Shown here piece after piece: positions 1-64,000 of a stretch of 64,000 nucleotides of DNA. The position numbers and the translations under genes are program-made. The notes under the pieces were generated by a model. It did not search any database. It was not told the DNA's origin and saw only the letters and a list, made by a program, of their open reading frames with translations. Within the stretch, counting starts at the first letter, position 1, and each line of letters begins with the position of its first letter. Origin of the DNA: a virus; the IMG/VR virus record IMGVR_UViG_2786546475_000019, positions 974-64,973 of that record. One strand, written 5' to 3'.

Positions 1-100
1 AAGGACCATGGACCAAGGACAAAATGATAAATCTGGAACTGGACCCCGGACCCGGACAGGCCGACCAAGGACCGTGGACCGTGGACCATGTTGACAGCAC
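1..100. repeat. Array of GGACC / CCGTGGACC motifs
   Basis: ggacc occurs about 9 times in 100 nt, for example ggaccgtggaccgtggaccatg. The same motif family recurs at 2428-2520. Confidence 0.6.
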
Positions 101-212
101 CTAACATGTTCGCCATCTTTGGTCGGCCTGTCCGCCCCAGCAAAAAGCCGGTTGATGTTTTGCCGCCCCAGGTGAAGGCCGGTTGTTGGGAGGTCGATCC
201 AGGTTATCATGT

Positions 213-264
213 GGGTGTTCAATTTTGCAACACCGACAAAAAAGTGTTGCAAAATTGAACACCC
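213..264. repeat. Perfect 22-bp inverted repeat (gggtgttcaattttgcaacacc / ggtgttgcaaaattgaacaccc) with an 8-nt spacer
   Basis: Arms at 213-234 and 243-264 are exact reverse complements. Lies in a non-coding region. Operator- or cruciform-like. Confidence 0.8.
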
Positions 265-355
265 CCCTGAAAGTGGGGTGTGCGGTATCGCACACCCCCT
301 GAAAGTGGGGTGTGCGATACCGCACGTGCGGAACCGCACAGTGAGCGGTATCGCT
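264..355. repeat. Two direct copies of cccctgaaagtggggtgtgcg followed by a series of short palindromes of the form GTGCG-N4-CGCAC
   Basis: 264-284 and 296-316 are identical 21-mers. The palindromes gtgtgcggtatcgcacac, gtgcgataccgcac, gtgcggaaccgcac and gagcggtatcgctc follow one another. Confidence 0.75.
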
Positions 356-665
356 CAGCTCAACTGCCCTATATTAGATACTTCGGTGTAGTCAATTTGA
401 CTACATGATAGATCGGCGATTTTGCCTAAATCCAAGGCATCGCTGCCCACGGTATAGGCACAAGGATATTAGACGGTAAAAACCGACATATTGTGAGCTT
501 TCCAGATCGCTTTCCCGAAAACTAAGTGTCCAGTAACTATTTCAAAGTATTTTCACGCGGGGAAAACCGATGAATGGGAGCCGCAGACAGCGTGCCTAAA
601 ATTCAGGCAGGTATAATTGGGGCGTTCCAAGCGAACACGGGCAAGCCAAGCCAAATTCGGCACGC

Positions 666-694
666 TTGTCAAGTTCCACGGGACTCGCTACACT
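666..694 (+). promoter_or_regulatory. Candidate sigma-70-type promoter (TTGTCA-17 nt-TACACT)
   Basis: A -35-like hexamer at 666-671, a 17-nt spacer and a -10-like hexamer at 689-694, upstream of the first gene. Read by eye only. Confidence 0.3.
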
Positions 695-739
695 GTATGC
701 TGTAGCGTTTGATCTTTGACAATTTGGTTTCTAGTTGGC

Positions 740-819
740 GGTTAAACTCGCTACGCGGTCCAAATATCGCGGACCACGTAGCGAGTTTAACCGGGCTTGA
801 ACGGTGACAGGTTCAAGCC
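740..819. promoter_or_regulatory. Two consecutive stem-loops (about 21-bp stem with one mismatch, then a perfect 9-bp stem) upstream of the gene at 856
   Basis: ggttaaactcgctacgcggtcc (740-761) pairs with gcggaccacgtagcgagtttaacc (769-792). ggcttgaac (794-802) pairs with gttcaagcc (811-819). Confidence 0.7.
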
Positions 820-855
820 TATTTCATTAAATCCTTATTTGGAAGGAATACCACT

Positions 856-2217
856 ATGTCACAAGAATCTAAACTTACCTCTGTTTTGTCGCTGCATTTC
901 GATTTTGACGCGAAGTCTTTACTTTGCGGCATGAATCCCGGTTCAGATCGATACTTGACGCCAAACCCGGTTCAATCGCTAGTAGATAGCTTATTTGCTG
1001 GTTGGAATAGCCAGGAAAGCTTGAAAGCCATCACTAATGGCAATCTCGCTAAAATCGATCCGCGATTCACTAAAGCGGACGACGTAGCTAGTTTCGCTGC
1101 TAAACAGCGTCAAACTTTCCGTTCTGAATTCAGACCGGGGACAGACTTGTGGGCAGCTCTTTGCGGCAAGTCTGACAAGTTCATCGCCATTGGACCAGCA
1201 CCTGCAAAGGGGCAGCCTGATGAACGTTTAAAGATTCCCGTTGAATCGATCTACGCGGTCCTTAATCTTTGGTGCGGTACCAAAGCGAATGGCATGACCG
1301 TATCGGGCAACAGGCGTATGCTTGCGCTACTGTTTGTTCTGGCCCTTGAATATGCGGAAGCATTCGCGGAAGCATTAGGGGCAGGGAAAACGAACGAAGA
1401 CGCGGAAGCTGTTGCTAAAAAGACAGTGAAAGCTCATCGGATTCCCGTAGTATTCAAATCGTGGGACACGTTCCAAGATTTGACTAGCGAGCAAATTGCG
1501 GACAATGAACGGGTTCACCAGTCCAACTATACGGAATTGGATCAGGTACGTTTGGCCGTTAAGATCAAACGCGAAGACTGGGGACTGTCCAAGCGGGATA
1601 TCGCTCGACAGATTCCGGGTTTGCGGACCGTAGCCAAAAAGACTGGCGAACTACGCATTAACCAGCGTAGGGCGTCCAATGCAACGGATCGTGCCGATCT
1701 TGTCATCTATGCCGATGACGGGCTGGATATGAACGTCATGGACCGGTTGACCACGGACAACGTAGAAAGCTACGTTGAAGGTGGACCGATTCCAGTGAAA
1801 CGGATCGCTTTCGAACACGTTCCCTTCCTCATCGACGCTACCAAAGAGTACAGCAGTACCCACGCTGCTATTCTTAAAGCGGTTTACCCTGATGCTGTTT
1901 TCAGTGAAGGGGAGGCTATTGGCATCGATGCCGATTCTAAAGCTTTGGAACGCTATTTTCGGTATATTATCGAACATAGCGGTTCAGCGAAACAAGCTTT
2001 GACGATCAAGCAATTACGCGATGCGATCACAAAAATTCCGTCGTCCAAAGACGTGGAAGTATCGCTACGCAAGCTGTACGAAGTGATTGCCGCTGGCGAT
2101 CCAAACGCACTAGCGTTACCAGCTTTGAAAGCTTCAGCGTGGGCCACAATTGTGGATCGCGAAGCGGAAGCGGAAGCGGAAGCGGAAGCGGAAGCGGAAG
2201 CGGAATCCGCCAACTAG
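856..2217 (+). CDS. hypothetical protein with a C-terminal (Glu-Ala)n tail
   Basis: 453-aa ORF with a GGAAGGA ribosome-binding site 8 nt upstream. Ends in EAEAEAEAEAEAEAEA, encoded by 8x GAAGCG at 2161-2208. Confidence 0.6.
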   Translation: MSQESKLTSVLSLHFDFDAKSLLCGMNPGSDRYLTPNPVQSLVDSLFAGWNSQESLKAITNGNLAKIDPRFTKADDVASFAAKQRQTFRSEFRPGTDLWAALCGKSDKFIAIGPAPAKGQPDERLKIPVESIYAVLNLWCGTKANGMTVSGNRRMLALLFVLALEYAEAFAEALGAGKTNEDAEAVAKKTVKAHRIPVVFKSWDTFQDLTSEQIADNERVHQSNYTELDQVRLAVKIKREDWGLSKRDIARQIPGLRTVAKKTGELRINQRRASNATDRADLVIYADDGLDMNVMDRLTTDNVESYVEGGPIPVKRIAFEHVPFLIDATKEYSSTHAAILKAVYPDAVFSEGEAIGIDADSKALERYFRYIIEHSGSAKQALTIKQLRDAITKIPSSKDVEVSLRKLYEVIAAGDPNALALPALKASAWATIVDREAEAEAEAEAEAEAESAN

Positions 2218-2230
2218 AAACCCTTAGCCG

Positions 2231-2263
2231 CGGACCGGTCCAATTTGGACCGGTCTATTTTTA
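2231..2263 (+). terminator. Rho-independent terminator candidate
   Basis: A 9-bp GC-rich stem (gaccggtcc / ggaccggtc) with an aatt loop, followed by tatttttat. Sits immediately after the stop codon of the 856..2217 gene. Confidence 0.6.
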
Positions 2264-2273
2264 TGCCCTTGGA

Positions 2274-2334
2274 ATATCAACTAGCTGCACGCAATATCAA
2301 ATAGCTGCACGCAATATCAACTAGCTGCACGCAA
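2274..2334. repeat. Three tandem 20-bp direct repeats (atatcaa[c/a]tagctgcacgca)
   Basis: Copies at 2274-2293, 2294-2313 and 2314-2333. Confidence 0.85.
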
Positions 2335-2427
2335 ACCCGGTAGGGGTTTATCACAAGTCGTTGCACCCAGGAACAATACCGGGGTCCGTCGCCCTTAACG
2401 CGACGACACAAGCATGATATTTTGTGC

Positions 2428-2520
2428 CACGGTCCCCGGACCTAGCTACTCGGACCTAGCTACTCGGACCATGCACCCTGATCCACGGACCATGATCCAC
2501 GGACCACGGACCAAGCTACT
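2428..2520. repeat. CGGACC-motif array with roughly 14-bp periodicity
   Basis: cggacctagctact occurs twice, followed by cggaccatgcaccctgat, ccacggaccatgat, ccacggaccacggaccaagctact. A ttctgaa-ttttt-tcagaa palindrome lies at 2612-2631. Confidence 0.7.
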
Positions 2521-2687
2521 TAGGCCAAAACACAATGATACTGGGGTAGGGGTTCAGAATCCGCCGGTCCGTGGACCAAAGAACTTCATTAACGTTTCCT
2601 CTGAAAATTATTTTCTGAATTTTTTCAGAATTAGGGGCAATCCGTCCTGCCCTCATTCGTATCTATAGGGAAGTCCACCTACTGATA

Positions 2688-3257
2688 ATGATAATGACAA
2701 GAAAACTTTATCCAGCATTACCTGATCACCCTGAGTACCGTTGCAAGTCCACGGCTCAAAACAAACATTGTACGTTTCTATCATGTGACGGACTTCGCAA
2801 ACTGAATCTGTACGACGATCCAAGGCAATCTGATAAATGTCCCAAGCACGCCGGACGACCACCAAGTAAACAAACAGCTTTGGCAAAGTACATGGACACC
2901 CATCCTCATGAGGTGGGTTATCATTTGCCGGACCAAGCACCAAAGGTGCATTCCCAATCCCGAAGTGTCGCCGAAGAACTTCACATTCTCCGCACACTTC
3001 TTCAAAACACCCTGAACCAATGCAATACGTCGCTCGACTTACTCGCTAACACTGAGCGAATGACAGTCTTAAGTGATAAGATTGCTAACTTGATAAAAAC
3101 TGACGTATTCCTCGAAGAAAAAACAAAGAACTCCTTGACGCGGGACCAAATCATGGCCGTGCTCTCGGAGATACAACAAGTGATAACTCGGCATTGTTCG
3201 CCGGAGCAGGTCGCACTGATCCGTCAAGACTTCCAAGAACTAACCATTCCTGACTAA
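2688..3257 (+). CDS. hypothetical protein (Cys/His-rich N-terminus)
   Basis: 189-aa ORF following a repeat-rich intergenic region. Confidence 0.45.
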   Translation: MIMTRKLYPALPDHPEYRCKSTAQNKHCTFLSCDGLRKLNLYDDPRQSDKCPKHAGRPPSKQTALAKYMDTHPHEVGYHLPDQAPKVHSQSRSVAEELHILRTLLQNTLNQCNTSLDLLANTERMTVLSDKIANLIKTDVFLEEKTKNSLTRDQIMAVLSEIQQVITRHCSPEQVALIRQDFQELTIPD

Positions 3258-3268
3258 CCTCAGTTACT

Positions 3269-3574
3269 ATGCCAAGTCACATAAATCCAAATCGCATCAA
3301 ATCAGAGACGATGTTCGCCGGAGCACAGAACATCAACATTATCACTACGGAATCCAGCGTCACGCTCCGTGCTCCAGATGATACAACTCAATCGCTCACG
3401 CCAACCGGAACCCATCCAAATAAAGTAATCTCAGCAACCCTCGATCAAGCAGGTTTCTACACCGTAGACGGTCACATTGGAAAAGTCCTTGTGCTTGTTT
3501 CCACTTATGATGAAACCTACGGAGCTGCTTACAGAGGAACGGGACTCACCCCAGTAGTAGGCCAAGACGCCTAA
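3269..3574 (+). CDS. hypothetical protein
   Basis: 101-aa ORF, tightly packed with its neighbours. Confidence 0.4.
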   Translation: MPSHINPNRIKSETMFAGAQNINIITTESSVTLRAPDDTTQSLTPTGTHPNKVISATLDQAGFYTVDGHIGKVLVLVSTYDETYGAAYRGTGLTPVVGQDA

Positions 3575-3585
3575 CCAAACAAACC

Positions 3586-5217
3586 ATGTCATACGCAGAC
3601 GAAACAACAGCAAAAGCAGCCGTAGCAAATGCCATTGGCAACGCAACAAGCGTCGATCCAGTGAGCAATACGGAACATGCTGACGTTCTTGATAATTTGA
3701 TCGAGAACATCTTCGCCGCTGATGGTATCACTGTGTATTTCGCCGAACCTCTGTCGGGACTTGGCGATGACGGCGACGTCACAATCTACGAAAACAAAAT
3801 CTACTCGAAAGCTGCCGGAACATGGTCCGAGGAACTTGAATTAACAAGCTGGACTTTCAATACTGCTGATCCTCCCACGTCCACGTCTCACACTTATGCA
3901 ATCTCGACAACCGGCCAATTATACGTAAACGTCGCCGGAACATGGACCTTGCAGCAGTTATCATTAGGCAAATACAAAGGTGCTCACTCAACCACCACAA
4001 AGTATTACGCCAATGATATTATCCTCTACTCAGGGGAATTGCAGTACGCTAACAGCACGCACAATCCTAAGACATATGACGCCGCAGACTGGACTTCGCT
4101 ACCTACTGCGTCATCAACCCACGTACTCCACGATGATATCTCAACACTTCCTTCCTCCCCGGACGGTTACACGCTTGAACTATATGACGGGATCGGCGAG
4201 GGGATGCTCTTTGAGCGGGTATCAAGTGCGTGGGTTTACCGAACACAGACAACAACTCCAGTTGTTGACCTAACCTCTGGCAACGCTTCAACGATTGCAG
4301 CATATTTGTCCGCTGGTCAAATATATCGGTACAATTTAACGACAGGCGAACCATACTACGTTGATAACGCCGGAGCACGGACCTCGCTTCCTCCAATCCA
4401 AACCGCCGTAACAGCCCTACCGTCAATTGTAGACGGTCCCGATCTATTGGTTTGGACCACGGACCCTGACGGGCATCGAGCGTACTTTAAAGGAGCTTCC
4501 GCGTACCAGAAGCTCCCACTTGTCCCAAGTATCCAAGAGTCCGATCAATCACTTTCGGAGAATCGGGAACTAGCGTACAACGCCCGAACACTATCATTCG
4601 ACGGTGACGGCACATTCCGCTTCGGAGACTTAAGCGACAACACCGACGGATATTATGCGGCCTTCAACTCCGGTGCGTTACAGTGGGCCAATGCTACACC
4701 GGAAACGAACCTCACGTCCATCACCCCTACCATTGTCAATTCGCAAAACCTAGCTCTGGTAAACGACGGCACTAGCAACAGTTTCACGTTGAAATACGCA
4801 GGAAGCCAAGATCAAGACTTTACGTTTCCAGCAGATCTTCCAGCTTTAGGTAATATTCTGGAAGTCACGGGCCTTGCAACAAGTTCCATTGTAGTAGGCT
4901 GGCGTAAGCCCGTAAAAGACTGGTTCACGCTAACCTCAGCCACCCCAACTGTGACAGTTGACGGCAATGATAGCAAACGCTTTAAACTTGACCCTGGGCA
5001 CACTCCAATTACAATTGCTTTCACTAATTGTGAGCAACATGATTTTGTTCTCCTCAAGATACGAGGTCACGCTACAAACTCAGTGTCAATGCCTGCCGGA
5101 GCAGACGGTGACGTTTTCTCTCTTAGTACGGATGATACAAAAGCAACTTTAGTCACAGCTATCATTGATGGTTCCGCCATCCATCTTGGCGTAATGAGGG
5201 ACGTATCATGGGCTTAG
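3586..5217 (+). CDS. tail fibre-like protein (Thr/Ser/Asn-rich)
   Basis: 543 aa with composition typical of fibre or receptor-binding proteins. Overlaps the next beta-helix gene. Confidence 0.45.
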   Translation: MSYADETTAKAAVANAIGNATSVDPVSNTEHADVLDNLIENIFAADGITVYFAEPLSGLGDDGDVTIYENKIYSKAAGTWSEELELTSWTFNTADPPTSTSHTYAISTTGQLYVNVAGTWTLQQLSLGKYKGAHSTTTKYYANDIILYSGELQYANSTHNPKTYDAADWTSLPTASSTHVLHDDISTLPSSPDGYTLELYDGIGEGMLFERVSSAWVYRTQTTTPVVDLTSGNASTIAAYLSAGQIYRYNLTTGEPYYVDNAGARTSLPPIQTAVTALPSIVDGPDLLVWTTDPDGHRAYFKGASAYQKLPLVPSIQESDQSLSENRELAYNARTLSFDGDGTFRFGDLSDNTDGYYAAFNSGALQWANATPETNLTSITPTIVNSQNLALVNDGTSNSFTLKYAGSQDQDFTFPADLPALGNILEVTGLATSSIVVGWRKPVKDWFTLTSATPTVTVDGNDSKRFKLDPGHTPITIAFTNCEQHDFVLLKIRGHATNSVSMPAGADGDVFSLSTDDTKATLVTAIIDGSAIHLGVMRDVSWA

Positions 5218-7058
5218 GATTAGGATTAAACATGGGCTTGTTTCCTTTACCATCGGTTAAAGCAACATTGGACAACCGTCCTTTGTTCACGTCGCTTGCA
5301 TTTTTGCAATGGCGTCGCGATATAGTAACTGCAAAAGAACGCCCCACGTATTGGATCCCTCAAACAGAGTATTACGTCAGTGAATCGACCGGTAACGACG
5401 CTAACGCTGGAACAGAAGTCGCCCCTTGGCAAACACTTGAAAAAGCTCAACAAGTTCTTGACGCTTTGTCTGATGAATCGTATACCGTTATACGGCTCAA
5501 ACGTGGTGATACTTGGGAAGAAGAAGGAACTGTTTTAGCGGTAGACGGAAACTCGTGCTTACTGCGACTGACAAAGACGTTCAGCGGGATCAGTTCTTAC
5601 GGGTCCGGTGACCTGCCGTTTATCAATCAATTTGCTACCAAATACACGTCGGGTTGGACTGTTCACAGTGGGAACGTCTACGTCCGATCGGAAGCCAATG
5701 ATATTGTTAGCGTTCGGCTAACAACTGATCGCCTTGTACCTTTTTACGACGCCACAGACGCTACAGATTGTGCTACCGATATTGCTGACACAAACGGCTC
5801 ATATTTTTATGATGCGACTGGCAACAACTTATATGTCAACCTTGGCGGTACTGATCCGAATACAGTAACGATTGAAGCTGCAATTTCTAATGATGACACA
5901 GTTGAAGCGGTAGCACATGGTTGTTTCATCGAGAACATTCGGCTCGACGGCACGTTAAAAAGAACAACAAGGGACGAGCAGGCGGGTATCCGTTTAAATA
6001 TCAATGGCAGTGAAGTCGCAAGAATCGAGAACTGTGAAGCGTATTATGGTTCGTCTCACCTGATACACCAGAACGGTTTAACCGGGACTGGCGGCATCGG
6101 TATTATCAAGAATTGCAAAGCTGGCTATTCGCTCTGGAATACTGGCGGAAACACGATTTTCAATTCATACACATTAGGCGGCGATCAAGAGACTTATGTC
6201 CAAGACTGCGAGGTTCCTTATGGAACATTACCAGGTCACGAGTGGACGTCGACTAACTCAGCACACGATGCTTTAGATGGTTCAGCGTTTTATTGTCATG
6301 CTGGTGGCGGGGCAAACACTGGGTTTATCCTCGTCGATGGGATGAAGTGCGACCATGATAACGCTTGGGGTCCGCAAGAAGGGTCTTACAATGGTAGTGC
6401 TCCAGCAGCAGCAACAATCGAAGACGCCAAGGTAGTTGTCTTCGGAGAGGTCGTAGATAACAGCCGACTTGGGTTGCGATGTTTCCGATTATCACCTGCG
6501 AACGGAGTTGGAATTTGCAACACGTACACAGGAGGCTACGGCACCGATAGAAATTACCGAGCACTTTCAGCAACAAACCAAAGCGGCTTTATGTTTAATT
6601 GTCGCTTCGACGTTTCTCTCCCTGCTGGACTATTTAACGCTCACGGATTCTGGAACGGTTCTGGAACGTCAAATGTAAGCTGGTTCTTTAACCGTTTTAT
6701 CCAACGAGCTTCTCACGGATCGCATGATCTTGCGTTTAATTATGACTCCGTTTCTACATGGCCTGACAGCACGCTTTACAACAACGTTATCGCTCGCGTT
6801 GGAACCTATGATAACTCGGTCGCTATGTATAACGGCACTCCCGATTCCAACAACAATGCTCTGTATCAATTCAAAGGGGCGAACGCAGGAGCAAACTCAA
6901 TTGACATTACAACCGAGGCCGAAGCGGTTCAAGACACAGCAAATGTTGATACTTACGGTACATGGGAAGCTGCAAATACAGCAATCGGAGTTGTGCCTGA
7001 GTACGACAGGCTTCTGAACCCGCGAACAGCAACAACAAGCATTGGAGATTTGGCGTAA
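5208..7058 (+). CDS. parallel beta-helix (pectate-lyase-like) tailspike / depolymerase candidate
   Basis: 616 aa. Repeated N/G/T-rich beta-helix-like segments (NIRLDGT, IENCEAYYGSS, IKNCKAGYS, QDCEVPYG). Confidence 0.45.
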   Translation: MGLGLGLNMGLFPLPSVKATLDNRPLFTSLAFLQWRRDIVTAKERPTYWIPQTEYYVSESTGNDANAGTEVAPWQTLEKAQQVLDALSDESYTVIRLKRGDTWEEEGTVLAVDGNSCLLRLTKTFSGISSYGSGDLPFINQFATKYTSGWTVHSGNVYVRSEANDIVSVRLTTDRLVPFYDATDATDCATDIADTNGSYFYDATGNNLYVNLGGTDPNTVTIEAAISNDDTVEAVAHGCFIENIRLDGTLKRTTRDEQAGIRLNINGSEVARIENCEAYYGSSHLIHQNGLTGTGGIGIIKNCKAGYSLWNTGGNTIFNSYTLGGDQETYVQDCEVPYGTLPGHEWTSTNSAHDALDGSAFYCHAGGGANTGFILVDGMKCDHDNAWGPQEGSYNGSAPAAATIEDAKVVVFGEVVDNSRLGLRCFRLSPANGVGICNTYTGGYGTDRNYRALSATNQSGFMFNCRFDVSLPAGLFNAHGFWNGSGTSNVSWFFNRFIQRASHGSHDLAFNYDSVSTWPDSTLYNNVIARVGTYDNSVAMYNGTPDSNNNALYQFKGANAGANSIDITTEAEAVQDTANVDTYGTWEAANTAIGVVPEYDRLLNPRTATTSIGDLA

Positions 7059-7309
7059 TGCTACTAAACATAACTGATAAACACGGTGTCACTGTGGGTG
7101 TTGTTGAAGCAGACACCTTGGAGAAAGCTTCCAAGCTCGCAAGAGATCACGTCACCAAGTTGGTAGATCCTCCTGCTCCTGACGGCACTCCAGGCATGAA
7201 GTACCCTAAGACTGAAAGCTCTGATTTGTTCATCGCATTCTTCCGAGAAGAAACTGATAAGCGACCAATATTGAAATTCAAATTCAAGCCACTTGATGTG
7301 ATCAAGTAG
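7058..7309 (+). CDS. hypothetical protein
   Basis: 83-aa ORF whose start overlaps the previous stop codon. Confidence 0.4.
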   Translation: MLLNITDKHGVTVGVVEADTLEKASKLARDHVTKLVDPPAPDGTPGMKYPKTESSDLFIAFFREETDKRPILKFKFKPLDVIK

Positions 7310-7320
7310 TTAATAGACCA

Positions 7321-8034
7321 ATGAAAGAAATTTTAGATTCACTATCACTAATCGGGCTGTTTGTGCTATCCATCGTAACGATCATGCATTTCGTACAGCT
7401 TGACAATCGAGGCGAGTGGATGCGACAAGTGCAAGAAAATTTTGACTACGGACAGCGATGCAGCTTGCACGATTTGAAGCAAACCATCAAAGCAAACAAT
7501 TTAATAGAGCCTGATTTTGCACCGCGTCCTCCAGTCCCTGAACCGTTTTGGCGAGAAACTACAACGTCTGCAAAATCAGACACCTGCCCACATTGTAATG
7601 TACCAATGAGATTTTTTGATTGTGTTGGAACCGTTCGGGCGTGGCGTATTATCATCGCACATTCTCTGATCAGTGCGATGTATCTGGGTATTGCGTTTTT
7701 CCGTTTTCTTCCGGCTGGAATGGAAGCACGAACGCAAACGGAACGAGTTGTTTGGTATTCGCTCGCGTTTATCTTCCCGTTTTGCTGGGCTGCGGGATAC
7801 GGGACGACGATACTCGCCGGCTGGTTTCCTGCTTTGGCGTACTTTTTGAAAGAATCAGCGTGCTACGTTGACGCTGCATTTTGTGTTACTTTTCTATGGT
7901 CGACGCGAAATCAAAATTTGGTTTCGGTTACTGTTGATAGTTTTCGAGACGAAATTGAAGACATTGTCAACAACGAAGACTCTGACTTATCTCACGGCGA
8001 CCGCATTCAGCAGATTCGAGACTCTTTGCAATGA
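7321..8034 (+). CDS. polytopic membrane protein
   Basis: 237 aa with at least 4 hydrophobic helices. Confidence 0.45.
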   Translation: MKEILDSLSLIGLFVLSIVTIMHFVQLDNRGEWMRQVQENFDYGQRCSLHDLKQTIKANNLIEPDFAPRPPVPEPFWRETTTSAKSDTCPHCNVPMRFFDCVGTVRAWRIIIAHSLISAMYLGIAFFRFLPAGMEARTQTERVVWYSLAFIFPFCWAAGYGTTILAGWFPALAYFLKESACYVDAAFCVTFLWSTRNQNLVSVTVDSFRDEIEDIVNNEDSDLSHGDRIQQIRDSLQ

Positions 8035-8408
8035 ATATCTGGCTCTTGATGCAAGAATCGACAGCCCCTGGAATGCCTGCATGGGTGGGGTTCGTCACTG
8101 GTACGGGAGGTGGTCTAGTGATGGCAATTTTCGGACTGATTGCGTTGTGGAAGCGAATGATCTTCAAGGAAACACAGTACGAAAAACGGCTCGAAACGAA
8201 AGACAAAGAAGTCAATCAAATCGGGCGAGAGTTCGTTGAACTATCGATAAAGATGTTGGAACGGGACGAAAAAAACCGGGAAAACGATAAGGCAATCCGC
8301 GATGGTTTCGACAGACTAATTGAGCACGTTAAAACCGACTCACTTAAAATGGAGAATTGGCGGAAAGAGGTGGATCGAATATTGGCACAGCTGGTACCCC
8401 GTAAGTAA
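8031..8408 (+). CDS. membrane-anchored coiled-coil protein (i-spanin-like architecture)
   Basis: One N-terminal transmembrane segment followed by a charged, coiled-coil-like region. Confidence 0.35.
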   Translation: MNIWLLMQESTAPGMPAWVGFVTGTGGGLVMAIFGLIALWKRMIFKETQYEKRLETKDKEVNQIGREFVELSIKMLERDEKNRENDKAIRDGFDRLIEHVKTDSLKMENWRKEVDRILAQLVPRK

Positions 8409-8430
8409 AACGCAAAACAAAAGAGAACAA

Positions 8431-9531
8431 ATGACGAATTTAAGAACCCTGCTGCTGCTTCTAACAATTGTTGTTTTTCCGTCCATTTGTATCGGACAAG
8501 AGGGTCCAGATATCACTCAATGGCTGAAAGACAAGATCGCGAACCACGAACCTATCAAGTTGGAGCGTGGCGATTACTTCATTACAGAAACGATCAAGCT
8601 TCCAGGCAAGTACGGATCTTCGATTGAGGGTGTCGGTGTGGCTGCTGCTCACTTGTCTTCTGCAAACCCATACAATTGGCAGTCGACACGCATCTTCTGG
8701 CGTGGTGAACCGAATGAAGCCATGTTTCGGGCAGATGGATCGAATCAAACATTTAAAAACCTCACTCTTGTCGGCAAGCCAAGCTACAACGGCTCGACAG
8801 TTGAGGGCGTCGTCGGCGTGAAAGTCTTAAAAGCTCGCGGGCTTGGAACAGGCAAGCATCGATTCGAAAGTGTTTGGTTCCAGAACTTACACTACGGAAC
8901 ACAATGGGGTGAGTCTGCTACAGGGGCAGGTGCAAATTGCGACGAATCGTATTTTGACTCTTGTACATTCATGCAATGCCATTCAGCGACACGGTACGAG
9001 CACAGCCAAGCACTCGGCTTTACGTACATGAATTGTGTCTATAAGCAAGTTGAACGGTGTCATGATATTCAAGCCGGTGGGCATATCACAGCGTACAAGT
9101 GTTTCGTATCACAACCACCAAGCGGCAAGAAAGTTAACTTCTTTCACTTCACCGATGAAGCACAACGACGATATCGTATTGGAACATCGGCTGGAATGAT
9201 CACAGCTTACAATCTTAAGGTGGATTATCAATCAAAAGAAAACTTCCGAGCAGTCTGGATGGACAGCGACGTGAACGGTGTAACGATCACGTTCCGAGAT
9301 TGCCAAGTATCATTCACGGACTACGGCAAGGAACTATTCATCAAGGCAGGTGGTCCTGCAAAGATCGTCATTGATAACTGTCGCTTTCCCGGATATACAA
9401 CCTCACGCTACCAATTGAATACAGATGATCGTGGATTGACGCCAACGATGCAACGACCAACGATGGAATATATTCCACGAGCGATCGATACGGACCCTGT
9501 TCCTTCACCTACACCTATCGGACAAGGCTAA
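8431..9531 (+). CDS. secreted beta-helix protein (second depolymerase / tail-protein candidate)
   Basis: Start set at MTNLRTLLLLLTIVVFPSICIGQ, a signal-peptide-like N-terminus. The ORF track starts at 8320 and overlaps the previous gene. Confidence 0.45.
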   Translation: MTNLRTLLLLLTIVVFPSICIGQEGPDITQWLKDKIANHEPIKLERGDYFITETIKLPGKYGSSIEGVGVAAAHLSSANPYNWQSTRIFWRGEPNEAMFRADGSNQTFKNLTLVGKPSYNGSTVEGVVGVKVLKARGLGTGKHRFESVWFQNLHYGTQWGESATGAGANCDESYFDSCTFMQCHSATRYEHSQALGFTYMNCVYKQVERCHDIQAGGHITAYKCFVSQPPSGKKVNFFHFTDEAQRRYRIGTSAGMITAYNLKVDYQSKENFRAVWMDSDVNGVTITFRDCQVSFTDYGKELFIKAGGPAKIVIDNCRFPGYTTSRYQLNTDDRGLTPTMQRPTMEYIPRAIDTDPVPSPTPIGQG

Positions 9532-10265
9532 TGGATTGGACTGTAGCTGTAACTGCTTTAATTGCTTCTTTGCTTGGTTCCGGGGCTACTGGTGGTGCGA
9601 TTGCTGCGTACTTCAAATTTCGTACAAACCAGCAAGCTGTAAAATATGAACAGCAAGAAGTGTTATTCAAACAGATAATGGAGAACGCGAACCGAGCAAC
9701 GGCAAGAGTTGATATCTTGCTCAACGAACTTGCGAAACGCGACGAAGCCATCACTGAACGCAACACTAAAATTGGACAGCTCCAAAACGAAGTTCACGCC
9801 CTATCCGAAAAGGTCGATCGGCTCCGCAAGCAGATTAAACAAATGGAGTCTAACCGAATAGCCTACGACACCATGCACGTAGTCGAAGGTATGATGGACA
9901 CGTTCCCGTTCCCAGCTTGGCTACACTCAGTTGGCGAGAATAAATGGTACGTCAACGACGCATATTGCAAAGCATTTGGAATACACCGCGACACGTTCTG
10001 GCAAGGGGTAAACATCTTGGCGATGTACCCCGCTGAAATTGCGGCAAAGTACGTTCAACATGATATGAAAGTGGTAGAGTCCAATATGGGTTCGCTGTTT
10101 ACCGAGCAAGTCAGCAAAAACGTGATGCAACACGATCCACAATCTGAATTTGAGTGTGACATTTACAAGATGCCAATTGTAGCAGGCGGGAAAAGATACA
10201 TTTTCGGGCTGGCAAAGCTTGGGCATGACGTATGGGGCAACAAACTAGCAACTATTTCAGACTAA
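9531..10265 (+). CDS. membrane-anchored protein with a coiled-coil and a C-terminal globular domain
   Basis: N-terminal transmembrane segment (AVTALIASLLGSGATGGAIAAYF), then a heptad-like charged region. Confidence 0.4.
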   Translation: MDWTVAVTALIASLLGSGATGGAIAAYFKFRTNQQAVKYEQQEVLFKQIMENANRATARVDILLNELAKRDEAITERNTKIGQLQNEVHALSEKVDRLRKQIKQMESNRIAYDTMHVVEGMMDTFPFPAWLHSVGENKWYVNDAYCKAFGIHRDTFWQGVNILAMYPAEIAAKYVQHDMKVVESNMGSLFTEQVSKNVMQHDPQSEFECDIYKMPIVAGGKRYIFGLAKLGHDVWGNKLATISD

Positions 10266-10274
10266 GGTGATAAA

Positions 10275-10526
10275 ATGAATACCGTTATTATGGGGGTAAC
10301 AGTTAGTTGGAAAACTACTGTTGCTGCAATTCTTTCCTCTCTGGCTGCTATTTTTATGGTGCTAGCTGCTTATTTTGATGGCGACCCAGCCACGATCCCT
10401 AATTGGGAAACTGCAGCAATTGCCGTGTTGGCAATCGGCCAAATGATTATTGGGGTTTTTACTAAGGACAATGATAAGTCCACTGAAGACCATAAACTTC
10501 CTCGTAAACGATTGAGGACAAAATAA
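10275..10526 (+). CDS. small two-TM protein, holin-like
   Basis: 83 aa with two hydrophobic helices and a basic C-terminus (KLPRKRLRTK). Confidence 0.3.
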   Translation: MNTVIMGVTVSWKTTVAAILSSLAAIFMVLAAYFDGDPATIPNWETAAIAVLAIGQMIIGVFTKDNDKSTEDHKLPRKRLRTK

Positions 10527-11554
10527 TGGCTACTACCAAAACATTACTTCAAGGCTTTGACGGGCGGGAAGACTTTCGTGATATGCTTCGCGAAATGCGA
10601 ACGGCTGCCCTTCGGTCTTGGGACATTACTCTTGCAATACGTATTCGCAAAGTTCTTCGAAACAATAAACTGTTTGAAAAAGTCTACGACCATGCAACTG
10701 TAACTTCGGCTCAAGCTCTACTTGATAGTCCACGGCTCTCGGAATTTGGCGATGGGGAGTTTGGCAAATGGTTCCTCGATTGGTTCAAGAACGGTGGGGC
10801 TCAAGCTATCATTGAGTTCATTCGAGCATTGCTCCCGTTGTTTGGAGCTTTTATGAGCGTTCTGTTACCGCTTCTTATCACTTTGTCTTTGTGTGCCACG
10901 GCCCAAGGTCAAAGTATCAAAGGAGCCGAAACTGCTAAACCGGGATCGCTCGTTGTCTTAACGCCGGTGGATGCTGACGATGTTCGAACAGTTTGGAACT
11001 TGAATTACCCCGAACAATTCGAGGAGTATGCAGAAGAAAACGGCAAGCTTTTCATTGCAATGCCGTCAAAAACAATTTCGTTTTCACTTCTGGTGATTCC
11101 AAACGATACAACACTCCCAATTCGTAACCTACGTCATACAGTTTCTCCGTCTGACGCTCCAGTGGTTCCGGGCCCCGGTCCTGATCCAGTAGTGCCGAAA
11201 CCTCCAGAGATTGACGTAACTCAATCTCCAATTTATCAATTTGTCAAGAACAGTTTTGAGAGTATCCCGGACCCTAATAAGCGAGAAAGGGCCGGTAAGC
11301 TTGCAAAATCCTTTGGCATCATTTGTGCTCAAATCAAGAATAAAGAAATTACAACAGTCAACGACCTCTTGACTGATATTCGAGAGGCTAACCTGAAAGA
11401 TTGGCCCGAAGACTCTAGGCAACTGTGGACCTCTTTCCGTAACGGTATGGCTCGCCAGTTTGATACTTTGGAAGACGCTGGGGAGTTGGAGACCGTTGAC
11501 GATTTCTACCTTCATTTGAAAGCAATTCAAGTCGCTCTTGAGGAGTCAGTTTAA
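10526..11554 (+). CDS. hypothetical protein with an internal transmembrane segment
   Basis: 342 aa. Confidence 0.45.
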   Translation: MATTKTLLQGFDGREDFRDMLREMRTAALRSWDITLAIRIRKVLRNNKLFEKVYDHATVTSAQALLDSPRLSEFGDGEFGKWFLDWFKNGGAQAIIEFIRALLPLFGAFMSVLLPLLITLSLCATAQGQSIKGAETAKPGSLVVLTPVDADDVRTVWNLNYPEQFEEYAEENGKLFIAMPSKTISFSLLVIPNDTTLPIRNLRHTVSPSDAPVVPGPGPDPVVPKPPEIDVTQSPIYQFVKNSFESIPDPNKRERAGKLAKSFGIICAQIKNKEITTVNDLLTDIREANLKDWPEDSRQLWTSFRNGMARQFDTLEDAGELETVDDFYLHLKAIQVALEESV

Positions 11555-12492
11555 TGTACCCAATTCGTAGATTACCCGACGACCTTATCGTCAGTGAAGG
11601 GTTAACAGCTAAACAAATCAAAAGACAAGACGTTGGCTGGGATGAAATTGATCTCCAGCTTGATAAAGCTTTTGGCCGAGAAAATGAAAACCGATGCCCG
11701 ATTTTTATTGCAGACACCGGTCTTCCTGAACATCCAGATATTCCTAAAGCCCAAGAAGCTTGGAATTTTACCGACGACCCTTCTGTTGTGGATTTGAACT
11801 TCCACAGCACTTGGATCAATGGTAAGATGACGGCGTACAACAATGATATTGGGTACGAAGGTATTTGCCCTGAGGATACTCCAGTATTCATACTTAAAGT
11901 CTTGAACAATCAGGGTTCTGGTTGGCGTATGCTTCAAGCAATGCGTAAAGCGTTAGATTTCTGGGTCAACCATCCTAAACGTCGCTCAGGGGAGTGGGTT
12001 GCGGCAGTTTATAATATGAGTTACGGGGGTGGCGGCTATTCACAAGATGAACAAATTTTGTTTAAGGATATGATAAAAGAGAACATTCTTCCGTTTGCTG
12101 CCAGCGGCAATGAAGGACGTTCGGCTCCCTCATTCCCTGCGAAATATGAAGGAGTTCTATCAGTTGGAGCTTATGACCCTCAACGAGAGAAAGCAAGCTT
12201 TACTAATTACGGCCCGTGGACTGATTTTGTTGCTCCCGGCGTCAACGTCCCTTCCACAATCGGCAAAAACAAGTACGGCCCATATAGTGGGACGTCAATG
12301 GCTTGCCCAATTAAAGCAGCGTGTGCCGCTAATTTTATCAGCTCTCGCCCTAATGATAAATGGATGCATGATGTTCCAGGTTATCAAGAAGCTGTACAAC
12401 CGTATATGGAGAATCTGCCCGGCACTTGGGATGGAGACGGAGTATTCCTTCCCGCAAAAGGAACAGTTCGCAACAAATACTTTTTCTGGTAA
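11554..12492 (+). CDS. subtilisin-like (S8) serine protease
   Basis: Asp box FIADTGLPEHPDI and Ser box SGTSMACP match the subtilase catalytic motifs. Confidence 0.5.
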   Translation: MYPIRRLPDDLIVSEGLTAKQIKRQDVGWDEIDLQLDKAFGRENENRCPIFIADTGLPEHPDIPKAQEAWNFTDDPSVVDLNFHSTWINGKMTAYNNDIGYEGICPEDTPVFILKVLNNQGSGWRMLQAMRKALDFWVNHPKRRSGEWVAAVYNMSYGGGGYSQDEQILFKDMIKENILPFAASGNEGRSAPSFPAKYEGVLSVGAYDPQREKASFTNYGPWTDFVAPGVNVPSTIGKNKYGPYSGTSMACPIKAACAANFISSRPNDKWMHDVPGYQEAVQPYMENLPGTWDGDGVFLPAKGTVRNKYFFW

Positions 12493-12503
12493 AGGAGATC
12501 CCA

Positions 12504-12961
12504 TGAGATCACTACTATTATCAATGCTGACTTTGTCACTTGTTTGTTTTATTTCGTCTATTGGAACAGCAAGCACTCCGCTTACGTTTCAAGACGCTTT
12601 CAACCCCTGCCCTAACGGAGTGTGTCCAACTCCAGTACAAGGCGTCACGGTTCGCAAACCTTTGCTTCGCCCACAAACCACGATCTATGAAGCTTGGGAC
12701 GCGACACAAGGAGTTGTTCAATATTCCCAACCAGTGATAATTTCACAAGGAGTTGTTGAACAATTCACCGCCCCAGTCCAAGAGGTTATGACTACGGAAG
12801 TCGTTTACGAGTACACAACTTTATCAAACGCCATGTACTCGCAATGTGCGACTGCCAATATGGCAGTCGATATTCAACGACGGCGACGTAACTTGGTAAC
12901 GGCGTGGCGACAAAGACCTGGACTATTTGGATGGCGTAAACGACGAGGGCTATGTCAATGA
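12504..12961 (+). CDS. secreted hypothetical protein
   Basis: AAGGAG ribosome-binding site, then MRSLLLSMLTLSLVCFISSIGTAST (signal peptide). The ORF-track entry 12095..12961 is an over-extension through the protease gene. Confidence 0.4.
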
Positions 12962-13218
12962 ATCCAGTAGCTCACACCCTTCGATTGATATCAGTGACAG
13001 CAACAGCCGAAACTCTTAAGAGCCAAAACGATTTGTTCCACGGAGCTTCGGAAATTCGAGTGACCCCTGCTGCTGATATTACAATGAAGGATTTGCAGAC
13101 GGGAGCTTCTGTTACATTAACTTCCGGCCAAACACATTCCCTACCTGCCGCTAACGTTGCGACAGAATTTCAATTCACCACAAGTGGAGCCGAAGTGTTC
13201 CAAGTTTACTCCGCATGA
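12952..13218 (+). CDS. hypothetical protein (the position would suit a small terminase subunit; no supporting motif)
   Basis: 88 aa, start/stop-coupled to the terminase large subunit gene. Confidence 0.3.
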   Translation: MSMNPVAHTLRLISVTATAETLKSQNDLFHGASEIRVTPAADITMKDLQTGASVTLTSGQTHSLPAANVATEFQFTTSGAEVFQVYSA

Positions 13219-14894
13219 TAACTGAACTGTTTGACCATTTAGCCGAAAGCTTAACCCACAGCACAATCACAAATTGTGCTCAGTGGGCGTTAGAGCGTAG
13301 GGTTATGGGACGACCGTTCGAGGGCCCATGGAATTTTAAATTATTTCCGTGGTTATACACTCCGCACGTTTCCAACCATCCATTTCGGTTGGCATTGAAA
13401 GGTGCTCAATTAGGGTTTACAGAGTGGGCAATTAACGAAGCTTTTTACGCTATTGATCATAAGCGTTCAAATGTTTTATATTGTCTGCCTACAAAGGGCA
13501 ACGCGGGTGACTTTTCAACCACCCGCTTCAACCCTGCCCTAGCCCTTAGCCCCTATATCGCGAACTTGTTCTCTGGTGCAGATAATGTATCATTGAAGAC
13601 GGCAGGTTCTCGGTCACTGTATATTAGGGGTTCAAAGGCTAGAGCAGACTTGAAGTCTTTGCCAATTACTGTTTTGATACTTGACGAAATTGATGAAATG
13701 CCTAAAGAGTCAATCTCTCTAGCTCATCATCGTCTTGATGGACAAGCCGTAGGTTCAACTTCATTGCTTGAATTATCAACTCCTACTCTACCTGATATGG
13801 GGATTGACGCTGAGTACAAATTATCAAACCAGATGATTTACGTATTCCAGTGCCCAGGATGTAGCAAGTATATTGACTTGCAATACCCTAGGAATTTTAA
13901 GCTAACTGCTACGCGAATGAACGATCCTGACATTGAAAAGAGTTATTTCTTTTGTCACGAGTGTGATTACGTAATAGACCACGAAGCCAAACCAGAGATT
14001 TTTAAATGCAAGGAAATGGGCGGCACGGGTCACTACAGACCGCAAGTAAAATATGCTGACCGAGAAGGGTACTATGTAAATCAAATGTACTCCTCGGCCA
14101 AAGGCGGAACGCCAATTGAGTGGGCTAAAGCCGTAATACTTGCAGAAACAAATCCGTCAAAAGAACAAGAGCTTTGGAACTCTAAAGTTGGTAAAGGCCA
14201 TGCAACAGAGAACGCAAAGCTAGAAGAAGGAGTCTTAGAGCAGCATAAGCGAAACTACACTATTGCCGACTACGAACTCCATGATAATCGTATTAGAACA
14301 ATTGGGTGTGATGTTGGAGCAGTTTGCGATTTAGTGTGCTTAGAGTGGACGTGGGAGTCTGATCTTGGCCTGCCTAATGATAGATACCGTCCTCGACTGG
14401 TAGGTGAATTATCATTGCCCCGATCTTCGGAAGATGCCCGAGCCATTTTGGACTACTTCCGAAAGATGAACGCTCATATGTTTGTTATGGATTCCGAACC
14501 TGAAAGTCGTTTTGCTCGACAAGTCATCAATTTGCTAGGCGACTATGGGTTCATGTGTGATTATGGGAAAGGATACAAAGCAGGACAAGTTAATGTTAAA
14601 GAAGAAGATGGCTTTATCACTGTAAATCGAACTACATGGTTGGATATAACTATGTCTCGATTCACAGCTGCTAACAAAGACGGAACAGATTTACCTAGCG
14701 ACATAAGCGAACGATTCCTTCAACATATGACAGCCCCTGCTAGATATTACAAAGATGATGCAAATGGCGACCCCATAGCTATTTACAAAAATGAAAAAGC
14801 GGATCACTTGTTTCATGCGTGGACCTACGCTGAGATAGGATTGCCTCTTTACTTCCTAACAGCCGAAGGCGAAGATATCGATGTTATCTTTTAG
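13215..14894 (+). CDS. terL: terminase large subunit (GpA-like)
   Basis: 559 aa, N-terminal ATPase-like region (KGAQLGFTEW..., LILDEIDEM Walker-B-like). Sits immediately upstream of the portal/scaffold/capsid run. Confidence 0.55.
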   Translation: MITELFDHLAESLTHSTITNCAQWALERRVMGRPFEGPWNFKLFPWLYTPHVSNHPFRLALKGAQLGFTEWAINEAFYAIDHKRSNVLYCLPTKGNAGDFSTTRFNPALALSPYIANLFSGADNVSLKTAGSRSLYIRGSKARADLKSLPITVLILDEIDEMPKESISLAHHRLDGQAVGSTSLLELSTPTLPDMGIDAEYKLSNQMIYVFQCPGCSKYIDLQYPRNFKLTATRMNDPDIEKSYFFCHECDYVIDHEAKPEIFKCKEMGGTGHYRPQVKYADREGYYVNQMYSSAKGGTPIEWAKAVILAETNPSKEQELWNSKVGKGHATENAKLEEGVLEQHKRNYTIADYELHDNRIRTIGCDVGAVCDLVCLEWTWESDLGLPNDRYRPRLVGELSLPRSSEDARAILDYFRKMNAHMFVMDSEPESRFARQVINLLGDYGFMCDYGKGYKAGQVNVKEEDGFITVNRTTWLDITMSRFTAANKDGTDLPSDISERFLQHMTAPARYYKDDANGDPIAIYKNEKADHLFHAWTYAEIGLPLYFLTAEGEDIDVIF

Positions 14895-16407
14895 AAACAC
14901 TTCCGACTCGTTCAACTTTGATTTGAATATTACCAAATGGTATGAAGCTTATTATGGCGGGTATCAATTCATTGATAAATATCTGTACCAACAATCAAGC
15001 GAAAAGACAACTGAATTTGAGATACGTAAAAAGATTGCGTACAACCCTCCAGTATTGCAAAACGAGGTAGATCGTATTTTAAGAGCCGTCCAAGAACGTT
15101 TGCACTTGGTCAAACGGCGTAACGGCTCTCGAACCTATCAACAAATGGTAGCAGGAGAGAACGGCGGAGTAGATTATTTTGAGACCAACATGAATTTGTT
15201 TATGGCGGATCAAGTTCTACTTCACTTACTGATAGGCGGCGGGTGTGGAATCTTTATTGATAATTACGGCCCCGAAGATTTAACGTTTGAAGGGAACACT
15301 CACCCGTTCCTTCGAGTAGTTCCTCGTTACAAAATCACGCAAATGGAATACGGAGCTAATCGACAATTTGATAAAGTTTGTTTTGAAAATTTCAAATTTG
15401 AACGAGATTCAGACGGTCAACTTTGGTACACAGTTTACGACACGGACCCCGAAAAAGAGAAAGAGATCGATACACAAGGCCAATTGGAACTAAGCCGTAT
15501 TCCTTTTGTGTGGATTGAAATGCCACGACCCTTGTTGCGAGATGCAGCTGATATGCAAATTGCTTTGTTGAACCAACACTCAACTGAGCTTGAGTTCGCT
15601 ACCAAGTACAACTTTCCAATTTATTACGAGTACACGTCTCCTCGCGGTGGCGGAGACGTGCGTGATAAAAATCGAGAAATTGAACTTACCAAAACAAAAG
15701 GACGTAAAGTTAAACAAGGTTCTGGCCCTCCAGGTTATGTTACCCCGCCAACTGAAAATTTGGACGCGTCCATGCGTAAGAGTGAGCAGATCACTCAATT
15801 GATAAAAGACACTATCAATTCGAACATGGAAGAAAATAAAGAGGATGGTCAAAGCGGCTTGTCCTCATTGGGTCGCTTAATGGAGCGAGCGGAAAATGAA
15901 GTAGCCACGCTTCTAGAAGAATATATCAATGAAGGCGGACAAGCAAGAGTTTGTTACCCAAAAGTGTTCACCCTTCAAACGGTTGAAGAACGAACAGCTG
16001 AAGCTGAACTGTTTGAAAAAATGAGCAATTGCGTACCATCCAAAACGTTTCGAATGGTAACGCATAAGCAAAAAGCAGAAACGCTACTTGGCCCTGTTCT
16101 AACTACCGAAGAACTTGATGTTATATTCAAAGAGATCGAAGAAGCTCCGGCTTCGTGTGTAAACCCTGAAATGCTTTTAAAGCTTCTAGAAAAAGGAGCT
16201 TTGACTACTCATTTAGTTAATGAAATTCTTGGGTATCCTGCTGACGAAGCAGATAAAGCTTTGGAGCAACTTGCTGACCGAATGGCCGTCACTGTGGTAG
16301 CTCAAAGCAAAGCTAAAGAAGTTCAAAGTGATAGTTTACCAGACGACGCTCGACAAGCTCAACGCGGCGAGCAAGATGTTCCTAATGATATTGGAGAGCC
16401 TACCTAA
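14881..16407 (+). CDS. portal protein candidate
   Basis: 508 aa directly after the terminase gene, with an acidic C-terminus. Confidence 0.45.
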   Translation: MLSFRNTSDSFNFDLNITKWYEAYYGGYQFIDKYLYQQSSEKTTEFEIRKKIAYNPPVLQNEVDRILRAVQERLHLVKRRNGSRTYQQMVAGENGGVDYFETNMNLFMADQVLLHLLIGGGCGIFIDNYGPEDLTFEGNTHPFLRVVPRYKITQMEYGANRQFDKVCFENFKFERDSDGQLWYTVYDTDPEKEKEIDTQGQLELSRIPFVWIEMPRPLLRDAADMQIALLNQHSTELEFATKYNFPIYYEYTSPRGGGDVRDKNREIELTKTKGRKVKQGSGPPGYVTPPTENLDASMRKSEQITQLIKDTINSNMEENKEDGQSGLSSLGRLMERAENEVATLLEEYINEGGQARVCYPKVFTLQTVEERTAEAELFEKMSNCVPSKTFRMVTHKQKAETLLGPVLTTEELDVIFKEIEEAPASCVNPEMLLKLLEKGALTTHLVNEILGYPADEADKALEQLADRMAVTVVAQSKAKEVQSDSLPDDARQAQRGEQDVPNDIGEPT

Positions 16408-16859
16408 TGTACGGAACAATTGCAGAAGCTGATATTTATTTCACAACAAAACAATTTGATAACTTGAACGTCTGGCGAGACGCTCTAGACACTGATAAAA
16501 CAATCGCGTTAACTCAAGCCGCTCTACAGATTGATGGTTTGAAATACGCAACGGATACTCCATCTGGCCAAGAACATAAGTTTCCCTTGACGGGCCAAGA
16601 TGCAGTACCTACTAACGTAAAATATGCAGCGTATGAGATTGCTCGTGCGTTGCTATTTGGTGCGGACCCCAATCAAGATGATGAACTTCTTGACGCATCG
16701 GGAATTACTTTAGGAGAAATGCAAGTTTCCAAAGACCTAAAGTATATCTCAAGGGCGAAAGACAATGGAATTTCTTCTGCTGTCGCTTTTAAGTTTTTAT
16801 TACCGTACCTTATCAGTGACGATTACATTGATATTGTACGAGACCAACCCTCTGTTTAG
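16407..16859 (+). CDS. head-associated hypothetical protein
   Basis: 150 aa, lying between the portal and scaffold candidates. Confidence 0.4.
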   Translation: MYGTIAEADIYFTTKQFDNLNVWRDALDTDKTIALTQAALQIDGLKYATDTPSGQEHKFPLTGQDAVPTNVKYAAYEIARALLFGADPNQDDELLDASGITLGEMQVSKDLKYISRAKDNGISSAVAFKFLLPYLISDDYIDIVRDQPSV

Positions 16860-16871
16860 AAAGAGAGATTT

Positions 16872-17738
16872 ATGTTTGTTCCATTTTATCAACGCTTTCA
16901 ACTACCATTTTTGAATGTTGACGACGGTGCTGGCGGTTCTGGTGGCAGCAGCGAAGGTGATACTGGAGAAGGTGATACTGGAGAAGGAGGCTCTTTTGAA
17001 CCTATCACTTCTCAAGATCAACTAAACCGTGTCATCGGTTCGCGAATTGCTAAAGTCAAAACGCAAGCTGAGAAGCTACAGAGTCAACTGGAAGCTGTAA
17101 AGCAAGAGAAGCGTGCAACTCTTGAACACTTGAAAGAGCTTGAACAAAATCATTCGTTAAGTGAAGAACAACGAGAGAAGAATCGGTCAAAAATCCAAGA
17201 ACTCGAAAACTCTCTAATGACAGAGAAAGAACGAGCTGAAAAAAGGGCCAAAGAACTCTCTACAAAACATCAAAAAGAGTTGAAAGCTCTGGAAGATGAA
17301 AAAGACACTTGGCGGTCTCGTTATGAAAATTCAAGCATTGAACGTGCTATCAAAGACGCGGCTCTTGAACATGGAGCTAAAGTTCCAAACCAGATTTTTA
17401 GTATGCTTCGCGGCAACACGAAACTGGAAGAAATTGTTGAAGATGGGCAAGCAACTGGCAGGTTCCAATCTGTGACTACTATCATGGGTTACGGAGAAGA
17501 TGGAGAAAATGTTACAGATTTCACTTTGCCAACCGCAGAAGCAATTGCTAAGATGCGGGAAGATGGCTTGAATGATAATCTGTTCGACTCCAAACAAAAA
17601 GCTGGAACTGGTCGAGGCGGACGAACCGGGACTCAACGATACACCGCAGATCGTCCACCTGTTCCTGCCGATTTCGGCGGAGATATGGACGCTTTCAAAG
17701 ACGCTTACGACGACTGGCGTAAGAAATTTTTAACTTAA
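16872..17738 (+). CDS. scaffolding protein candidate
   Basis: Gly-rich N-terminus with repeated GEGDTGEG, followed by a long coiled-coil-like E/K/Q-rich region. Confidence 0.5.
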   Translation: MFVPFYQRFQLPFLNVDDGAGGSGGSSEGDTGEGDTGEGGSFEPITSQDQLNRVIGSRIAKVKTQAEKLQSQLEAVKQEKRATLEHLKELEQNHSLSEEQREKNRSKIQELENSLMTEKERAEKRAKELSTKHQKELKALEDEKDTWRSRYENSSIERAIKDAALEHGAKVPNQIFSMLRGNTKLEEIVEDGQATGRFQSVTTIMGYGEDGENVTDFTLPTAEAIAKMREDGLNDNLFDSKQKAGTGRGGRTGTQRYTADRPPVPADFGGDMDAFKDAYDDWRKKFLT

Positions 17739-17757
17739 ACACTACAGGAGATGAAGT

Positions 17758-19122
17758 ATGGCTTCGCCTAACGATGCGTTGATTCCTGAGCTATGGGCCC
17801 AGGAAGCTATTAACTTGATGTGGGAAAATTTCCTTTTCGGGCAATTGTTCCACACCGAATTCAAAAACCAAATTGCTGTTGCTGGCGACGTGGTTAACAC
17901 CTCTCGACCTGTTCGGATGCGTGCTCACCGTAAGAACAGCGACATTCAAACTATCAATGACCAAACCGCACGTTCAACTAATATCAAAGTTGAACTGAAC
18001 CAGCAAATTTACGTTTCGTTCTTGCTGGGTTCACGGGACCGGTCTTTGAGTTTTGTTGACTTGACAAGCAAGTATCTTGTCGAAGCGATGCAAGCTCAAA
18101 TCCGAATGATCGATCGCTCGATTGCTGGACACATTGCATTGTTCTTGGCCAACGCAGTTGGTACTTCAGGAACTATCAGTGCGTCTAACGCTTACAACCA
18201 ACTCACGTTGGCTCGTAAGAAACTGAACGATTACAATGTTCCTGAGCCAAACCGTCGGTTTGTCTTTGGCAATCGTTCGGATATCGCGTTCTTGCAAGAT
18301 GATCGCTTTATCAATAGCGATTACAACGGCATGGGCGGTACAGCGGTTCGCGAAGCGTATCTTGGTCGAACTCTCGGCTTTGATATGTTCCGTTCGCCAA
18401 ACTTGCCTATGGCTGAGAACTGCCCTCAACAGTCGCCAACGACTGTTGACGGAGCGGCAGCAGCAGGAGCTACGACTATTGACGTAGCAACTGGTACAGC
18501 CCCAGCTGTGAACTCGTACATCGAGATCGCAGGGGAAGGTTCTCCAAACTTGGTCACGGGAGTTTCAACTGATACTCTCACCTTGAAGCGTCCTCTGCGT
18601 AACGCCGTTGCTGACGGTGCCGCAGTCAAGATTTTCTCTCAAGGTGCTGTGAATAACGCAGCAGGCCACGATGCTGGTGATAACTTTGACGCCAAGGCAA
18701 ACGGTTACGCTGCTAACTGGGCCGAGGACATTGCTGTTGACGGTAACGTCCCAGCAGTTGGTCAAATTATCTCGTTTGCTTCGCATGACGCCGAGTACGT
18801 TGTTGTGAATCTCGAAGGTAGCAACATTCTTTTGGATCGCCCATTGGAAGCTGCAATCGATGACAATGACACTGTTGCTTTGGCTGGTGACTTCGAATTG
18901 AACTTCGCGTTTAACCCGAAAGCTATCGGTATCATTTCCCGTCCATTGGCTGTGGAGATGGAAGGAACTGGCGTCCGTTCAGCAATCGCCGAAGGTTATG
19001 GCTTTGGTGTTCGCGTGGATATCGGTTTTGACGGGACCAAGCAAGCACAACGTGTGACCATCAGCTCGTTGCTCGGTCTCAAGCAGTTGGATGAAGAACG
19101 CGGAGTACCTCTCCTTGCGTAA
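17758..19122 (+). CDS. major capsid protein candidate
   Basis: 454 aa following the scaffold gene. Size and position fit an HK97-fold major capsid protein. Confidence 0.5.
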   Translation: MASPNDALIPELWAQEAINLMWENFLFGQLFHTEFKNQIAVAGDVVNTSRPVRMRAHRKNSDIQTINDQTARSTNIKVELNQQIYVSFLLGSRDRSLSFVDLTSKYLVEAMQAQIRMIDRSIAGHIALFLANAVGTSGTISASNAYNQLTLARKKLNDYNVPEPNRRFVFGNRSDIAFLQDDRFINSDYNGMGGTAVREAYLGRTLGFDMFRSPNLPMAENCPQQSPTTVDGAAAAGATTIDVATGTAPAVNSYIEIAGEGSPNLVTGVSTDTLTLKRPLRNAVADGAAVKIFSQGAVNNAAGHDAGDNFDAKANGYAANWAEDIAVDGNVPAVGQIISFASHDAEYVVVNLEGSNILLDRPLEAAIDDNDTVALAGDFELNFAFNPKAIGIISRPLAVEMEGTGVRSAIAEGYGFGVRVDIGFDGTKQAQRVTISSLLGLKQLDEERGVPLLA

Positions 19123-19546
19123 TCAACGGCAAAGAATTGATAGGCTGCTGTATGCTCTGCAAAGGGCGTACAGTCAGCCCTGTCATTACGTGACAGTTAC
19201 TGGGGTGTCAACTGATTATGATACTGGAGCTATCTCCACTTCACAATCTGTGACACTTCATCCGCAGACTATCACGTTCCGTTCTAAATACGCACAGGAG
19301 CGACTTGCTAGCATTGGCCAATTATCATCTGGAGTTGAAGTCGCAGAACGAATGTTCGTTTTTCGAGGAAGCTCTTGGGAAGTAAACGAAAATGACTTTA
19401 TTGTGTATAACGGTAAAGCATTTGAGATTATTTCACATGATAACTTGGACGGAGCTGGCATGAGCTTTGCAACTAAATCCACTCAAAATGCGACTTTTAG
19501 CTTGTCTAAAACACACAGAGTGAGTGTTTATGTCTACGCAACTTAA
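19091..19546 (+). CDS. head-tail connector / completion candidate
   Basis: 151-aa ORF. Confidence 0.35.
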   Translation: MKNAEYLSLRNQRQRIDRLLYALQRAYSQPCHYVTVTGVSTDYDTGAISTSQSVTLHPQTITFRSKYAQERLASIGQLSSGVEVAERMFVFRGSSWEVNENDFIVYNGKAFEIISHDNLDGAGMSFATKSTQNATFSLSKTHRVSVYVYAT

Positions 19547-19976
19547 CGAAGTCTGGACCAAAGCTATCAAGCGGCGAGTCAATTTAGTTTGGCAGCCGAA
19601 ATTGGTAAATGTTTTAGTCCCAGAAGAACAACGACACTCCAAGGACTATAGTTCTTGGTTTGAAGTTAGAGTAGTCAATTTGCGATTTCGTGAACTCACT
19701 CACGGTTGTTGGAGAGCGAGTTTTGAAATCAGCATTTTAGTTATCTCTCCTGAGAGTGATAACATTTACACCCACGACGAAAGATCAGGTAAGGCAGCTT
19801 CCACAATGGTGGGCTGTTTTACCTTTTCGTCGGCGGGACTCGTACACTTTCAAAGAGTGCGAGAAGACGACGTGCAGATTCGAAACTTAGCTCGAAGGAG
19901 CCAAGGGTCGATTATTTTTGATTACGAAGTGATAGCCAAATACCAAGGAGATTTTGAGCATGGCCAGATCACCTAA
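19524..19976 (+). CDS. head-tail joining candidate
   Basis: 150-aa ORF. Confidence 0.4.
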   Translation: MFMSTQLNEVWTKAIKRRVNLVWQPKLVNVLVPEEQRHSKDYSSWFEVRVVNLRFRELTHGCWRASFEISILVISPESDNIYTHDERSGKAASTMVGCFTFSSAGLVHFQRVREDDVQIRNLARRSQGSIIFDYEVIAKYQGDFEHGQIT

Positions 19977-20463
19977 GATCGATTTGAAAAATGCTACCAT
20001 CAAGTTTCTTGACGGTACTGCTGTGACTCCACAAGAGTTGGAGTTGAAAGTTGATGATGGAAACATTACGTTCCAAAGTCAACGTGAAATTGAATACGTC
20101 CTTAATCGAGGCAAACTTGATTCAACGCGAGAAGGGGACGAAGTCCCAATGTCCGTAAGTATCAACTTGCGATGGGACGAAATTCGAGCCTCAACCGCTG
20201 ATTCTCATATGTCACCATATGAGTTTATCACTGGAGAGAATAAAGGATCAGCTGTTGTTTCAACAGGAGCTGATTGTGAACCGCTTGCCATTGATATCCA
20301 AGTTGTCTTGGGCCTCGACGCTTGTAGCGGTTCAAATGTTGAAGACGAAACAATCGTCTTTACTCAATTCCGTTACGAGTCTATTGACGGCGATGCATCT
20401 AACGGCACGTTGTCCGTGCAAGGACGATGCAATGCTAAACACCCAACTTCAACACGAGGGTAA
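19954..20463 (+). CDS. tail protein candidate (position suits a major tail protein)
   Basis: 169 aa. Confidence 0.4.
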   Translation: MSMARSPKIDLKNATIKFLDGTAVTPQELELKVDDGNITFQSQREIEYVLNRGKLDSTREGDEVPMSVSINLRWDEIRASTADSHMSPYEFITGENKGSAVVSTGADCEPLAIDIQVVLGLDACSGSNVEDETIVFTQFRYESIDGDASNGTLSVQGRCNAKHPTSTRG

Positions 20464-21054
20464 TTGATGAAAATCAAGGGAACCAAACTTGGACCAGTGG
20501 GACGTCACCCTATCACTTTGTTTTTTACGGATAAAAAACTTGTGGTATGGGTGAAGCCCATTTCTGATGAAAGTGAACTACACGCAGTCTATCCAGCTCC
20601 TCAACCTCCAACTGTTACAAAACGAGGGCAGGAGCCAGTTCAGGATTTCAAAGATCCACGCTACTTGGAAGCTGCGAAAAAATATAATGAAATTCATACT
20701 ACTTGGATGCTTTGGCATTCTTTGGTAAATGCCACTTTGGACGAAGCCGGAGAGCAGCCAGCAGGTATTGAATTTGAAACTATCAAGTTGGAAGAACCTG
20801 AAACTCTTCTCAACATTGATAAAGAATTGCACGAAGTAATGACTAGCTTGACGGTCATGAAAGTGTTCAATGATATTATGCGAGCTAATGCACCTTCTGA
20901 AAAGACTTTTGATGAATCTCTTGAAGCTTTTCAACTAGCTCGTCAAGCGGGCGGACAGTCTTCATTCCTGAAGGACGAACCGGAGACTACGGAGCTTGGC
21001 GAGCGTGCGAGCGAGCGGGAATCGGATTCCCCGGAATTGGCGGAAAGTCAGTAA
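20464..21054 (+). CDS. tail assembly protein candidate (acidic C-terminus)
   Basis: 196 aa. Confidence 0.4.
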   Translation: MMKIKGTKLGPVGRHPITLFFTDKKLVVWVKPISDESELHAVYPAPQPPTVTKRGQEPVQDFKDPRYLEAAKKYNEIHTTWMLWHSLVNATLDEAGEQPAGIEFETIKLEEPETLLNIDKELHEVMTSLTVMKVFNDIMRANAPSEKTFDESLEAFQLARQAGGQSSFLKDEPETTELGERASERESDSPELAESQ

Positions 21055-21135
21055 ATTGGGACGATCTTACTTGCTGGGAGCAGGAAAGATTATTAGCTTA
21101 CGATTTAGTCCGAGCAAAAGACGAGCAATTGAAAG

Positions 21136-21633
21136 ATGCTGAATTTCTCAAAAAACTTGCCCAGCTTACGATTAGATCGAAGTTTAGCTAATAAGACTTT
21201 TCGACGAGTTGCCGCCCAAGTTTGGAGAGAGTCTGCACGGGAATGGTTAAGGAGTATCATTGAAAACGTTCCAGTGGAGACTGGAATGGCCCGTGCGACT
21301 CTCATCCCTTTGGGTGAGTATTTGAATAATGTTGGAGGATTATCATTTTCAGCTACGCGACGACCTTACTACTCTAAACTAGAAGGTGGCGTTCAAAGCA
21401 TTGACTTAGGTATTGACTACACTGAATTTGAAATAGATGATGACGCATTAGACGGAACATTAAAGTTAATTTGGAACCCTCACACAATTCACTATTGGGT
21501 CGCGGGCTACTACAAAGGTAACGCAACTCCAGGTCCAGAGCTTCTTGATAACGCTGAATCTGTTTTCGAAGAAGCGTTTCAGACAAGAATGGACAAACGA
21601 CTTCCTGCTGCTCTTGACGAACTCATTAAGTAA
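21136..21633 (+). CDS. tail protein candidate
   Basis: 165 aa, immediately upstream of the tape-measure gene. Confidence 0.4.
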   Translation: MLNFSKNLPSLRLDRSLANKTFRRVAAQVWRESAREWLRSIIENVPVETGMARATLIPLGEYLNNVGGLSFSATRRPYYSKLEGGVQSIDLGIDYTEFEIDDDALDGTLKLIWNPHTIHYWVAGYYKGNATPGPELLDNAESVFEEAFQTRMDKRLPAALDELIK

Positions 21634-21641
21634 GGATTGCA

Positions 21642-24600
21642 ATGGCCAAGCAATACGATATTGATACCCAACCTGCGATTAAAAGTCTCGCTGATTTAAC
21701 ATCAATGGTAGGGAAGCTGACTAAAAAGTCAGAAACTTATAATGATAGGCAACGTACCGCGAACCGAGCACTTAAAACTGCTGGGGATCGCCTTGTTACG
21801 TTTAAAGATAATGTCAAGCACGCTGCTTCCGGTGTTCGATCTTTGAACACGGCTCTTGACAAAATGGACACAACCAATGATAATTTCAACAAATTAAATA
21901 CGGCTGCTGGTGTTTTAGGCCGAAGACTAGATAGCTTAGAGACTAAAGCCGGAACTACTATCATTCGGTTGGGGGAATTACGCACAGCCGCAGGTCGAGC
22001 AGCAGGGGCTTTGGAGCGTGAAAAGAAAATCATTGGAGAGTTAAACAGCTCTCTAAGTCAAATGAACCAACGCTTCAAGCGTATGGTTCAAATCTTTGAT
22101 GATAAGAACCAAAAGTTGAATCTGCAACAAAGGGCAATGCTGGCAGACGCTAGAGCCATGGGCCAAGGTACTAAGTCTGCTAACCTGCTCTCTCGTACTT
22201 TGCGACGATTGAGAGATATTGTCGGAACGTTCGCAGGATATGGAGCTTTGTTCCTTATCACTAACGAGCTACGTCAATCCATTGGTTCCGCAAAAGAATA
22301 CGCTAAAGCCATTTCCGAGATTAGAACAATCTCGGACCGAGCTGCAGTCTCCAGTCAAGAGTGGACCAATAAGCTTTTAGAACAGTCTAATGCGTATGGC
22401 TTTACGTTTCTGGATCAAGCCGAAGCTGCGTATCAATCTCTTTCGAATCAGGTCACCAACGCTGGTGATACTTTTGCTTTCTTGCGGTCAGAAGCTGCTT
22501 TGTCTATGGTAGCAGTTTCTTCGTTGGAAGCTGCAACTAACTCAACAACTGCTACATTGAACGCGTTTGGAGACTCGGCAGGAGCTGCTAGTCGCGTGAA
22601 CGCAATTCTGTTTAAGACGGTTGAAGAAGGTCGTATCCGCTTGGAAGACATGGCGAATACAATTGGTCGTGTTTCGATTCTATCATCCCAACTTAACATT
22701 AGCTTTACGGAACAACAAGCTGCTTTGACTCAACTAACAAAGCTTGGTGTACGGACCGAAGAAGCTATGACATTGTTGCGTAACGTCGAACTTAAATTGT
22801 TGAAGCCGTCGGAACGAATGTCTGAGCTGTTCAAAGAGTGGGGCTTTACCTCAGGTCAAGCAGCAGTTGAGACGTTAGGATTGGCTGGCGTCATGGAGAA
22901 GTTTGTCGAAACTGCTAAACAAAATGGCGACGTAGCCGCAGAGCTGGGTGATATTTTCAATCGCTTGAGGGCTATTGTCGGTGTCGCTGGTTTGACTCAA
23001 GCCTCATTAACTGAGGAAATGGAGAAGTTTGAGAACGCGTCGGAAAGTGCTTTAGGTGCTTTCTTGGAGCGAATTAACTCAATTGATACTAGAGCTAATC
23101 GCCAAATTCAACAGTTTAAGAATACGTTTGTTTCGGAGTTTGGGGCTCCTATTCTTAAAGTTCTTGTTGAGACCGCCGAAGGTATGGGCGGCATGGAAGC
23201 TGCAACAATTCAATTGATTCGCAACTTGAAACAGCTAGTGACAATTGGCGGAACTGTAGCCACGGCCCTTGGCGTCTTGGCCACAGGTCGTGGAGTTTAC
23301 GCCCAAGTTACGTACTGGACTAACCAGTACCGGATTGCCACTCTAGCAAATACAGCGGCTTTGTCGGCGGAACAAGTGGCATTAGTTCAAGCGTCAAGGG
23401 CTCGGATTGCCTACGCTTTGACTTCGCTAGGTGTGGCGGGGGGCGTAGCGTTAATTGCATATCAAATATATCAAGCCACTCAAGCTCACGAAGACTACGC
23501 GTCAAGTGTAAGACAAGCTGCTGCTGAGTTCCGTAACAACTTTGGACCGGACGGGCTTAAAGCTTATGAAACGCTTAATGTCGAAATCAACAACACTACC
23601 GAAGCAGCTCTAAAGCAAACACGAGCAATGCGTAGGGCCTTTGGAGAAAGTGCCGCCGCTATTACTCGCAACTTGAACGCGTTAGAAGCGGCAAATGATA
23701 GTACCATTAACGCACTAGACGAATCTATCTCCGCCTACGTTGATAAGATGGAGTCTAAGTTCCAGAAGATTCTTCGGGAAAGTGCCAAGATTTCAGCCAA
23801 GCTAGCTAATAATATTGCTCAAGGTACAGCGGCCACACAACAAGTTGATCTTAGCTTACGTGTGCGTCGACAAGTATCTAATATCAACCAAGGTGCTGAC
23901 CCTTTAATGGGGTACAAAAAGCTGTTCAAGCAGCTTGAGGCTGAGGCTTTTGCAGCTCTTGATAAAGGAGATAAACAACGAGCAGATAATCTGTTTGCAG
24001 AAGTTGACAAGCTAGTTTCTGAGTATCGCAAACGATACACTAATATTAAAGCTCCGACGCTCCCTATTCCAACTATTCCTGCGAACGCTACGCCGATGAT
24101 GCGTAGGCGATATCGAGGATACATTGAAAACATCAAAAAGCAAAATGCTGAGATTAAGAAAGCAACTGCTGATGATAAAGCGGAACTTAACCGAAAATTT
24201 GAAGAAGGTCAAATTAAGTTTTATCAACGACGTAATGATAAAATCAAAGAATACATTGAACTTCTTAAGAAACAAAAAGCTGCCGAGGATAAAGCTCGTG
24301 AAGTAATGACTCAAAAGTTTAAAACTTTTGAAAATATTTTCGAACAAGTTGATGAAGCTAAGACGGGAGACGAAGTTCGATCTCTTACTAATAAATTCAA
24401 AACAGCTTCCGCTGGTGTTCTGGACCCAACGGAACGTCTTAAGTTTATTCGGGACTTGAACCAGAAAGCCCTCGCTTTAGACGAGAAAGCAGAGATTGAG
24501 CGTAAACGAGTTCTGGTTGCACGGGCCAAAGAAACCCAAGAGGCGTACTTAAAGACTCGCGACGAATTGATAAAACGTCAAGAAGAAGCTCGACGTAAGC

Positions 24601-25241
24601 TCAATGAGTCCTTGACTATTAACTTAACAGACGGGGAGTTTGCAGATCGGTTTGCTAATAAAGATAAAGCGTTACAAACCATAATTAAAGACGCCCAAAA
24701 ACAAATTAGGCGATCCAAAGCTAGGTTAACTCCGGGTTGGCTTGTAAAGGAAGACAGCATTAGAGCGGAGAAGTTGACTCTGCGAGAAGCTGAACAGACT
24801 TTAAAAAGGGCTATGGCTCAACAAAAAACTCTTAAAGATCTTTATCGCCAAGTTAAGGACTTTAACCTCAAGCCTACTGATAAAAAAGCCGAAGCTTTGA
24901 TGGATACTTTAGGTAACCTTCCAGGTTTCGAAAAGTTTACTAATAAGATTGGGCAAGCAGCTGATGAAGTGAACCGGTTACGTAACCTTTCGCTCCAACC
25001 ATTTGATTTGAAAATTGACGCTGACGCCAGTTTGGAAACAATTCGAAAATTGCAGAAAAATATAGACATGTTGCGAGAAGGGTTGGAGTTGACACCAATT
25101 AATTTTGCTCCGCTTCAACAACCTACTACTCAAAACAACATTACGTTCAACGTATCTCCGGGCCAAGGACCAGATGCTTTGGTGGCGGACGTTACTGATA
25201 AAATTTACGATGCCTTTAGACGAGGATTGATAAACGTATGA
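21642..25241 (+). CDS. tail tape measure protein
   Basis: 1199 aa, largely alpha-helical and coiled-coil-like, with a Gly-rich hydrophobic segment near residue 520-600. Confidence 0.6.
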   Translation: MAKQYDIDTQPAIKSLADLTSMVGKLTKKSETYNDRQRTANRALKTAGDRLVTFKDNVKHAASGVRSLNTALDKMDTTNDNFNKLNTAAGVLGRRLDSLETKAGTTIIRLGELRTAAGRAAGALEREKKIIGELNSSLSQMNQRFKRMVQIFDDKNQKLNLQQRAMLADARAMGQGTKSANLLSRTLRRLRDIVGTFAGYGALFLITNELRQSIGSAKEYAKAISEIRTISDRAAVSSQEWTNKLLEQSNAYGFTFLDQAEAAYQSLSNQVTNAGDTFAFLRSEAALSMVAVSSLEAATNSTTATLNAFGDSAGAASRVNAILFKTVEEGRIRLEDMANTIGRVSILSSQLNISFTEQQAALTQLTKLGVRTEEAMTLLRNVELKLLKPSERMSELFKEWGFTSGQAAVETLGLAGVMEKFVETAKQNGDVAAELGDIFNRLRAIVGVAGLTQASLTEEMEKFENASESALGAFLERINSIDTRANRQIQQFKNTFVSEFGAPILKVLVETAEGMGGMEAATIQLIRNLKQLVTIGGTVATALGVLATGRGVYAQVTYWTNQYRIATLANTAALSAEQVALVQASRARIAYALTSLGVAGGVALIAYQIYQATQAHEDYASSVRQAAAEFRNNFGPDGLKAYETLNVEINNTTEAALKQTRAMRRAFGESAAAITRNLNALEAANDSTINALDESISAYVDKMESKFQKILRESAKISAKLANNIAQGTAATQQVDLSLRVRRQVSNINQGADPLMGYKKLFKQLEAEAFAALDKGDKQRADNLFAEVDKLVSEYRKRYTNIKAPTLPIPTIPANATPMMRRRYRGYIENIKKQNAEIKKATADDKAELNRKFEEGQIKFYQRRNDKIKEYIELLKKQKAAEDKAREVMTQKFKTFENIFEQVDEAKTGDEVRSLTNKFKTASAGVLDPTERLKFIRDLNQKALALDEKAEIERKRVLVARAKETQEAYLKTRDELIKRQEEARRKLNESLTINLTDGEFADRFANKDKALQTIIKDAQKQIRRSKARLTPGWLVKEDSIRAEKLTLREAEQTLKRAMAQQKTLKDLYRQVKDFNLKPTDKKAEALMDTLGNLPGFEKFTNKIGQAADEVNRLRNLSLQPFDLKIDADASLETIRKLQKNIDMLREGLELTPINFAPLQQPTTQNNITFNVSPGQGPDALVADVTDKIYDAFRRGLINV

Positions 25242-25564
25242 TATTTGCCTTGGAAACTATCACGGATCTTTATGGTCACTTGTTGTCCGCCCCAATGTTG
25301 TGCGGATTGATTACAGAGGAATTACCGACCTCATCAGATTCATGGGCCCTGAAGCCTTGGACTGCATCACAAGAGAAATCAATAGACGGTTCAGTCGTAG
25401 ACGATAAAATTATTTTTGATGATGTGTCGTTTACCTTGGAGTCTAACATCAAGGGCTTCTATATTCGTCATGCGTCTCGTTTGATATTTACAGACACTTT
25501 GGACCTTGGTTCAGAAACTGAATTTACCGTGTCGCCCCAATTCTCAATTATCAACGTGAGCTAA
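25238..25564 (+). CDS. distal tail protein candidate
   Basis: 108 aa. Confidence 0.35.
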   Translation: MIFALETITDLYGHLLSAPMLCGLITEELPTSSDSWALKPWTASQEKSIDGSVVDDKIIFDDVSFTLESNIKGFYIRHASRLIFTDTLDLGSETEFTVSPQFSIINVS

Positions 25565-25567
25565 CTC

Positions 25568-25921
25568 ATGTCTTGCCTAACTGAACGAGCAAACGATGTA
25601 TTGTTTGGAGCAACATCTGTTCGCAAACCTGAGTTTAATAATCAAAATCAATATGATAAAATGGTGGACGAGTACCGTACTCCAAACGGTCCCACCATTT
25701 TTATTGACCAAGATTGTTTAGAAGATAAACACGATCTTAGATTCCACCAACAAGATTGGACCACGATCTTTGAATTTTGGCTAGCAAACAAAGGCATCAT
25801 TTTTACGTACACTGACCATCACGATATTGAACACAATGCTTTGTTTCGGCGAGGTCCCCGTATCGTAGAGAAGCACGACGATTGTACGTACAACGTTCAA
25901 GTGGAGTTGCAGTATGTTTAG
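25568..25921 (+). CDS. hypothetical tail protein
   Basis: 117 aa. Confidence 0.35.
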   Translation: MSCLTERANDVLFGATSVRKPEFNNQNQYDKMVDEYRTPNGPTIFIDQDCLEDKHDLRFHQQDWTTIFEFWLANKGIIFTYTDHHDIEHNALFRRGPRIVEKHDDCTYNVQVELQYV

Positions 25922-26231
25922 TATTGATGGAATTGACGTTCCGATGCCAAAACGAGGGAACTCGTTTGAAGATACAACGCAAATTATCATCCAGCAAACT
26001 GAGGATGATAGTGTCCACACGCAAATCAAAGATGGTGAAATTATTCGCCAGATGCAGTGTGAAGTTCCAAATGATGTTTACGACCAAATAAAAACTAAGA
26101 GAGGCACAGAAGTAGCTTTAATCTTTGACGACTATTCGGAAAATGTCACAATGATGTTTGACGCATCCCCTAACTTCCAACGCACTCTTTGGAATGTGAG
26201 TTTTACTTTCTATGAGAAATATAGCAGTTAA
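25914..26231 (+). CDS. hypothetical tail protein
   Basis: 105 aa. Confidence 0.35.
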   Translation: MFSIDGIDVPMPKRGNSFEDTTQIIIQQTEDDSVHTQIKDGEIIRQMQCEVPNDVYDQIKTKRGTEVALIFDDYSENVTMMFDASPNFQRTLWNVSFTFYEKYSS

Positions 26232-28899
26232 CCAATACGGCCATTCTTCAAAGATTGAAATTGATTTGAATGGCATGTTATACGAACCTCTTAAAATTGG
26301 TACACTGTCTCAAACCAGTGTAAACGCCACCCGTGATGTTGCAACTATTGAAGTTGTACTTCACGGTACTATTGATATTGCTTTTGAAGCTCCGTGTGCT
26401 GTAAAGTATAACGGAGAAATTTTATTTAAGGGCATTGTTGATACTCCGATTCGGCAAGAACGAGGCGTAACCAAATTCCGAGTTATTCAACAAGTGGAAG
26501 CAGAGGAAGTTGGCTTTGCTCCAGAAGAAAGTGAACTTGACTTGATAAATGAGTTCACTCCGTGGCCTATGGGTTTCGGAAGTCCGGTATACGCTAAGAC
26601 CGTCAAGGTCCGTAAACAACCTACAACCAGCACTGAGACTAACATCTGTTTGATAAATCTTGAGCTAGTTGAACGACGCGACCAGCTTCTAGACGCAATA
26701 AATCGTGGGTTATTTATCATTAACTATTGGCGAACTGCTGCGGATAAGCAAGTCAATCCTAATGCTGAAACAACATTAAACCAATACATTGCAGTTCTCA
26801 CTACAGGAGAAGCTCAAAATATCCTCTGGGCTGAAGCTCGTAATTTGCTTCAACAACGTCAAGATGATCTGAACAAACATCCAAACGACATTGATACGCT
26901 AACTGAATTTTACAATCAGCAAGATGAAGTAGCTTCTTTAAGTGATACTATTAACGCTTTGCTTCAAAGCAAAGTAACGCTAGAGGACCATATACAGTTC
27001 CTACGCTTCATGGCTCGTATGAAGCGATATGCAGTTGATAACATGCTTAAGATTTGGAAGCAGCTTCGCATATGGACTTACGAGTATTTTGAGCTTGCGT
27101 TACAAATCTGTGAACAAGAACGGTGTGCTCAACCTGTTCATTACGTTGAAGACTCTAGGGACTTTCCTCAGAACACTGATGTTGATGTTCGGATCAATGA
27201 CTTCATTTTTACTGTCCAGTTCGACGGTAAAAAGATGACAGGTATCAGTGGCCCGAACCCTGAACAAGAGAACCTAACAGTTAGCCCACATCGAGAGGAC
27301 GATGCTCCGTGTTCCGAGTACGAGTTTTTCAACGGTGTCAACGTATTTTACACTCCCGCTATCGGCCTAGAAAATACTTGGTGTTTGGTCAAAGACACCA
27401 GCGACAATTATCACGTTATCTACGTCGAGAAGCAAGAAGATGATAAGTGCACGTTTCGAGTTGTTCCATGGTCCGGGGAGCGTTTTAAACAAGCACAGTC
27501 TCAATCTCTTGAAGCGGCAACTTTACAGTTAGCCGACGCTCCAATTTATGATATTTTAAGAGACGGAGTAAACTCGTCTCTTTACCAAAGTCAAGCGTTT
27601 AATCCTAATACATGGCTTGACCGTAAATCAGCTGACTACATTCAAGCTATCGCTCCGTTGTCAAATCCCGGACCAGACGTTCGTCGAAACATTGCTATGC
27701 TGGTCCACTTAAAGAAGTTTGATAACCTTAACGGTTTAGTGATTCCGGACCCTCAGCCTAGGGACATTTACACTATCATTGGGGAAGATATTGCTAGCAT
27801 TGAGCAAGTAGCCTCCCGTCCGTTACCTTCTTGGTATGACTATAATTTGATACCAGAAGAACTTCCTGAATTAGAAAACTGGGAAGCTCCTCCCGGCACC
27901 GAAGTCACAATGGACACTTGTGAAATTTACGCCATTAACACAATTCAATCTCAAGTTCATGGAGTTTATGCTTATTTCACGGATCGAGATAAGAAAAGTT
28001 TACGGGCCCTTCCTGAAAGTTATTATGAGATTGAGACAGAGGACTTAGGCACGTTACGTCCAACTCTTTTAAAGCTTCGGCGACCTTTGCCAAGTAATTG
28101 GGATAAAGAGATTTACGCCACCTACACGTCCAAAGTTGGACCAAACGTGGCAGATATCTTACGATACATTATCAATAAGTACACTGATAAAACACCAAAT
28201 TCGTCTTTTGATACTGTCAAAGAGTACCTCGTAAACTACCCTGCTAACTTTGTAGTGTATGATCGTCCTGACGCTCTTTCGCTGATAAATCGTATTTGTC
28301 GCGAAGCTCGCTGTGCGGTCACGTTAAGAGACGACCAGTTCCACTTGACTTACCTTTCCCGAGTTCCAGGCTCTGACGGCATTGGATTCACTTCTAGCAC
28401 TGTGTTGAAGAAATCACGCTCAGTAAGAGTTTCTAAAGTTGAAGATATTATCACTCGGTACAATGTTACGTGGACGCCGAACGGACTGCCCATTGAACCT
28501 GAGAAGCTTGTCTTGCGACATAATGTTGGCAAGTACGGGTTAAAAGATAATGACTACGATTTCCTGATTTATGACCAGTATGACTTGGTGCATAAAACAA
28601 TTAACTTCTGGTTGATTCGCAACTCAGAAATTTATCAATTTTGGAAAGGCAATTTAACAATTGGTGGCATCAACTATCAATTGCTTGATGAGCTGTCTAA
28701 TGGCGTTGGAACGGGTAGAGTACAGTCTTGGGAATACGCTCATGATACTCGGACCGTTACTGTTGAAGTAAACACTGGAATTCCTTACAACGAAGACGCG
28801 GTAAATCAATATTACTGGCCGTCTCAAATTGATGCTGAACTTATCTGGCCAAATGAAGCTGACACCACTGGAGTAACAGGAACAATCGAATGCCCGTAG
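26212..28899 (+). CDS. large tail tip / baseplate hub protein candidate
   Basis: 895 aa, downstream of the tape-measure gene. Confidence 0.45.
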   Translation: MRNIAVNQYGHSSKIEIDLNGMLYEPLKIGTLSQTSVNATRDVATIEVVLHGTIDIAFEAPCAVKYNGEILFKGIVDTPIRQERGVTKFRVIQQVEAEEVGFAPEESELDLINEFTPWPMGFGSPVYAKTVKVRKQPTTSTETNICLINLELVERRDQLLDAINRGLFIINYWRTAADKQVNPNAETTLNQYIAVLTTGEAQNILWAEARNLLQQRQDDLNKHPNDIDTLTEFYNQQDEVASLSDTINALLQSKVTLEDHIQFLRFMARMKRYAVDNMLKIWKQLRIWTYEYFELALQICEQERCAQPVHYVEDSRDFPQNTDVDVRINDFIFTVQFDGKKMTGISGPNPEQENLTVSPHREDDAPCSEYEFFNGVNVFYTPAIGLENTWCLVKDTSDNYHVIYVEKQEDDKCTFRVVPWSGERFKQAQSQSLEAATLQLADAPIYDILRDGVNSSLYQSQAFNPNTWLDRKSADYIQAIAPLSNPGPDVRRNIAMLVHLKKFDNLNGLVIPDPQPRDIYTIIGEDIASIEQVASRPLPSWYDYNLIPEELPELENWEAPPGTEVTMDTCEIYAINTIQSQVHGVYAYFTDRDKKSLRALPESYYEIETEDLGTLRPTLLKLRRPLPSNWDKEIYATYTSKVGPNVADILRYIINKYTDKTPNSSFDTVKEYLVNYPANFVVYDRPDALSLINRICREARCAVTLRDDQFHLTYLSRVPGSDGIGFTSSTVLKKSRSVRVSKVEDIITRYNVTWTPNGLPIEPEKLVLRHNVGKYGLKDNDYDFLIYDQYDLVHKTINFWLIRNSEIYQFWKGNLTIGGINYQLLDELSNGVGTGRVQSWEYAHDTRTVTVEVNTGIPYNEDAVNQYYWPSQIDAELIWPNEADTTGVTGTIECP

Positions 28900-29705
28900 A
28901 AGACCGTAAACCTAGTGACCTGTCTGATGAATTTCCTGAACGAATTTTTCCAAATTTAAAACCGCCTGGAACTATTCGAACTGAACGAATAGGTCTCCCA
29001 AAACAAGACGCGTTCTACAACGACACTACCGAAGATCCGTACACAGATGATAGGTTGTTGTCGGAAGTTGGGGTCGTTGTTAAAAAGAACAGTAATGCCG
29101 TTTACGTAGTCCATACTCAAAATGGCGTTCAACGTACTTCGTTAGCTTTGGACCCAAATCGAGAATATCAAATTGGACGGGAAGTAGTTTTACAGCCGCC
29201 CCGATTAGAAGGGGATGACTGGCTTATCATTGGTGAGACTCGTCAACGAGAGAGTGAGTATGTAATTTGGAAAGCTCGCCATAATGGAACGTCCTATGCT
29301 TTCCAAGCTGACCCAATGAAAGAATCCCATTTGGAGCTAGACGGAGCTGACTGGAAACGATTTGCTACGGTCCTTGGCTCAACAATGACGCTACCTCCAG
29401 GTTGGTATGATATTTCAATCAACGTTAAGAGCCTAGGCAGCTCTCTGCTAGTTGTTGATATGACGCAAGTTGGTGGAGATCAAGGAAGCGACTCAGCCCC
29501 AGCTTCATGGACATATGACGTGGAACACAATGGCACGGAGCTTGCTACAGATTACGACCCTGTGAGCGGTAACATTTATAAACGTCCATCTATTGGCCAA
29601 CTAAGTGTAGCAACCAAGGGTATCTGGGCAGCAGGAGCTATTGTTTGGTGTAACGAAGCTTTGGTTGGTGGCGACTGTGACGATCTTGTAGGATGGGAAG
29701 GGTAA
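28890..29705 (+). CDS. tail-associated hypothetical protein
   Basis: 271 aa. Confidence 0.4.
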   Translation: MPVEDRKPSDLSDEFPERIFPNLKPPGTIRTERIGLPKQDAFYNDTTEDPYTDDRLLSEVGVVVKKNSNAVYVVHTQNGVQRTSLALDPNREYQIGREVVLQPPRLEGDDWLIIGETRQRESEYVIWKARHNGTSYAFQADPMKESHLELDGADWKRFATVLGSTMTLPPGWYDISINVKSLGSSLLVVDMTQVGGDQGSDSAPASWTYDVEHNGTELATDYDPVSGNIYKRPSIGQLSVATKGIWAAGAIVWCNEALVGGDCDDLVGWEG

Positions 29706-30379
29706 TGAAGAAGTCAATCGTATTGGTAGCAGTTGGCCCCATGTTCCAATTCTATCAACAGTATACTAAACGCCGCTTTGAAGCTTACGCTGATAAAATA
29801 GGAGCTGAGTTAATAGTCCTAACTGGCATCACTCAAAAGTGGTGGGGTTTAGAGAAATACCGAGTGTCTAAACTTGAACTAACTGGCCCAACAGTTTACA
29901 TTGATGTAGACGTTTTGATTCAAAGTTGGGCTAGAGACATTTTTGAACTTTATCAACCGGGGAAAGTTGGGATTTATGACGACTACCCCGAAGCTAGAGA
30001 AGCTCAACCGGGAAACGACTGGGCTCCCCGTGAATGGTCGGAAATGATGCAGTACCAACACATCGATGACCCTTTTAGGGAGCGACTTTTAAATAGCGGG
30101 GTAGTGCTTTTTGATAAAGAGACCCAACATATTTGGAACCCGCCGCCTTTTCGATTTAAGCCTAGGCATTGTGCGGAACAGTTCTGGATTGATTATCAAG
30201 TCGGTGACAACTGGTTCCCGTTGCCTAGGGAATTCAACCATCAACATTGGACTAAAAGCTTTGCTACCTCGTTTCATAAAAGCGATTTTGTGCACTTGTC
30301 CGCCTGCAAGAATCGAGAATATTGGATCGCTAAATACGAGCACCTTTTAGATAGGAGCCAACCTTATGACAACAATTGA
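29693..30379 (+). CDS. nucleotide-sugar glycosyltransferase-like protein (GT8-like DxD motif)
   Basis: KYRVSKLELTGPTVYIDVDVLI is a DxD-type motif in a Rossmann-like N-terminal half. Confidence 0.4.
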   Translation: MGRVMKKSIVLVAVGPMFQFYQQYTKRRFEAYADKIGAELIVLTGITQKWWGLEKYRVSKLELTGPTVYIDVDVLIQSWARDIFELYQPGKVGIYDDYPEAREAQPGNDWAPREWSEMMQYQHIDDPFRERLLNSGVVLFDKETQHIWNPPPFRFKPRHCAEQFWIDYQVGDNWFPLPREFNHQHWTKSFATSFHKSDFVHLSACKNREYWIAKYEHLLDRSQPYDNN

Positions 30380-30530
30380 TATTTCAGATATGACGTTTGA
30401 AATTAACTCGGATGGAAGCATCTCAATTCGATTCTTTAGCTCTACGACGTTTTCTATCAATTTGCTTGATGGAGTAGACGGCGATGAAGCAGTTGTATCT
30501 GTCACTCGAAAGAAACAAATGGATTAGAAA

Positions 30531-31748
30531 ATGCCTAAATTTACGCTTCTTGATTTTGCGGAAACAGAGACTCAAAGAAAATACGTAAAAGAGTATTTAG
30601 CTGTAAGGTCAATGCAAAAAGTAGCTGATACTTTTTCAGTCAGTAGGCCCGCAGTTTCCAAGTGTTTGAAAAGAGTTCGAGCGTTAGCTATTGTTCAAGG
30701 ATGGGACCCGGACCGTGGGTTTGATAAACCTGTAGCTACTAATCAAATAGCTCACGGAATTAGTAGCTATTACAATTCCGAAGGAGTTAAAACTCAAGAA
30801 TGGGTCAAGTCTTCTCTGAATCTTGATAAACTCAAAGATTTGATGAACGCCCTAGTGGGAGAGTTTAAGAAAGATATTAAACCGATTCGTCCTACAAAGA
30901 TCCTGAAACGAGCTAAATTTTCAGAAGACGCTATTACGTTTTATTTAAAAGGAGATGCTCACTTAGGACTACTTTCCTCCAAAGAGCTTACAGGAGTAGA
31001 AAACCACACTCTGGATTTAGGGATTCAGGTTAATAAAGCAGCTACCGCCAATTTGATAGATCGAGCAGCTCCAACTAAAATTGGAGTTTTAGTGAATTTA
31101 GGAGACGTCCTACACGCTAATGATAGCTCTGGCTTGACTCCTCGGAACCGCCATAAGCTGGACACTCATCTTAATTTTACAGAAGTTGCTCGCGGTCTTA
31201 GAAAATTGCTCTTGTGGGAAGTGGCTCAAGCTTTAAGTAAACACAAAGAAGTTTGGGTAGTTAACGTGAAAGGCAATCATGACCCGGACCCTGCAATCTG
31301 GATCAACGAAATTCTTGAAACAAAATATGAGAATGAACCAAGAGTTAAAATTATTCCCAACGCTCAACCTATCATTCCTTTAGCTTTTGGGGACTCTGCT
31401 GTTTTCTTAAGGCACGGAGACAAAGCCCCTCACTCTAGGGCGTATGAAGTTATTACGTCACATGAGGAGTATTCAGAAGTTTTCTGTAACGCTCGCCCTG
31501 CAAACACCTACGTGTGGTCCGGACATATACATCATGAAACCAAGAAAGAAATTGGTAAAACTAAGATTGAAACGTTCCCAAGCTTAGCTCCAATTGATTT
31601 ACACCACGCTCAATCGTTGTACGGAGCTTCCCGTTCAATGGTAAGTATTGAGATACATGAAGAATACGGAGAGATTGCTAGACGAACTTGTAACCATCGT
31701 ATGGCTAAAGAGTTAATTCGAACTTACGCAATTACTTCGGGTATTTAA
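30531..31748 (+). CDS. HTH domain fused to a calcineurin-like metallophosphoesterase
   Basis: N-terminal HTH-like segment (VSRPAVSKCLKRVRALAI). Phosphoesterase motifs VLVNLGDVLHAND, VNVKGNHDPDP, LRHGDK and SGHIHHET. Confidence 0.55.
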   Translation: MPKFTLLDFAETETQRKYVKEYLAVRSMQKVADTFSVSRPAVSKCLKRVRALAIVQGWDPDRGFDKPVATNQIAHGISSYYNSEGVKTQEWVKSSLNLDKLKDLMNALVGEFKKDIKPIRPTKILKRAKFSEDAITFYLKGDAHLGLLSSKELTGVENHTLDLGIQVNKAATANLIDRAAPTKIGVLVNLGDVLHANDSSGLTPRNRHKLDTHLNFTEVARGLRKLLLWEVAQALSKHKEVWVVNVKGNHDPDPAIWINEILETKYENEPRVKIIPNAQPIIPLAFGDSAVFLRHGDKAPHSRAYEVITSHEEYSEVFCNARPANTYVWSGHIHHETKKEIGKTKIETFPSLAPIDLHHAQSLYGASRSMVSIEIHEEYGEIARRTCNHRMAKELIRTYAITSGI

Positions 31749-32255
31749 ATGATACTTCAATGGCTTTCTGATCTGCTTCAAATGTTCACGGACCTCGTTC
31801 CTCGGCCTTTGATTGTGCGGGCTGACGAGGAGCTAGTATCATTTGTCTTTGGTAAATACACTAGGAAGCTTGGGCCAGGTTGGTACATTTCTTGGCCAGC
31901 TTTTGAAGAATTAGAAGTAGTTCAAGTCAAAAGAGATTTTGTTTCTCGCCAACAGAAATTTTGTAAAAACGGCATCACTTATGCTTATTCTTGGCAAGTG
32001 CCTTACGAAATTACTGATGCCTTAAAGATGGTAGTTAACACGTACGACTACCAAGAGACAATTGCTGATTTTGTAGAAGTGTCTTTAGCGGAGTGTTGGC
32101 AAAACTTTGGACCTGCCGAAATTTGTAACCTTGAAACACAAGATAAAGTGTTTGATAAAGTTCGCGGTATTTTGGAAGAGTACGGGGTTGAAATTAAAGC
32201 GTTTCGTATCACCTCGCACTCCGAAGTAATTGCTTTATCCATTTGGGAGAAATAA
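31749..32255 (+). CDS. hypothetical protein
   Basis: 168 aa. Confidence 0.4.
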   Translation: MILQWLSDLLQMFTDLVPRPLIVRADEELVSFVFGKYTRKLGPGWYISWPAFEELEVVQVKRDFVSRQQKFCKNGITYAYSWQVPYEITDALKMVVNTYDYQETIADFVEVSLAECWQNFGPAEICNLETQDKVFDKVRGILEEYGVEIKAFRITSHSEVIALSIWEK

Positions 32256-33403
32256 TGCCTTTTCTATTTCGTAACGGCCGCTTAGTTTATCAAGACGGCA
32301 AAGCAGTAGTTAGCGACGATACTACAGAGTGCGTCTGTTGTGATCAAATTGGAGAAGATCCTTGTACGTGTGCCGGGCTCCCTGATGCTATTTACGTCTA
32401 CGCTTACGACCGTTGGGCTTTGCAATATGATAGCTTTAGACCCATGTGGACGTGGGATGAATTCTTGTTTGAGAGGCAAACTGATACAACGTGGGAGAGC
32501 GTGGAGCTTGAAACTCTTAGGTGTGACGGAAGTAACTACTTAACGTGGGACGGCGTTGGATTGTTGCAAGGCCCGGGAAATAGTAATCTTGTTTGTGGGT
32601 GTGATCTTTTTGCAAGTCGTCAACCTTATTATGGGTATTATCGAATAGAGGAGTGCCACCCTGATTTCCAATCTTTTAACGCAACAAATCCTACTAGACC
32701 AATTCCTTGTCCTATTGAGAATCAAAATGATTTCGGGTATTCTATCAGTCGCACACTTAGCGGCTTATTCTTGGGATTTGAAGAATCGTATCTAGGGGGA
32801 GGGACTGGATACGATGGCGGCGAGAGCGGAGCCGGTAAACAATACGGCTACGGTCCATGGCAACGAACCTTGGGAAATGTTCAACGACCTGCGTTCCGGG
32901 ACCCATGTTTAGATTATCCTCCGTGGTTAGGAGCTACAGCTTACGGACCTTCGGCCTATGGAGCAGGGAGCATTGATTTTGACGAGTGTTACTCTCTTGA
33001 GTATTTAGAAGGTCCTTCTGAGACGTACCCTCAAGATTGGCAATATACTTGGGCTTTTGGTTGGAGTCAAGCGGAAGCTCCTAACATTGCCAAGTTTCTA
33101 AATTTGATAATTAAAGGCGATGGTACGCTATCTGTTATCTTCCACCGAGGCGTGCCTAATACAACTCACGCGTACGGCAAACCAATTATGTCGCCCCTGA
33201 ATCCTTTAGAAATTTGGGGAGGTACTGCTACAGGATACGACTTCAATGATAGCTCTCCACAAACTTTTGATATTGAAGTAAAGCGACATGGAATATATGT
33301 CACGCCTTTACCGATGACATACACTTTTACGATTCTTCAACAGAATCCGACAATTGATACTCCAGGCCCAACATCGATTTACACAGGGAGTTTTGAAGCA
33401 TGA
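32243..33403 (+). CDS. hypothetical Gly/Tyr/Trp-rich protein
   Basis: 386 aa. Confidence 0.4.
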   Translation: MGEIMPFLFRNGRLVYQDGKAVVSDDTTECVCCDQIGEDPCTCAGLPDAIYVYAYDRWALQYDSFRPMWTWDEFLFERQTDTTWESVELETLRCDGSNYLTWDGVGLLQGPGNSNLVCGCDLFASRQPYYGYYRIEECHPDFQSFNATNPTRPIPCPIENQNDFGYSISRTLSGLFLGFEESYLGGGTGYDGGESGAGKQYGYGPWQRTLGNVQRPAFRDPCLDYPPWLGATAYGPSAYGAGSIDFDECYSLEYLEGPSETYPQDWQYTWAFGWSQAEAPNIAKFLNLIIKGDGTLSVIFHRGVPNTTHAYGKPIMSPLNPLEIWGGTATGYDFNDSSPQTFDIEVKRHGIYVTPLPMTYTFTILQQNPTIDTPGPTSIYTGSFEA

Positions 33404-33612
33404 GCCAAAGCCAACTTGAAGCTTACGCCAGACAACGTAAGTTTAGGCCCAAGATGGAAAATGTTCAAATTTGTGAACAGTGCGACCACTTAATACGTGA
33501 TCGCTACTGTTCCAAATTTGGCAAGTGTCCTGACGCTCAAAAAGATTTCTTTAAAGCCCTTGAACGAAGTAAATGTCCTTTAGAGAAATTTCCGTCGCAG
33601 CTCAGCGAATAG
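33400..33612 (+). CDS. small zinc-ribbon protein
   Basis: CEQCDH...CSKFGKCPD. Confidence 0.35.
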   Translation: MSQSQLEAYARQRKFRPKMENVQICEQCDHLIRDRYCSKFGKCPDAQKDFFKALERSKCPLEKFPSQLSE

Positions 33613-33996
33613 AATTCTAACTTGCTTAGGAGTTAACTCTAACAAACGCCCGATTTCCGAATACGTATAGTATTGAAGTCGTAAACTTACAGCCCATCGC
33701 TCCTCGACAGTTAGCCTATCTAGGTCAAACTGATCGAGGAATTCTTCTGCACTTCTTGATAATTCTTCAATATCGCCTAACGCTTCGGTATCATTGTTTG
33801 TTTGCATTTTCTTTCGACGACGGTAAGCGTCAATACCTCTCGACCGTAGTAAGGTTCTTAAGTGTGAGATGAATTTCTTTTCCTCAACTAGCTCATGATA
33901 ATTCTCCCACGCTTGTAAAAATTCCAAAGATAGCGAGCAGTCAAATTTAGTTTCAAACTCTCGCAACAAGTAAACATAATCGTCGATCCTTCGCAT
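33580..33996 (-). CDS. HTH protein resembling sigma-70 region 4
   Basis: C-terminal YSEIGRLLELTPKQVRILFAELRRK. Last gene of the minus-strand nucleotide operon. Confidence 0.4.
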   Translation of the reverse strand: MRRIDDYVYLLREFETKFDCSLSLEFLQAWENYHELVEEKKFISHLRTLLRSRGIDAYRRRKKMQTNNDTEALGDIEELSRSAEEFLDQFDLDRLTVEERWAVSLRLQYYTYSEIGRLLELTPKQVRILFAELRRKFL

Positions 33997-34005
33997 GATA
34001 GTCTC

Positions 34006-34593
34006 CTACACTGCTGTTAAGTCTAGCCAACACAATTTTTTGTAAATTTTAGCAGTCAACAACGTATCATAAAGAGCGTCATGCAAACTAGCTTGATCGT
34101 AAGGAATGTCCAAAGCTTTGGCTAATGAGCTAAGCTTCACATCTGGGAACAATGGCTTATGGCCCCGAAGCTCACATCTATCATTGATAAAGTGAGCATA
34201 ATCCATGGTGTCTCTACAGAACCCGTGGAAGTGGAGTCCATAAGTTGCCGACCCATATAGTTTCTCCAACATAGGCCTATCAAAATCTTTGTAGTTGTGT
34301 CCAACTGGCAAGATTCTAGACCATTCCGCTGAGAAGTTTAACCGTTCAACCCAGTCTTCAAACGCATCCATTGCTTGGTCCTGAGTCAATCCATGGATGC
34401 TGGCTTTAGCTGCGTAGGGCGAAGTGATATTTACTTCTGGTTTTATCAACCACTGAACCGCTAGATGTTCAACAGGATCAAGATTATCATTAAGAGGAAT
34501 CATAGCAACTTGCCAGACCTCATCTAGCTCTACATCCGTTCCTGTCGTCTCAGTATCAATGCAGACTAACAAACTTCCTTTATGGTTTAACAT
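34006..34593 (-). CDS. DnaQ-like DEDDh 3'-5' exonuclease
   Basis: Exo I CIDTETTG, Exo II HNYKDFDRPML, Exo III HDALYDTLLTAKIY. Confidence 0.65.
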   Translation of the reverse strand: MLNHKGSLLVCIDTETTGTDVELDEVWQVAMIPLNDNLDPVEHLAVQWLIKPEVNITSPYAAKASIHGLTQDQAMDAFEDWVERLNFSAEWSRILPVGHNYKDFDRPMLEKLYGSATYGLHFHGFCRDTMDYAHFINDRCELRGHKPLFPDVKLSSLAKALDIPYDQASLHDALYDTLLTAKIYKKLCWLDLTAV

Positions 34594-35230
34594 TTTCTAG
34601 GCCCCCAGAATTAAGACCTTTGATAGACTTAGCCAGTTTTAGGGTCTTCGCAATCAAATCCTGAATGCTTCCATCATTTTCCAAAATGAAAGTTGCACGC
34701 TCCTTGAACCGTCCAACATCTTCGGAGACGTGCTCAGGTTTAGGAGGAATCTTGCCCGGACGTTCAAGATAAATTGTAACATCGAACAAATCAAACTCGT
34801 TATCAAACCTAACGTCGTCAGCCAAGAATGAATTTGACCCCATGAAATTTAAAACGCCTCGGACGTGAGCGTCCTTATTAAGCGTTCGAACAATCCCCGT
34901 CCCAAAATATTGCATCAACATTCGAGGAGTCTGCATGATAGGATGGTCCCAATGAGCCACTCGTTCAATTCCTCGAAGCGAAACTCCGCTACGTGTTTGG
35001 AAATGGAGACAAAACTTACGAATAACTCTGGGCCCGATTACTCGTTCATTGATGCGAATGCCTTTGAAGAAACTTTCAAGCCAGAAACATCGCTCCAAAC
35101 CAAAAGTCAAAGACAACGCACTTTTCAAATGTTTAGCCAACGGATGATAGTAAAGCTCTAGCTCTTGGGTAAGAACTTGAGCCACGAGACTTTTTCCACT
35201 TCCTTTGTAGCCAATGATACCTACTCTCAT
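34580..35230 (-). CDS. deoxynucleoside monophosphate kinase (T4 gp1-like)
   Basis: P-loop GYKGSGKS. C-terminal ILENDGSIQDLIAKTLKLAK aligns with T4 gp1 ITNDGSLEELFSKIKNTLK. Confidence 0.6.
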   Translation of the reverse strand: MRVGIIGYKGSGKSLVAQVLTQELELYYHPLAKHLKSALSLTFGLERCFWLESFFKGIRINERVIGPRVIRKFCLHFQTRSGVSLRGIERVAHWDHPIMQTPRMLMQYFGTGIVRTLNKDAHVRGVLNFMGSNSFLADDVRFDNEFDLFDVTIYLERPGKIPPKPEHVSEDVGRFKERATFILENDGSIQDLIAKTLKLAKSIKGLNSGGLENVKP

Positions 35231-35655
35231 TCTTTTTCTCCTTTTTCTGGATTACCGAAACAGTTGTAACAAATACCTTCTACTAAGCAATAAGCTTCAC
35301 AATCCCCGCAATGTTCGCCAAGGTCTGTAGGAATACCATGATATTCGATAGGCTTATTGTGCTCTGTTGCGTAGTCCAACTCAGCTTGAACGCCGATTGA
35401 TTGTCTCCAACCCCACTGAGTTAGAACTATCAAAGATTCACAAAAGCTCAAATACTCTAAGTCAATCTTTTCCCAAAAGTCCCAAGTGGTGGCCACGTTG
35501 GACATATGTTTCTGAAGCTCATGACTGTGAGTAATAGGGCTGTAAACGTTGGTCCCATTCTGAACCAAACGGGCCGCGTACCTTGTGACTACTCCAAACC
35601 GATGGTCTATCATTCGAGAATCAGAGTGAGTGTAAGGGGTAGCTAAATATATCAT
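35227..35655 (-). CDS. nucleoside 2-deoxyribosyltransferase / DNPH1 (Rcl)-like protein (DUF1937-like)
   Basis: N-terminal MIYLATPYTH and a SIGVQAELDYA segment matching the NDT-family nucleophile motif (SxGxxxExGyA). Cys-rich C-terminal tail. Confidence 0.45.
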   Translation of the reverse strand: MIYLATPYTHSDSRMIDHRFGVVTRYAARLVQNGTNVYSPITHSHELQKHMSNVATTWDFWEKIDLEYLSFCESLIVLTQWGWRQSIGVQAELDYATEHNKPIEYHGIPTDLGEHCGDCEAYCLVEGICYNCFGNPEKGEKE

Positions 35656-36347
35656 TTGCTTCTCCGGTTAGCTTGATAATTTGCGATTGAAAACCCACGA
35701 GGAGTCATACTACGAATCTCTTTTACGTTAGGGTGTGATCCTCCAATTTTACCATATTGCCGGGAGTATCCATCTTCTGGTATCACTTTCTTTTTAGGCG
35801 GCATCTTAAACCCGCCACCTGTCCACAGGTATGTTTCCTTCGGGTACGCGTCCCGTGGAGCAATATATTGTGGCCAAGTAGGGTGTTCATCATCTTCTGG
35901 TAAGTACCCACCGTATTCGTACGGGTGAAACTTGTAATCTGGTTTACGCCACAAAGATGATAGTCTCGATTTAGGATTCTCAATGAACCACGGACATTGC
36001 AACTCTGTGAAAACGCGACGACACCAGATAGCGTAACGTGCAGCTTTGTATTGGAAGTCTGGATCGTGGCCTTCTTTCGAGGGCCAGTGAATAATTCCAG
36101 AGACTGCCAAGTCGGTACAAACAGGGAACGCCGCCCCAAATACCACTTCCTTTCCTTGAAAAGTATCAATGATACGCCTAACTTGTTCCAGGTCGTGAAG
36201 GTCAGCCTTGTGGAAATGAATCACGTTGTCCCCGATCCGTTGTCGATGATCTACGTGCTTTATATCGTAAGCATGACATTCGTAACCTGCTCTGGCCCAA
36301 GGATGAAGTAACACCCCGGAGTGATCGTACAAGCTTAAAACTATCAT
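35652..36347 (-). CDS. C5-pyrimidine methyltransferase-like catalytic core without a target-recognition domain
   Basis: Motif I-like LSLYDHSG, motif IV FPVCTDLAVSG (Pro-Cys catalytic dipeptide), motif VI FIENPKS. Only 231 aa, so no room for a target-recognition domain. Confidence 0.45.
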   Translation of the reverse strand: MIVLSLYDHSGVLLHPWARAGYECHAYDIKHVDHRQRIGDNVIHFHKADLHDLEQVRRIIDTFQGKEVVFGAAFPVCTDLAVSGIIHWPSKEGHDPDFQYKAARYAIWCRRVFTELQCPWFIENPKSRLSSLWRKPDYKFHPYEYGGYLPEDDEHPTWPQYIAPRDAYPKETYLWTGGGFKMPPKKKVIPEDGYSRQYGKIGGSHPNVKEIRSMTPRGFSIANYQANRRSK

Positions 36348-37168
36348 ACGGCCACGTCACCTTTGATAGCCGGATGGGGATTGTAACCTTCAAGAATAAT
36401 ATCTTCCCACCGAAGTGATAAAATATTCTCCAAAGGAGATAACACCGGATCAGCTTGCCTTGCAAAACGAAGCTTTGGAGCTTCTTTAGCTGGGCGTCTC
36501 AACTGTAGGTTGACTTGATCTACGTGGTTGTTGTAGATATGAGCGTCGCCAAACGTATGGTAATACGTCTTGGGTTTAAGGTCCGTGGCCCACGCCAAAA
36601 TGTACATAAGCAACACGTAGGATGCAATGTTAAACGGAACGCCAAGAAACATATCAGCAGAGCGTTGATACATTTTCAAGGACAGTTCTCCATTTGATAC
36701 GTAGCATTGGAAAAACATATGGCACGGCGGTAAGGCCGCATCTCCACCTGGAAGGTGATGTTTTGGGTGCCAAGCAGAGCAAATAACTCGTCGGCTGTTT
36801 GGAGACTCAGTTAGGCAATCAAGCACGTACTGAATCTGATCTACGCCGTTGAAGTCTCTCCACATCTTCCCATACACCGGACCAAGCTCTCCGGCAGCGT
36901 CTGCCCATTCGTCCCAGATATGAACATTCAGGTCTTGTAACGATTTGATATTTGTCTCTCCTCGAAGAAACCACATCAGTTCCTCAAATACCAACCGCAA
37001 AGGTACAAACTTTGTAGTGAGCAATGGGAAGTGACTACTGATTGTTCCGTAAATTTGAGGGCCGAATAGACGAATTGTTCCGGTCCCTGTTCTATCATCA
37101 TGTGTTTCTCCGTGGAGCAAAACACTTTTAAGTAATGACAGATACTGTTGTTCTAACGCTGAATACAT
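36344..37168 (-). CDS. thyA: thymidylate synthase homolog (ThyA fold; dTMP synthase or dUMP/dCMP-modifying paralog)
   Basis: Near end-to-end match to the ThyA signature: DRTGTGT, WDEWAD, GPVYGKMWR, SRRVICSAWHP, ALPPCHMFFQCYV, GDAHIYNNHVDQ. Confidence 0.8.
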   Translation of the reverse strand: MYSALEQQYLSLLKSVLLHGETHDDRTGTGTIRLFGPQIYGTISSHFPLLTTKFVPLRLVFEELMWFLRGETNIKSLQDLNVHIWDEWADAAGELGPVYGKMWRDFNGVDQIQYVLDCLTESPNSRRVICSAWHPKHHLPGGDAALPPCHMFFQCYVSNGELSLKMYQRSADMFLGVPFNIASYVLLMYILAWATDLKPKTYYHTFGDAHIYNNHVDQVNLQLRRPAKEAPKLRFARQADPVLSPLENILSLRWEDIILEGYNPHPAIKGDVAV

Positions 37169-37294
37169 TAAGTGCTCCTTTGTTTTAGGTACGTGTCTAA
37201 GGTAATTACTGCTGCTTCAATAGTAGACTTCTCCTGTTCAAATTCTTTCAATAGGATCTCCTGATGATCTTTGGAAAGAATTATCAATGAATTT

Positions 37295-37573
37295 CTAGTT
37301 CTGATTTTTTTTTTTTTGACCTATTTTAACTGCCAGTATTAAATCTTCAACGTTCCAGGCGTCAGTTTCAATACCAGTAAATGATAGTTTTCGATTCTCA
37401 GGACCGGTATAAATTACTCCGCCCAAGTCATAGATCATATTAGATCTGAATGTTGCACTGTCTGGTGTAACATTGTAGACTCGCTCGCAATGAAGAATCC
37501 GTTCACAAGCCGTAGCCCAATCCGAACACCATTGGTTAACAACTACTTCATCTTGGAAATTGATAAATACCAT
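37295..37573 (-). CDS. hypothetical protein (C-terminus encoded by a 13-nt homopolymer)
   Basis: 92 aa. The KKKNQN C-terminus is encoded by A13 on the coding strand. Confidence 0.3.
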   Translation of the reverse strand: MVFINFQDEVVVNQWCSDWATACERILHCERVYNVTPDSATFRSNMIYDLGGVIYTGPENRKLSFTGIETDAWNVEDLILAVKIGQKKKNQN

Positions 37574-37585
37574 AAACAGCCTTTC

Positions 37586-38236
37586 TTAAACCATATTCAA
37601 AGTAATTGGAGGTTTGTCGCTTTTTAAAAGTTTAGCTAGCTTTTCTAACGCTCGCTTTTCAAGTTGACGAACTCTTTCTCGCGAGATATTAAGAGTTTCC
37701 CCAATAGTCTTAAGAGGAATCCCTTGGGCTCGTAGCCTCAAAACTAAAGCATCTCGACTATTTAACTCAAGAAAAGCTTTTTCTAGAGCAATAAGCTCCT
37801 CTTGCCATTCTATCAAATCCCTATCAAGACATTCTAAAGGTGTAACAGGGTTATTAAATAGCCCGTGTAAGGTTTGAAACATTGGAGCACGAGCTATAGC
37901 AGCTTTAGCTCTGTCAAGATGAGCTGGATTTGGAGATACTTTAATTAACTCCACCTTGGTTTTCATGTAAGTTATCATTCGTTGTTTCACCCACGGAGTG
38001 GCGTAAGTTGAAAACTGATAACCTTTACTAGGGTCAAATTTTTTGACCGCCTGACATAACCCACTCATTCCTTCTTGAATTAAATCGTCTAAATCAAGCT
38101 TAGAATTTTTCTTGGCAAAAGACACCGCTATCTTGATAACCAATCCTTGATTATCTAACACTAACCGATTGAGTGCTTCATCAGCTTCCTTTCTAGCAGA
38201 ATGATATTTTTGTAATAACTCGTCATTAGTATCCAC
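37586..38236 (-). CDS. RNA polymerase sigma factor (sigma-70 family, group 3/4-like)
   Basis: Region 2 (GLVIKIAVSFAKKNSKLDLDDLIQEGMSGLCQAVKKFDPSKGYQFSTYATPWVKQRM) and region 4 HTH (LKTIGETLNISRERVRQLEKRALEKL). Confidence 0.7.
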   Translation of the reverse strand: MDTNDELLQKYHSARKEADEALNRLVLDNQGLVIKIAVSFAKKNSKLDLDDLIQEGMSGLCQAVKKFDPSKGYQFSTYATPWVKQRMITYMKTKVELIKVSPNPAHLDRAKAAIARAPMFQTLHGLFNNPVTPLECLDRDLIEWQEELIALEKAFLELNSRDALVLRLRAQGIPLKTIGETLNISRERVRQLEKRALEKLAKLLKSDKPPITLNMV

Positions 38237-38415
38237 AGTTCACTCACAATCTAAAGGGAATTGTTCATGTATTTCCAAACTCACAACCAACTTCCCACAC
38301 TTAGGACAACGAACCGACTGTTTTCTTTTCTTGAGCCGATGCTCAAGCTCCTGTTTTGTTGACCGTTGTTCAGCGGGAAAAGTTGTTTTGACTACCACAG
38401 GCTCCGGGGTTTCAT

Positions 38416-38805
38416 TTACGTCCATAAGTCAACCAAATGTTCAGGAACAGGTTGTAGCTCTCCGTTACGTTCAATCAAAACGCTTCCAGGGCAAACTGTG
38501 TAAACTCTATCACCATAGTCAAGTATAGCATGTTCACTAACGGAACAGTGACAAACCGGACAGAGCCACTCGCCATCAATGTTAGGGTGACGAAAATGTC
38601 TCAACGAGCTGTCGTCCTTCAACGTGTTAAAATGTTTCACGAACCCGCCAAGCTTGATCTCTGCTACGGCTTTCGGGTAATTGAGTTCGAGTAGCTCATC
38701 TTGTGTCAGTGTCACGACCTGACCACGTTTAAATGGTCCACGGTCCGCGAAGCGACCATTGAAATAATGAGCACCTGCCGCTGATAGTTTTACTTTGAAA
38801 TTCAT
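38416..38805 (-). CDS. hypothetical zinc-binding protein
   Basis: CPVCHC...CPGS. Confidence 0.35.
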   Translation of the reverse strand: MNFKVKLSAAGAHYFNGRFADRGPFKRGQVVTLTQDELLELNYPKAVAEIKLGGFVKHFNTLKDDSSLRHFRHPNIDGEWLCPVCHCSVSEHAILDYGDRVYTVCPGSVLIERNGELQPVPEHLVDLWT

Positions 38806-39149
38806 TTCAAAACCTCGTTACACCACTCTTCCAAATCATTCACCCAACGTCCAGCTAAGTTGAACACAAACCATAAATGATACCACTTATGGTCTTTACC
38901 TAACTGCGTTTCGAAAGCTTCCTTCCACCACTCACTTGGTATCTGAAAATTACCCCATCGAGGCGTTTCGTCTCTTGCCCAGCGTTCAAGAACTGTTTGC
39001 ACGGTCCGTGCTACTTGCTTCAAGGAGTCTTCTTCGAATCCTTTCACACTTGCGACAAGTAAATCACGAAGTGATAATCCGTTGTCTTTTGCAAGCTCCT
39101 GAATCTTTTTGCGAGCTACTTCAGACATTTCAATTTTTAATGTTGGCAT
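38802..39149 (-). CDS. hypothetical protein
   Basis: 115 aa. Confidence 0.35.
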   Translation of the reverse strand: MPTLKIEMSEVARKKIQELAKDNGLSLRDLLVASVKGFEEDSLKQVARTVQTVLERWARDETPRWGNFQIPSEWWKEAFETQLGKDHKWYHLWFVFNLAGRWVNDLEEWCNEVLK

Positions 39150-39304
39150 TCATTTTCTCCGATACGAAAATATAGATTGTACGAAACGTTAGACTAACAG
39201 TCACAAACCAAAGCACAATGAACGTAGGAAATGAGTGCCAAGCTTTCATATCACAGTGATGTAAGAAATATGCCAACAAATACCCCGAAGCAATTGTTAA
39301 TAGG

Positions 39305-39682
39305 CTAAATAATATCACTTTTACCATCCGGTTTCTCCGTATTTGATAACAATATTGCAGTCCGCGTAACGCCGCCTATGGTCCACGTATTAGGGAGTAG
39401 CTCAATAAGCTCCTCTGCAATCTCTTGCATCTCCTCTTTATCAATGCTATTTGAAGTTACAAGAATATCAACGCCATGGTCGTAGACCATGTTTCGCCCG
39501 CAGAATGAACAGTTTTCGGCCATATAAGCGTAGACTATTTGGAAAGGAGAAAGATCTTCAACAGTGATATAAACGTTGTAGGTGTCAATACTGATACTCA
39601 AAGATTGAGCATCTTCAATATCAGACAATGCTTCACGTAACTTGCCTGCCGTTAAAGTCTTATCTTCTAGTTTCATCTTCAT
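39305..39682 (-). CDS. hypothetical protein
   Basis: 125 aa. Confidence 0.35.
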   Translation of the reverse strand: MKMKLEDKTLTAGKLREALSDIEDAQSLSISIDTYNVYITVEDLSPFQIVYAYMAENCSFCGRNMVYDHGVDILVTSNSIDKEEMQEIAEELIELLPNTWTIGGVTRTAILLSNTEKPDGKSDII

Positions 39683-40206
39683 AGGTCCCCGTCCTTTCGG
39701 TTGTTTGATTCTTCGACGGTAAAACCTTTCTTGTACCGTCCTTCAAGTTTGTTTCGATTCATTTGTAGCACTTCTTCAAGTGTTGAGCCAATTGTTTGAG
39801 CGGCTTCCCGTATGTAGCCTATTAAAAGGCCATGACACCGTTTCACAAGTTCTCGGTCAAAAGGCAGACCTTGATAAAAGACTTTCTTTTTATGTTCTGC
39901 CAATGTTTCGAGGGTTTCTAAAATGCTGTCCCCACTATCTACCCATATCTCGAACGGCTCAATATCAATTGACGCCGCAAGCAGCAAAACGTAGAACAAC
40001 ATATCGCCAAGCTCAAGTTTAATATGTCGAGCGTCGTCCGTGTTCCTCGTTTCAAAGAACTCAGCCACGATCCCATCAACAGCAGTCGCGAATCGCGGAA
40101 CGTCGACCTCTTTATGAAGGTTCCTTTGAGCTTCAAAATACTCGTGAAGATCGCTTGATTGAGGTGATAATTTTTCGTTAATAAAGTTAAGATGTTCTTT
40201 AAACAT
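39679..40206 (-). CDS. mazG: MazG-like nucleoside triphosphate pyrophosphohydrolase
   Basis: KLELGDMLFYVLLLAASIDIEP and NRNKLEGRY match the all-alpha NTP-PPase signature. Confidence 0.6.
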   Translation of the reverse strand: MFKEHLNFINEKLSPQSSDLHEYFEAQRNLHKEVDVPRFATAVDGIVAEFFETRNTDDARHIKLELGDMLFYVLLLAASIDIEPFEIWVDSGDSILETLETLAEHKKKVFYQGLPFDRELVKRCHGLLIGYIREAAQTIGSTLEEVLQMNRNKLEGRYKKGFTVEESNNRKDGDL

Positions 40207-40422
40207 TGTTTCTCCTTTAGGCAGAACCTAAACCTTTCCCACAAATGGCACACTCAATAGTATCATACAACCAGCCCGGAATGATAATTACAAGCCGTTT
40301 CTTGTACTTAGGGCCGCAGCATTCCTTTCTTGATTTAATTTGTTTAACTTCCTTGTTGGTAGCCTCTCGAACTTTCGATGATAGGACGTGTCCTGCGAAA
40401 CGTTCCGTAACTATTTCGACTT

Positions 40423-40710
40423 TCATTCTTGCTCCCCGAGTGCGAAGCCAAGCTCTTGGTACCGGCTAACACGTTCTTCTGCGGATCCACCACTGAAAAC
40501 TACTCTATTTTCTGTCTTGAAAATACTGCCGGTCCAAGTAAGATTTTCAATCTTAACTGTTACTTCTTCGTCTAACTCAAGCAACAAACCTTCAAAAGGT
40601 TGAAACGGTAGCTCATACAGCAAACTTAAACTCCCATGATACTTACTCACATACCTTCCGTTAAGGTCCTTATTCTCTTGTAAGTGAACTTTAATTAGAA
40701 TATGATACAT
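40423..40710 (-). CDS. hypothetical protein
   Basis: 95 aa. Confidence 0.35.
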   Translation of the reverse strand: MYHILIKVHLQENKDLNGRYVSKYHGSLSLLYELPFQPFEGLLLELDEEVTVKIENLTWTGSIFKTENRVVFSGGSAEERVSRYQELGFALGEQE

Positions 40711-41024
40711 TACTTCTGCTCCTCGAAATGCTTAGATGGAAAACGATGCCAGCCAAATAATAACCGCTCCATGTTCCGTGGTTCGTCGATCTCAGCAACC
40801 GGACGAGCACCACCGACCGTGGTGAACTGGACGTACATACACTTCTTACGCTTATACCCAATACACAGATGGCCTTTCAACCGTTTGATAGGTCCACGGT
40901 ACATGTAGTATTTGGTGCGACTGAGCCGCCGGAACCGTTTCGTTAACCTTTCCATGACTGTTCCCAAGCGTGCAACGCTTTGAGCAAGTTCCTCAGTTGA
41001 ACAACTTAAAAGGTTATTTATCAT
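40710..41024 (-). CDS. hypothetical protein
   Basis: 104 aa. Confidence 0.35.
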   Translation of the reverse strand: MINNLLSCSTEELAQSVARLGTVMERLTKRFRRLSRTKYYMYRGPIKRLKGHLCIGYKRKKCMYVQFTTVGGARPVAEIDEPRNMERLLFGWHRFPSKHFEEQK

Positions 41025-41377
41025 TTGTTAAACTCCTCAATATATTTTATCAACTCAGGTGTCGGTTCTGCAACAATAATCGGTAACATTAGTCCGATCT
41101 CACTGATACTTCGAGCCAACGTTTCAACATAATCTTGAGGTGCGACCCGTATAGGGTTTGGTGTTAGCTCGATATCTTCAATTTTCAAAACTTTTTGAGT
41201 CCGATTATCCGGCCCACGAACCACGTAACATTTGATAGAGTCGTACCCTACCAACTTACACGCTTCCAATCTTGCGTTGCCGCCAAGGACCACGTACTTT
41301 TTCTTAAGTTTGAAGCCTGGAGTCGAAAGCACACAAGCCGCAGCTCCGAGGGCCGCCATAAATTCTCTACGTTCCAT
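41021..41377 (-). CDS. hypothetical protein with ParB-like GxxR and (P)NP boxes in inverted order and an RR-containing N-terminus
   Basis: VVLGGNARLEACKLVG and ELTPNPIRV. N-terminal MERREFMAALGAAACVLS resembles a twin-arginine signal. Confidence 0.3.
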   Translation of the reverse strand: MERREFMAALGAAACVLSTPGFKLKKKYVVLGGNARLEACKLVGYDSIKCYVVRGPDNRTQKVLKIEDIELTPNPIRVAPQDYVETLARSISEIGLMLPIIVAEPTPELIKYIEEFNK

Positions 41378-41563
41378 TTTTCTTCCAAATAAATACTGTA
41401 TATTTGTCCGGGTCCGTCACGTACGAAGCGAACCCTTTCTCAATCGCCTCTTTCTCTCGCTTTTTCTTCCCAGCATACTCGCCGAAAGCGTAACAAATGA
41501 ATCCGACTGCGGAAACAAGGCAAACGGCTGACGCAATCAACGGTGGAATAATCCTAGGGTCTA

Positions 41564-42001
41564 TCATTTGTTAACCTCACAAGTGAACCGGATACCGTTT
41601 GGAGCACAAAGATCTCGCAACTCAGCGAGGGTTGTATCCTCCCTAATAGATAATCCATTCCCACCCGCATCGTGAACCGCCTTCGTGAGCGAGTCCATGA
41701 ACTCTCGCTCGGGGTCCGGCTTGACTCGGAGGATGTAGAAATCCTCTGGTGAAAAAGGAGCACGCGAAATCATATCGCTCCAGTTTCGCCAACCATGTGG
41801 TTTGATTTTGACTTCAAGATTACCTTGAAGGTACGCTGCCCACAACTCTTTTTGTTCAGGCGGTATCACTCGGTAACGATTTGCTGACCAATCAGGGGGA
41901 CAAACGAGGGTCCAATCTTGCCCATCGAGTGATGACCATACCTTAACATCTTGATGGTCGGCCCACATCTTTATGTAGTCAGCGTGTCTGTGTCTAGCCA
42001 T
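41564..42001 (-). CDS. hypothetical protein, paralog of the 45794..46369 product
   Basis: N-terminal ~80 aa (MARHRHADYIKMWADHQDVKVW...IPPEQKELWAAYLQGNLEV) align with MMKHKHADEIIKWALNQEAEVW...ILPEYKEAWSVYLDGELEY. Confidence 0.45.
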   Translation of the reverse strand: MARHRHADYIKMWADHQDVKVWSSLDGQDWTLVCPPDWSANRYRVIPPEQKELWAAYLQGNLEVKIKPHGWRNWSDMISRAPFSPEDFYILRVKPDPEREFMDSLTKAVHDAGGNGLSIREDTTLAELRDLCAPNGIRFTCEVNK

Positions 42002-42082
42002 TTTTCCAATTCTCCCACTCTTGATAACATTTGGTCATGAACGGTTGGAACTGTTCCAACGCTCTTTGTTCTTCAATGGATA

Positions 42083-42991
42083 TCATAACATCAACTCCCG
42101 CTCGAAACCAGCTGCATTTTCGTGCCCGCCACCATTGTAGAACTCGGCCACGGTTCTTGCTTTAATGTAACACTCTGCCGTAGACCGGATGCTGTACCGG
42201 TATTTCTTGGCAACGCCATCGTAGAACCAAGACATTGCTGGTTTACCAGTAAGGTTGCAAATCTCATGAAGCAAGTCACTGATAATATCTCCGTGAGTGT
42301 TGTTAAGACACGGAAGGAATCCAAATGGAGTCACGACTCCTGTGAGAATAGCCCCGTCCTCACCTACTGTTCTTTTTAGAATCCCTTTGATTTTATGGGC
42401 CAAATACTCATTGATAACTTTACCTTTATCGATAAGCTCAGAAATATCAAGCTCGGCCCATACTCCAAAATTCCAGTCCGTGGCCCGAAGGGCACGGTCC
42501 ACGTTAATGGTTGCGGGGTATTTCCAATTCCAAAGATCACGATCTTCGGTATATTGAACGAGAGCTTCAACATTCCCGCTCCCCATGGAACAGTTCATAA
42601 ACTCCCAAGTAAGTCTAGCCCCGGACTTCTCCATATTCAACTTGATAAACAACTTATGTTTCTGGATGATAGTTTCTTGCCCACTCTCTTGGATATCGTA
42701 ACCTGTCGCTTCTTTAGCTTGAGTTATCAATTTCTCAACCGCAGATTTATGGTGATCTAAGACCACAACCTGATCAAAATTCCGAGCGTATTGTTCCAGC
42801 ACTTCCAAGTCATAGCTGAAATCAACAATATACAGCTGGTTGCCTTGTGCTTCTGGAGCAGGTTGCCCGTAATGCACTGGAAGGTATTCAGTGAAATCTT
42901 CCCCATGTTTCATCCAAAGAACATAGGCTGAGCAGAATCCATCCAAACAACTGGCATGGTAAATGATAGTTACGTCTTGAGTGTTAGGCAT
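42083..42991 (-). CDS. DHH-DHHA1 phosphoesterase (NrnA/RecJ-like)
   Basis: DHH motifs IYHASCLDGFCSA and VVVLDHHKS. DHHA1 motif GGGHENAAGF. Confidence 0.65.
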   Translation of the reverse strand: MPNTQDVTIIYHASCLDGFCSAYVLWMKHGEDFTEYLPVHYGQPAPEAQGNQLYIVDFSYDLEVLEQYARNFDQVVVLDHHKSAVEKLITQAKEATGYDIQESGQETIIQKHKLFIKLNMEKSGARLTWEFMNCSMGSGNVEALVQYTEDRDLWNWKYPATINVDRALRATDWNFGVWAELDISELIDKGKVINEYLAHKIKGILKRTVGEDGAILTGVVTPFGFLPCLNNTHGDIISDLLHEICNLTGKPAMSWFYDGVAKKYRYSIRSTAECYIKARTVAEFYNGGGHENAAGFERELML

Positions 42992-43442
42992 TTGTTACTA
43001 CTTTCACGTTAGGTTTAAGAATATTTCTCCAAGCTTCGGGAACACGTCCCGCGTGCCAAACATTGTTACAAATGTAACAAATATCATCTCCTTCGAAACG
43101 AAGGACTCGGCCTCCGAAACCAAGAAAGTGGTCCGTGCCCCACTCCATTGGTACATAGTAAGCGTGATAATTTTGATCGACTATCACTTGGGCCATTCGG
43201 TCGTACCAAAAGTTACAACTGAAACAGAGCTTACGGGTCCTCATATCATCTTTGCAACTGTACGTCAAAGAGATGCACTTGCCGCACTTACAACAAGGCT
43301 CTTCTAAGATATTTTGGTTCCCCCGAAGCTTTTCCTCAGTATCAAAGCCGCCAACTCGTGAACTTTGGAAAGAGGGCGGCTCAATGGATTCAACAATTTT
43401 ACCGTCGACTAGCCAGAATGTAGCCACTTTAAGAGAGTTCAT
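42984..43442 (-). CDS. Cys/His-rich protein (possible HNH-like or zinc-finger protein)
   Basis: CCKCGKC, CFSCNFW, CYICNNVWH. Confidence 0.35.
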   Translation of the reverse strand: MNSLKVATFWLVDGKIVESIEPPSFQSSRVGGFDTEEKLRGNQNILEEPCCKCGKCISLTYSCKDDMRTRKLCFSCNFWYDRMAQVIVDQNYHAYYVPMEWGTDHFLGFGGRVLRFEGDDICYICNNVWHAGRVPEAWRNILKPNVKVVTNA

Positions 43443-43689
43443 CGCTTTTTCTTTCTTTTTGGAGGTTTAGTAGCTTTCTTTGCTTCCGTTACTAAAACGA
43501 AAGCATAAATTTGCACCACTTCATCTGGAGTATGGGGACCTGTAGTGCTTTTATCAGGGTGACGTAACCTGTAATCTGGAAGCAGTTTGTACTTCCGCTT
43601 ACGCAACCCTTTCAAAGCTTTGTGCAACGGTGAATTTTTGATAGTTCCGGTTACTTTTCCAGGGTCTCCGACGTAGTTTACTTTAACTT

Positions 43690-43911
43690 TCATCGTATTT
43701 CAATCTCTCCCATCATAAGAAGTTCTTCTAGCCCAAACACTTCATCTTCCCCACAACTGGTACAGTGATAGTTTCGAGCGTCTGGCTCACAATAATCATC
43801 CGCAGGCTCCTCGCACTTGCGACAGAAACCGTGTCCGCCTTCCATAGACATCTCAGTGTATTCAGTTTCAGTTAATTCAATCATAGCTTTCCTTTCAAAT
43901 GAAGTAGCCAT
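43690..43911 (-). CDS. small zinc-ribbon protein
   Basis: CRKCEE...CTSCGED. Confidence 0.3.
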   Translation of the reverse strand: MATSFERKAMIELTETEYTEMSMEGGHGFCRKCEEPADDYCEPDARNYHCTSCGEDEVFGLEELLMMGEIEIR

Positions 43912-44387
43912 TCCGGCTCAGTAGTTCCAACGTATCCCATACCTTTGCCAAGAATCTTGTCTTGATAATAATACCATCGGTATGAGAAGATACAGTCTTC
44001 GAAATCTCCGGCCAAGCCTTTATAATATCCAGGCATAGCCAAGTTTGGAGGAGTAAGAGGGCCACGTCGTATGTAACACGGAGATTGATAAAGATACCCA
44101 ACCCGGTTCCATACTTCATGTAAAGCTAACCCTCTCTTATCCCGCTCCTTCAACAACGCTATCATATGCTTCAAAGTCCATTGATAATTTGAATCAGTGG
44201 AACGAACCCATTGAGTTGACGGGTGATTTGCGAAGCATGGTTTACACATTCCTTGACGCCAAAGTCCAACTTCGTCATGTGCCGTTGATAACATTTGGGC
44301 ACACTCAATCGGCATTTTTGTTAAATGGTCCGTGGCCATGTAGCTAGCTGCAAGGACCGGGTCCATATCAAGGAAGAAAACATTCAC
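43881..44387 (-). CDS. hypothetical protein (apparent GTG start)
   Basis: 168 aa. The first codon on the minus strand is GTG. Confidence 0.4.
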   Translation of the reverse strand: MNVFFLDMDPVLAASYMATDHLTKMPIECAQMLSTAHDEVGLWRQGMCKPCFANHPSTQWVRSTDSNYQWTLKHMIALLKERDKRGLALHEVWNRVGYLYQSPCYIRRGPLTPPNLAMPGYYKGLAGDFEDCIFSYRWYYYQDKILGKGMGYVGTTEPEWLLHLKGKL

Positions 44388-44770
44388 GCCCCAAGTCCAA
44401 GCGATTTGATGGAAGCCCTTTTGAGTGCTGTCAAGGTAACAACACGTCCAAGTAGCTTGGAAAGTGTTTCTTCGAAGTTATCAAGTTGCTCCGATAATTT
44501 GTATTCGAAGCCGTTCAAAAGTATCACTTCTTCCAAGTTCTCAGAAACCCAAGAATTTAAGTCTTGGTCTTTCACAAGATACTTACCGTCTTGAATCGTT
44601 AACTTGCCATTGATAGTTGGGCCTTTCAATTCGTCTCGCCAAATTTTCACGTTTTCAGGAGCGGTTATGTTAATTGAAGCAGCTCCTGATCCTGCATCAA
44701 AGATTGTTACCCGAACGTCGTTCCCAATTGTAAATGATTGCGACGCCCAGCGTTTAAGAGTTAACGCCAT
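44384..44770 (-). CDS. hypothetical protein
   Basis: 128 aa. Confidence 0.35.
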   Translation of the reverse strand: MALTLKRWASQSFTIGNDVRVTIFDAGSGAASINITAPENVKIWRDELKGPTINGKLTIQDGKYLVKDQDLNSWVSENLEEVILLNGFEYKLSEQLDNFEETLSKLLGRVVTLTALKRASIKSLGLGA

Positions 44771-44790
44771 GATAAGCTCCTAGTATTTCC

Positions 44791-45816
44791 TTAAAGTGTG
44801 ACTGTGAATGTTTCCGAAGCCCGTGTGACTGCCGTATATCGCCAACGGACCGGGCTCCAAAGGTCGCATTGTTCATCTACAATATGAACGTGCTCCCACT
44901 CAGAACCTTGTGATTTGTGTGTTGTAATAGCGTAAGCGTGATCAATTGCAAGCAGCCCTTTTGGAAAGGCATCATACAAATCACGCTGGTTCATGGACCG
45001 TCCAATCGAATCCAAGCCTACGTCGCTAATTGTATCATCTTCAAAAGTGACGTTAGCTACCATATCGTCATGCCATTTGTTCACTTTTCGAATGACCTTA
45101 ACCATTCCGTTGTAGAATGGTGGGTCATTTTTCAAAATGATAATTGGCCGCCCTGGAATCAAAGGGTTTGAAGGGTTGTCGTGGAGTTCCCGATTCAAAG
45201 AGTGACGAGTTTTATTAAACCCGCACAAAATGATCTTATCACCGGGCGTGGACCTGTACCATGATACAGGGTCCGTGTCCGCTACGAAACGATCTGAATA
45301 TTTGCCCGACGCTCGAACATACATGGACTCCTGAATGATAGGGTTGTCTGCTGCTTGCCGATGAATCGTGGACAACTCTACATCAAGGTCAAGCATCAAA
45401 TTTGGATTCTTACCGACTGGCTCCAACTGTCCATGATCTCCGGTGAGTATCACTTTCATGTTGTAACTCAGAAGGTCTTCCCAAAGCCGTTGATTCACGG
45501 TGCTTGCTTCGTCAATGTAGAAGTAAGTCCCAAGAATATCTTTCTTTGGCTTCTTGAAGAATCTCATACTCTTTCTATCAAATCGATAGATTGTGCTATG
45601 AATTGTTTGAGCTTTCTTTACTCCTTTCTTACGCAACTGCTCAACGGCCTTACCCATAAAAGCACAAGGGACTCCTCCGGGTTTACGTCGCAATATCTCT
45701 TGGGCAATCGTAGTCTTCCCAGTACCGGCGTACCCGCCAATACGGAAGACTTGCTGACTGGAACTAAGAGCTGTGTTGATTACAGACTCTTGTTCAGGCG
45801 TTAGAATTATCATCAT
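44791..45816 (-). CDS. Dda/RecD-like SF1 DNA helicase
   Basis: Walker A GGYAGTGKT, Walker B FYIDEAS, later TGDHGQLEPV and TIHRQ motifs. Confidence 0.7.
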   Translation of the reverse strand: MMIILTPEQESVINTALSSSQQVFRIGGYAGTGKTTIAQEILRRKPGGVPCAFMGKAVEQLRKKGVKKAQTIHSTIYRFDRKSMRFFKKPKKDILGTYFYIDEASTVNQRLWEDLLSYNMKVILTGDHGQLEPVGKNPNLMLDLDVELSTIHRQAADNPIIQESMYVRASGKYSDRFVADTDPVSWYRSTPGDKIILCGFNKTRHSLNRELHDNPSNPLIPGRPIIILKNDPPFYNGMVKVIRKVNKWHDDMVANVTFEDDTISDVGLDSIGRSMNQRDLYDAFPKGLLAIDHAYAITTHKSQGSEWEHVHIVDEQCDLWSPVRWRYTAVTRASETFTVTL

Positions 45817-46369
45817 TGAACCTTTCTAGAAACTCAGGGGCACAGACCGTGGGTCGTGTGTCTTCGAAATCCGTAACACTCAGTGGGAGGCCGAAACCAA
45901 TTGCCCCGTCGAAAGGGTAGTATGCTGCAATGTAACTTTTAAGATAGCCGAACGTCTGTATCGGCTCCGACTTTCCCGCGTATCGATACCCATGTTTCAC
46001 GAAGCAATTGATAACATCAATGGCTTCTTGCGACGTGTTGCACTCGACTTGGAATCCTGACAACCAAACGTTCGCCTTACGTGCACGTCGGAAGTGTTCA
46101 GGTTTAGTCACTGAAAAGATCGGCGGCTCTTTGTCCGTCCACGGCCTCCACTGGTTGTCCAAGATTGAATAATACTCAAGCTCGCCGTCGAGGTACACCG
46201 ACCACGCCTCTTTATACTCAGGTAAGATGGTGCGGTATTCTTGGTCGAGAGCCCAGTTCGGGTTAACAGGAATAAAAGCCCAAGGGCTAGTAGACGTCCT
46301 AGTCCAAACTTCTGCTTCTTGGTTCAGGGCCCATTTGATAATTTCGTCTGCATGTTTGTGTTTCATCAC
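45794..46369 (-). CDS. hypothetical protein, paralog of the 41564..42001 product
   Basis: See 41564..42001. Confidence 0.45.
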   Translation of the reverse strand: MMKHKHADEIIKWALNQEAEVWTRTSTSPWAFIPVNPNWALDQEYRTILPEYKEAWSVYLDGELEYYSILDNQWRPWTDKEPPIFSVTKPEHFRRARKANVWLSGFQVECNTSQEAIDVINCFVKHGYRYAGKSEPIQTFGYLKSYIAAYYPFDGAIGFGLPLSVTDFEDTRPTVCAPEFLERFNDDNSNA

Positions 46370-46998
46370 TCAACTCCTCCAAATAAATTGTCTTGACACG
46401 TTTGACACAAGCCACTGATTTGATATTCGCGGATACTGGCTTCGTCTTCGAAATTGTCAGCAATGTTCCCACACCCAATGGGGCTTGGCACACATTGAGC
46501 TTGTTTGATACAACGCCTACGGTCCTTGCCCAACTGTTTAGTTAAAGCTGCTTCAATTGCTTCGTCTTTAACGGTAGGCGTATACCGTTTGATAAACTTT
46601 TCGACTTTCTCCAAGTTATCACGCCATTCAAAATTTCCTAAATACCAAAACGTATTTTTAGGGCAATCTTCTGTCCCGTAAAATGCCCACAATCCTTCTA
46701 GTCGCCCGGAACGACATTGATCAATAGCGTTTTCAAAAGCGTTCAAATCATCAAAGTCAAAGTCCAAGAACTTAGCCCTTGACTCACAGTCCCAAATTAC
46801 GGAAGTGGTTAACCGCTTCTCCGCTATTTTTTGGATAGTACAGGTCGCGGCACAGCCTATACAAATGCCTTCTCGTTGAGCACCCCAAGACCCCATATAC
46901 ACTTCAAAGTCCGGGGCTTTATCAAATTCTTTTAGCGAGTCAACCATGACTTGCAACGCGTCGATTGGAGTGGGGACTATTTCTTTGATACTTTTCAT
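46366..46998 (-). CDS. hypothetical Cys-rich protein
   Basis: 210 aa. Confidence 0.4.
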   Translation of the reverse strand: MKSIKEIVPTPIDALQVMVDSLKEFDKAPDFEVYMGSWGAQREGICIGCAATCTIQKIAEKRLTTSVIWDCESRAKFLDFDFDDLNAFENAIDQCRSGRLEGLWAFYGTEDCPKNTFWYLGNFEWRDNLEKVEKFIKRYTPTVKDEAIEAALTKQLGKDRRRCIKQAQCVPSPIGCGNIADNFEDEASIREYQISGLCQTCQDNLFGGVE

Positions 46999-47606
46999 AA
47001 TGATAATGCCTTAATGATAAGGGACGCTCGGATAGTTTCTGCTTCAATTTGAGCTTTTTTAAGCTCTTTCTCGTAGGTTCGCTTGGTCCGGGACCCTAGC
47101 CCCTGTTCCAAGTCCCAATAACGAGGGGTTACGTACTCCATTACAGACGTGGCAAATTGGCTTTCAGCTTCACACTCTAAAGCAATTTGTGCTTGGTCGC
47201 CTTGAGCCGAGTAGCCTAAGTATAAAAAGTCTTCTTTAGCCGCCCGGAAAGCAGCGACTCGTATGCACATTTTCATCGCATTGATAATATGAGACTGTTC
47301 CATATCCTCAATGTTAATGCTTTTGCCTCCTTTCATAATCCAGGTCGGTTTACGTAAATACTTGGAAGCGTGAGCACTTTTCACTGTGGAGCGTACTCGA
47401 CTGTTCCAAATCTCTAAATACGTCTTTTGAAGGTAACCCGCTTTTCGAAGTTTTTCCTCAAGCTGGCGAAGCTTTTTATCAATGTGACGATGTTTTGTAG
47501 CTCGTCTGGAGTCATCACTATGTTCGTAAGTTACGTCAAAAGTGTTGAGTAACTCTTTGTACTCCTCTAAACTCATGATATCTCCTTTTGGTTGTACCTG
47601 GCCCAT
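46995..47606 (-). CDS. hypothetical protein
   Basis: 203 aa. Confidence 0.4.
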   Translation of the reverse strand: MGQVQPKGDIMSLEEYKELLNTFDVTYEHSDDSRRATKHRHIDKKLRQLEEKLRKAGYLQKTYLEIWNSRVRSTVKSAHASKYLRKPTWIMKGGKSINIEDMEQSHIINAMKMCIRVAAFRAAKEDFLYLGYSAQGDQAQIALECEAESQFATSVMEYVTPRYWDLEQGLGSRTKRTYEKELKKAQIEAETIRASLIIKALSL

Positions 47607-47848
47607 ATTTTTTTCATTTTATCAACTGGAACATCTCCAATGAAAAGAAAACGAATGCTGAGAGATAATTGAATCATGTCCCACGAAACTTTCTCTCCAT
47701 CGTCGAACTCAATCATAGGCTCTAAAGACCCATGATCGTTAAGAAAAATACCGACATATGTGGCCCTCGTAACTTTATCAATGTCTCCATATTGATTGAA
47801 CCATGTGAACTTTTTATCACGTACCGCATCCACTTGGTGCGTGGCCAA
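47573..47848 (-). CDS. hypothetical protein
   Basis: 91 aa. Confidence 0.35.
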   Translation of the reverse strand: MATHQVDAVRDKKFTWFNQYGDIDKVTRATYVGIFLNDHGSLEPMIEFDDGEKVSWDMIQLSLSIRFLFIGDVPVDKMKKIWARYNQKEIS

Positions 47849-47992
47849 GAACTCGACTTCGGGTACTGTTTTAAGGTTCTTGAAAGGTACACCTGCGTGA
47901 CAAAGGGCTTTCTTCCCGTCAACAATGATAAAATCTCCTGTAAATGGAAGGTTACGAAAAATCCGTGATTTCAGTTATTGCGTATTTTTTCA

Positions 47993-48277
47993 TTACGAGT
48001 CTCCTAAAAAGAATTTATGGCTTATTTTATCATCAAGAATGTTTTCGACTTCTTCCCAAGTTGTAATTCCTTGGTATCCTCGTCCGTCGTACTCAAGAAC
48101 AACGTCTCCAAAGGTTAAGTCCCACGTGAACTCAAGCACGGCCCACACTCCATCTGCGTACTGGCACAGAAAAGAGCCTTGTTGCAAAGGACATTTTCCA
48201 TCAAGGAAAGAAGCGGCTTGCTCTGTAAAATCGGAGTCTTGGTTTTTAACAAAGTCAAGTAATGTATCAAAGTTCAT
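47993..48277 (-). CDS. hypothetical protein
   Basis: 94 aa. Confidence 0.35.
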   Translation of the reverse strand: MNFDTLLDFVKNQDSDFTEQAASFLDGKCPLQQGSFLCQYADGVWAVLEFTWDLTFGDVVLEYDGRGYQGITTWEEVENILDDKISHKFFLGDS

Positions 48278-48281
48278 TTTT

Positions 48282-48650
48282 TTATCCTTGTGGAAAATAA
48301 TGATTTAAAAAAGGTTCCAAGGCCCGGGCACAACGAGCACATGAGTGTTCCCAGTCCCCGTTATCACTTAACTCCCCGTGGCCTACTTGATACGTGCCGT
48401 TAGTATGGAGCGTCACTTGGCAACGTCCGCCACACTCAATACCGATACTCTTGTTGTGAGATTTGATAATCTCATCAGCGATCTCGTAACACGGAGCTTC
48501 AACAACAATGTACGTATCAGGGGCGTTGACCATTACTACTACTACTGCGTAAGATTTACGCCCCATTCCCCGCTCATTAACACCTAGCCGCCACTCCAGA
48601 GAGCAGGCTTTTTCTTGAAGAAAACGTAATCGTTTCAAAGCTCCATTCAT
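48282..48650 (-). CDS. hypothetical protein
   Basis: 122 aa. Confidence 0.35.
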   Translation of the reverse strand: MNGALKRLRFLQEKACSLEWRLGVNERGMGRKSYAVVVVMVNAPDTYIVVEAPCYEIADEIIKSHNKSIGIECGGRCQVTLHTNGTYQVGHGELSDNGDWEHSCARCARALEPFLNHYFPQG

Positions 48651-48910
48651 ACCACGCTCCTTGTTGCTTTAGTTTCATCTCCAAGGCCCACGACAGGAAC
48701 TATCAATTCCCCGTTTGGGACAGGGACCGTGACTTCTTCTGGCAATTCAAACCAGTAGTTATAGTGTCGTCCACAAGGGAATTCCACTTTGATAGCTACC
48801 TTAGCTACTGAATCCCTTGTACTTTCTTTGATTCCTTCTTGGGTAATCATTGTTAAACTTTCTGTAAAGTGAGTATAGTCCGTAAATAAACACTAATAAG
48901 TAAAGCATCC

Positions 48911-48944
48911 TGCTCCCCTTTGCTCCCCTTTGCTCCCCTTTGCT
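48911..48944. repeat. Three tandem 10-bp repeats (tgctcccctt) in an intergenic region
   Basis: Copies at 48911-48920, 48921-48930 and 48931-48940, plus a partial copy. Confidence 0.85.
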
Positions 48945-48951
48945 TCATTCG

Positions 48952-49341
48952 CTAGTTAAGACCTGGAAATGTACCCATGATACTTCCAAAGTGTTCCAAA
49001 CCCCCTAGCCCCAAGTAGTACCGCTCCACATCGATATCTAATAAATGATAGTGTGCGTTGTACAGCTCTAAATAATCTAAATATCGTTTGATAATTTCAG
49101 CTTGTGTCTCTCCTTTACAAAGAGACTCACGACTTATTGCATATACGTAACGATATATTCCCTTATTCTTAGGGACTGGGTTCTCCCATAAATGTTGTTG
49201 CACGTAATCTACGCCTAGAAGCACTAGGCTGTCAACGTACGTGCAAGTATCAGCGTCCATCTTATGTCCAATGATACTGAGATGTAGCTTTAGGTCCATC
49301 TCCAAAGCCCATGGACCTACTTGCTTTTGCCATTCGGTCAT
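48952..49341 (-). CDS. hypothetical protein
   Basis: 129 aa. Confidence 0.35.
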   Translation of the reverse strand: MTEWQKQVGPWALEMDLKLHLSIIGHKMDADTCTYVDSLVLLGVDYVQQHLWENPVPKNKGIYRYVYAISRESLCKGETQAEIIKRYLDYLELYNAHYHLLDIDVERYYLGLGGLEHFGSIMGTFPGLN

Positions 49342-49508
49342 TTGTCTCTCCGTACAGGTAGATGGTAATATTGGCCGTGTTCTTCAAACAAACATCTGAT
49401 AAAAATGTTCACTTTTGACATTTCTGTCCACGGCCCTTTAGAGGCCATCCAAATTACAAAAAGTCCGGCCCCCAATATTAAAGCCATTGATAAAGCTTTG
49501 TGTTTCAT
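49338..49508 (-). CDS. small membrane protein (start corrected to the cassette ATG)
   Basis: The AAAGGAATATCATG ribosome-binding site and start lie within repeated cassette A. MKHKALSMALILGAGLFVIWMAS. Confidence 0.35.
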   Translation of the reverse strand: MKHKALSMALILGAGLFVIWMASKGPWTEMSKVNIFIRCLFEEHGQYYHLPVRRDK

Positions 49509-49580
49509 GATATTCCTTTCTAAACAAGTAAACAACGGTCCACGCTCCATGATACTTGGAGCGTGGTACGTTGGCTACTC
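49506..49580 (-). promoter_or_regulatory. Repeated upstream cassette A (conserved boxes, variable hairpin, ribosome-binding site and ATG)
   Basis: Minus strand: GTAGCCAACGTACC, then hairpin ccacgctcca-tgatactt-ggagcgtgg, then GGACCGTTGTTTACT, then RBS and ATG. Confidence 0.6.
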
Positions 49581-49586
49581 TTACCG

Positions 49587-50147
49587 TTAGGTAGACTCAA
49601 ACGTTACGATATCCGGGTCTTGTAGCCCTCCGCCTAAGTCGGAAGCTTTCAACTCAAATTCGTAATTAACTCCACGGAACCCCGTGAAGTTATCACCGAC
49701 CCAGCCGTCGAAAGTGAACTCAACCCGCACCGTGACAGTAGGAGCGGGAATAGCTACTTCCTCAATGAATACGTCGGTCCAGCCTTGACCGCCAGAACCT
49801 CCATTAAGCGGGTTAGTGTTGTTTCCCCAATTCATAGGAAATTTTATAGTTTCCGTCACGCTCACGGGACCATTTGGGCCTTCTACCACGACAGTGTGGT
49901 CAACCATTTGATAAGTTCTCACGTGAACTGCAAGCCACTCCAAACGATTGTCAACCCACCAAGTTGCAGTTAAGTTAACTTTTGTAACGTCCCCGGCTGA
50001 GACTTCCGTGACTCCCATTGAGGCGGAGCTGTAGTAGTCTCCGGAAGTGCCGTGCACCGGGTTGTTGCCGCCTCCGCCTACTTGACCGTAAGCAGTTGTT
50101 GCTACGAGCAACAGAATAGTAAACAACACAAGTGATAAAATACGCAT
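49587..50147 (-). CDS. secreted hypothetical protein
   Basis: N-terminal signal peptide MRILSLVLFTILLLVATTAYGQ. Confidence 0.45.
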   Translation of the reverse strand: MRILSLVLFTILLLVATTAYGQVGGGGNNPVHGTSGDYYSSASMGVTEVSAGDVTKVNLTATWWVDNRLEWLAVHVRTYQMVDHTVVVEGPNGPVSVTETIKFPMNWGNNTNPLNGGSGGQGWTDVFIEEVAIPAPTVTVRVEFTFDGWVGDNFTGFRGVNYEFELKASDLGGGLQDPDIVTFEST

Positions 50148-50189
50148 AGTCTCTCCTTAAAAGAGTAAAGATTTGTGGTCCGTGGACCA

Positions 50190-51014
50190 TCATTTAGTAG
50201 GACGACACAATGCTCGTGTCTTCCAGTAGTTGAAGCTACGTTCCAACTCTTTGACGAACGCTTCCGCATCCATCTGAGTATCAGTGCCGCCGTCGCTGCC
50301 GAAGTGGTTGTGCAGCAACGTTTCAGGTTTCATCGGAGCATTCAGGTCTTCTAAGTCCACCCCAGCGTTGACTGAGATGATATTCCACCGCCCGTAGGCT
50401 TGTTCTCCGCTCTCATAGAGCACGTCTCGATGATAAAGGACGACTTCGACGTGGCAGGCGGCGGCCTTATTTACGCCGTCCAAGTATTCATGCCGACGTG
50501 GCGACTCGCCGTCACGTCGTGGCTTATACTCCACGATCAAAGTATCATTGTTCCGAAGCTTACGAATAGGGCAATAAACCCCGTTCGCGTCAATCGGAAC
50601 GATGATAACTCCGTCTCTATAGCCGGGACGCTGCTCGTGAAATCGGGCTTGTACCTGTTCAACGAGCACTTCGTCTGAGAACTTCCAGTGGGAGAACTCA
50701 CTATTGGCTGTCTGCCGACTAACGAAGTCGTGGACCGCTACGTCTGGAGCTGGGTTGCTCCAGTTCTGTTGCGTAACCTGCAACACGGTGGGTTCTCCAT
50801 TAGGGTGGATCGCCGCTTTGTCCCTTGGCTCGTAGTCATAAATGAAGGTATCTCCGTCCGAGGATTGAAGGGCATTACGCCCCGATCCATCTTCTTCTGC
50901 GTCGCCGTAGGGGACGTAGCCGTTTTTAAGAAGTATGATAAATTCGTCGTTACTTAACATTTGTTGGTTGTCAGTTTTCATCTCGCTCTCCTGTTTATTT
51001 AACAAGCTTTCCAT
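50190..51014 (-). CDS. hypothetical protein
   Basis: 274 aa. Confidence 0.4.
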   Translation of the reverse strand: MESLLNKQESEMKTDNQQMLSNDEFIILLKNGYVPYGDAEEDGSGRNALQSSDGDTFIYDYEPRDKAAIHPNGEPTVLQVTQQNWSNPAPDVAVHDFVSRQTANSEFSHWKFSDEVLVEQVQARFHEQRPGYRDGVIIVPIDANGVYCPIRKLRNNDTLIVEYKPRRDGESPRRHEYLDGVNKAAACHVEVVLYHRDVLYESGEQAYGRWNIISVNAGVDLEDLNAPMKPETLLHNHFGSDGGTDTQMDAEAFVKELERSFNYWKTRALCRPTK

Positions 51015-51283
51015 TCAGCAATAAGTTTAGCAGCTTCGGGTGAGACTTTCACCCACTGTTTCACTGAAATGTCCTCATGGGTTTCAACAGCTGCCGTGAT
51101 ACGTGTGTTGGTCTTCGGACCATTAGCCGCTAAGCCAAAGAGTCCACCGCACTCAGAACTCCAGTAAAGGACCATTCGAGCGTTTCGCAATTTGATAGGC
51201 TTTCCAGCTTCGGGGTCTTTGTCCGCCATACCGATTATAACGGCTCGTCCGTTTTCCCCGCAACAAACTAGATACATCGACAT
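50999..51283 (-). CDS. hypothetical protein
   Basis: 94 aa. Confidence 0.35.
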   Translation of the reverse strand: MSMYLVCCGENGRAVIIGMADKDPEAGKPIKLRNARMVLYWSSECGGLFGLAANGPKTNTRITAAVETHEDISVKQWVKVSPEAAKLIAEWKAC

Positions 51284-51284
51284 T

Positions 51285-51629
51285 TCAGTCTCCTCTTATC
51301 AATTGATAAATTTCTTTGTAAGTATGTACTGGCATATTATACTTGTCCGCTATATCCTGCCAGTTCTCTTCCCACCAGCTAAAAGAATGACACTGACCCC
51401 CAACTTTCAACACTCCAAAGTCTTGGTTGACTTCTACTTTGCGGCCGTGTAAAATTCCGAGTGTTATCAGTTTGCCGTAGCCGTAGCCGTAGCCGTAGCC
51501 GTAGCCGTCGCCGTCGCCGTAGCCGTCGCCGTAGCCGTAGCCGTAGCCGTAGCCGTCGCCGTAGCCGTAGCCGGTCCCGTAGCCGGTCCCGTAGCCGGTC
51601 CCGTAGCCGTCGCCGTGGTTACTTAACAT
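51285..51629 (-). CDS. protein with an N-terminal (G-Y-G / D-G-Y)n low-complexity repeat
   Basis: About 50 residues of GYGTGYGTGYGYGDGYGYGYGYGDGYGDGDGYGYGYGYGYG, encoded by a GCCGTAGCC tandem DNA repeat at 51477-51620. Followed by a 60-aa globular tail. Confidence 0.45.
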   Translation of the reverse strand: MLSNHGDGYGTGYGTGYGTGYGYGDGYGYGYGYGDGYGDGDGYGYGYGYGYGKLITLGILHGRKVEVNQDFGVLKVGGQCHSFSWWEENWQDIADKYNMPVHTYKEIYQLIRGD

Positions 51630-51726
51630 TTGATAGTTCCTTATAAATGATCAACTTTGGTCTTTGCTTCACGCGGACCGATGTACGGTTCCAACGTAAA
51701 TAAGTCATTGATATTTTCACATAGTT

Positions 51727-51933
51727 TCATCTTGCTCTCCTGTTTGCTCGCTTAGCGAGTCGTTGAGTTTCAGGATCGTCCGGAAGTATCACTAGCGATC
51801 CTGCGGTCTTATGGCCGTACACCATGTACCCTGTAGCACGCTCCGTGGTGCTACAGGTTGCACACGTCATTGTGTGCGGAAGTACCTCTAAGCGTTCACT
51901 ATCAATTTGTGTTTTGCAGTTTATGCAGTTCAC
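51727..51933 (-). CDS. DksA/TraR-type C4 zinc-finger protein
   Basis: CINCKTQI...17 aa...CATCS spacing and a basic C-terminus. Confidence 0.4.
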   Translation of the reverse strand: MNCINCKTQIDSERLEVLPHTMTCATCSTTERATGYMVYGHKTAGSLVILPDDPETQRLAKRANRRAR

Positions 51934-52178
51934 TCTTGCTCCTTCCAGAACTTGATATTTTTGACAACCCCTTCGGCGAGGTCAGCGATAGAATCTATCA
52001 CTTCTCGCTCACAACCGGGAATGGTGTAGAAGTAATTAAACTCCCCACCCTCGGTGAAGGTAACAAGTTGCGTGAAGCGACCCTTGTTTATCTTGGACAA
52101 GTGCCAGTAGACTTCGCGAACGCCTTCGTTAAGAAAAATGTAACAGGGAGTTTCGCCAATGACTTTAGTTTCGTACAT
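51930..52178 (-). CDS. hypothetical protein (start set at the cassette-like AGGATTATCATG)
   Basis: RBS and ATG copy at 52176-52190. MYETKVIGETPCYIF... Confidence 0.35.
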   Translation of the reverse strand: MYETKVIGETPCYIFLNEGVREVYWHLSKINKGRFTQLVTFTEGGEFNYFYTIPGCEREVIDSIADLAEGVVKNIKFWKEQE

Positions 52179-52188
52179 GATAATCCTT

Positions 52189-52695
52189 TCAGATTGAGTA
52201 AGTGCGAGATTGAAGTGCTTGTTTCGGTTCACGGCCCTTGTACTTAGTTCCAGGCTGCTCGAACCACGTTCCACGTGAGATGTGAATATCCAAGTCAAGA
52301 TATTCATACTTCGGGACGTTATAATAGTCTGCTAAGTCGTAAACGTCCAGATTATCAAGATCTGGAATTGGTCGCAACGTAATATGCGACAGTACGTAAG
52401 CCGCCACATTACGTTGCTTACGCTTGAGCGTTGGGTTAGCCGCTTGGACCGTGGCCCACAGCCGCTCAAAAGACTCTAGAGTTGGACACAACTCAATGAT
52501 AGATACTCTCTTAGACATTGGCCACGGCTCCCATCTTAAGAACCTTGGCACACATTGCCAACAATTTGGCGTGGTGTCGGGGAGCTTCAACATGGTTCTC
52601 GAACCATGAATCATCCGCCCCACATGGTAGCTTGACTCCCCCGGCTCGGAAGTATTGATAATTGTGCCGTGCGACACGGGCATTGTCCCGTGCAT
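52189..52695 (-). CDS. hypothetical protein (start uncertain; the 5' part overlaps the next gene by up to 185 nt)
   Basis: ORF-track entry. The downstream in-frame start MSKRVSIIEL (52518) would remove the overlap. Confidence 0.25.
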   Translation of the reverse strand: MHGTMPVSHGTIINTSEPGESSYHVGRMIHGSRTMLKLPDTTPNCWQCVPRFLRWEPWPMSKRVSIIELCPTLESFERLWATVQAANPTLKRKQRNVAAYVLSHITLRPIPDLDNLDVYDLADYYNVPKYEYLDLDIHISRGTWFEQPGTKYKGREPKQALQSRTYSI

Positions 52696-53062
52696 TGAGC
52701 AAGCACTCCCGTCTCGTGGCCCGTGGCGGACGAAGATGGTCGAATTTCATCAAAAGAACGCTATCAATGGAAGATTTCCCGCATCCTGCGTCTCGCAGCG
52801 TGCGAATATCATCCGCTGCGGCTTTGCGAGCGGTTCGAACCCACTCAATATGGGCCAGAGCTTCCCGATAAAGGTCGATCTGTTCGCTGATCCAGTAGCC
52901 AAGGGTGGCCTCAAAATCATGGAGAGTTACTTGATAGTCCAGAGTTCCGACCCAACGTAGCGGGGTGCCTGGAATGTAAGCTTTGTAGTCGTGGCCGGAA
53001 GCCTCGACCTCGACAGGCAAATCGTTGACGTAGAACATTCCAAGAGGTTGCATAGCTTTCAT
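52511..53062 (-). CDS. hypothetical protein (start corrected to the cassette ATG)
   Basis: AAAGGATTATCATG at 53060-53075 (minus strand). MKAMQPLGMFYVND... Confidence 0.4.
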   Translation of the reverse strand: MKAMQPLGMFYVNDLPVEVEASGHDYKAYIPGTPLRWVGTLDYQVTLHDFEATLGYWISEQIDLYREALAHIEWVRTARKAAADDIRTLRDAGCGKSSIDSVLLMKFDHLRPPRATRRECLLNARDNARVARHNYQYFRAGGVKLPCGADDSWFENHVEAPRHHAKLLAMCAKVLKMGAVANV

Positions 53063-53140
53063 GATAATCCTTTCAAGTGAGAAAAAAGTAAACAACGGTC
53101 CCTGCACCTCACGAGTGCATGGTACGTTGGCTACTGGCTT
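53060..53140 (-). promoter_or_regulatory. Repeated upstream cassette B
   Basis: Same conserved boxes as cassette A. Hairpin ctgcacctcacgagtgcatgg. Confidence 0.6.
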
Positions 53141-53144
53141 GCTA

Positions 53145-53570
53145 CTAAACAATTGCCCTCTGATTCAGTTCAGGAACAACAGTGTGAGCTATCAATATCC
53201 CAAGCTTGACGCCCCAGTTGACGAGTCTTTGATAAGCTTCGTCCAGCTCCGCCAACGTCTTATATTTAAGGGTCAGCCCGCTGATTAGCAAAGGCTCACC
53301 GTCGCGAGTCGCTCGCAACACGCATTTCCCGTCCCCGGTTGTGATAGAAAAGCTGCATTTATCAGCTAGTCGTAGCTGCGGTATGCCAACCATGTTCAAT
53401 TTTCGTCGAACGTATTGGCGAGCCGCCTGGGAGTCCGTAGCATACGTGACCTTGAGGTGCTCAATAATTTGTTGAGTGTCGGACGTGCCATACAGCTCCT
53501 GAAGTCGCTGATCGGTCTCAAACATCAGAAGTTGCTCGATGAAATTCCAAGTCGTGTGATTGTTAATCAT
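53145..53570 (-). CDS. hypothetical protein
   Basis: 141 aa, starting at the cassette C ATG. Confidence 0.45.
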   Translation of the reverse strand: MINNHTTWNFIEQLLMFETDQRLQELYGTSDTQQIIEHLKVTYATDSQAARQYVRRKLNMVGIPQLRLADKCSFSITTGDGKCVLRATRDGEPLLISGLTLKYKTLAELDEAYQRLVNWGVKLGILIAHTVVPELNQRAIV

Positions 53571-53650
53571 GATAATCCTTTCAAGAAATTAGTAAACAAC
53601 GGTCCATGCACCTCATGGGTGCACGGTACGTCAGCTACCAACTACTTATA
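53568..53650 (-). promoter_or_regulatory. Repeated upstream cassette C
   Basis: catgataatcctttcaag...agtaaacaacggtcc-atgcacctcatgggtgcacgg-tacgtcagctac. Confidence 0.6.
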
Positions 53651-54014
53651 CTTCAGTCCGCCACTTAAGCCAGAATTCCAACATAGCGTTAAAGTTGTGG
53701 TAAGTCCCGTCGTCTTCGACGTTATGATAATCTTCAAGGTCCAACGGGGCGAACTCCTCAAGTGTCTCACGCAACGGTCTGACGGTGTGTGAACCATTCG
53801 TTGAGTAAGAATATGAAACTTCCGTTAACGCCTCACATCGCACAATAAAGGTTTCGAAAGTTTTCTCAAGCCGAGATTGGAGCCTGCGATCTTTGATTTC
53901 TCGAACTATCAGTACCGGGGTTCCTGGTCCTTTGACCAATAACCCTTTCTTGATTTCGATTCGGTTCTCTTTGACTTCTCGACAGATTTTGAACAACATA
54001 GACTTAGCTTTCAT
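53646..54014 (-). CDS. hypothetical protein
   Basis: 122 aa, starting at the cassette D ATG. Confidence 0.45.
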   Translation of the reverse strand: MKAKSMLFKICREVKENRIEIKKGLLVKGPGTPVLIVREIKDRRLQSRLEKTFETFIVRCEALTEVSYSYSTNGSHTVRPLRETLEEFAPLDLEDYHNVEDDGTYHNFNAMLEFWLKWRTEV

Positions 54015-54090
54015 GATAATCCTTTCAAGTGAGAAACAGTAAACAACGGTCCGGGCTACCCGTGGGCAGCACGGTACGTTGGCTATTGAT
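54012..54090 (-). promoter_or_regulatory. Repeated upstream cassette D
   Basis: catgataatcctttcaagtgagaaacagtaaacaacggtcc-gggctacccgtgggcagcacgg-tacgttggctat. Confidence 0.6.
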
Positions 54091-54285
54091 AGACCTAGGC
54101 CCGAAGGCCCAGGATTAAATCCAGATTGTCAAAGATCAAAATTATCATTTGTGTCCCGCCACTGGCGGAAATGATATGATAGCTTACAGACCTACGGTCA
54201 ATCTATTCTATACTTAATATCGGCAATTGGGAAGTAAGAAAATAGATTATTTTTGAAAATAATCAAAACTTTATCATATCATTTT

Positions 54286-54627
54286 TTACACTGTTTCCTT
54301 CTCAATGATAATCCCATTGATTTCGAATTGGTTCGTGACCATATGCCAATGCATATCATTATACAGGAACCGATAGCAAGTTCTCCGATACCTGAACTCG
54401 TGACTAGGCCCATGGGCCGTGTACTCGGGTGTAGGCCATTTATCAATGTACCCTGTTAGAGACACGGACCTTTCATCTGGAAAAAAGAATTCAGGCTCTT
54501 GGACCTTGATCAATTCATCGTTGGACAAGTTACGGAGCCAAAGCCTATCTTCATCAAGATGATAATTTGCCTGCCACTCAAACCAAGCTTCAAACTCAGT
54601 CATGAAACAGTATGGGTTTCTGTTCAT
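54286..54627 (-). CDS. hypothetical protein (start trimmed to remove overlap with the Dam gene)
   Basis: GGAG-5 nt-ATG at 54625-54636 (minus strand). MNRNPYCFMTEFEAWFEWQ... Confidence 0.35.
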   Translation of the reverse strand: MNRNPYCFMTEFEAWFEWQANYHLDEDRLWLRNLSNDELIKVQEPEFFFPDERSVSLTGYIDKWPTPEYTAHGPSHEFRYRRTCYRFLYNDMHWHMVTNQFEINGIIIEKETV

Positions 54628-54628
54628 G

Positions 54629-55396
54629 TTAACTCCCAAGAATATAAAGTGCTTCAACCACGGAAGATCGAATCTCGCCAGCAGATTGATAGATTCGATA
54701 CTCGTACTTTTCAGTCCATTCCTGAGCTTCCAAGTATGTGTTCTTGTAGTGATTGATAACAACAGTGCCTTGTCGGTCCTTGGCCCACGAAACAATTTCC
54801 TCAAGCGAGATCAGATCGAACCCTTGTGTCTCATCGTAAGGCGGGTCCAAGTAGAATAACGCATCGACACTATCATATGAAGCTAGCTTCTTCCAGTCCC
54901 AATTCTCGATTTGCCACTTGCTAATACGAGCACGAAGCAGGGGCCAGATTCTCATTTTACTGGCTACATTCGGCTGCTTCTGTGAGAAGTTGCGAGCGTA
55001 GTTAAGCCTCCGCCCCAAGTAAGACATAACCGCTGTCACGTACCACTTTGCTGCACGCTTCACGGGGTTACTTGATAGCTGCCAAGTCTTTTTGCAATGC
55101 AACCATTCTTCTTCGGAAGAAGGATGATACTTTTTAAGTTCTTCGACAAGCTCCTCGTAGTGGTTACGGAACGCTCGATAGAAGTCAATGATCCCGGAGT
55201 CTTTATCATTAAACACCATGTACGGGAACTGAGCCACGTTCAATGATACCATTCCTGTCCCGCCAAACACGTCAATAAATTTCTTGTGCGTGTCTCGCAT
55301 GTGGTTCAGAATAGGAAGAATATGTTGCAAGGCCCGTGCCTTAGACCCTATCATTCGAAACGGAGCTTCACGTTTCTTGAAGTCTTTATCAGTCAT
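54629..55396 (-). CDS. DNA N6-adenine methyltransferase (Dam / D12 class)
   Basis: Motif I DVFGGTG near the N-terminus and motif IV DPPY near the C-terminus. Confidence 0.7.
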   Translation of the reverse strand: MTDKDFKKREAPFRMIGSKARALQHILPILNHMRDTHKKFIDVFGGTGMVSLNVAQFPYMVFNDKDSGIIDFYRAFRNHYEELVEELKKYHPSSEEEWLHCKKTWQLSSNPVKRAAKWYVTAVMSYLGRRLNYARNFSQKQPNVASKMRIWPLLRARISKWQIENWDWKKLASYDSVDALFYLDPPYDETQGFDLISLEEIVSWAKDRQGTVVINHYKNTYLEAQEWTEKYEYRIYQSAGEIRSSVVEALYILGS

Positions 55397-55641
55397 CCTA
55401 GTATCTCCAAGAGAACATTTAATTGGTCAGCACACGTCCGATACCCTTGTCGCTCGGCTTCGCGACGGTTTTCAAACTCCTGACCTTCTGGAGACCCATC
55501 AACTATTTCAGGTCGAGCCCCTTTCTCTCGCCACTTCTCAATCAACGCTTCTAAAACTTCTCGCTTGATACTTTTAGTCATACGACTTTCCTCCCGTGTG
55601 TTAATGTAATTGTTTCGCCAGTTTGGGTAGTCTCTGTCCAC
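55393..55641 (-). CDS. hypothetical protein (GTG start)
   Basis: 82 aa. Confidence 0.3.
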   Translation of the reverse strand: MDRDYPNWRNNYINTREESRMTKSIKREVLEALIEKWREKGARPEIVDGSPEGQEFENRREAERQGYRTCADQLNVLLEILG

Positions 55642-55976
55642 GTCTTAGACCACGGACCTCGAATTGATAGCATCCACCCTTTGCCCTCGACCTTATGGTT
55701 CAGCTCGTGAGGTGTGTACTTTACTCGGAACTTTTTATACTCCCGTGGCCAGCCGTAAATACAGTCAAAGTCGTCCGGTTTCCGAACAAACTCCGTGGCC
55801 CATCCCATTAGGAGCATGGTCCATGCATTGAACGCATGGGTGTGGAAGTTCCGTTCAGCAGCACCGCCCTTCACTCGAAGCAGAACGATTGAGAACAAAC
55901 ATTTGATTTCAATGATAAAGAACCCTGTTACGTTGGACTTTGGTCCACCATCTTTACGCCATGATAATAACCTCAT
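55578..55976 (-). CDS. hypothetical protein
   Basis: 132 aa; the 3' end overlaps the next ORF by 64 nt. Confidence 0.35.
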   Translation of the reverse strand: MRLLSWRKDGGPKSNVTGFFIIEIKCLFSIVLLRVKGGAAERNFHTHAFNAWTMLLMGWATEFVRKPDDFDCIYGWPREYKKFRVKYTPHELNHKVEGKGWMLSIRGPWSKTWTETTQTGETITLTHGRKVV

Positions 55977-55979
55977 AGT

Positions 55980-58592
55980 TTAAGTTGCCCTTTCTCCCTT
56001 AATCGTTTCCCTTTTAACACCGTCTGGAGTTTCAACAAAACGAAACCCGTTGTCTTTCGGAGCTTCATACGAGAAGCGAACATTGTAGATACATGTCTTT
56101 TGCATCTCGTCAATAGCTATCAAATACATTTCCGCTAGGTTCTGTTCGAACTTCTTACGATTTGCTCGCCCCCCGTCGTCCATGTAGTTCTTATACAGAA
56201 GTTGAAGCTCCACTTTTGATCCAGGCTGTTCTTGGAGCACGGACCGTGCAAAGAGTTCAACGTCGGTTCGGTTCAAGTCCGCAGCTTGCTCTTTATCAAC
56301 CGTATCCACAACAGGAACATTCAAACGCCCCTGAGTTGGCGGTATTTGATACGCTAACAAGGCATACAGAAACGCGGGAGCTTGAGCTTCCAGTTGTTCC
56401 AAAAGAAGTTTCTTTGGAATAACTTTATCTGGCTTCTTGGGTACATTGATAACCGTGATTCGGGTGTCTCCGGGAAGTATCGGACAGAACTCACGATTGT
56501 TCGCGGTGTGAATCCAATGCGACGTATTAGGTATCATGTAAGCGGGCTTGCCTTTTGTGTTGACTGAGATTACTTTGGACGTAACATAGTCTTTAACTTT
56601 TTGATAAACAGTGGAGTCCGAGTTCAAGTTAATCTCCTCAAGAACGCAAAGCACCGCCCCAGCAAGTTCACTGTTGAACGAGCTGACTAACGCGTTCTCC
56701 GCTCGAACGACACCGGGACTAAACAACAATGATAATGCTTCATGCAAAATCGACTTCCCGGTGTCTTGCTCCGTGGAATACAAAAACAGAAACGGCAAAG
56801 GTTCAAACGGTTGTTGTATCAATGACGCGACCCACGCAAACAGATAGTCGTGTCCTTTGCAAATACCGTTCTCCGTGAACCAATTATCCTTACGAACGTA
56901 TTGATCTAGAGAGTGTCCGATATGGTCCAGAATCTTCATCCAAAGATCAAAGTTTCCTTCTTCTGGAGTGTGTCGCAGTTGAGCAGCTCCCCGATTCCAT
57001 AAACGATTACCCGGATATTCAGACTCAAAGGGTCGTGAAACAATGTTCCAGGGCTTCATGATAGCTTCACCCTGCATCTGCTGAATCTCTTTAGTGTTCA
57101 TTCCTTGGCTTTTGAGACCGAGCGTCAGGTTGGCGATCGGTTCTTCGATCCAACCGTTATCATGCGTCTCAATAGCCCAACCGGCGTCCACGCTACCCAT
57201 AATCATGTGACGAATCTGCGTATTCGTGTCCACGTCATACGGGCTACCAGTACGAGACTCTTTTATCACTTTCAACCAACGTGTTCCTTTTGCGATCCAA
57301 CCTTCAATGCCGCCTGGGTCGCCTTTGATTTTCGGAATCTCAATTTTAAGCTTGTTTTCCTTTAGCTGAGTGACAGTTGCTTGACGAGCTATCAATACTT
57401 CGTCAATGGCTTGCATTTCATGTTGCTGGAAAAGCTTAGTCAATTTATGAGCAGGAAGCACCATTCCTTTTTTATCATCTTCTAACGCTCCTGAATCTTT
57501 CACCAAGGTCCAAAGCGGTGGAACATAATTCAAATACGTGCGAGTCCATCCGTTCTTCGTGGTCCACGATTCATGTTCCTTGGCTTCGTTGCCATATCGG
57601 TACACGGCCCATGCTCCGTGTGGAAGCGGATACGCGAAGCAGTTCTGTTTGTGGAGATCAGTTCCGTCACTGATAGTCTGGAAATCGCCTTTAAACCCGA
57701 GTTCTTTGGAAGCTTGCTCCAATAGTTTAGTGTGCGTGATAAACATCTTTCCTTCCGCGTTCCAGTAACCAAACGCGGAGTTGTTATTCATCCACTCAAG
57801 CAAACGCTCATGTTCTTCTTCAAGCGTCACGGACTGTTTGTGCTTGATAATTTCTTCCATACGGTCATCAGCATAAGAGTGTTTCTTCTTACCGCTCACG
57901 ACGCCAATATGATCTCGCCATCCCAGCGGCTCTTTGATATGGGCCTCAGCTTCCTTAATAATTTGAAAGCCGTTCTCTCCCGTTTTCCGTGACCATACCC
58001 ACATATTACAACCGAAAACATCAACTGCAAGGTCAAAGTCGAAACCAGTCTCAAGACATAGTTGACTCAGAACGCCGCGAGCAAGAGCAGCGTGTTCTGC
58101 CCGACTTGTCGTAGTGATAAGGTCTTCAAAGAAAACATATAAGTGGTAGCCAGCTCCACTTTTAGATCGTTGTACTCGCACCCAAGGTACGTTACACGCT
58201 CGTTGTTGAATATCAAGTAGATCAGTCTGCGTTAGCTTGTGCTTGTGCCGAGCTGAGTGGCCCACGATACCGTCAAAGTCGAAAGCAACATATCGCGAGA
58301 TGCATTGCCCAAAGTCCCACCCCGATAAACCAACCATTGAGGCGTGATCTTCCAGGCTGAACTTGATATTTCCTTCATCGTATTTGCCATCAATTCGAAA
58401 ATTCTTCCAGACTTGAACACCGTCAGTCCACTCCCGGTAGGTCCGACCTTTGTATTCCTTATCAACAGGCTCGCCGCCATCAGCGGCTACGTTTACTTGA
58501 ACTTCCATTGTAGGCGAGTATAACGCCGCCATGTGGGGTTCTGCGTTATCACGCAAGAATCGTTCTAAAGCTTCACTTTTACGCATTAACAA
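55980..58592 (-). CDS. bifunctional primase-polymerase (Prim-Pol) / SF3 (D5-like) helicase
   Basis: N-terminal Prim-Pol signature VAFDFDGIVGHS...SGAGYHLYVFFE. C-terminal P-loop YSTEQDTGKS and Walker B LCVLEEI. Confidence 0.6.
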   Translation of the reverse strand: MLMRKSEALERFLRDNAEPHMAALYSPTMEVQVNVAADGGEPVDKEYKGRTYREWTDGVQVWKNFRIDGKYDEGNIKFSLEDHASMVGLSGWDFGQCISRYVAFDFDGIVGHSARHKHKLTQTDLLDIQQRACNVPWVRVQRSKSGAGYHLYVFFEDLITTTSRAEHAALARGVLSQLCLETGFDFDLAVDVFGCNMWVWSRKTGENGFQIIKEAEAHIKEPLGWRDHIGVVSGKKKHSYADDRMEEIIKHKQSVTLEEEHERLLEWMNNNSAFGYWNAEGKMFITHTKLLEQASKELGFKGDFQTISDGTDLHKQNCFAYPLPHGAWAVYRYGNEAKEHESWTTKNGWTRTYLNYVPPLWTLVKDSGALEDDKKGMVLPAHKLTKLFQQHEMQAIDEVLIARQATVTQLKENKLKIEIPKIKGDPGGIEGWIAKGTRWLKVIKESRTGSPYDVDTNTQIRHMIMGSVDAGWAIETHDNGWIEEPIANLTLGLKSQGMNTKEIQQMQGEAIMKPWNIVSRPFESEYPGNRLWNRGAAQLRHTPEEGNFDLWMKILDHIGHSLDQYVRKDNWFTENGICKGHDYLFAWVASLIQQPFEPLPFLFLYSTEQDTGKSILHEALSLLFSPGVVRAENALVSSFNSELAGAVLCVLEEINLNSDSTVYQKVKDYVTSKVISVNTKGKPAYMIPNTSHWIHTANNREFCPILPGDTRITVINVPKKPDKVIPKKLLLEQLEAQAPAFLYALLAYQIPPTQGRLNVPVVDTVDKEQAADLNRTDVELFARSVLQEQPGSKVELQLLYKNYMDDGGRANRKKFEQNLAEMYLIAIDEMQKTCIYNVRFSYEAPKDNGFRFVETPDGVKRETIKGERAT

Positions 58593-59017
58593 ACCTCATT
58601 AACAAATTGATATCATTTTCGATAACAGATTCGAGAAAGCCCGAAACAACCAGACTTCACCCTATAGCTACGAGTGGCGGGATATCGGATTGCCCCACAA
58701 AATGAAAATAAATCGAGTTAATGGAAATTGATACGAAACTTTAATGACGTTTCCAGTGCAGCGTTATCATTATTCTCTCACGTACGCGAAGCCATTAACG
58801 TTTTTGATACTCAAACCTTTAATTTAAGCTTCTACTTCTTATGGGTACGAGGTGAAAGTAAAATATAGTAGTAGTGTAAATATTATAAGGATTTCAGCCG
58901 CTCAGGCGAGCTTCTGATAAGAAAACGTTAATGAGCCAAATTTTACGTTAAATTGGTATGTTTCGACGGGAATTGATACCGTCTCACTGCTCTCCTCCCG
59001 AACCTTGCATCTTGGCT

Positions 59018-59082
59018 CACGCTACACGTATCACGCTACACGTATCACGCTACACGTACGCGTAGCACGTGGGTACGTGCCA
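59018..59082. repeat. Three 14-bp direct iterons (cacgctacacgta[t/c]) followed by tacgcgta and cacgtg palindromes
   Basis: Copies at 59018-59031, 59032-59045 and 59046-59059, then cgcgtagcacgtgggtacgtgcc. Confidence 0.8.
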
Positions 59083-59374
59083 GGGCCAAAGACCTTGAGT
59101 TCTCTTTTAAGTCTCGGAACTGACGTGTAAATTAGTAAGCGGTTATCATTTTGCGTGAGCAAATGATAATTCTCGCGTGCTCCCGCGTGTCCCGCACGTG
59201 CGACTATTTAAATACGCGACGTGCGTAAATGATATGATACATGGTTTTCAAAATACTTGAAAATATTTTCAAAATACGGGGCAATCCTGCCCGGTTTTAT
59301 TCGTAGCTATAGGGGGAAAGTAGACTGTTTTACTTTCCAAAACGACTATCATATCATTTGTGGAGAAGTCCAAC

Positions 59375-60403
59375 ATGGCAGAAGAAACTCAAGCTACCGA
59401 AACTATCATTTCAGAAGGATTGACTCAAGAGCAGTTCGAATCCGTGGGTAGCGACATTCAGGCGATTTCTATCAATGAGATCACCGTCCCTGAAGTTAAG
59501 CTTCGTGGCGTGAACACCGAAGGGGAAGAATACTTGGAACTCAAGGATTCTATCAAATCGCAAGGACTGTTGCAGAACATTACTGTACGTCCCGTCGAAA
59601 TCGCTGGCAAGCAAGGCTACGAACTTATCACTGGGCTCCAGCGATATACTGCTTGCAAGGAACTCGGACATGAGACTATCGACGCTCGTGTGAAAGAAAT
59701 GTCCGAGCAAGAAGCTTGGTTGTGGATGATCCACGAAAACACTCAACGTGTTACGCAAAAAGCGTCAGATATCACCAAGCTCTTGAAGCGTCTGATCGCC
59801 AAAGATCCAACGATGTCTATTCCACGACTCGCGAAGCTTTTGTCGAAGTCCGTGCCCCAAGTACAGAACTATCTGGCACTTGATAAACTGACCGACGAGG
59901 CAAAGGAATTGGTCGATGATGAAACCATCGGTTTGACCAACGCAGTTGCTCTCGCCAAGCTCCCACCTGAGGAGCAGGAAGACTTGCTTGCTGACGCGTC
60001 AACAATGACCGTTGCTGAATTTGTTCCACTTGTAAACGAACGAAAAGAAAAGGTTGATCAAGCCAATCGTGAAGCTCGTGAACAGGAAAAGAACACGTTT
60101 TCTCCGAAACCAAAAGCTCGCAAGAAAGACGATCTCGTCACCGAGCTTGGAATTATCATGGGCACGGAGACTGGCACTTCGCTTCTTATGGAGTGCTTGA
60201 ACGGTCAGGATGTTGATACTTCCAACCAGAATGTCAAGGCAGTTATCACTCAGACAATGGAGTGGGTCCTGAACCTTGATCCAGCGTCCGTCGACGCTCA
60301 ACGAGCGAAATGGGAAGACGCCAAAAAGAAGCGGGAAGAACGAGAAAAAGCGAAAGCTGCCGCTCGTGCCGAACGTGAAAAGGCGAAAGCCCTGGAAATC
60401 TAA
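59375..60403 (+). CDS. ParB-like nuclease-domain protein
   Basis: SQGLLQNITVRP...YELITGLQRYTACKELG is a ParB N-terminal signature. Lys/Glu-rich C-terminus. ATG at 59375 preferred over the GTG at 59360 because a GGAG ribosome-binding site lies at 59362-59365. Confidence 0.6.
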   Translation: MAEETQATETIISEGLTQEQFESVGSDIQAISINEITVPEVKLRGVNTEGEEYLELKDSIKSQGLLQNITVRPVEIAGKQGYELITGLQRYTACKELGHETIDARVKEMSEQEAWLWMIHENTQRVTQKASDITKLLKRLIAKDPTMSIPRLAKLLSKSVPQVQNYLALDKLTDEAKELVDDETIGLTNAVALAKLPPEEQEDLLADASTMTVAEFVPLVNERKEKVDQANREAREQEKNTFSPKPKARKKDDLVTELGIIMGTETGTSLLMECLNGQDVDTSNQNVKAVITQTMEWVLNLDPASVDAQRAKWEDAKKKREEREKAKAAARAEREKAKALEI

Positions 60404-60487
60404 ATTGATAGTTTCAATTTAGTTTCAATTTAGATTCCATCTGATACTTCAATTTTAAACTTCAACTTCAATTTAAAAGGACATTTT

Positions 60488-61156
60488 ATGTCTCAACTTG
60501 CACAGCTCAAGAAAAAAGTTTCCAACAAACCTGATCCTCAAGAACGTAACTTGATAACATCCGGCTCTAACATGCCGTACGTCAAGTTGTGTGGCTCAAG
60601 CACCACGCTTGTGAAGCAGGGTATCATTCCAATGGGGCATCACTCCCTAACGGAAGGTCAGAATCACATTGACCTTGGAAACGAGTTTCTTGCTGCGTTT
60701 ATTTCAAATCGTCCAAAAGCCGTTCACTACGGCGAAGATTTGACTATCAGTTATGATCCGACGAAACCTGAGTTTCAGGAGATTATGAAGAAAGCTGATT
60801 TGGGTGGACAAGCCGCTCGTGGGTATTCCTACGGTTACGAGTTTCTTCTATACTTGCCAGAGCAAAACAAAATGGCAACGTATCATTTTGGAAATCCCAC
60901 GGCTCGCCAGTCAACTGATGCGATCCTTGCATTGTTTGACGACCACAACTTCTTCATGGCGACGGTCAGCTCCACACTGATCGAGCGGAAAGGCAATTCA
61001 TGGCACGGTCCTGTAGTCAAATACTACGAGAACCCTGTTGAAATGCCAAAGTTTGATGCTGAAACTGTTCAAGCTTCCATTGAGAAGTTTGATAATCCTG
61101 TCCCATTGATCGGTACCGAAGTGGCTACTGACGAAGTGGCAAACGATCTTGAGTAA
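60488..61156 (+). CDS. hypothetical protein
   Basis: 222 aa. Confidence 0.4.
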   Translation: MSQLAQLKKKVSNKPDPQERNLITSGSNMPYVKLCGSSTTLVKQGIIPMGHHSLTEGQNHIDLGNEFLAAFISNRPKAVHYGEDLTISYDPTKPEFQEIMKKADLGGQAARGYSYGYEFLLYLPEQNKMATYHFGNPTARQSTDAILALFDDHNFFMATVSSTLIERKGNSWHGPVVKYYENPVEMPKFDAETVQASIEKFDNPVPLIGTEVATDEVANDLE

Positions 61157-61442
61157 GCGACCAAAGTGGGAGTTCTTTGAACCTCAAAAATTCAAAAAGC
61201 TTCTATACGAAGCAGACCAGACTGATTTGTCTGGTCTGCATTCGCTTACTGATATTTCACAACATTACGGCGAGCGTAATAGACACCACTATTACGCTCT
61301 CGTTTTCGTTTGTGACATTGAGGAAATAACTCGTATTGCCCCACACGTCAACGTAACAATCTGTACGGTCGTTGATAAAAAGTATTATTGTTTGGCCTCA
61401 GGAAGTAAAGAATCATGGATCAAGCTCGGTTACATGAAATAA
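61149..61442 (+). CDS. hypothetical protein
   Basis: 97 aa. Confidence 0.3.
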   Translation: MSKRPKWEFFEPQKFKKLLYEADQTDLSGLHSLTDISQHYGERNRHHYYALVFVCDIEEITRIAPHVNVTICTVVDKKYYCLASGSKESWIKLGYMK

Positions 61443-63412
61443 GAAATTCACACAAAGGGATAAACGTCATCCGCCCCAGCTTAATGAGTAAGCTGGCAGA
61501 AGGTCCAGTACGTCTAAAGCTCACGTACCAAGGCCGACGTTATCCTATGACGTTCAACATCAACAGCGATGCCACTGAAATATCAATTAAGTTCCCCTTC
61601 TCAAGAAAAGGGCTTGAGCTGGTCAAGACTCGCTTCGGGGGACGTAAATGGGACAAAACCAATGAGCGTTGGACCATGCCGCTCACAATGCGTAACTTGT
61701 TCCTAATGGACCTACTCTCAGGAGGCAAACCTCATTTAAATTGGCGTCGTGAGGAAGACTACACCGACTTTATCAAAGAGTTCTGGGCTCAACGAGATAA
61801 ACCTTTCGAGTGTGAATTGTTTCAACATCAGATTGAAATGATAAATCTTGCTCTCAACTCTCGACACGTAATCCTGGCCGCAGATATGGGCCTTGGCAAA
61901 ACGTTAACGGCAATCGTTGTTATGGAGATTCTAGGAATTCCCAAGTGTACTTGGGTGGCTCCTAATGCTCCGTTAGCTCAAGCAAAGAACGAGTTTCGAG
62001 ATTGGCGAACACTGACTCAGGCTCGGTGGCTCACGTATCGTGGAGCCGTAAAATGGCAAAACGAATACACTGGTAAAGCTCCGAAAGCTTTTATCATTGA
62101 CGAATCTGCCTACATTAAAAACAAATCACAACGAACAGATGCTTGTTTGTACATTGCCGACTGCGTACGAGAGGAGCATGGCCTGGACTCATTAATCCTG
62201 CTCCTGTCGGGTAAACCAGCTCCTAAGTCCCCACCTGATTGGTTTAACCAAGTGGAAGCAATTTGTCCCGGAGCTATCAACGAGAATTCAAAATATACTC
62301 TTGAACGTCGCTTAGGTCTTTGGAAACAATCTGAATACGGCGAGTTCCAAGAACTTGTTACTTGGTATGATAACGAAGATAAGTGTGCCCATTGCGGGGA
62401 GATTAAACTTCACCCTAACCATCAAGAGCTTGACTTCGAAGAATTTATTCGTCACGGCTCTACTGGCGAACTAGCCACGTATGAGCGTCACGAATTCCAA
62501 CCGTCGGTAAACGAAGTTATCAAGTTCGGTCAACGGCTTAATGGCTTTTGTGGTGTGTGGCAAAAAGAAGATTGCACTGACTTGCCGCCAAAGCAATTCC
62601 ACGTGGAACAACTCGTTGTTACTCCTGAAATGTTGAACTTAGCTAAGTCTTACATGGCGAAAGCAACATCAGGTTCCGAGTCTTTGATATTTTTACGAAC
62701 ATTATCTGATGGTTTTGTTTACCAGAAGATACCAACCGATCAACTTGCTGTATGCCAAGGGTGTCATGGCGAAAAGCAAGTCGAAATGATAGACCCTGAC
62801 ACTAACGAAACGTTTTGGGCTGATTGTCACACGTGCCACGGTGAAGGATCAGTGCCGCTTATTGAACGAGTCTATCAAACGTACCCAACACCTAAGTTGG
62901 ATTACTTACACAAGTTACTTGAACTTCATAAGGAGACTGGACGATTTGTGACATTTGCAGCTTTCCAAGCATCAGTAGACATCATTACCAACTTTGCATT
63001 GCAAAAGAATTGGCAAGTGATACAAGCTGATGGGCGAGGCTGGATGTTCCACAAAGGTATTGATAACGTTGCTAAGATGAAGAAAGGGGAAATGCTAGAT
63101 TACTTCCAGAAAGGCCCGGACGACCGCGTATTATTCGTAGGTCAACCCGGAGCTGCTGGTAGTGGATTGACATTGCATCGCTCACCCGGAGTCTTCTTTT
63201 ACTCCAATGATAACGTACCGAATAACCGGTTTCAAGCTATTGATCGAGTTCATCGTATTGGTATGCGTGACGATGGTGGTCACGTCTACGATTGTTTGTG
63301 TTTACCGTCGGATAAACGTATTTTGTCCACGTTAAATAATTCAGAACGATTATCATCTATTACTCTTGACCAGTTGAAGAAGGATTATGAGCACTACCAC
63401 CCCACAAATTGA
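61415..63412 (+). CDS. SNF2/RAD54-family helicase with a Cys4-type insertion
   Basis: Motif I ADMGLGKT, motif II IIDESAYIKN, motif VI QAIDRVHRIGM. Zinc knuckle CQGCHGEKQ...CHTCHGEGS. Confidence 0.75.
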   Translation: MDQARLHEIRNSHKGINVIRPSLMSKLAEGPVRLKLTYQGRRYPMTFNINSDATEISIKFPFSRKGLELVKTRFGGRKWDKTNERWTMPLTMRNLFLMDLLSGGKPHLNWRREEDYTDFIKEFWAQRDKPFECELFQHQIEMINLALNSRHVILAADMGLGKTLTAIVVMEILGIPKCTWVAPNAPLAQAKNEFRDWRTLTQARWLTYRGAVKWQNEYTGKAPKAFIIDESAYIKNKSQRTDACLYIADCVREEHGLDSLILLLSGKPAPKSPPDWFNQVEAICPGAINENSKYTLERRLGLWKQSEYGEFQELVTWYDNEDKCAHCGEIKLHPNHQELDFEEFIRHGSTGELATYERHEFQPSVNEVIKFGQRLNGFCGVWQKEDCTDLPPKQFHVEQLVVTPEMLNLAKSYMAKATSGSESLIFLRTLSDGFVYQKIPTDQLAVCQGCHGEKQVEMIDPDTNETFWADCHTCHGEGSVPLIERVYQTYPTPKLDYLHKLLELHKETGRFVTFAAFQASVDIITNFALQKNWQVIQADGRGWMFHKGIDNVAKMKKGEMLDYFQKGPDDRVLFVGQPGAAGSGLTLHRSPGVFFYSNDNVPNNRFQAIDRVHRIGMRDDGGHVYDCLCLPSDKRILSTLNNSERLSSITLDQLKKDYEHYHPTN

Positions 63413-64000
63413 AATGATTCCGTTAAGCGACATCTATTCAGATGATTCGTTTAACTGTCGTCAAAAATTTAAAGATCGCGAAGTCAGAGGACTTTCCCGA
63501 AGTATCAAAGCTAAGGGATTGTTTACTCCGATTATCGTTCGACCAAAGCCCGGACCTAATGGTGAGAAATACACTATTGTCGCGGGACACCGTCGTAAAC
63601 GAGCCACGGAGCTTGCAGGCCAAACCCATATTCAAGCTATCGTTAAGAACCTTACGGACGACGAAGCTCGAAATATCAATTTGAAAGAGAACTTGGAACG
63701 CCAAGATTTGACACTTTGGCAAGAAGTGAAAGCTCTTGAGTGGTATCGAGATCAACAACTGAACGTCTTTCAAATTATGGACCGTATCAATCAAACAGAA
63801 GCGTGGATTGAGAACCGGCTTCTCGTTCTTCGGATGCCTGCGGGGGTTCAAGAAATGGTTGAAATGGGTCACTTAACTTTAGGCCATATTCGAAGCTTGA
63901 AAAAGTTTATGAATCGTCCTGACTTGCTTGGAAAGTATGCAGCCAAGCTATCAGAGCGGTACGCTTTGGGCAACAAAAACGTCACTCTTGCCCACATTCT
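63388..64000 (+). CDS. second ParB-like nuclease-domain protein (3'-truncated by the window edge)
   Basis: In-frame translation from the ATG at 63388 gives IPLSDIYSDDSF...KGLFTPIIVRPKPGPNGEKYTIVAGHRRKRATELAG. Absent from the ORF track because no stop codon falls inside the window. Confidence 0.5.

Follow-up and report, generated by a model that had tools for sequence, protein, structure and literature searches.

What is the function of the largest non-coding stretch in this phage genome, which separates two replication genes that are transcribed away from each other? The gap (58587-59374) spans 788 bp from the ATG of the minus-strand gene (58586) to the ATG of the plus-strand gene (59375), and no gene is called in it in any of seven independent assemblies. 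The first-pass annotation had described a divergent intergenic region between a minus-strand primase/helicase gene and a plus-strand ParB-like gene, and both the non-coding layout and the identity of the flanking genes (DUF5906 and PHROG families on one side; ParB_N, HTH_ParB and TIGR00180 on the other) are borne out:

55980-58586, minus strand: primase-helicase gene, 868 aa from the ATG at 58586, with an AEP-like N-terminus and a D5/SF3-type helicase (DUF5906)
59375-60403, plus strand: ParB-like gene, 342 aa, with ParB_N and HTH_ParB domains, the first gene of the rightward replication block

The 868-aa protein matches the DUF5906 family, PHROG families annotated as 'DNA primase' and the PDB profiles 6k9c/6k9e, which are named 'Primase'. 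The direct Pfam AEP match is below threshold; the alignment retains D-F-D and histidines further on, which we take to be the AEP primase motifs (AEP superfamily). The ParB-like protein clears the TIGR00180 cut-off, and its gene is followed in the rightward block by genes for an SNF2-type helicase, a second ParB_N protein and DNA polymerase A.

The window, that is, the whole 64,000-nt stretch of DNA that was analysed, covers the greater part of the genome of an uncultured marine tailed phage, 72,097 bp in all. A scaffold assembled from a different sample leads from the right end of the window through the DNA polymerase A gene and a ligase-like gene to the first gene of the window, and because the two joined scaffolds close into a 72,097-bp circle, the genome is circular or circularly permuted. 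It encodes a lambda-GpA-type large terminase, a portal, a major head protein and a tape measure protein, along with a thymidylate synthase, a Dam-type methylase and a sigma-70 family factor (37586-38236); its replication enzymes form a T7-like set (DNA polymerase A and the primase-helicase). An identical copy of the primase-helicase is found on ~72-kb contigs from Tara Oceans and other marine metagenomes; one such copy is filed by NCBI under an Acidobacteria MAG. All seven fetched loci that cover the gap, from several samples and assemblies, are 100% identical across 58401-59600, and the region at the start of the window shows 1-7% divergence between assemblies. A DNA search against 50,697 deposited phages yielded no match, and in a protein search against the same phages the primase aligned over the helicase core only, with ~29% identity, so there is no annotated relative to lean on.

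The explanation that we favour, and consider fairly probable, is that this ~72-kb phage uses the gap as its central region for controlling transcription in both directions. A leftward module would start transcription into the primase-helicase gene block, and a rightward module would start transcription into the block of the ParB-like protein, SNF2-type helicase, ParB_N protein and DNA polymerase A. Boxes of the TGATA type that bracket or trail each module would act as operators, and the 450-bp middle would hold further protein-binding arrays (CACG heptads, ACGTGC palindromes, TCATTAAMGTTTC and GGRAATTGATAC boxes) that may add regulation or mark a replication start beside the initiator gene, two roles that are not exclusive. 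We infer promoter activity, operator function and any replication role from motifs, copy numbers, orientations, motif reuse and the architecture of the related loci, all of which are observed directly.

The first-pass annotation had proposed a replication origin and/or partition site plus early promoters, an interpretation that is partly supported. The predicted promoters are well supported by two inverted modules of fixed spacing, a third copy elsewhere and a layout that recurs in relatives; an origin is possible, and partition is unsupported. Every repeat, palindrome and hairpin that had been listed is present, far beyond chance, with some coordinates off by one, and tandem arrays of comparable quality are found elsewhere in the window as well. 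Repeats and palindromes between replication genes are not enough to call an origin, and such a call is unsafe in this case because most of the features belong to promoter modules and a better-looking candidate lies elsewhere.

In a repeat search, the left and right ends of the gap matched each other in inverted orientation, one directed toward the primase-helicase gene and the other toward the ParB-like gene. The shared module has three blocks, T[AT]TTTTCA-N6-GGGGCAATCC-N13-TCGTA[GT]CTATAGGG, with fixed spacing and spacers that are not conserved. The module copies and the adjacent hairpin are:

58660-58710, minus strand: leftward promoter-like module, consisting of TATTTTCA (58703-58710), N6, GGGGCAATCC (58687-58696), N13 and TCGTAGCTATAGGG (58660-58673)
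59245-59314, plus strand: rightward promoter-like module, consisting of two copies of TTTTCAAAATAC, N6, GGGGCAATCC (59278-59287), N13 and TCGTAGCTATAGGG (59301-59314)
59315-59338, plus strand: perfect hairpin GGAAAGTA-N8-TACTTTCC immediately behind the rightward module, where the rightward transcript presumably has its 5' end
2620-2670, plus strand: third module copy, 17 nt upstream of the open reading frame 2688-3257, followed by TGATAATGATAATGA (2683-2697) and preceded by TCATTAACGTTTC (2586)

The GGGGCAATCC block occurs exactly three times in 72 kb, each time with both partner blocks at the fixed spacing, and each module copy is directed at the start codon of the first gene in a block, 17-73 nt away (60-73 nt for the two in the gap). 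The open reading frame behind the third copy is the first gene of a long plus-strand block that includes structural genes. Several features that had been offered as signs of an origin are real sequences that find a place here: the TTTTCAAAATAC direct repeat (59245 and 59266), the 14-bp palindrome TGAAAATATTTTCA that it surrounds (59258-59271) and the hairpin (59315-59338) all belong to the rightward module or its leader, and the second TTTTCAAAATAC copy includes the TATTTTCA block (59264-59271).

As judged from its sequence, the module is promoter-like and not origin-specific. Its geometry would be that of a bacterial promoter, with an A/T block, GCAATC, 17 bp and TAGCTA, and transcription is likely to start near the GGG. 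The hexamers match the sigma-70 consensus poorly and a sigma-70 scan did not flag the module (the phage has its own sigma factor). Sigma-70-like sites are only weakly enriched in the relatives, so that the case for a promoter is built on where the module lies, how it is oriented and its reuse rather than on a recognised consensus. As in a divergent promoter-operator region, outward elements stand upstream of both genes, by position and geometry, and the motif is reused. Two other readings of the modules were rejected. The inverted arms are not the ends of a mobile element or an invertible segment, given that the spacers differ and only the three blocks are conserved; the solitary third copy, and relatives that share the layout with unrelated sequences, also contradict this possibility. 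An ECF-sigma-like reading (AAC-N16-CGTA) fits a few relatives by eye and was not recovered by the dyad analysis.

The modules are surrounded by short boxes, some of which recur in other control regions of the genome:

58606-58621, minus strand: leader box AAAATGATATCAATTT of the TGATA type, between the leftward module and the primase start codon
58630-58645, minus strand: short hairpin TTCGGG-CTTT-CTCGAA in the presumed leftward leader
58723-58934, unstranded: left-central segment with GGRAATTGATAC (58723; second copy at 58968) and TCATTAAMGTTTC boxes at 58735 (minus), 58792 (plus) and 58922 (minus)
59143-59171, unstranded: inverted pair of AAATGATAA boxes, TTATCATTTTG-N7-AAATGATAATT
59229-59239, plus strand: upstream box ATGATATGATA of the rightward module
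59347-59357, minus strand: downstream box ATGATATGATA, which converges with the box at 59229 and lies in the leader that precedes the ParB-like gene
54171-54282, minus strand: second convergent ATGATATGATA pair (54171/54272), with a degenerate, AT-rich stretch of promoter-like DNA inside it, located between two minus-strand genes

All five perfect copies of ATGATATGATA in the genome are non-coding: the pair at 59229/59347, which encloses the rightward module, the pair at 54171/54272 and a fifth copy at ~71.9 kb. Looser versions are found at 58606-58621, 59143-59171 and 2683-2697, the last of these next to the third module copy, and TCATTAAMGTTTC also appears outside the gap at 2586. The DNA between the convergent TGATATGATA boxes at 59229/59347 is the promoter-like module, not an AT-rich core; the most AT-rich part of the gap is at 58787-58886 (68-72% AT). 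The TGATA-type boxes are most likely operators for a sequence-specific DNA-binding protein. The gap is a mosaic of box types that are found in other control regions of this genome, and these shared box types fit transcription regulators better than a one-off origin. A Fur box, considered on account of GATAATGATAAT at 2684, was rejected: there are 29 matches at up to 6 mismatches versus 24 expected, and none in the gap.

Comparison with relatives separates what is conserved in this locus from what is particular to this phage. Among the candidates scored, 542 primase-helicase homologues were detected at E <= 0.001, and at least 310 IMG/VR contigs encode one. The closest homologue other than the identical copies is 43% identical, and no close relatives are available for phylogenetic footprinting. 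The divergent ParB/primase pair is present in nearly every related locus for which upstream sequence exists, in about 60 distinct relatives, and 57 of 64 distinct gaps are no longer than 900 bp, with a typical length of ~400 bp. On Planctomycetota MAG contigs of up to 1 Mb the gene pair is kept with a gap of only ~100-150 bp. About half of the relatives' gaps (27 of 57) contain symmetrically placed inverted arms of 25-72 nt with 79-100% identity. A dyad, ACAA-N16-TATA, is found in 14 of 112 half-gaps versus 1.2 in shuffles, and in one relative (L030) the sole two sigma-70-like sites are the two arms; sigma-70-like sites pointing in both directions are present in 31 of 56 gaps versus 20 in shuffles, a weak enrichment.

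The relatives also have boxes of their own. GAT[AT]TGAT boxes reach 4.27 per kb in the gaps versus 0.10 in the flanks (about 43-fold) and form convergent pairs in both leaders, with 0-47 bp between boxes; convergent GATTTGAT pairs are likewise found in both leaders. Tandem iterons are rare in these gaps and not conserved. Because the layout, arms and boxes recur and the tandem repeats do not, the conserved function of the ParB/primase gap is predicted to be divergent expression control, whereas the large repeat-bearing centre appears peculiar to this phage.

This centre contains three groups of features:

59015-59058, plus strand: CACG heptads, six contiguous 7-bp units with an invariant CACG core, equivalent to three perfect 14-bp TCACGCTACACGTA repeats (59017-59058)
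59049-59081, unstranded: overlapping ACGT-core palindromes GCTACACGTACGCGTAGC, CACGTG and GCACGT-N4-ACGTGC
59174-59225, unstranded: box cluster with two CGCGTG, the 10-bp palindrome CGCACGTGCG (59193-59202) and GACGTGCG

The 14-bp iterons had been reported at 59018-59059; they are perfect and start one base earlier. The heptad units read NNWCACG and are contiguous over 59015-59056. No further copies of TCACGCTACACGTA are found in the window at up to 2 mismatches, and the array is unique in the genome, as is the palindrome TACGCGTA at 59057. CACGTG occurs at 59066 and 59195, CGCGTG at 59174 and 59184, and ACGTGCG three times within 59193-59225; CGCACGTGCG has its only genomic copies at 59193 and at window position 321. 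Over the whole gap, ACGTG is seen 11 times against 1.7 expected and AAATGATA five times against 0.4 expected. The middle of the gap probably serves as an array of protein-binding sites, which look suited to dimeric or cooperatively binding proteins. The array has no counterpart in the relatives or in the other control regions of the genome, and a promoter role does not account for it.

It is possible, although we hold it doubtful, that this middle part (about 58780-59230) is a replication origin at which the SF3-type primase-helicase binds the 14-bp/heptad repeats or the TGATA boxes. The helicase would then melt nearby DNA and load itself, aided by divergent transcription, a scheme that is compatible with the promoter role. 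The gap adjoins an initiator-type gene and stands at the head of both replication gene blocks, and no other non-coding gap in the genome is as large. The check by cumulative GC skew suggested in the first-pass annotation does place the minimum at 58.6-62 kb on the complete 72-kb circle; however, this minimum coincides exactly with a switch in gene orientation, and because transcription changes direction at the same place it is not independent evidence for an origin. The short repeats in opposite orientations beside a helicase gene recall the origins of SaPIs (PMC9371898). Three relatives carry two or three perfect DnaA-box sequences (TGTGGATAA) on the primase-proximal side of the gap, and this sequence has 8 copies in the gaps compared to 12 in ~470 kb of flanks. 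The phage analysed here has a single DnaA-like site (TTCTCCACA, one mismatch), which coincides in part with the ribosome-binding region of the ParB-like gene and is not meaningful.

The structure of the gap itself fits an origin less well. There is no marked unwinding element, the best stretch of 50-80 bp being 72% AT, which places it 11th in the genome; within the gap, GC content is highest in the iteron zone (58-60% GC), and ~130 bp separate the repeats from the AT-rich stretch. With a length of 14 bp and a contiguous arrangement, the repeats differ from iterons of 17-22 bp in helical phase, most relatives' gaps lack tandem repeats, and those of the Planctomycetota MAG relatives are only ~100-150 bp long. 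TGATA boxes are not confined to the gap either, as they also flank a promoter-like stretch at a distance of 5 kb. Moreover, the non-coding region at ~71-72 kb looks more origin-like than the gap. It contains three near-perfect 29-bp repeats with degenerate copies as well as arrays of GGACCATG heptads (71.4-72.1 kb), next to a stretch of 81% AT, the highest AT content of any 80 bp in the genome. From ~70.9 kb through window position 855, and again at 2218-2687, the DNA is far more repeat-rich than the gap and also includes palindromes of 17 bp and an inverted repeat of 40 nt.

The last ~80 residues of the primase-helicase lack the motif WSKIRVGRELPP..PKGR..YIGNI.W, which is present in all relatives, and together with an array that is unique here this might point to a swapped initiator/origin pair. 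Co-variation between box type and the helicase C-terminus is unsupported: in the relatives the C-terminal motif is constant across every box type. An extension of the origin reading to the whole family, which we regard as unlikely, holds that the SF3 primase-helicase, with or without the ParB-like protein, loads at the convergent leader boxes of the ParB/primase gap and that these boxes are swapped among members (GATTTGATT in most, perfect DnaA boxes in a few, TGATATGATA in this phage), the helicase C-terminus having been replaced together with the new array. If true, the replaced C-terminus and the new heptad/14-bp array would constitute a natural exchange of initiator/origin specificity.

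Another explanation, quite improbable in our estimate, is that the repeats serve the ParB-like protein as its loading site or as a kind of centromere; the protein would then partition a plasmid-like prophage or act as a KorB-like repressor of both promoters. The ParB-like gene is indeed the first to the right, its product has both the ParB_N and HTH domains and passes the TIGR00180 cut-off, and the ParB/primase pairing is conserved across the family. The six contiguous heptads, more than the minimum of four 7-bp repeats in a row expected of an omega-type site, resemble the 7-10 contiguous 7-bp repeats of pSM19035 (PMC9499535), two units reading TATCACG; in addition, GTATCACG is one base away from the chromosomal parS half-site GTTTCACG. 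The partition site that had been proposed finds no support in the searches: the gap contains no full parS (TGTTNCACGTGAAACA) or Noc-site match at up to 4 mismatches, and no ParA-type ATPase was found among the 30 window ORFs scanned against Pfam and PHROG (some ORFs between 38 and 47 kb lay outside the scan) or among the recorded hits of the called genes. The 222-aa protein encoded next to the ParB-like gene has neither a Walker A motif nor a family match. Furthermore, ParB proteins of the HTH type bind palindromes, not direct heptads, and the known heptad system employs a ribbon-helix-helix protein. The usual ParB box is GERRxRA, whereas in this protein it reads GLQRYTA, with a single arginine. 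The ParB-like protein could be a regulator instead. A 453-aa protein (856-2217) with a GNRR-like motif was also considered as a ParB relative and rejected, with no Pfam, PHROG or NCBIfam match and no BLASTP similarity to the ParB-like protein; a single-sequence scan found no IMG/VR relatives of it.

That the central part is non-functional filler, formed by slippage repeats or left by an insertion between the modules, is hardly credible: the centre has no counterpart in the relatives with their typically ~400-bp gaps, and the 14-bp near-repeats CACGTACGCG[AT]AGC at 58779 and 59053 could mark a duplication, but there are several different enriched motifs and palindromes rather than one slippage array, some of the motifs are shared with distant control regions, and the sequence is invariant in the seven loci while the start of the window differs between assemblies. 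An RNA gene is rejected, as the gap contains no tRNA and no Rfam match at E <= 1 and its fold z-scores (none below -2.9, alike on both strands) give no asymmetric or strong signal.

The two-way transcription control region provides a regulatory map for a large phage family that has no cultured member and some relatives on Mb-size Planctomycetota MAG contigs: a single promoter-like motif that occurs three times, operator-type boxes that can be reused, and a divergent ParB/primase core that the family conserves. With this map, questions on the promoters, the regulator and the origin become directly testable.

Among known systems, the gap can be likened to the PL-PR regions of lambda/P22-type phages, in which two outward promoters serve the early/replication blocks with short operator boxes around them, and in which relatives keep this arrangement but differ in the sequence of the boxes. 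In contrast to these phages, no repressor gene lies between or beside the predicted promoters, nor was a Cro/CI-like pair identified; the motif departs from the sigma-70 consensus, and a further copy of the module stands in front of the structural block.

SaPI and P4 share with this phage a gene for an SF3/D5-type primase-helicase directly beside short repeats in both orientations. In SaPI origins, iterons of 5-6 nt flank an AT-rich centre on either side (PMC9371898). They lie just downstream of rep and their AT-rich centre is clear, whereas the site analysed here is upstream, encloses the promoter-like modules and lacks a strong AT-rich core, and its helicase is without the family C-terminal motif. 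P4 has a second iteron cluster (crr) several kb away, to which the TGATA boxes at 54.2 kb may be likened. The origin of the lactococcal phage c2 and the primary origin of T7 are transcription-activated and located in non-coding regions that contain promoters. The gap resembles them as a non-coding region near replication genes that bears predicted promoters, in a phage with a T7-like enzyme set; T7 uses its own single-subunit RNA polymerase, and none is present in the regions of this phage that were examined.

In pSM19035, the omega heptads (WATCACW, 7-10 contiguous copies) serve as both centromere and operator (PMC9499535). The resemblance lies in a run of four or more 7-bp units that share a constant core and are placed in a promoter region, here a predicted one; however, only two of the six units match 6 of 7 WATCACW positions, the ParB-like neighbour is of the HTH type, and no ribbon-helix-helix protein or ParA was identified, the small ORFs having no family matches on record. 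With the RK2 KorB system this phage shares an HTH protein of the ParB family that has no ParA in its vicinity, and the reuse of one box at several promoters, which in this phage are predicted. KorB-type ParB is a global repressor in RK2 and its sites are 13-bp palindromes, whereas the boxes of this phage are tandem pentamers in pairs with variable spacing. The useful outputs are the comparative architecture of an uncultured family and two candidate cis regions.

The genome's most repeat-dense non-coding DNA flanks an unannotated ORF for a 453-aa protein (856-2217); adjoining it is the 80-mer with the highest AT content anywhere in the genome (81%). The following elements are present:

1-855 and 2218-2687, and onward past the window end to 19800-21100 of the fetched locus L090 (approximately genome 71.2-72.1 kb): repeat-dense non-coding DNA
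Either side of ORF 856-2217: GGACC(A/G)TG 7-bp arrays
Within this DNA: an inverted repeat of 40 nt with a loop of 10 nt
Within this DNA: 29-bp repeats CCGCCCCAAGTTAGAACAGGTGATTTGTC, in three near-perfect and additional degenerate copies
Within this DNA: GTGTGCGG..CGCACA palindromes
2273-2334: an array of three 20-bp repeats

This repeat-dense region is a stronger candidate for a classical origin or centromere than the gap at 58587-59374 between the primase-helicase and ParB-like genes. Two further repeat tracts are found elsewhere in the window:

51474-51616, minus strand, inside 51285-51629: an array of 24 copies of the GCCGTA hexamer, encoding the (Tyr-Gly/Asp-Gly)n tract of a 114-aa protein
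60404-60487: a spacer (79% AT) from the ParB-like gene to the next ORF

The protein encoded at 51285-51629 consists of 114 aa in the window vs 96 aa in another assembly of the same phage, and therefore the number of GCCGTA repeats differs between populations. The spacer contains 2.6 copies of TAGTTTCAATT along with more TTCAA(T/C)TT repeats.

The three-block promoter-like module, which is present in the gap as two inverted copies, is also found elsewhere in the genome, where we identified an additional AT-rich control region and genes for one or possibly two sigma factors:

2620-2697: third copy of the module with a box, immediately 5' of ORF 2688-3257
54015-54285: internal control region with a minus-strand gene on each side
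37586-38236, minus strand: the phage's own sigma factor of the sigma-70 family, 216 aa, containing regions 2 and 4 (TIGR02937, E 1.7e-32)
33580-33996, minus strand: possible second sigma factor, truncated and ECF-like, 138 aa, score below the cut-off

The start codon of ORF 2688-3257 is overlapped by the TGATAATGATAATGA box. In the internal control region, a convergent ATGATATGATA pair encloses a promoter-like stretch (80% AT) that ranks second in the genome for AT content. The promoter-like module could be read by either the 216-aa sigma-70 factor or the 138-aa ECF-like candidate.

The corresponding gaps of three relatives (L051, L059 and L063) each contain two to three perfect DnaA-box sequences (TGTGGATAAC), in a single orientation and at most ~100 bp from the primase start. 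These boxes are located where other family members have GATTTGATT boxes; on the ParB side, GGCATCACATC/GATGTGATGCC palindromes are found instead. In a subset of relatives, both inverted promoter-like arms have a long GTAAGTCAC-N-GTGACTTAC-type palindrome immediately 5' of them. Several relatives have arms that, spacers included, are 85-100% identical to each other across 40-70 nt, suggesting that the sequences of the two have been homogenized. Examples of gaps with the long palindrome or near-identical arms are L008, L010, L012, L030, L073, L081 and L085.

All of the ~60 relatives examined share a C-terminal motif, WSKIRVGRELPP..PKGR..YIGNI.W, that is absent from the C-terminal ~80 residues (55980-56220) of the window primase-helicase; in the relatives, this region gives a weak, sub-threshold Pox_D5 hint (E 0.18). 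The 1259-aa primase-helicase P0056 of locus L106, with intein and LAGLIDADG domains (PF14890, PF14528), is an intein-interrupted copy; its contig is binned to a Methanomassiliicoccales MAG. Other family members (L097-L100, L107 and L109) reside on Planctomycetota MAG contigs (Thermoguttaceae, Planctomycetaceae) of 137 kb to 1.07 Mb, which suggests that part of the family consists of integrated prophages with Planctomycetota as the host phylum.
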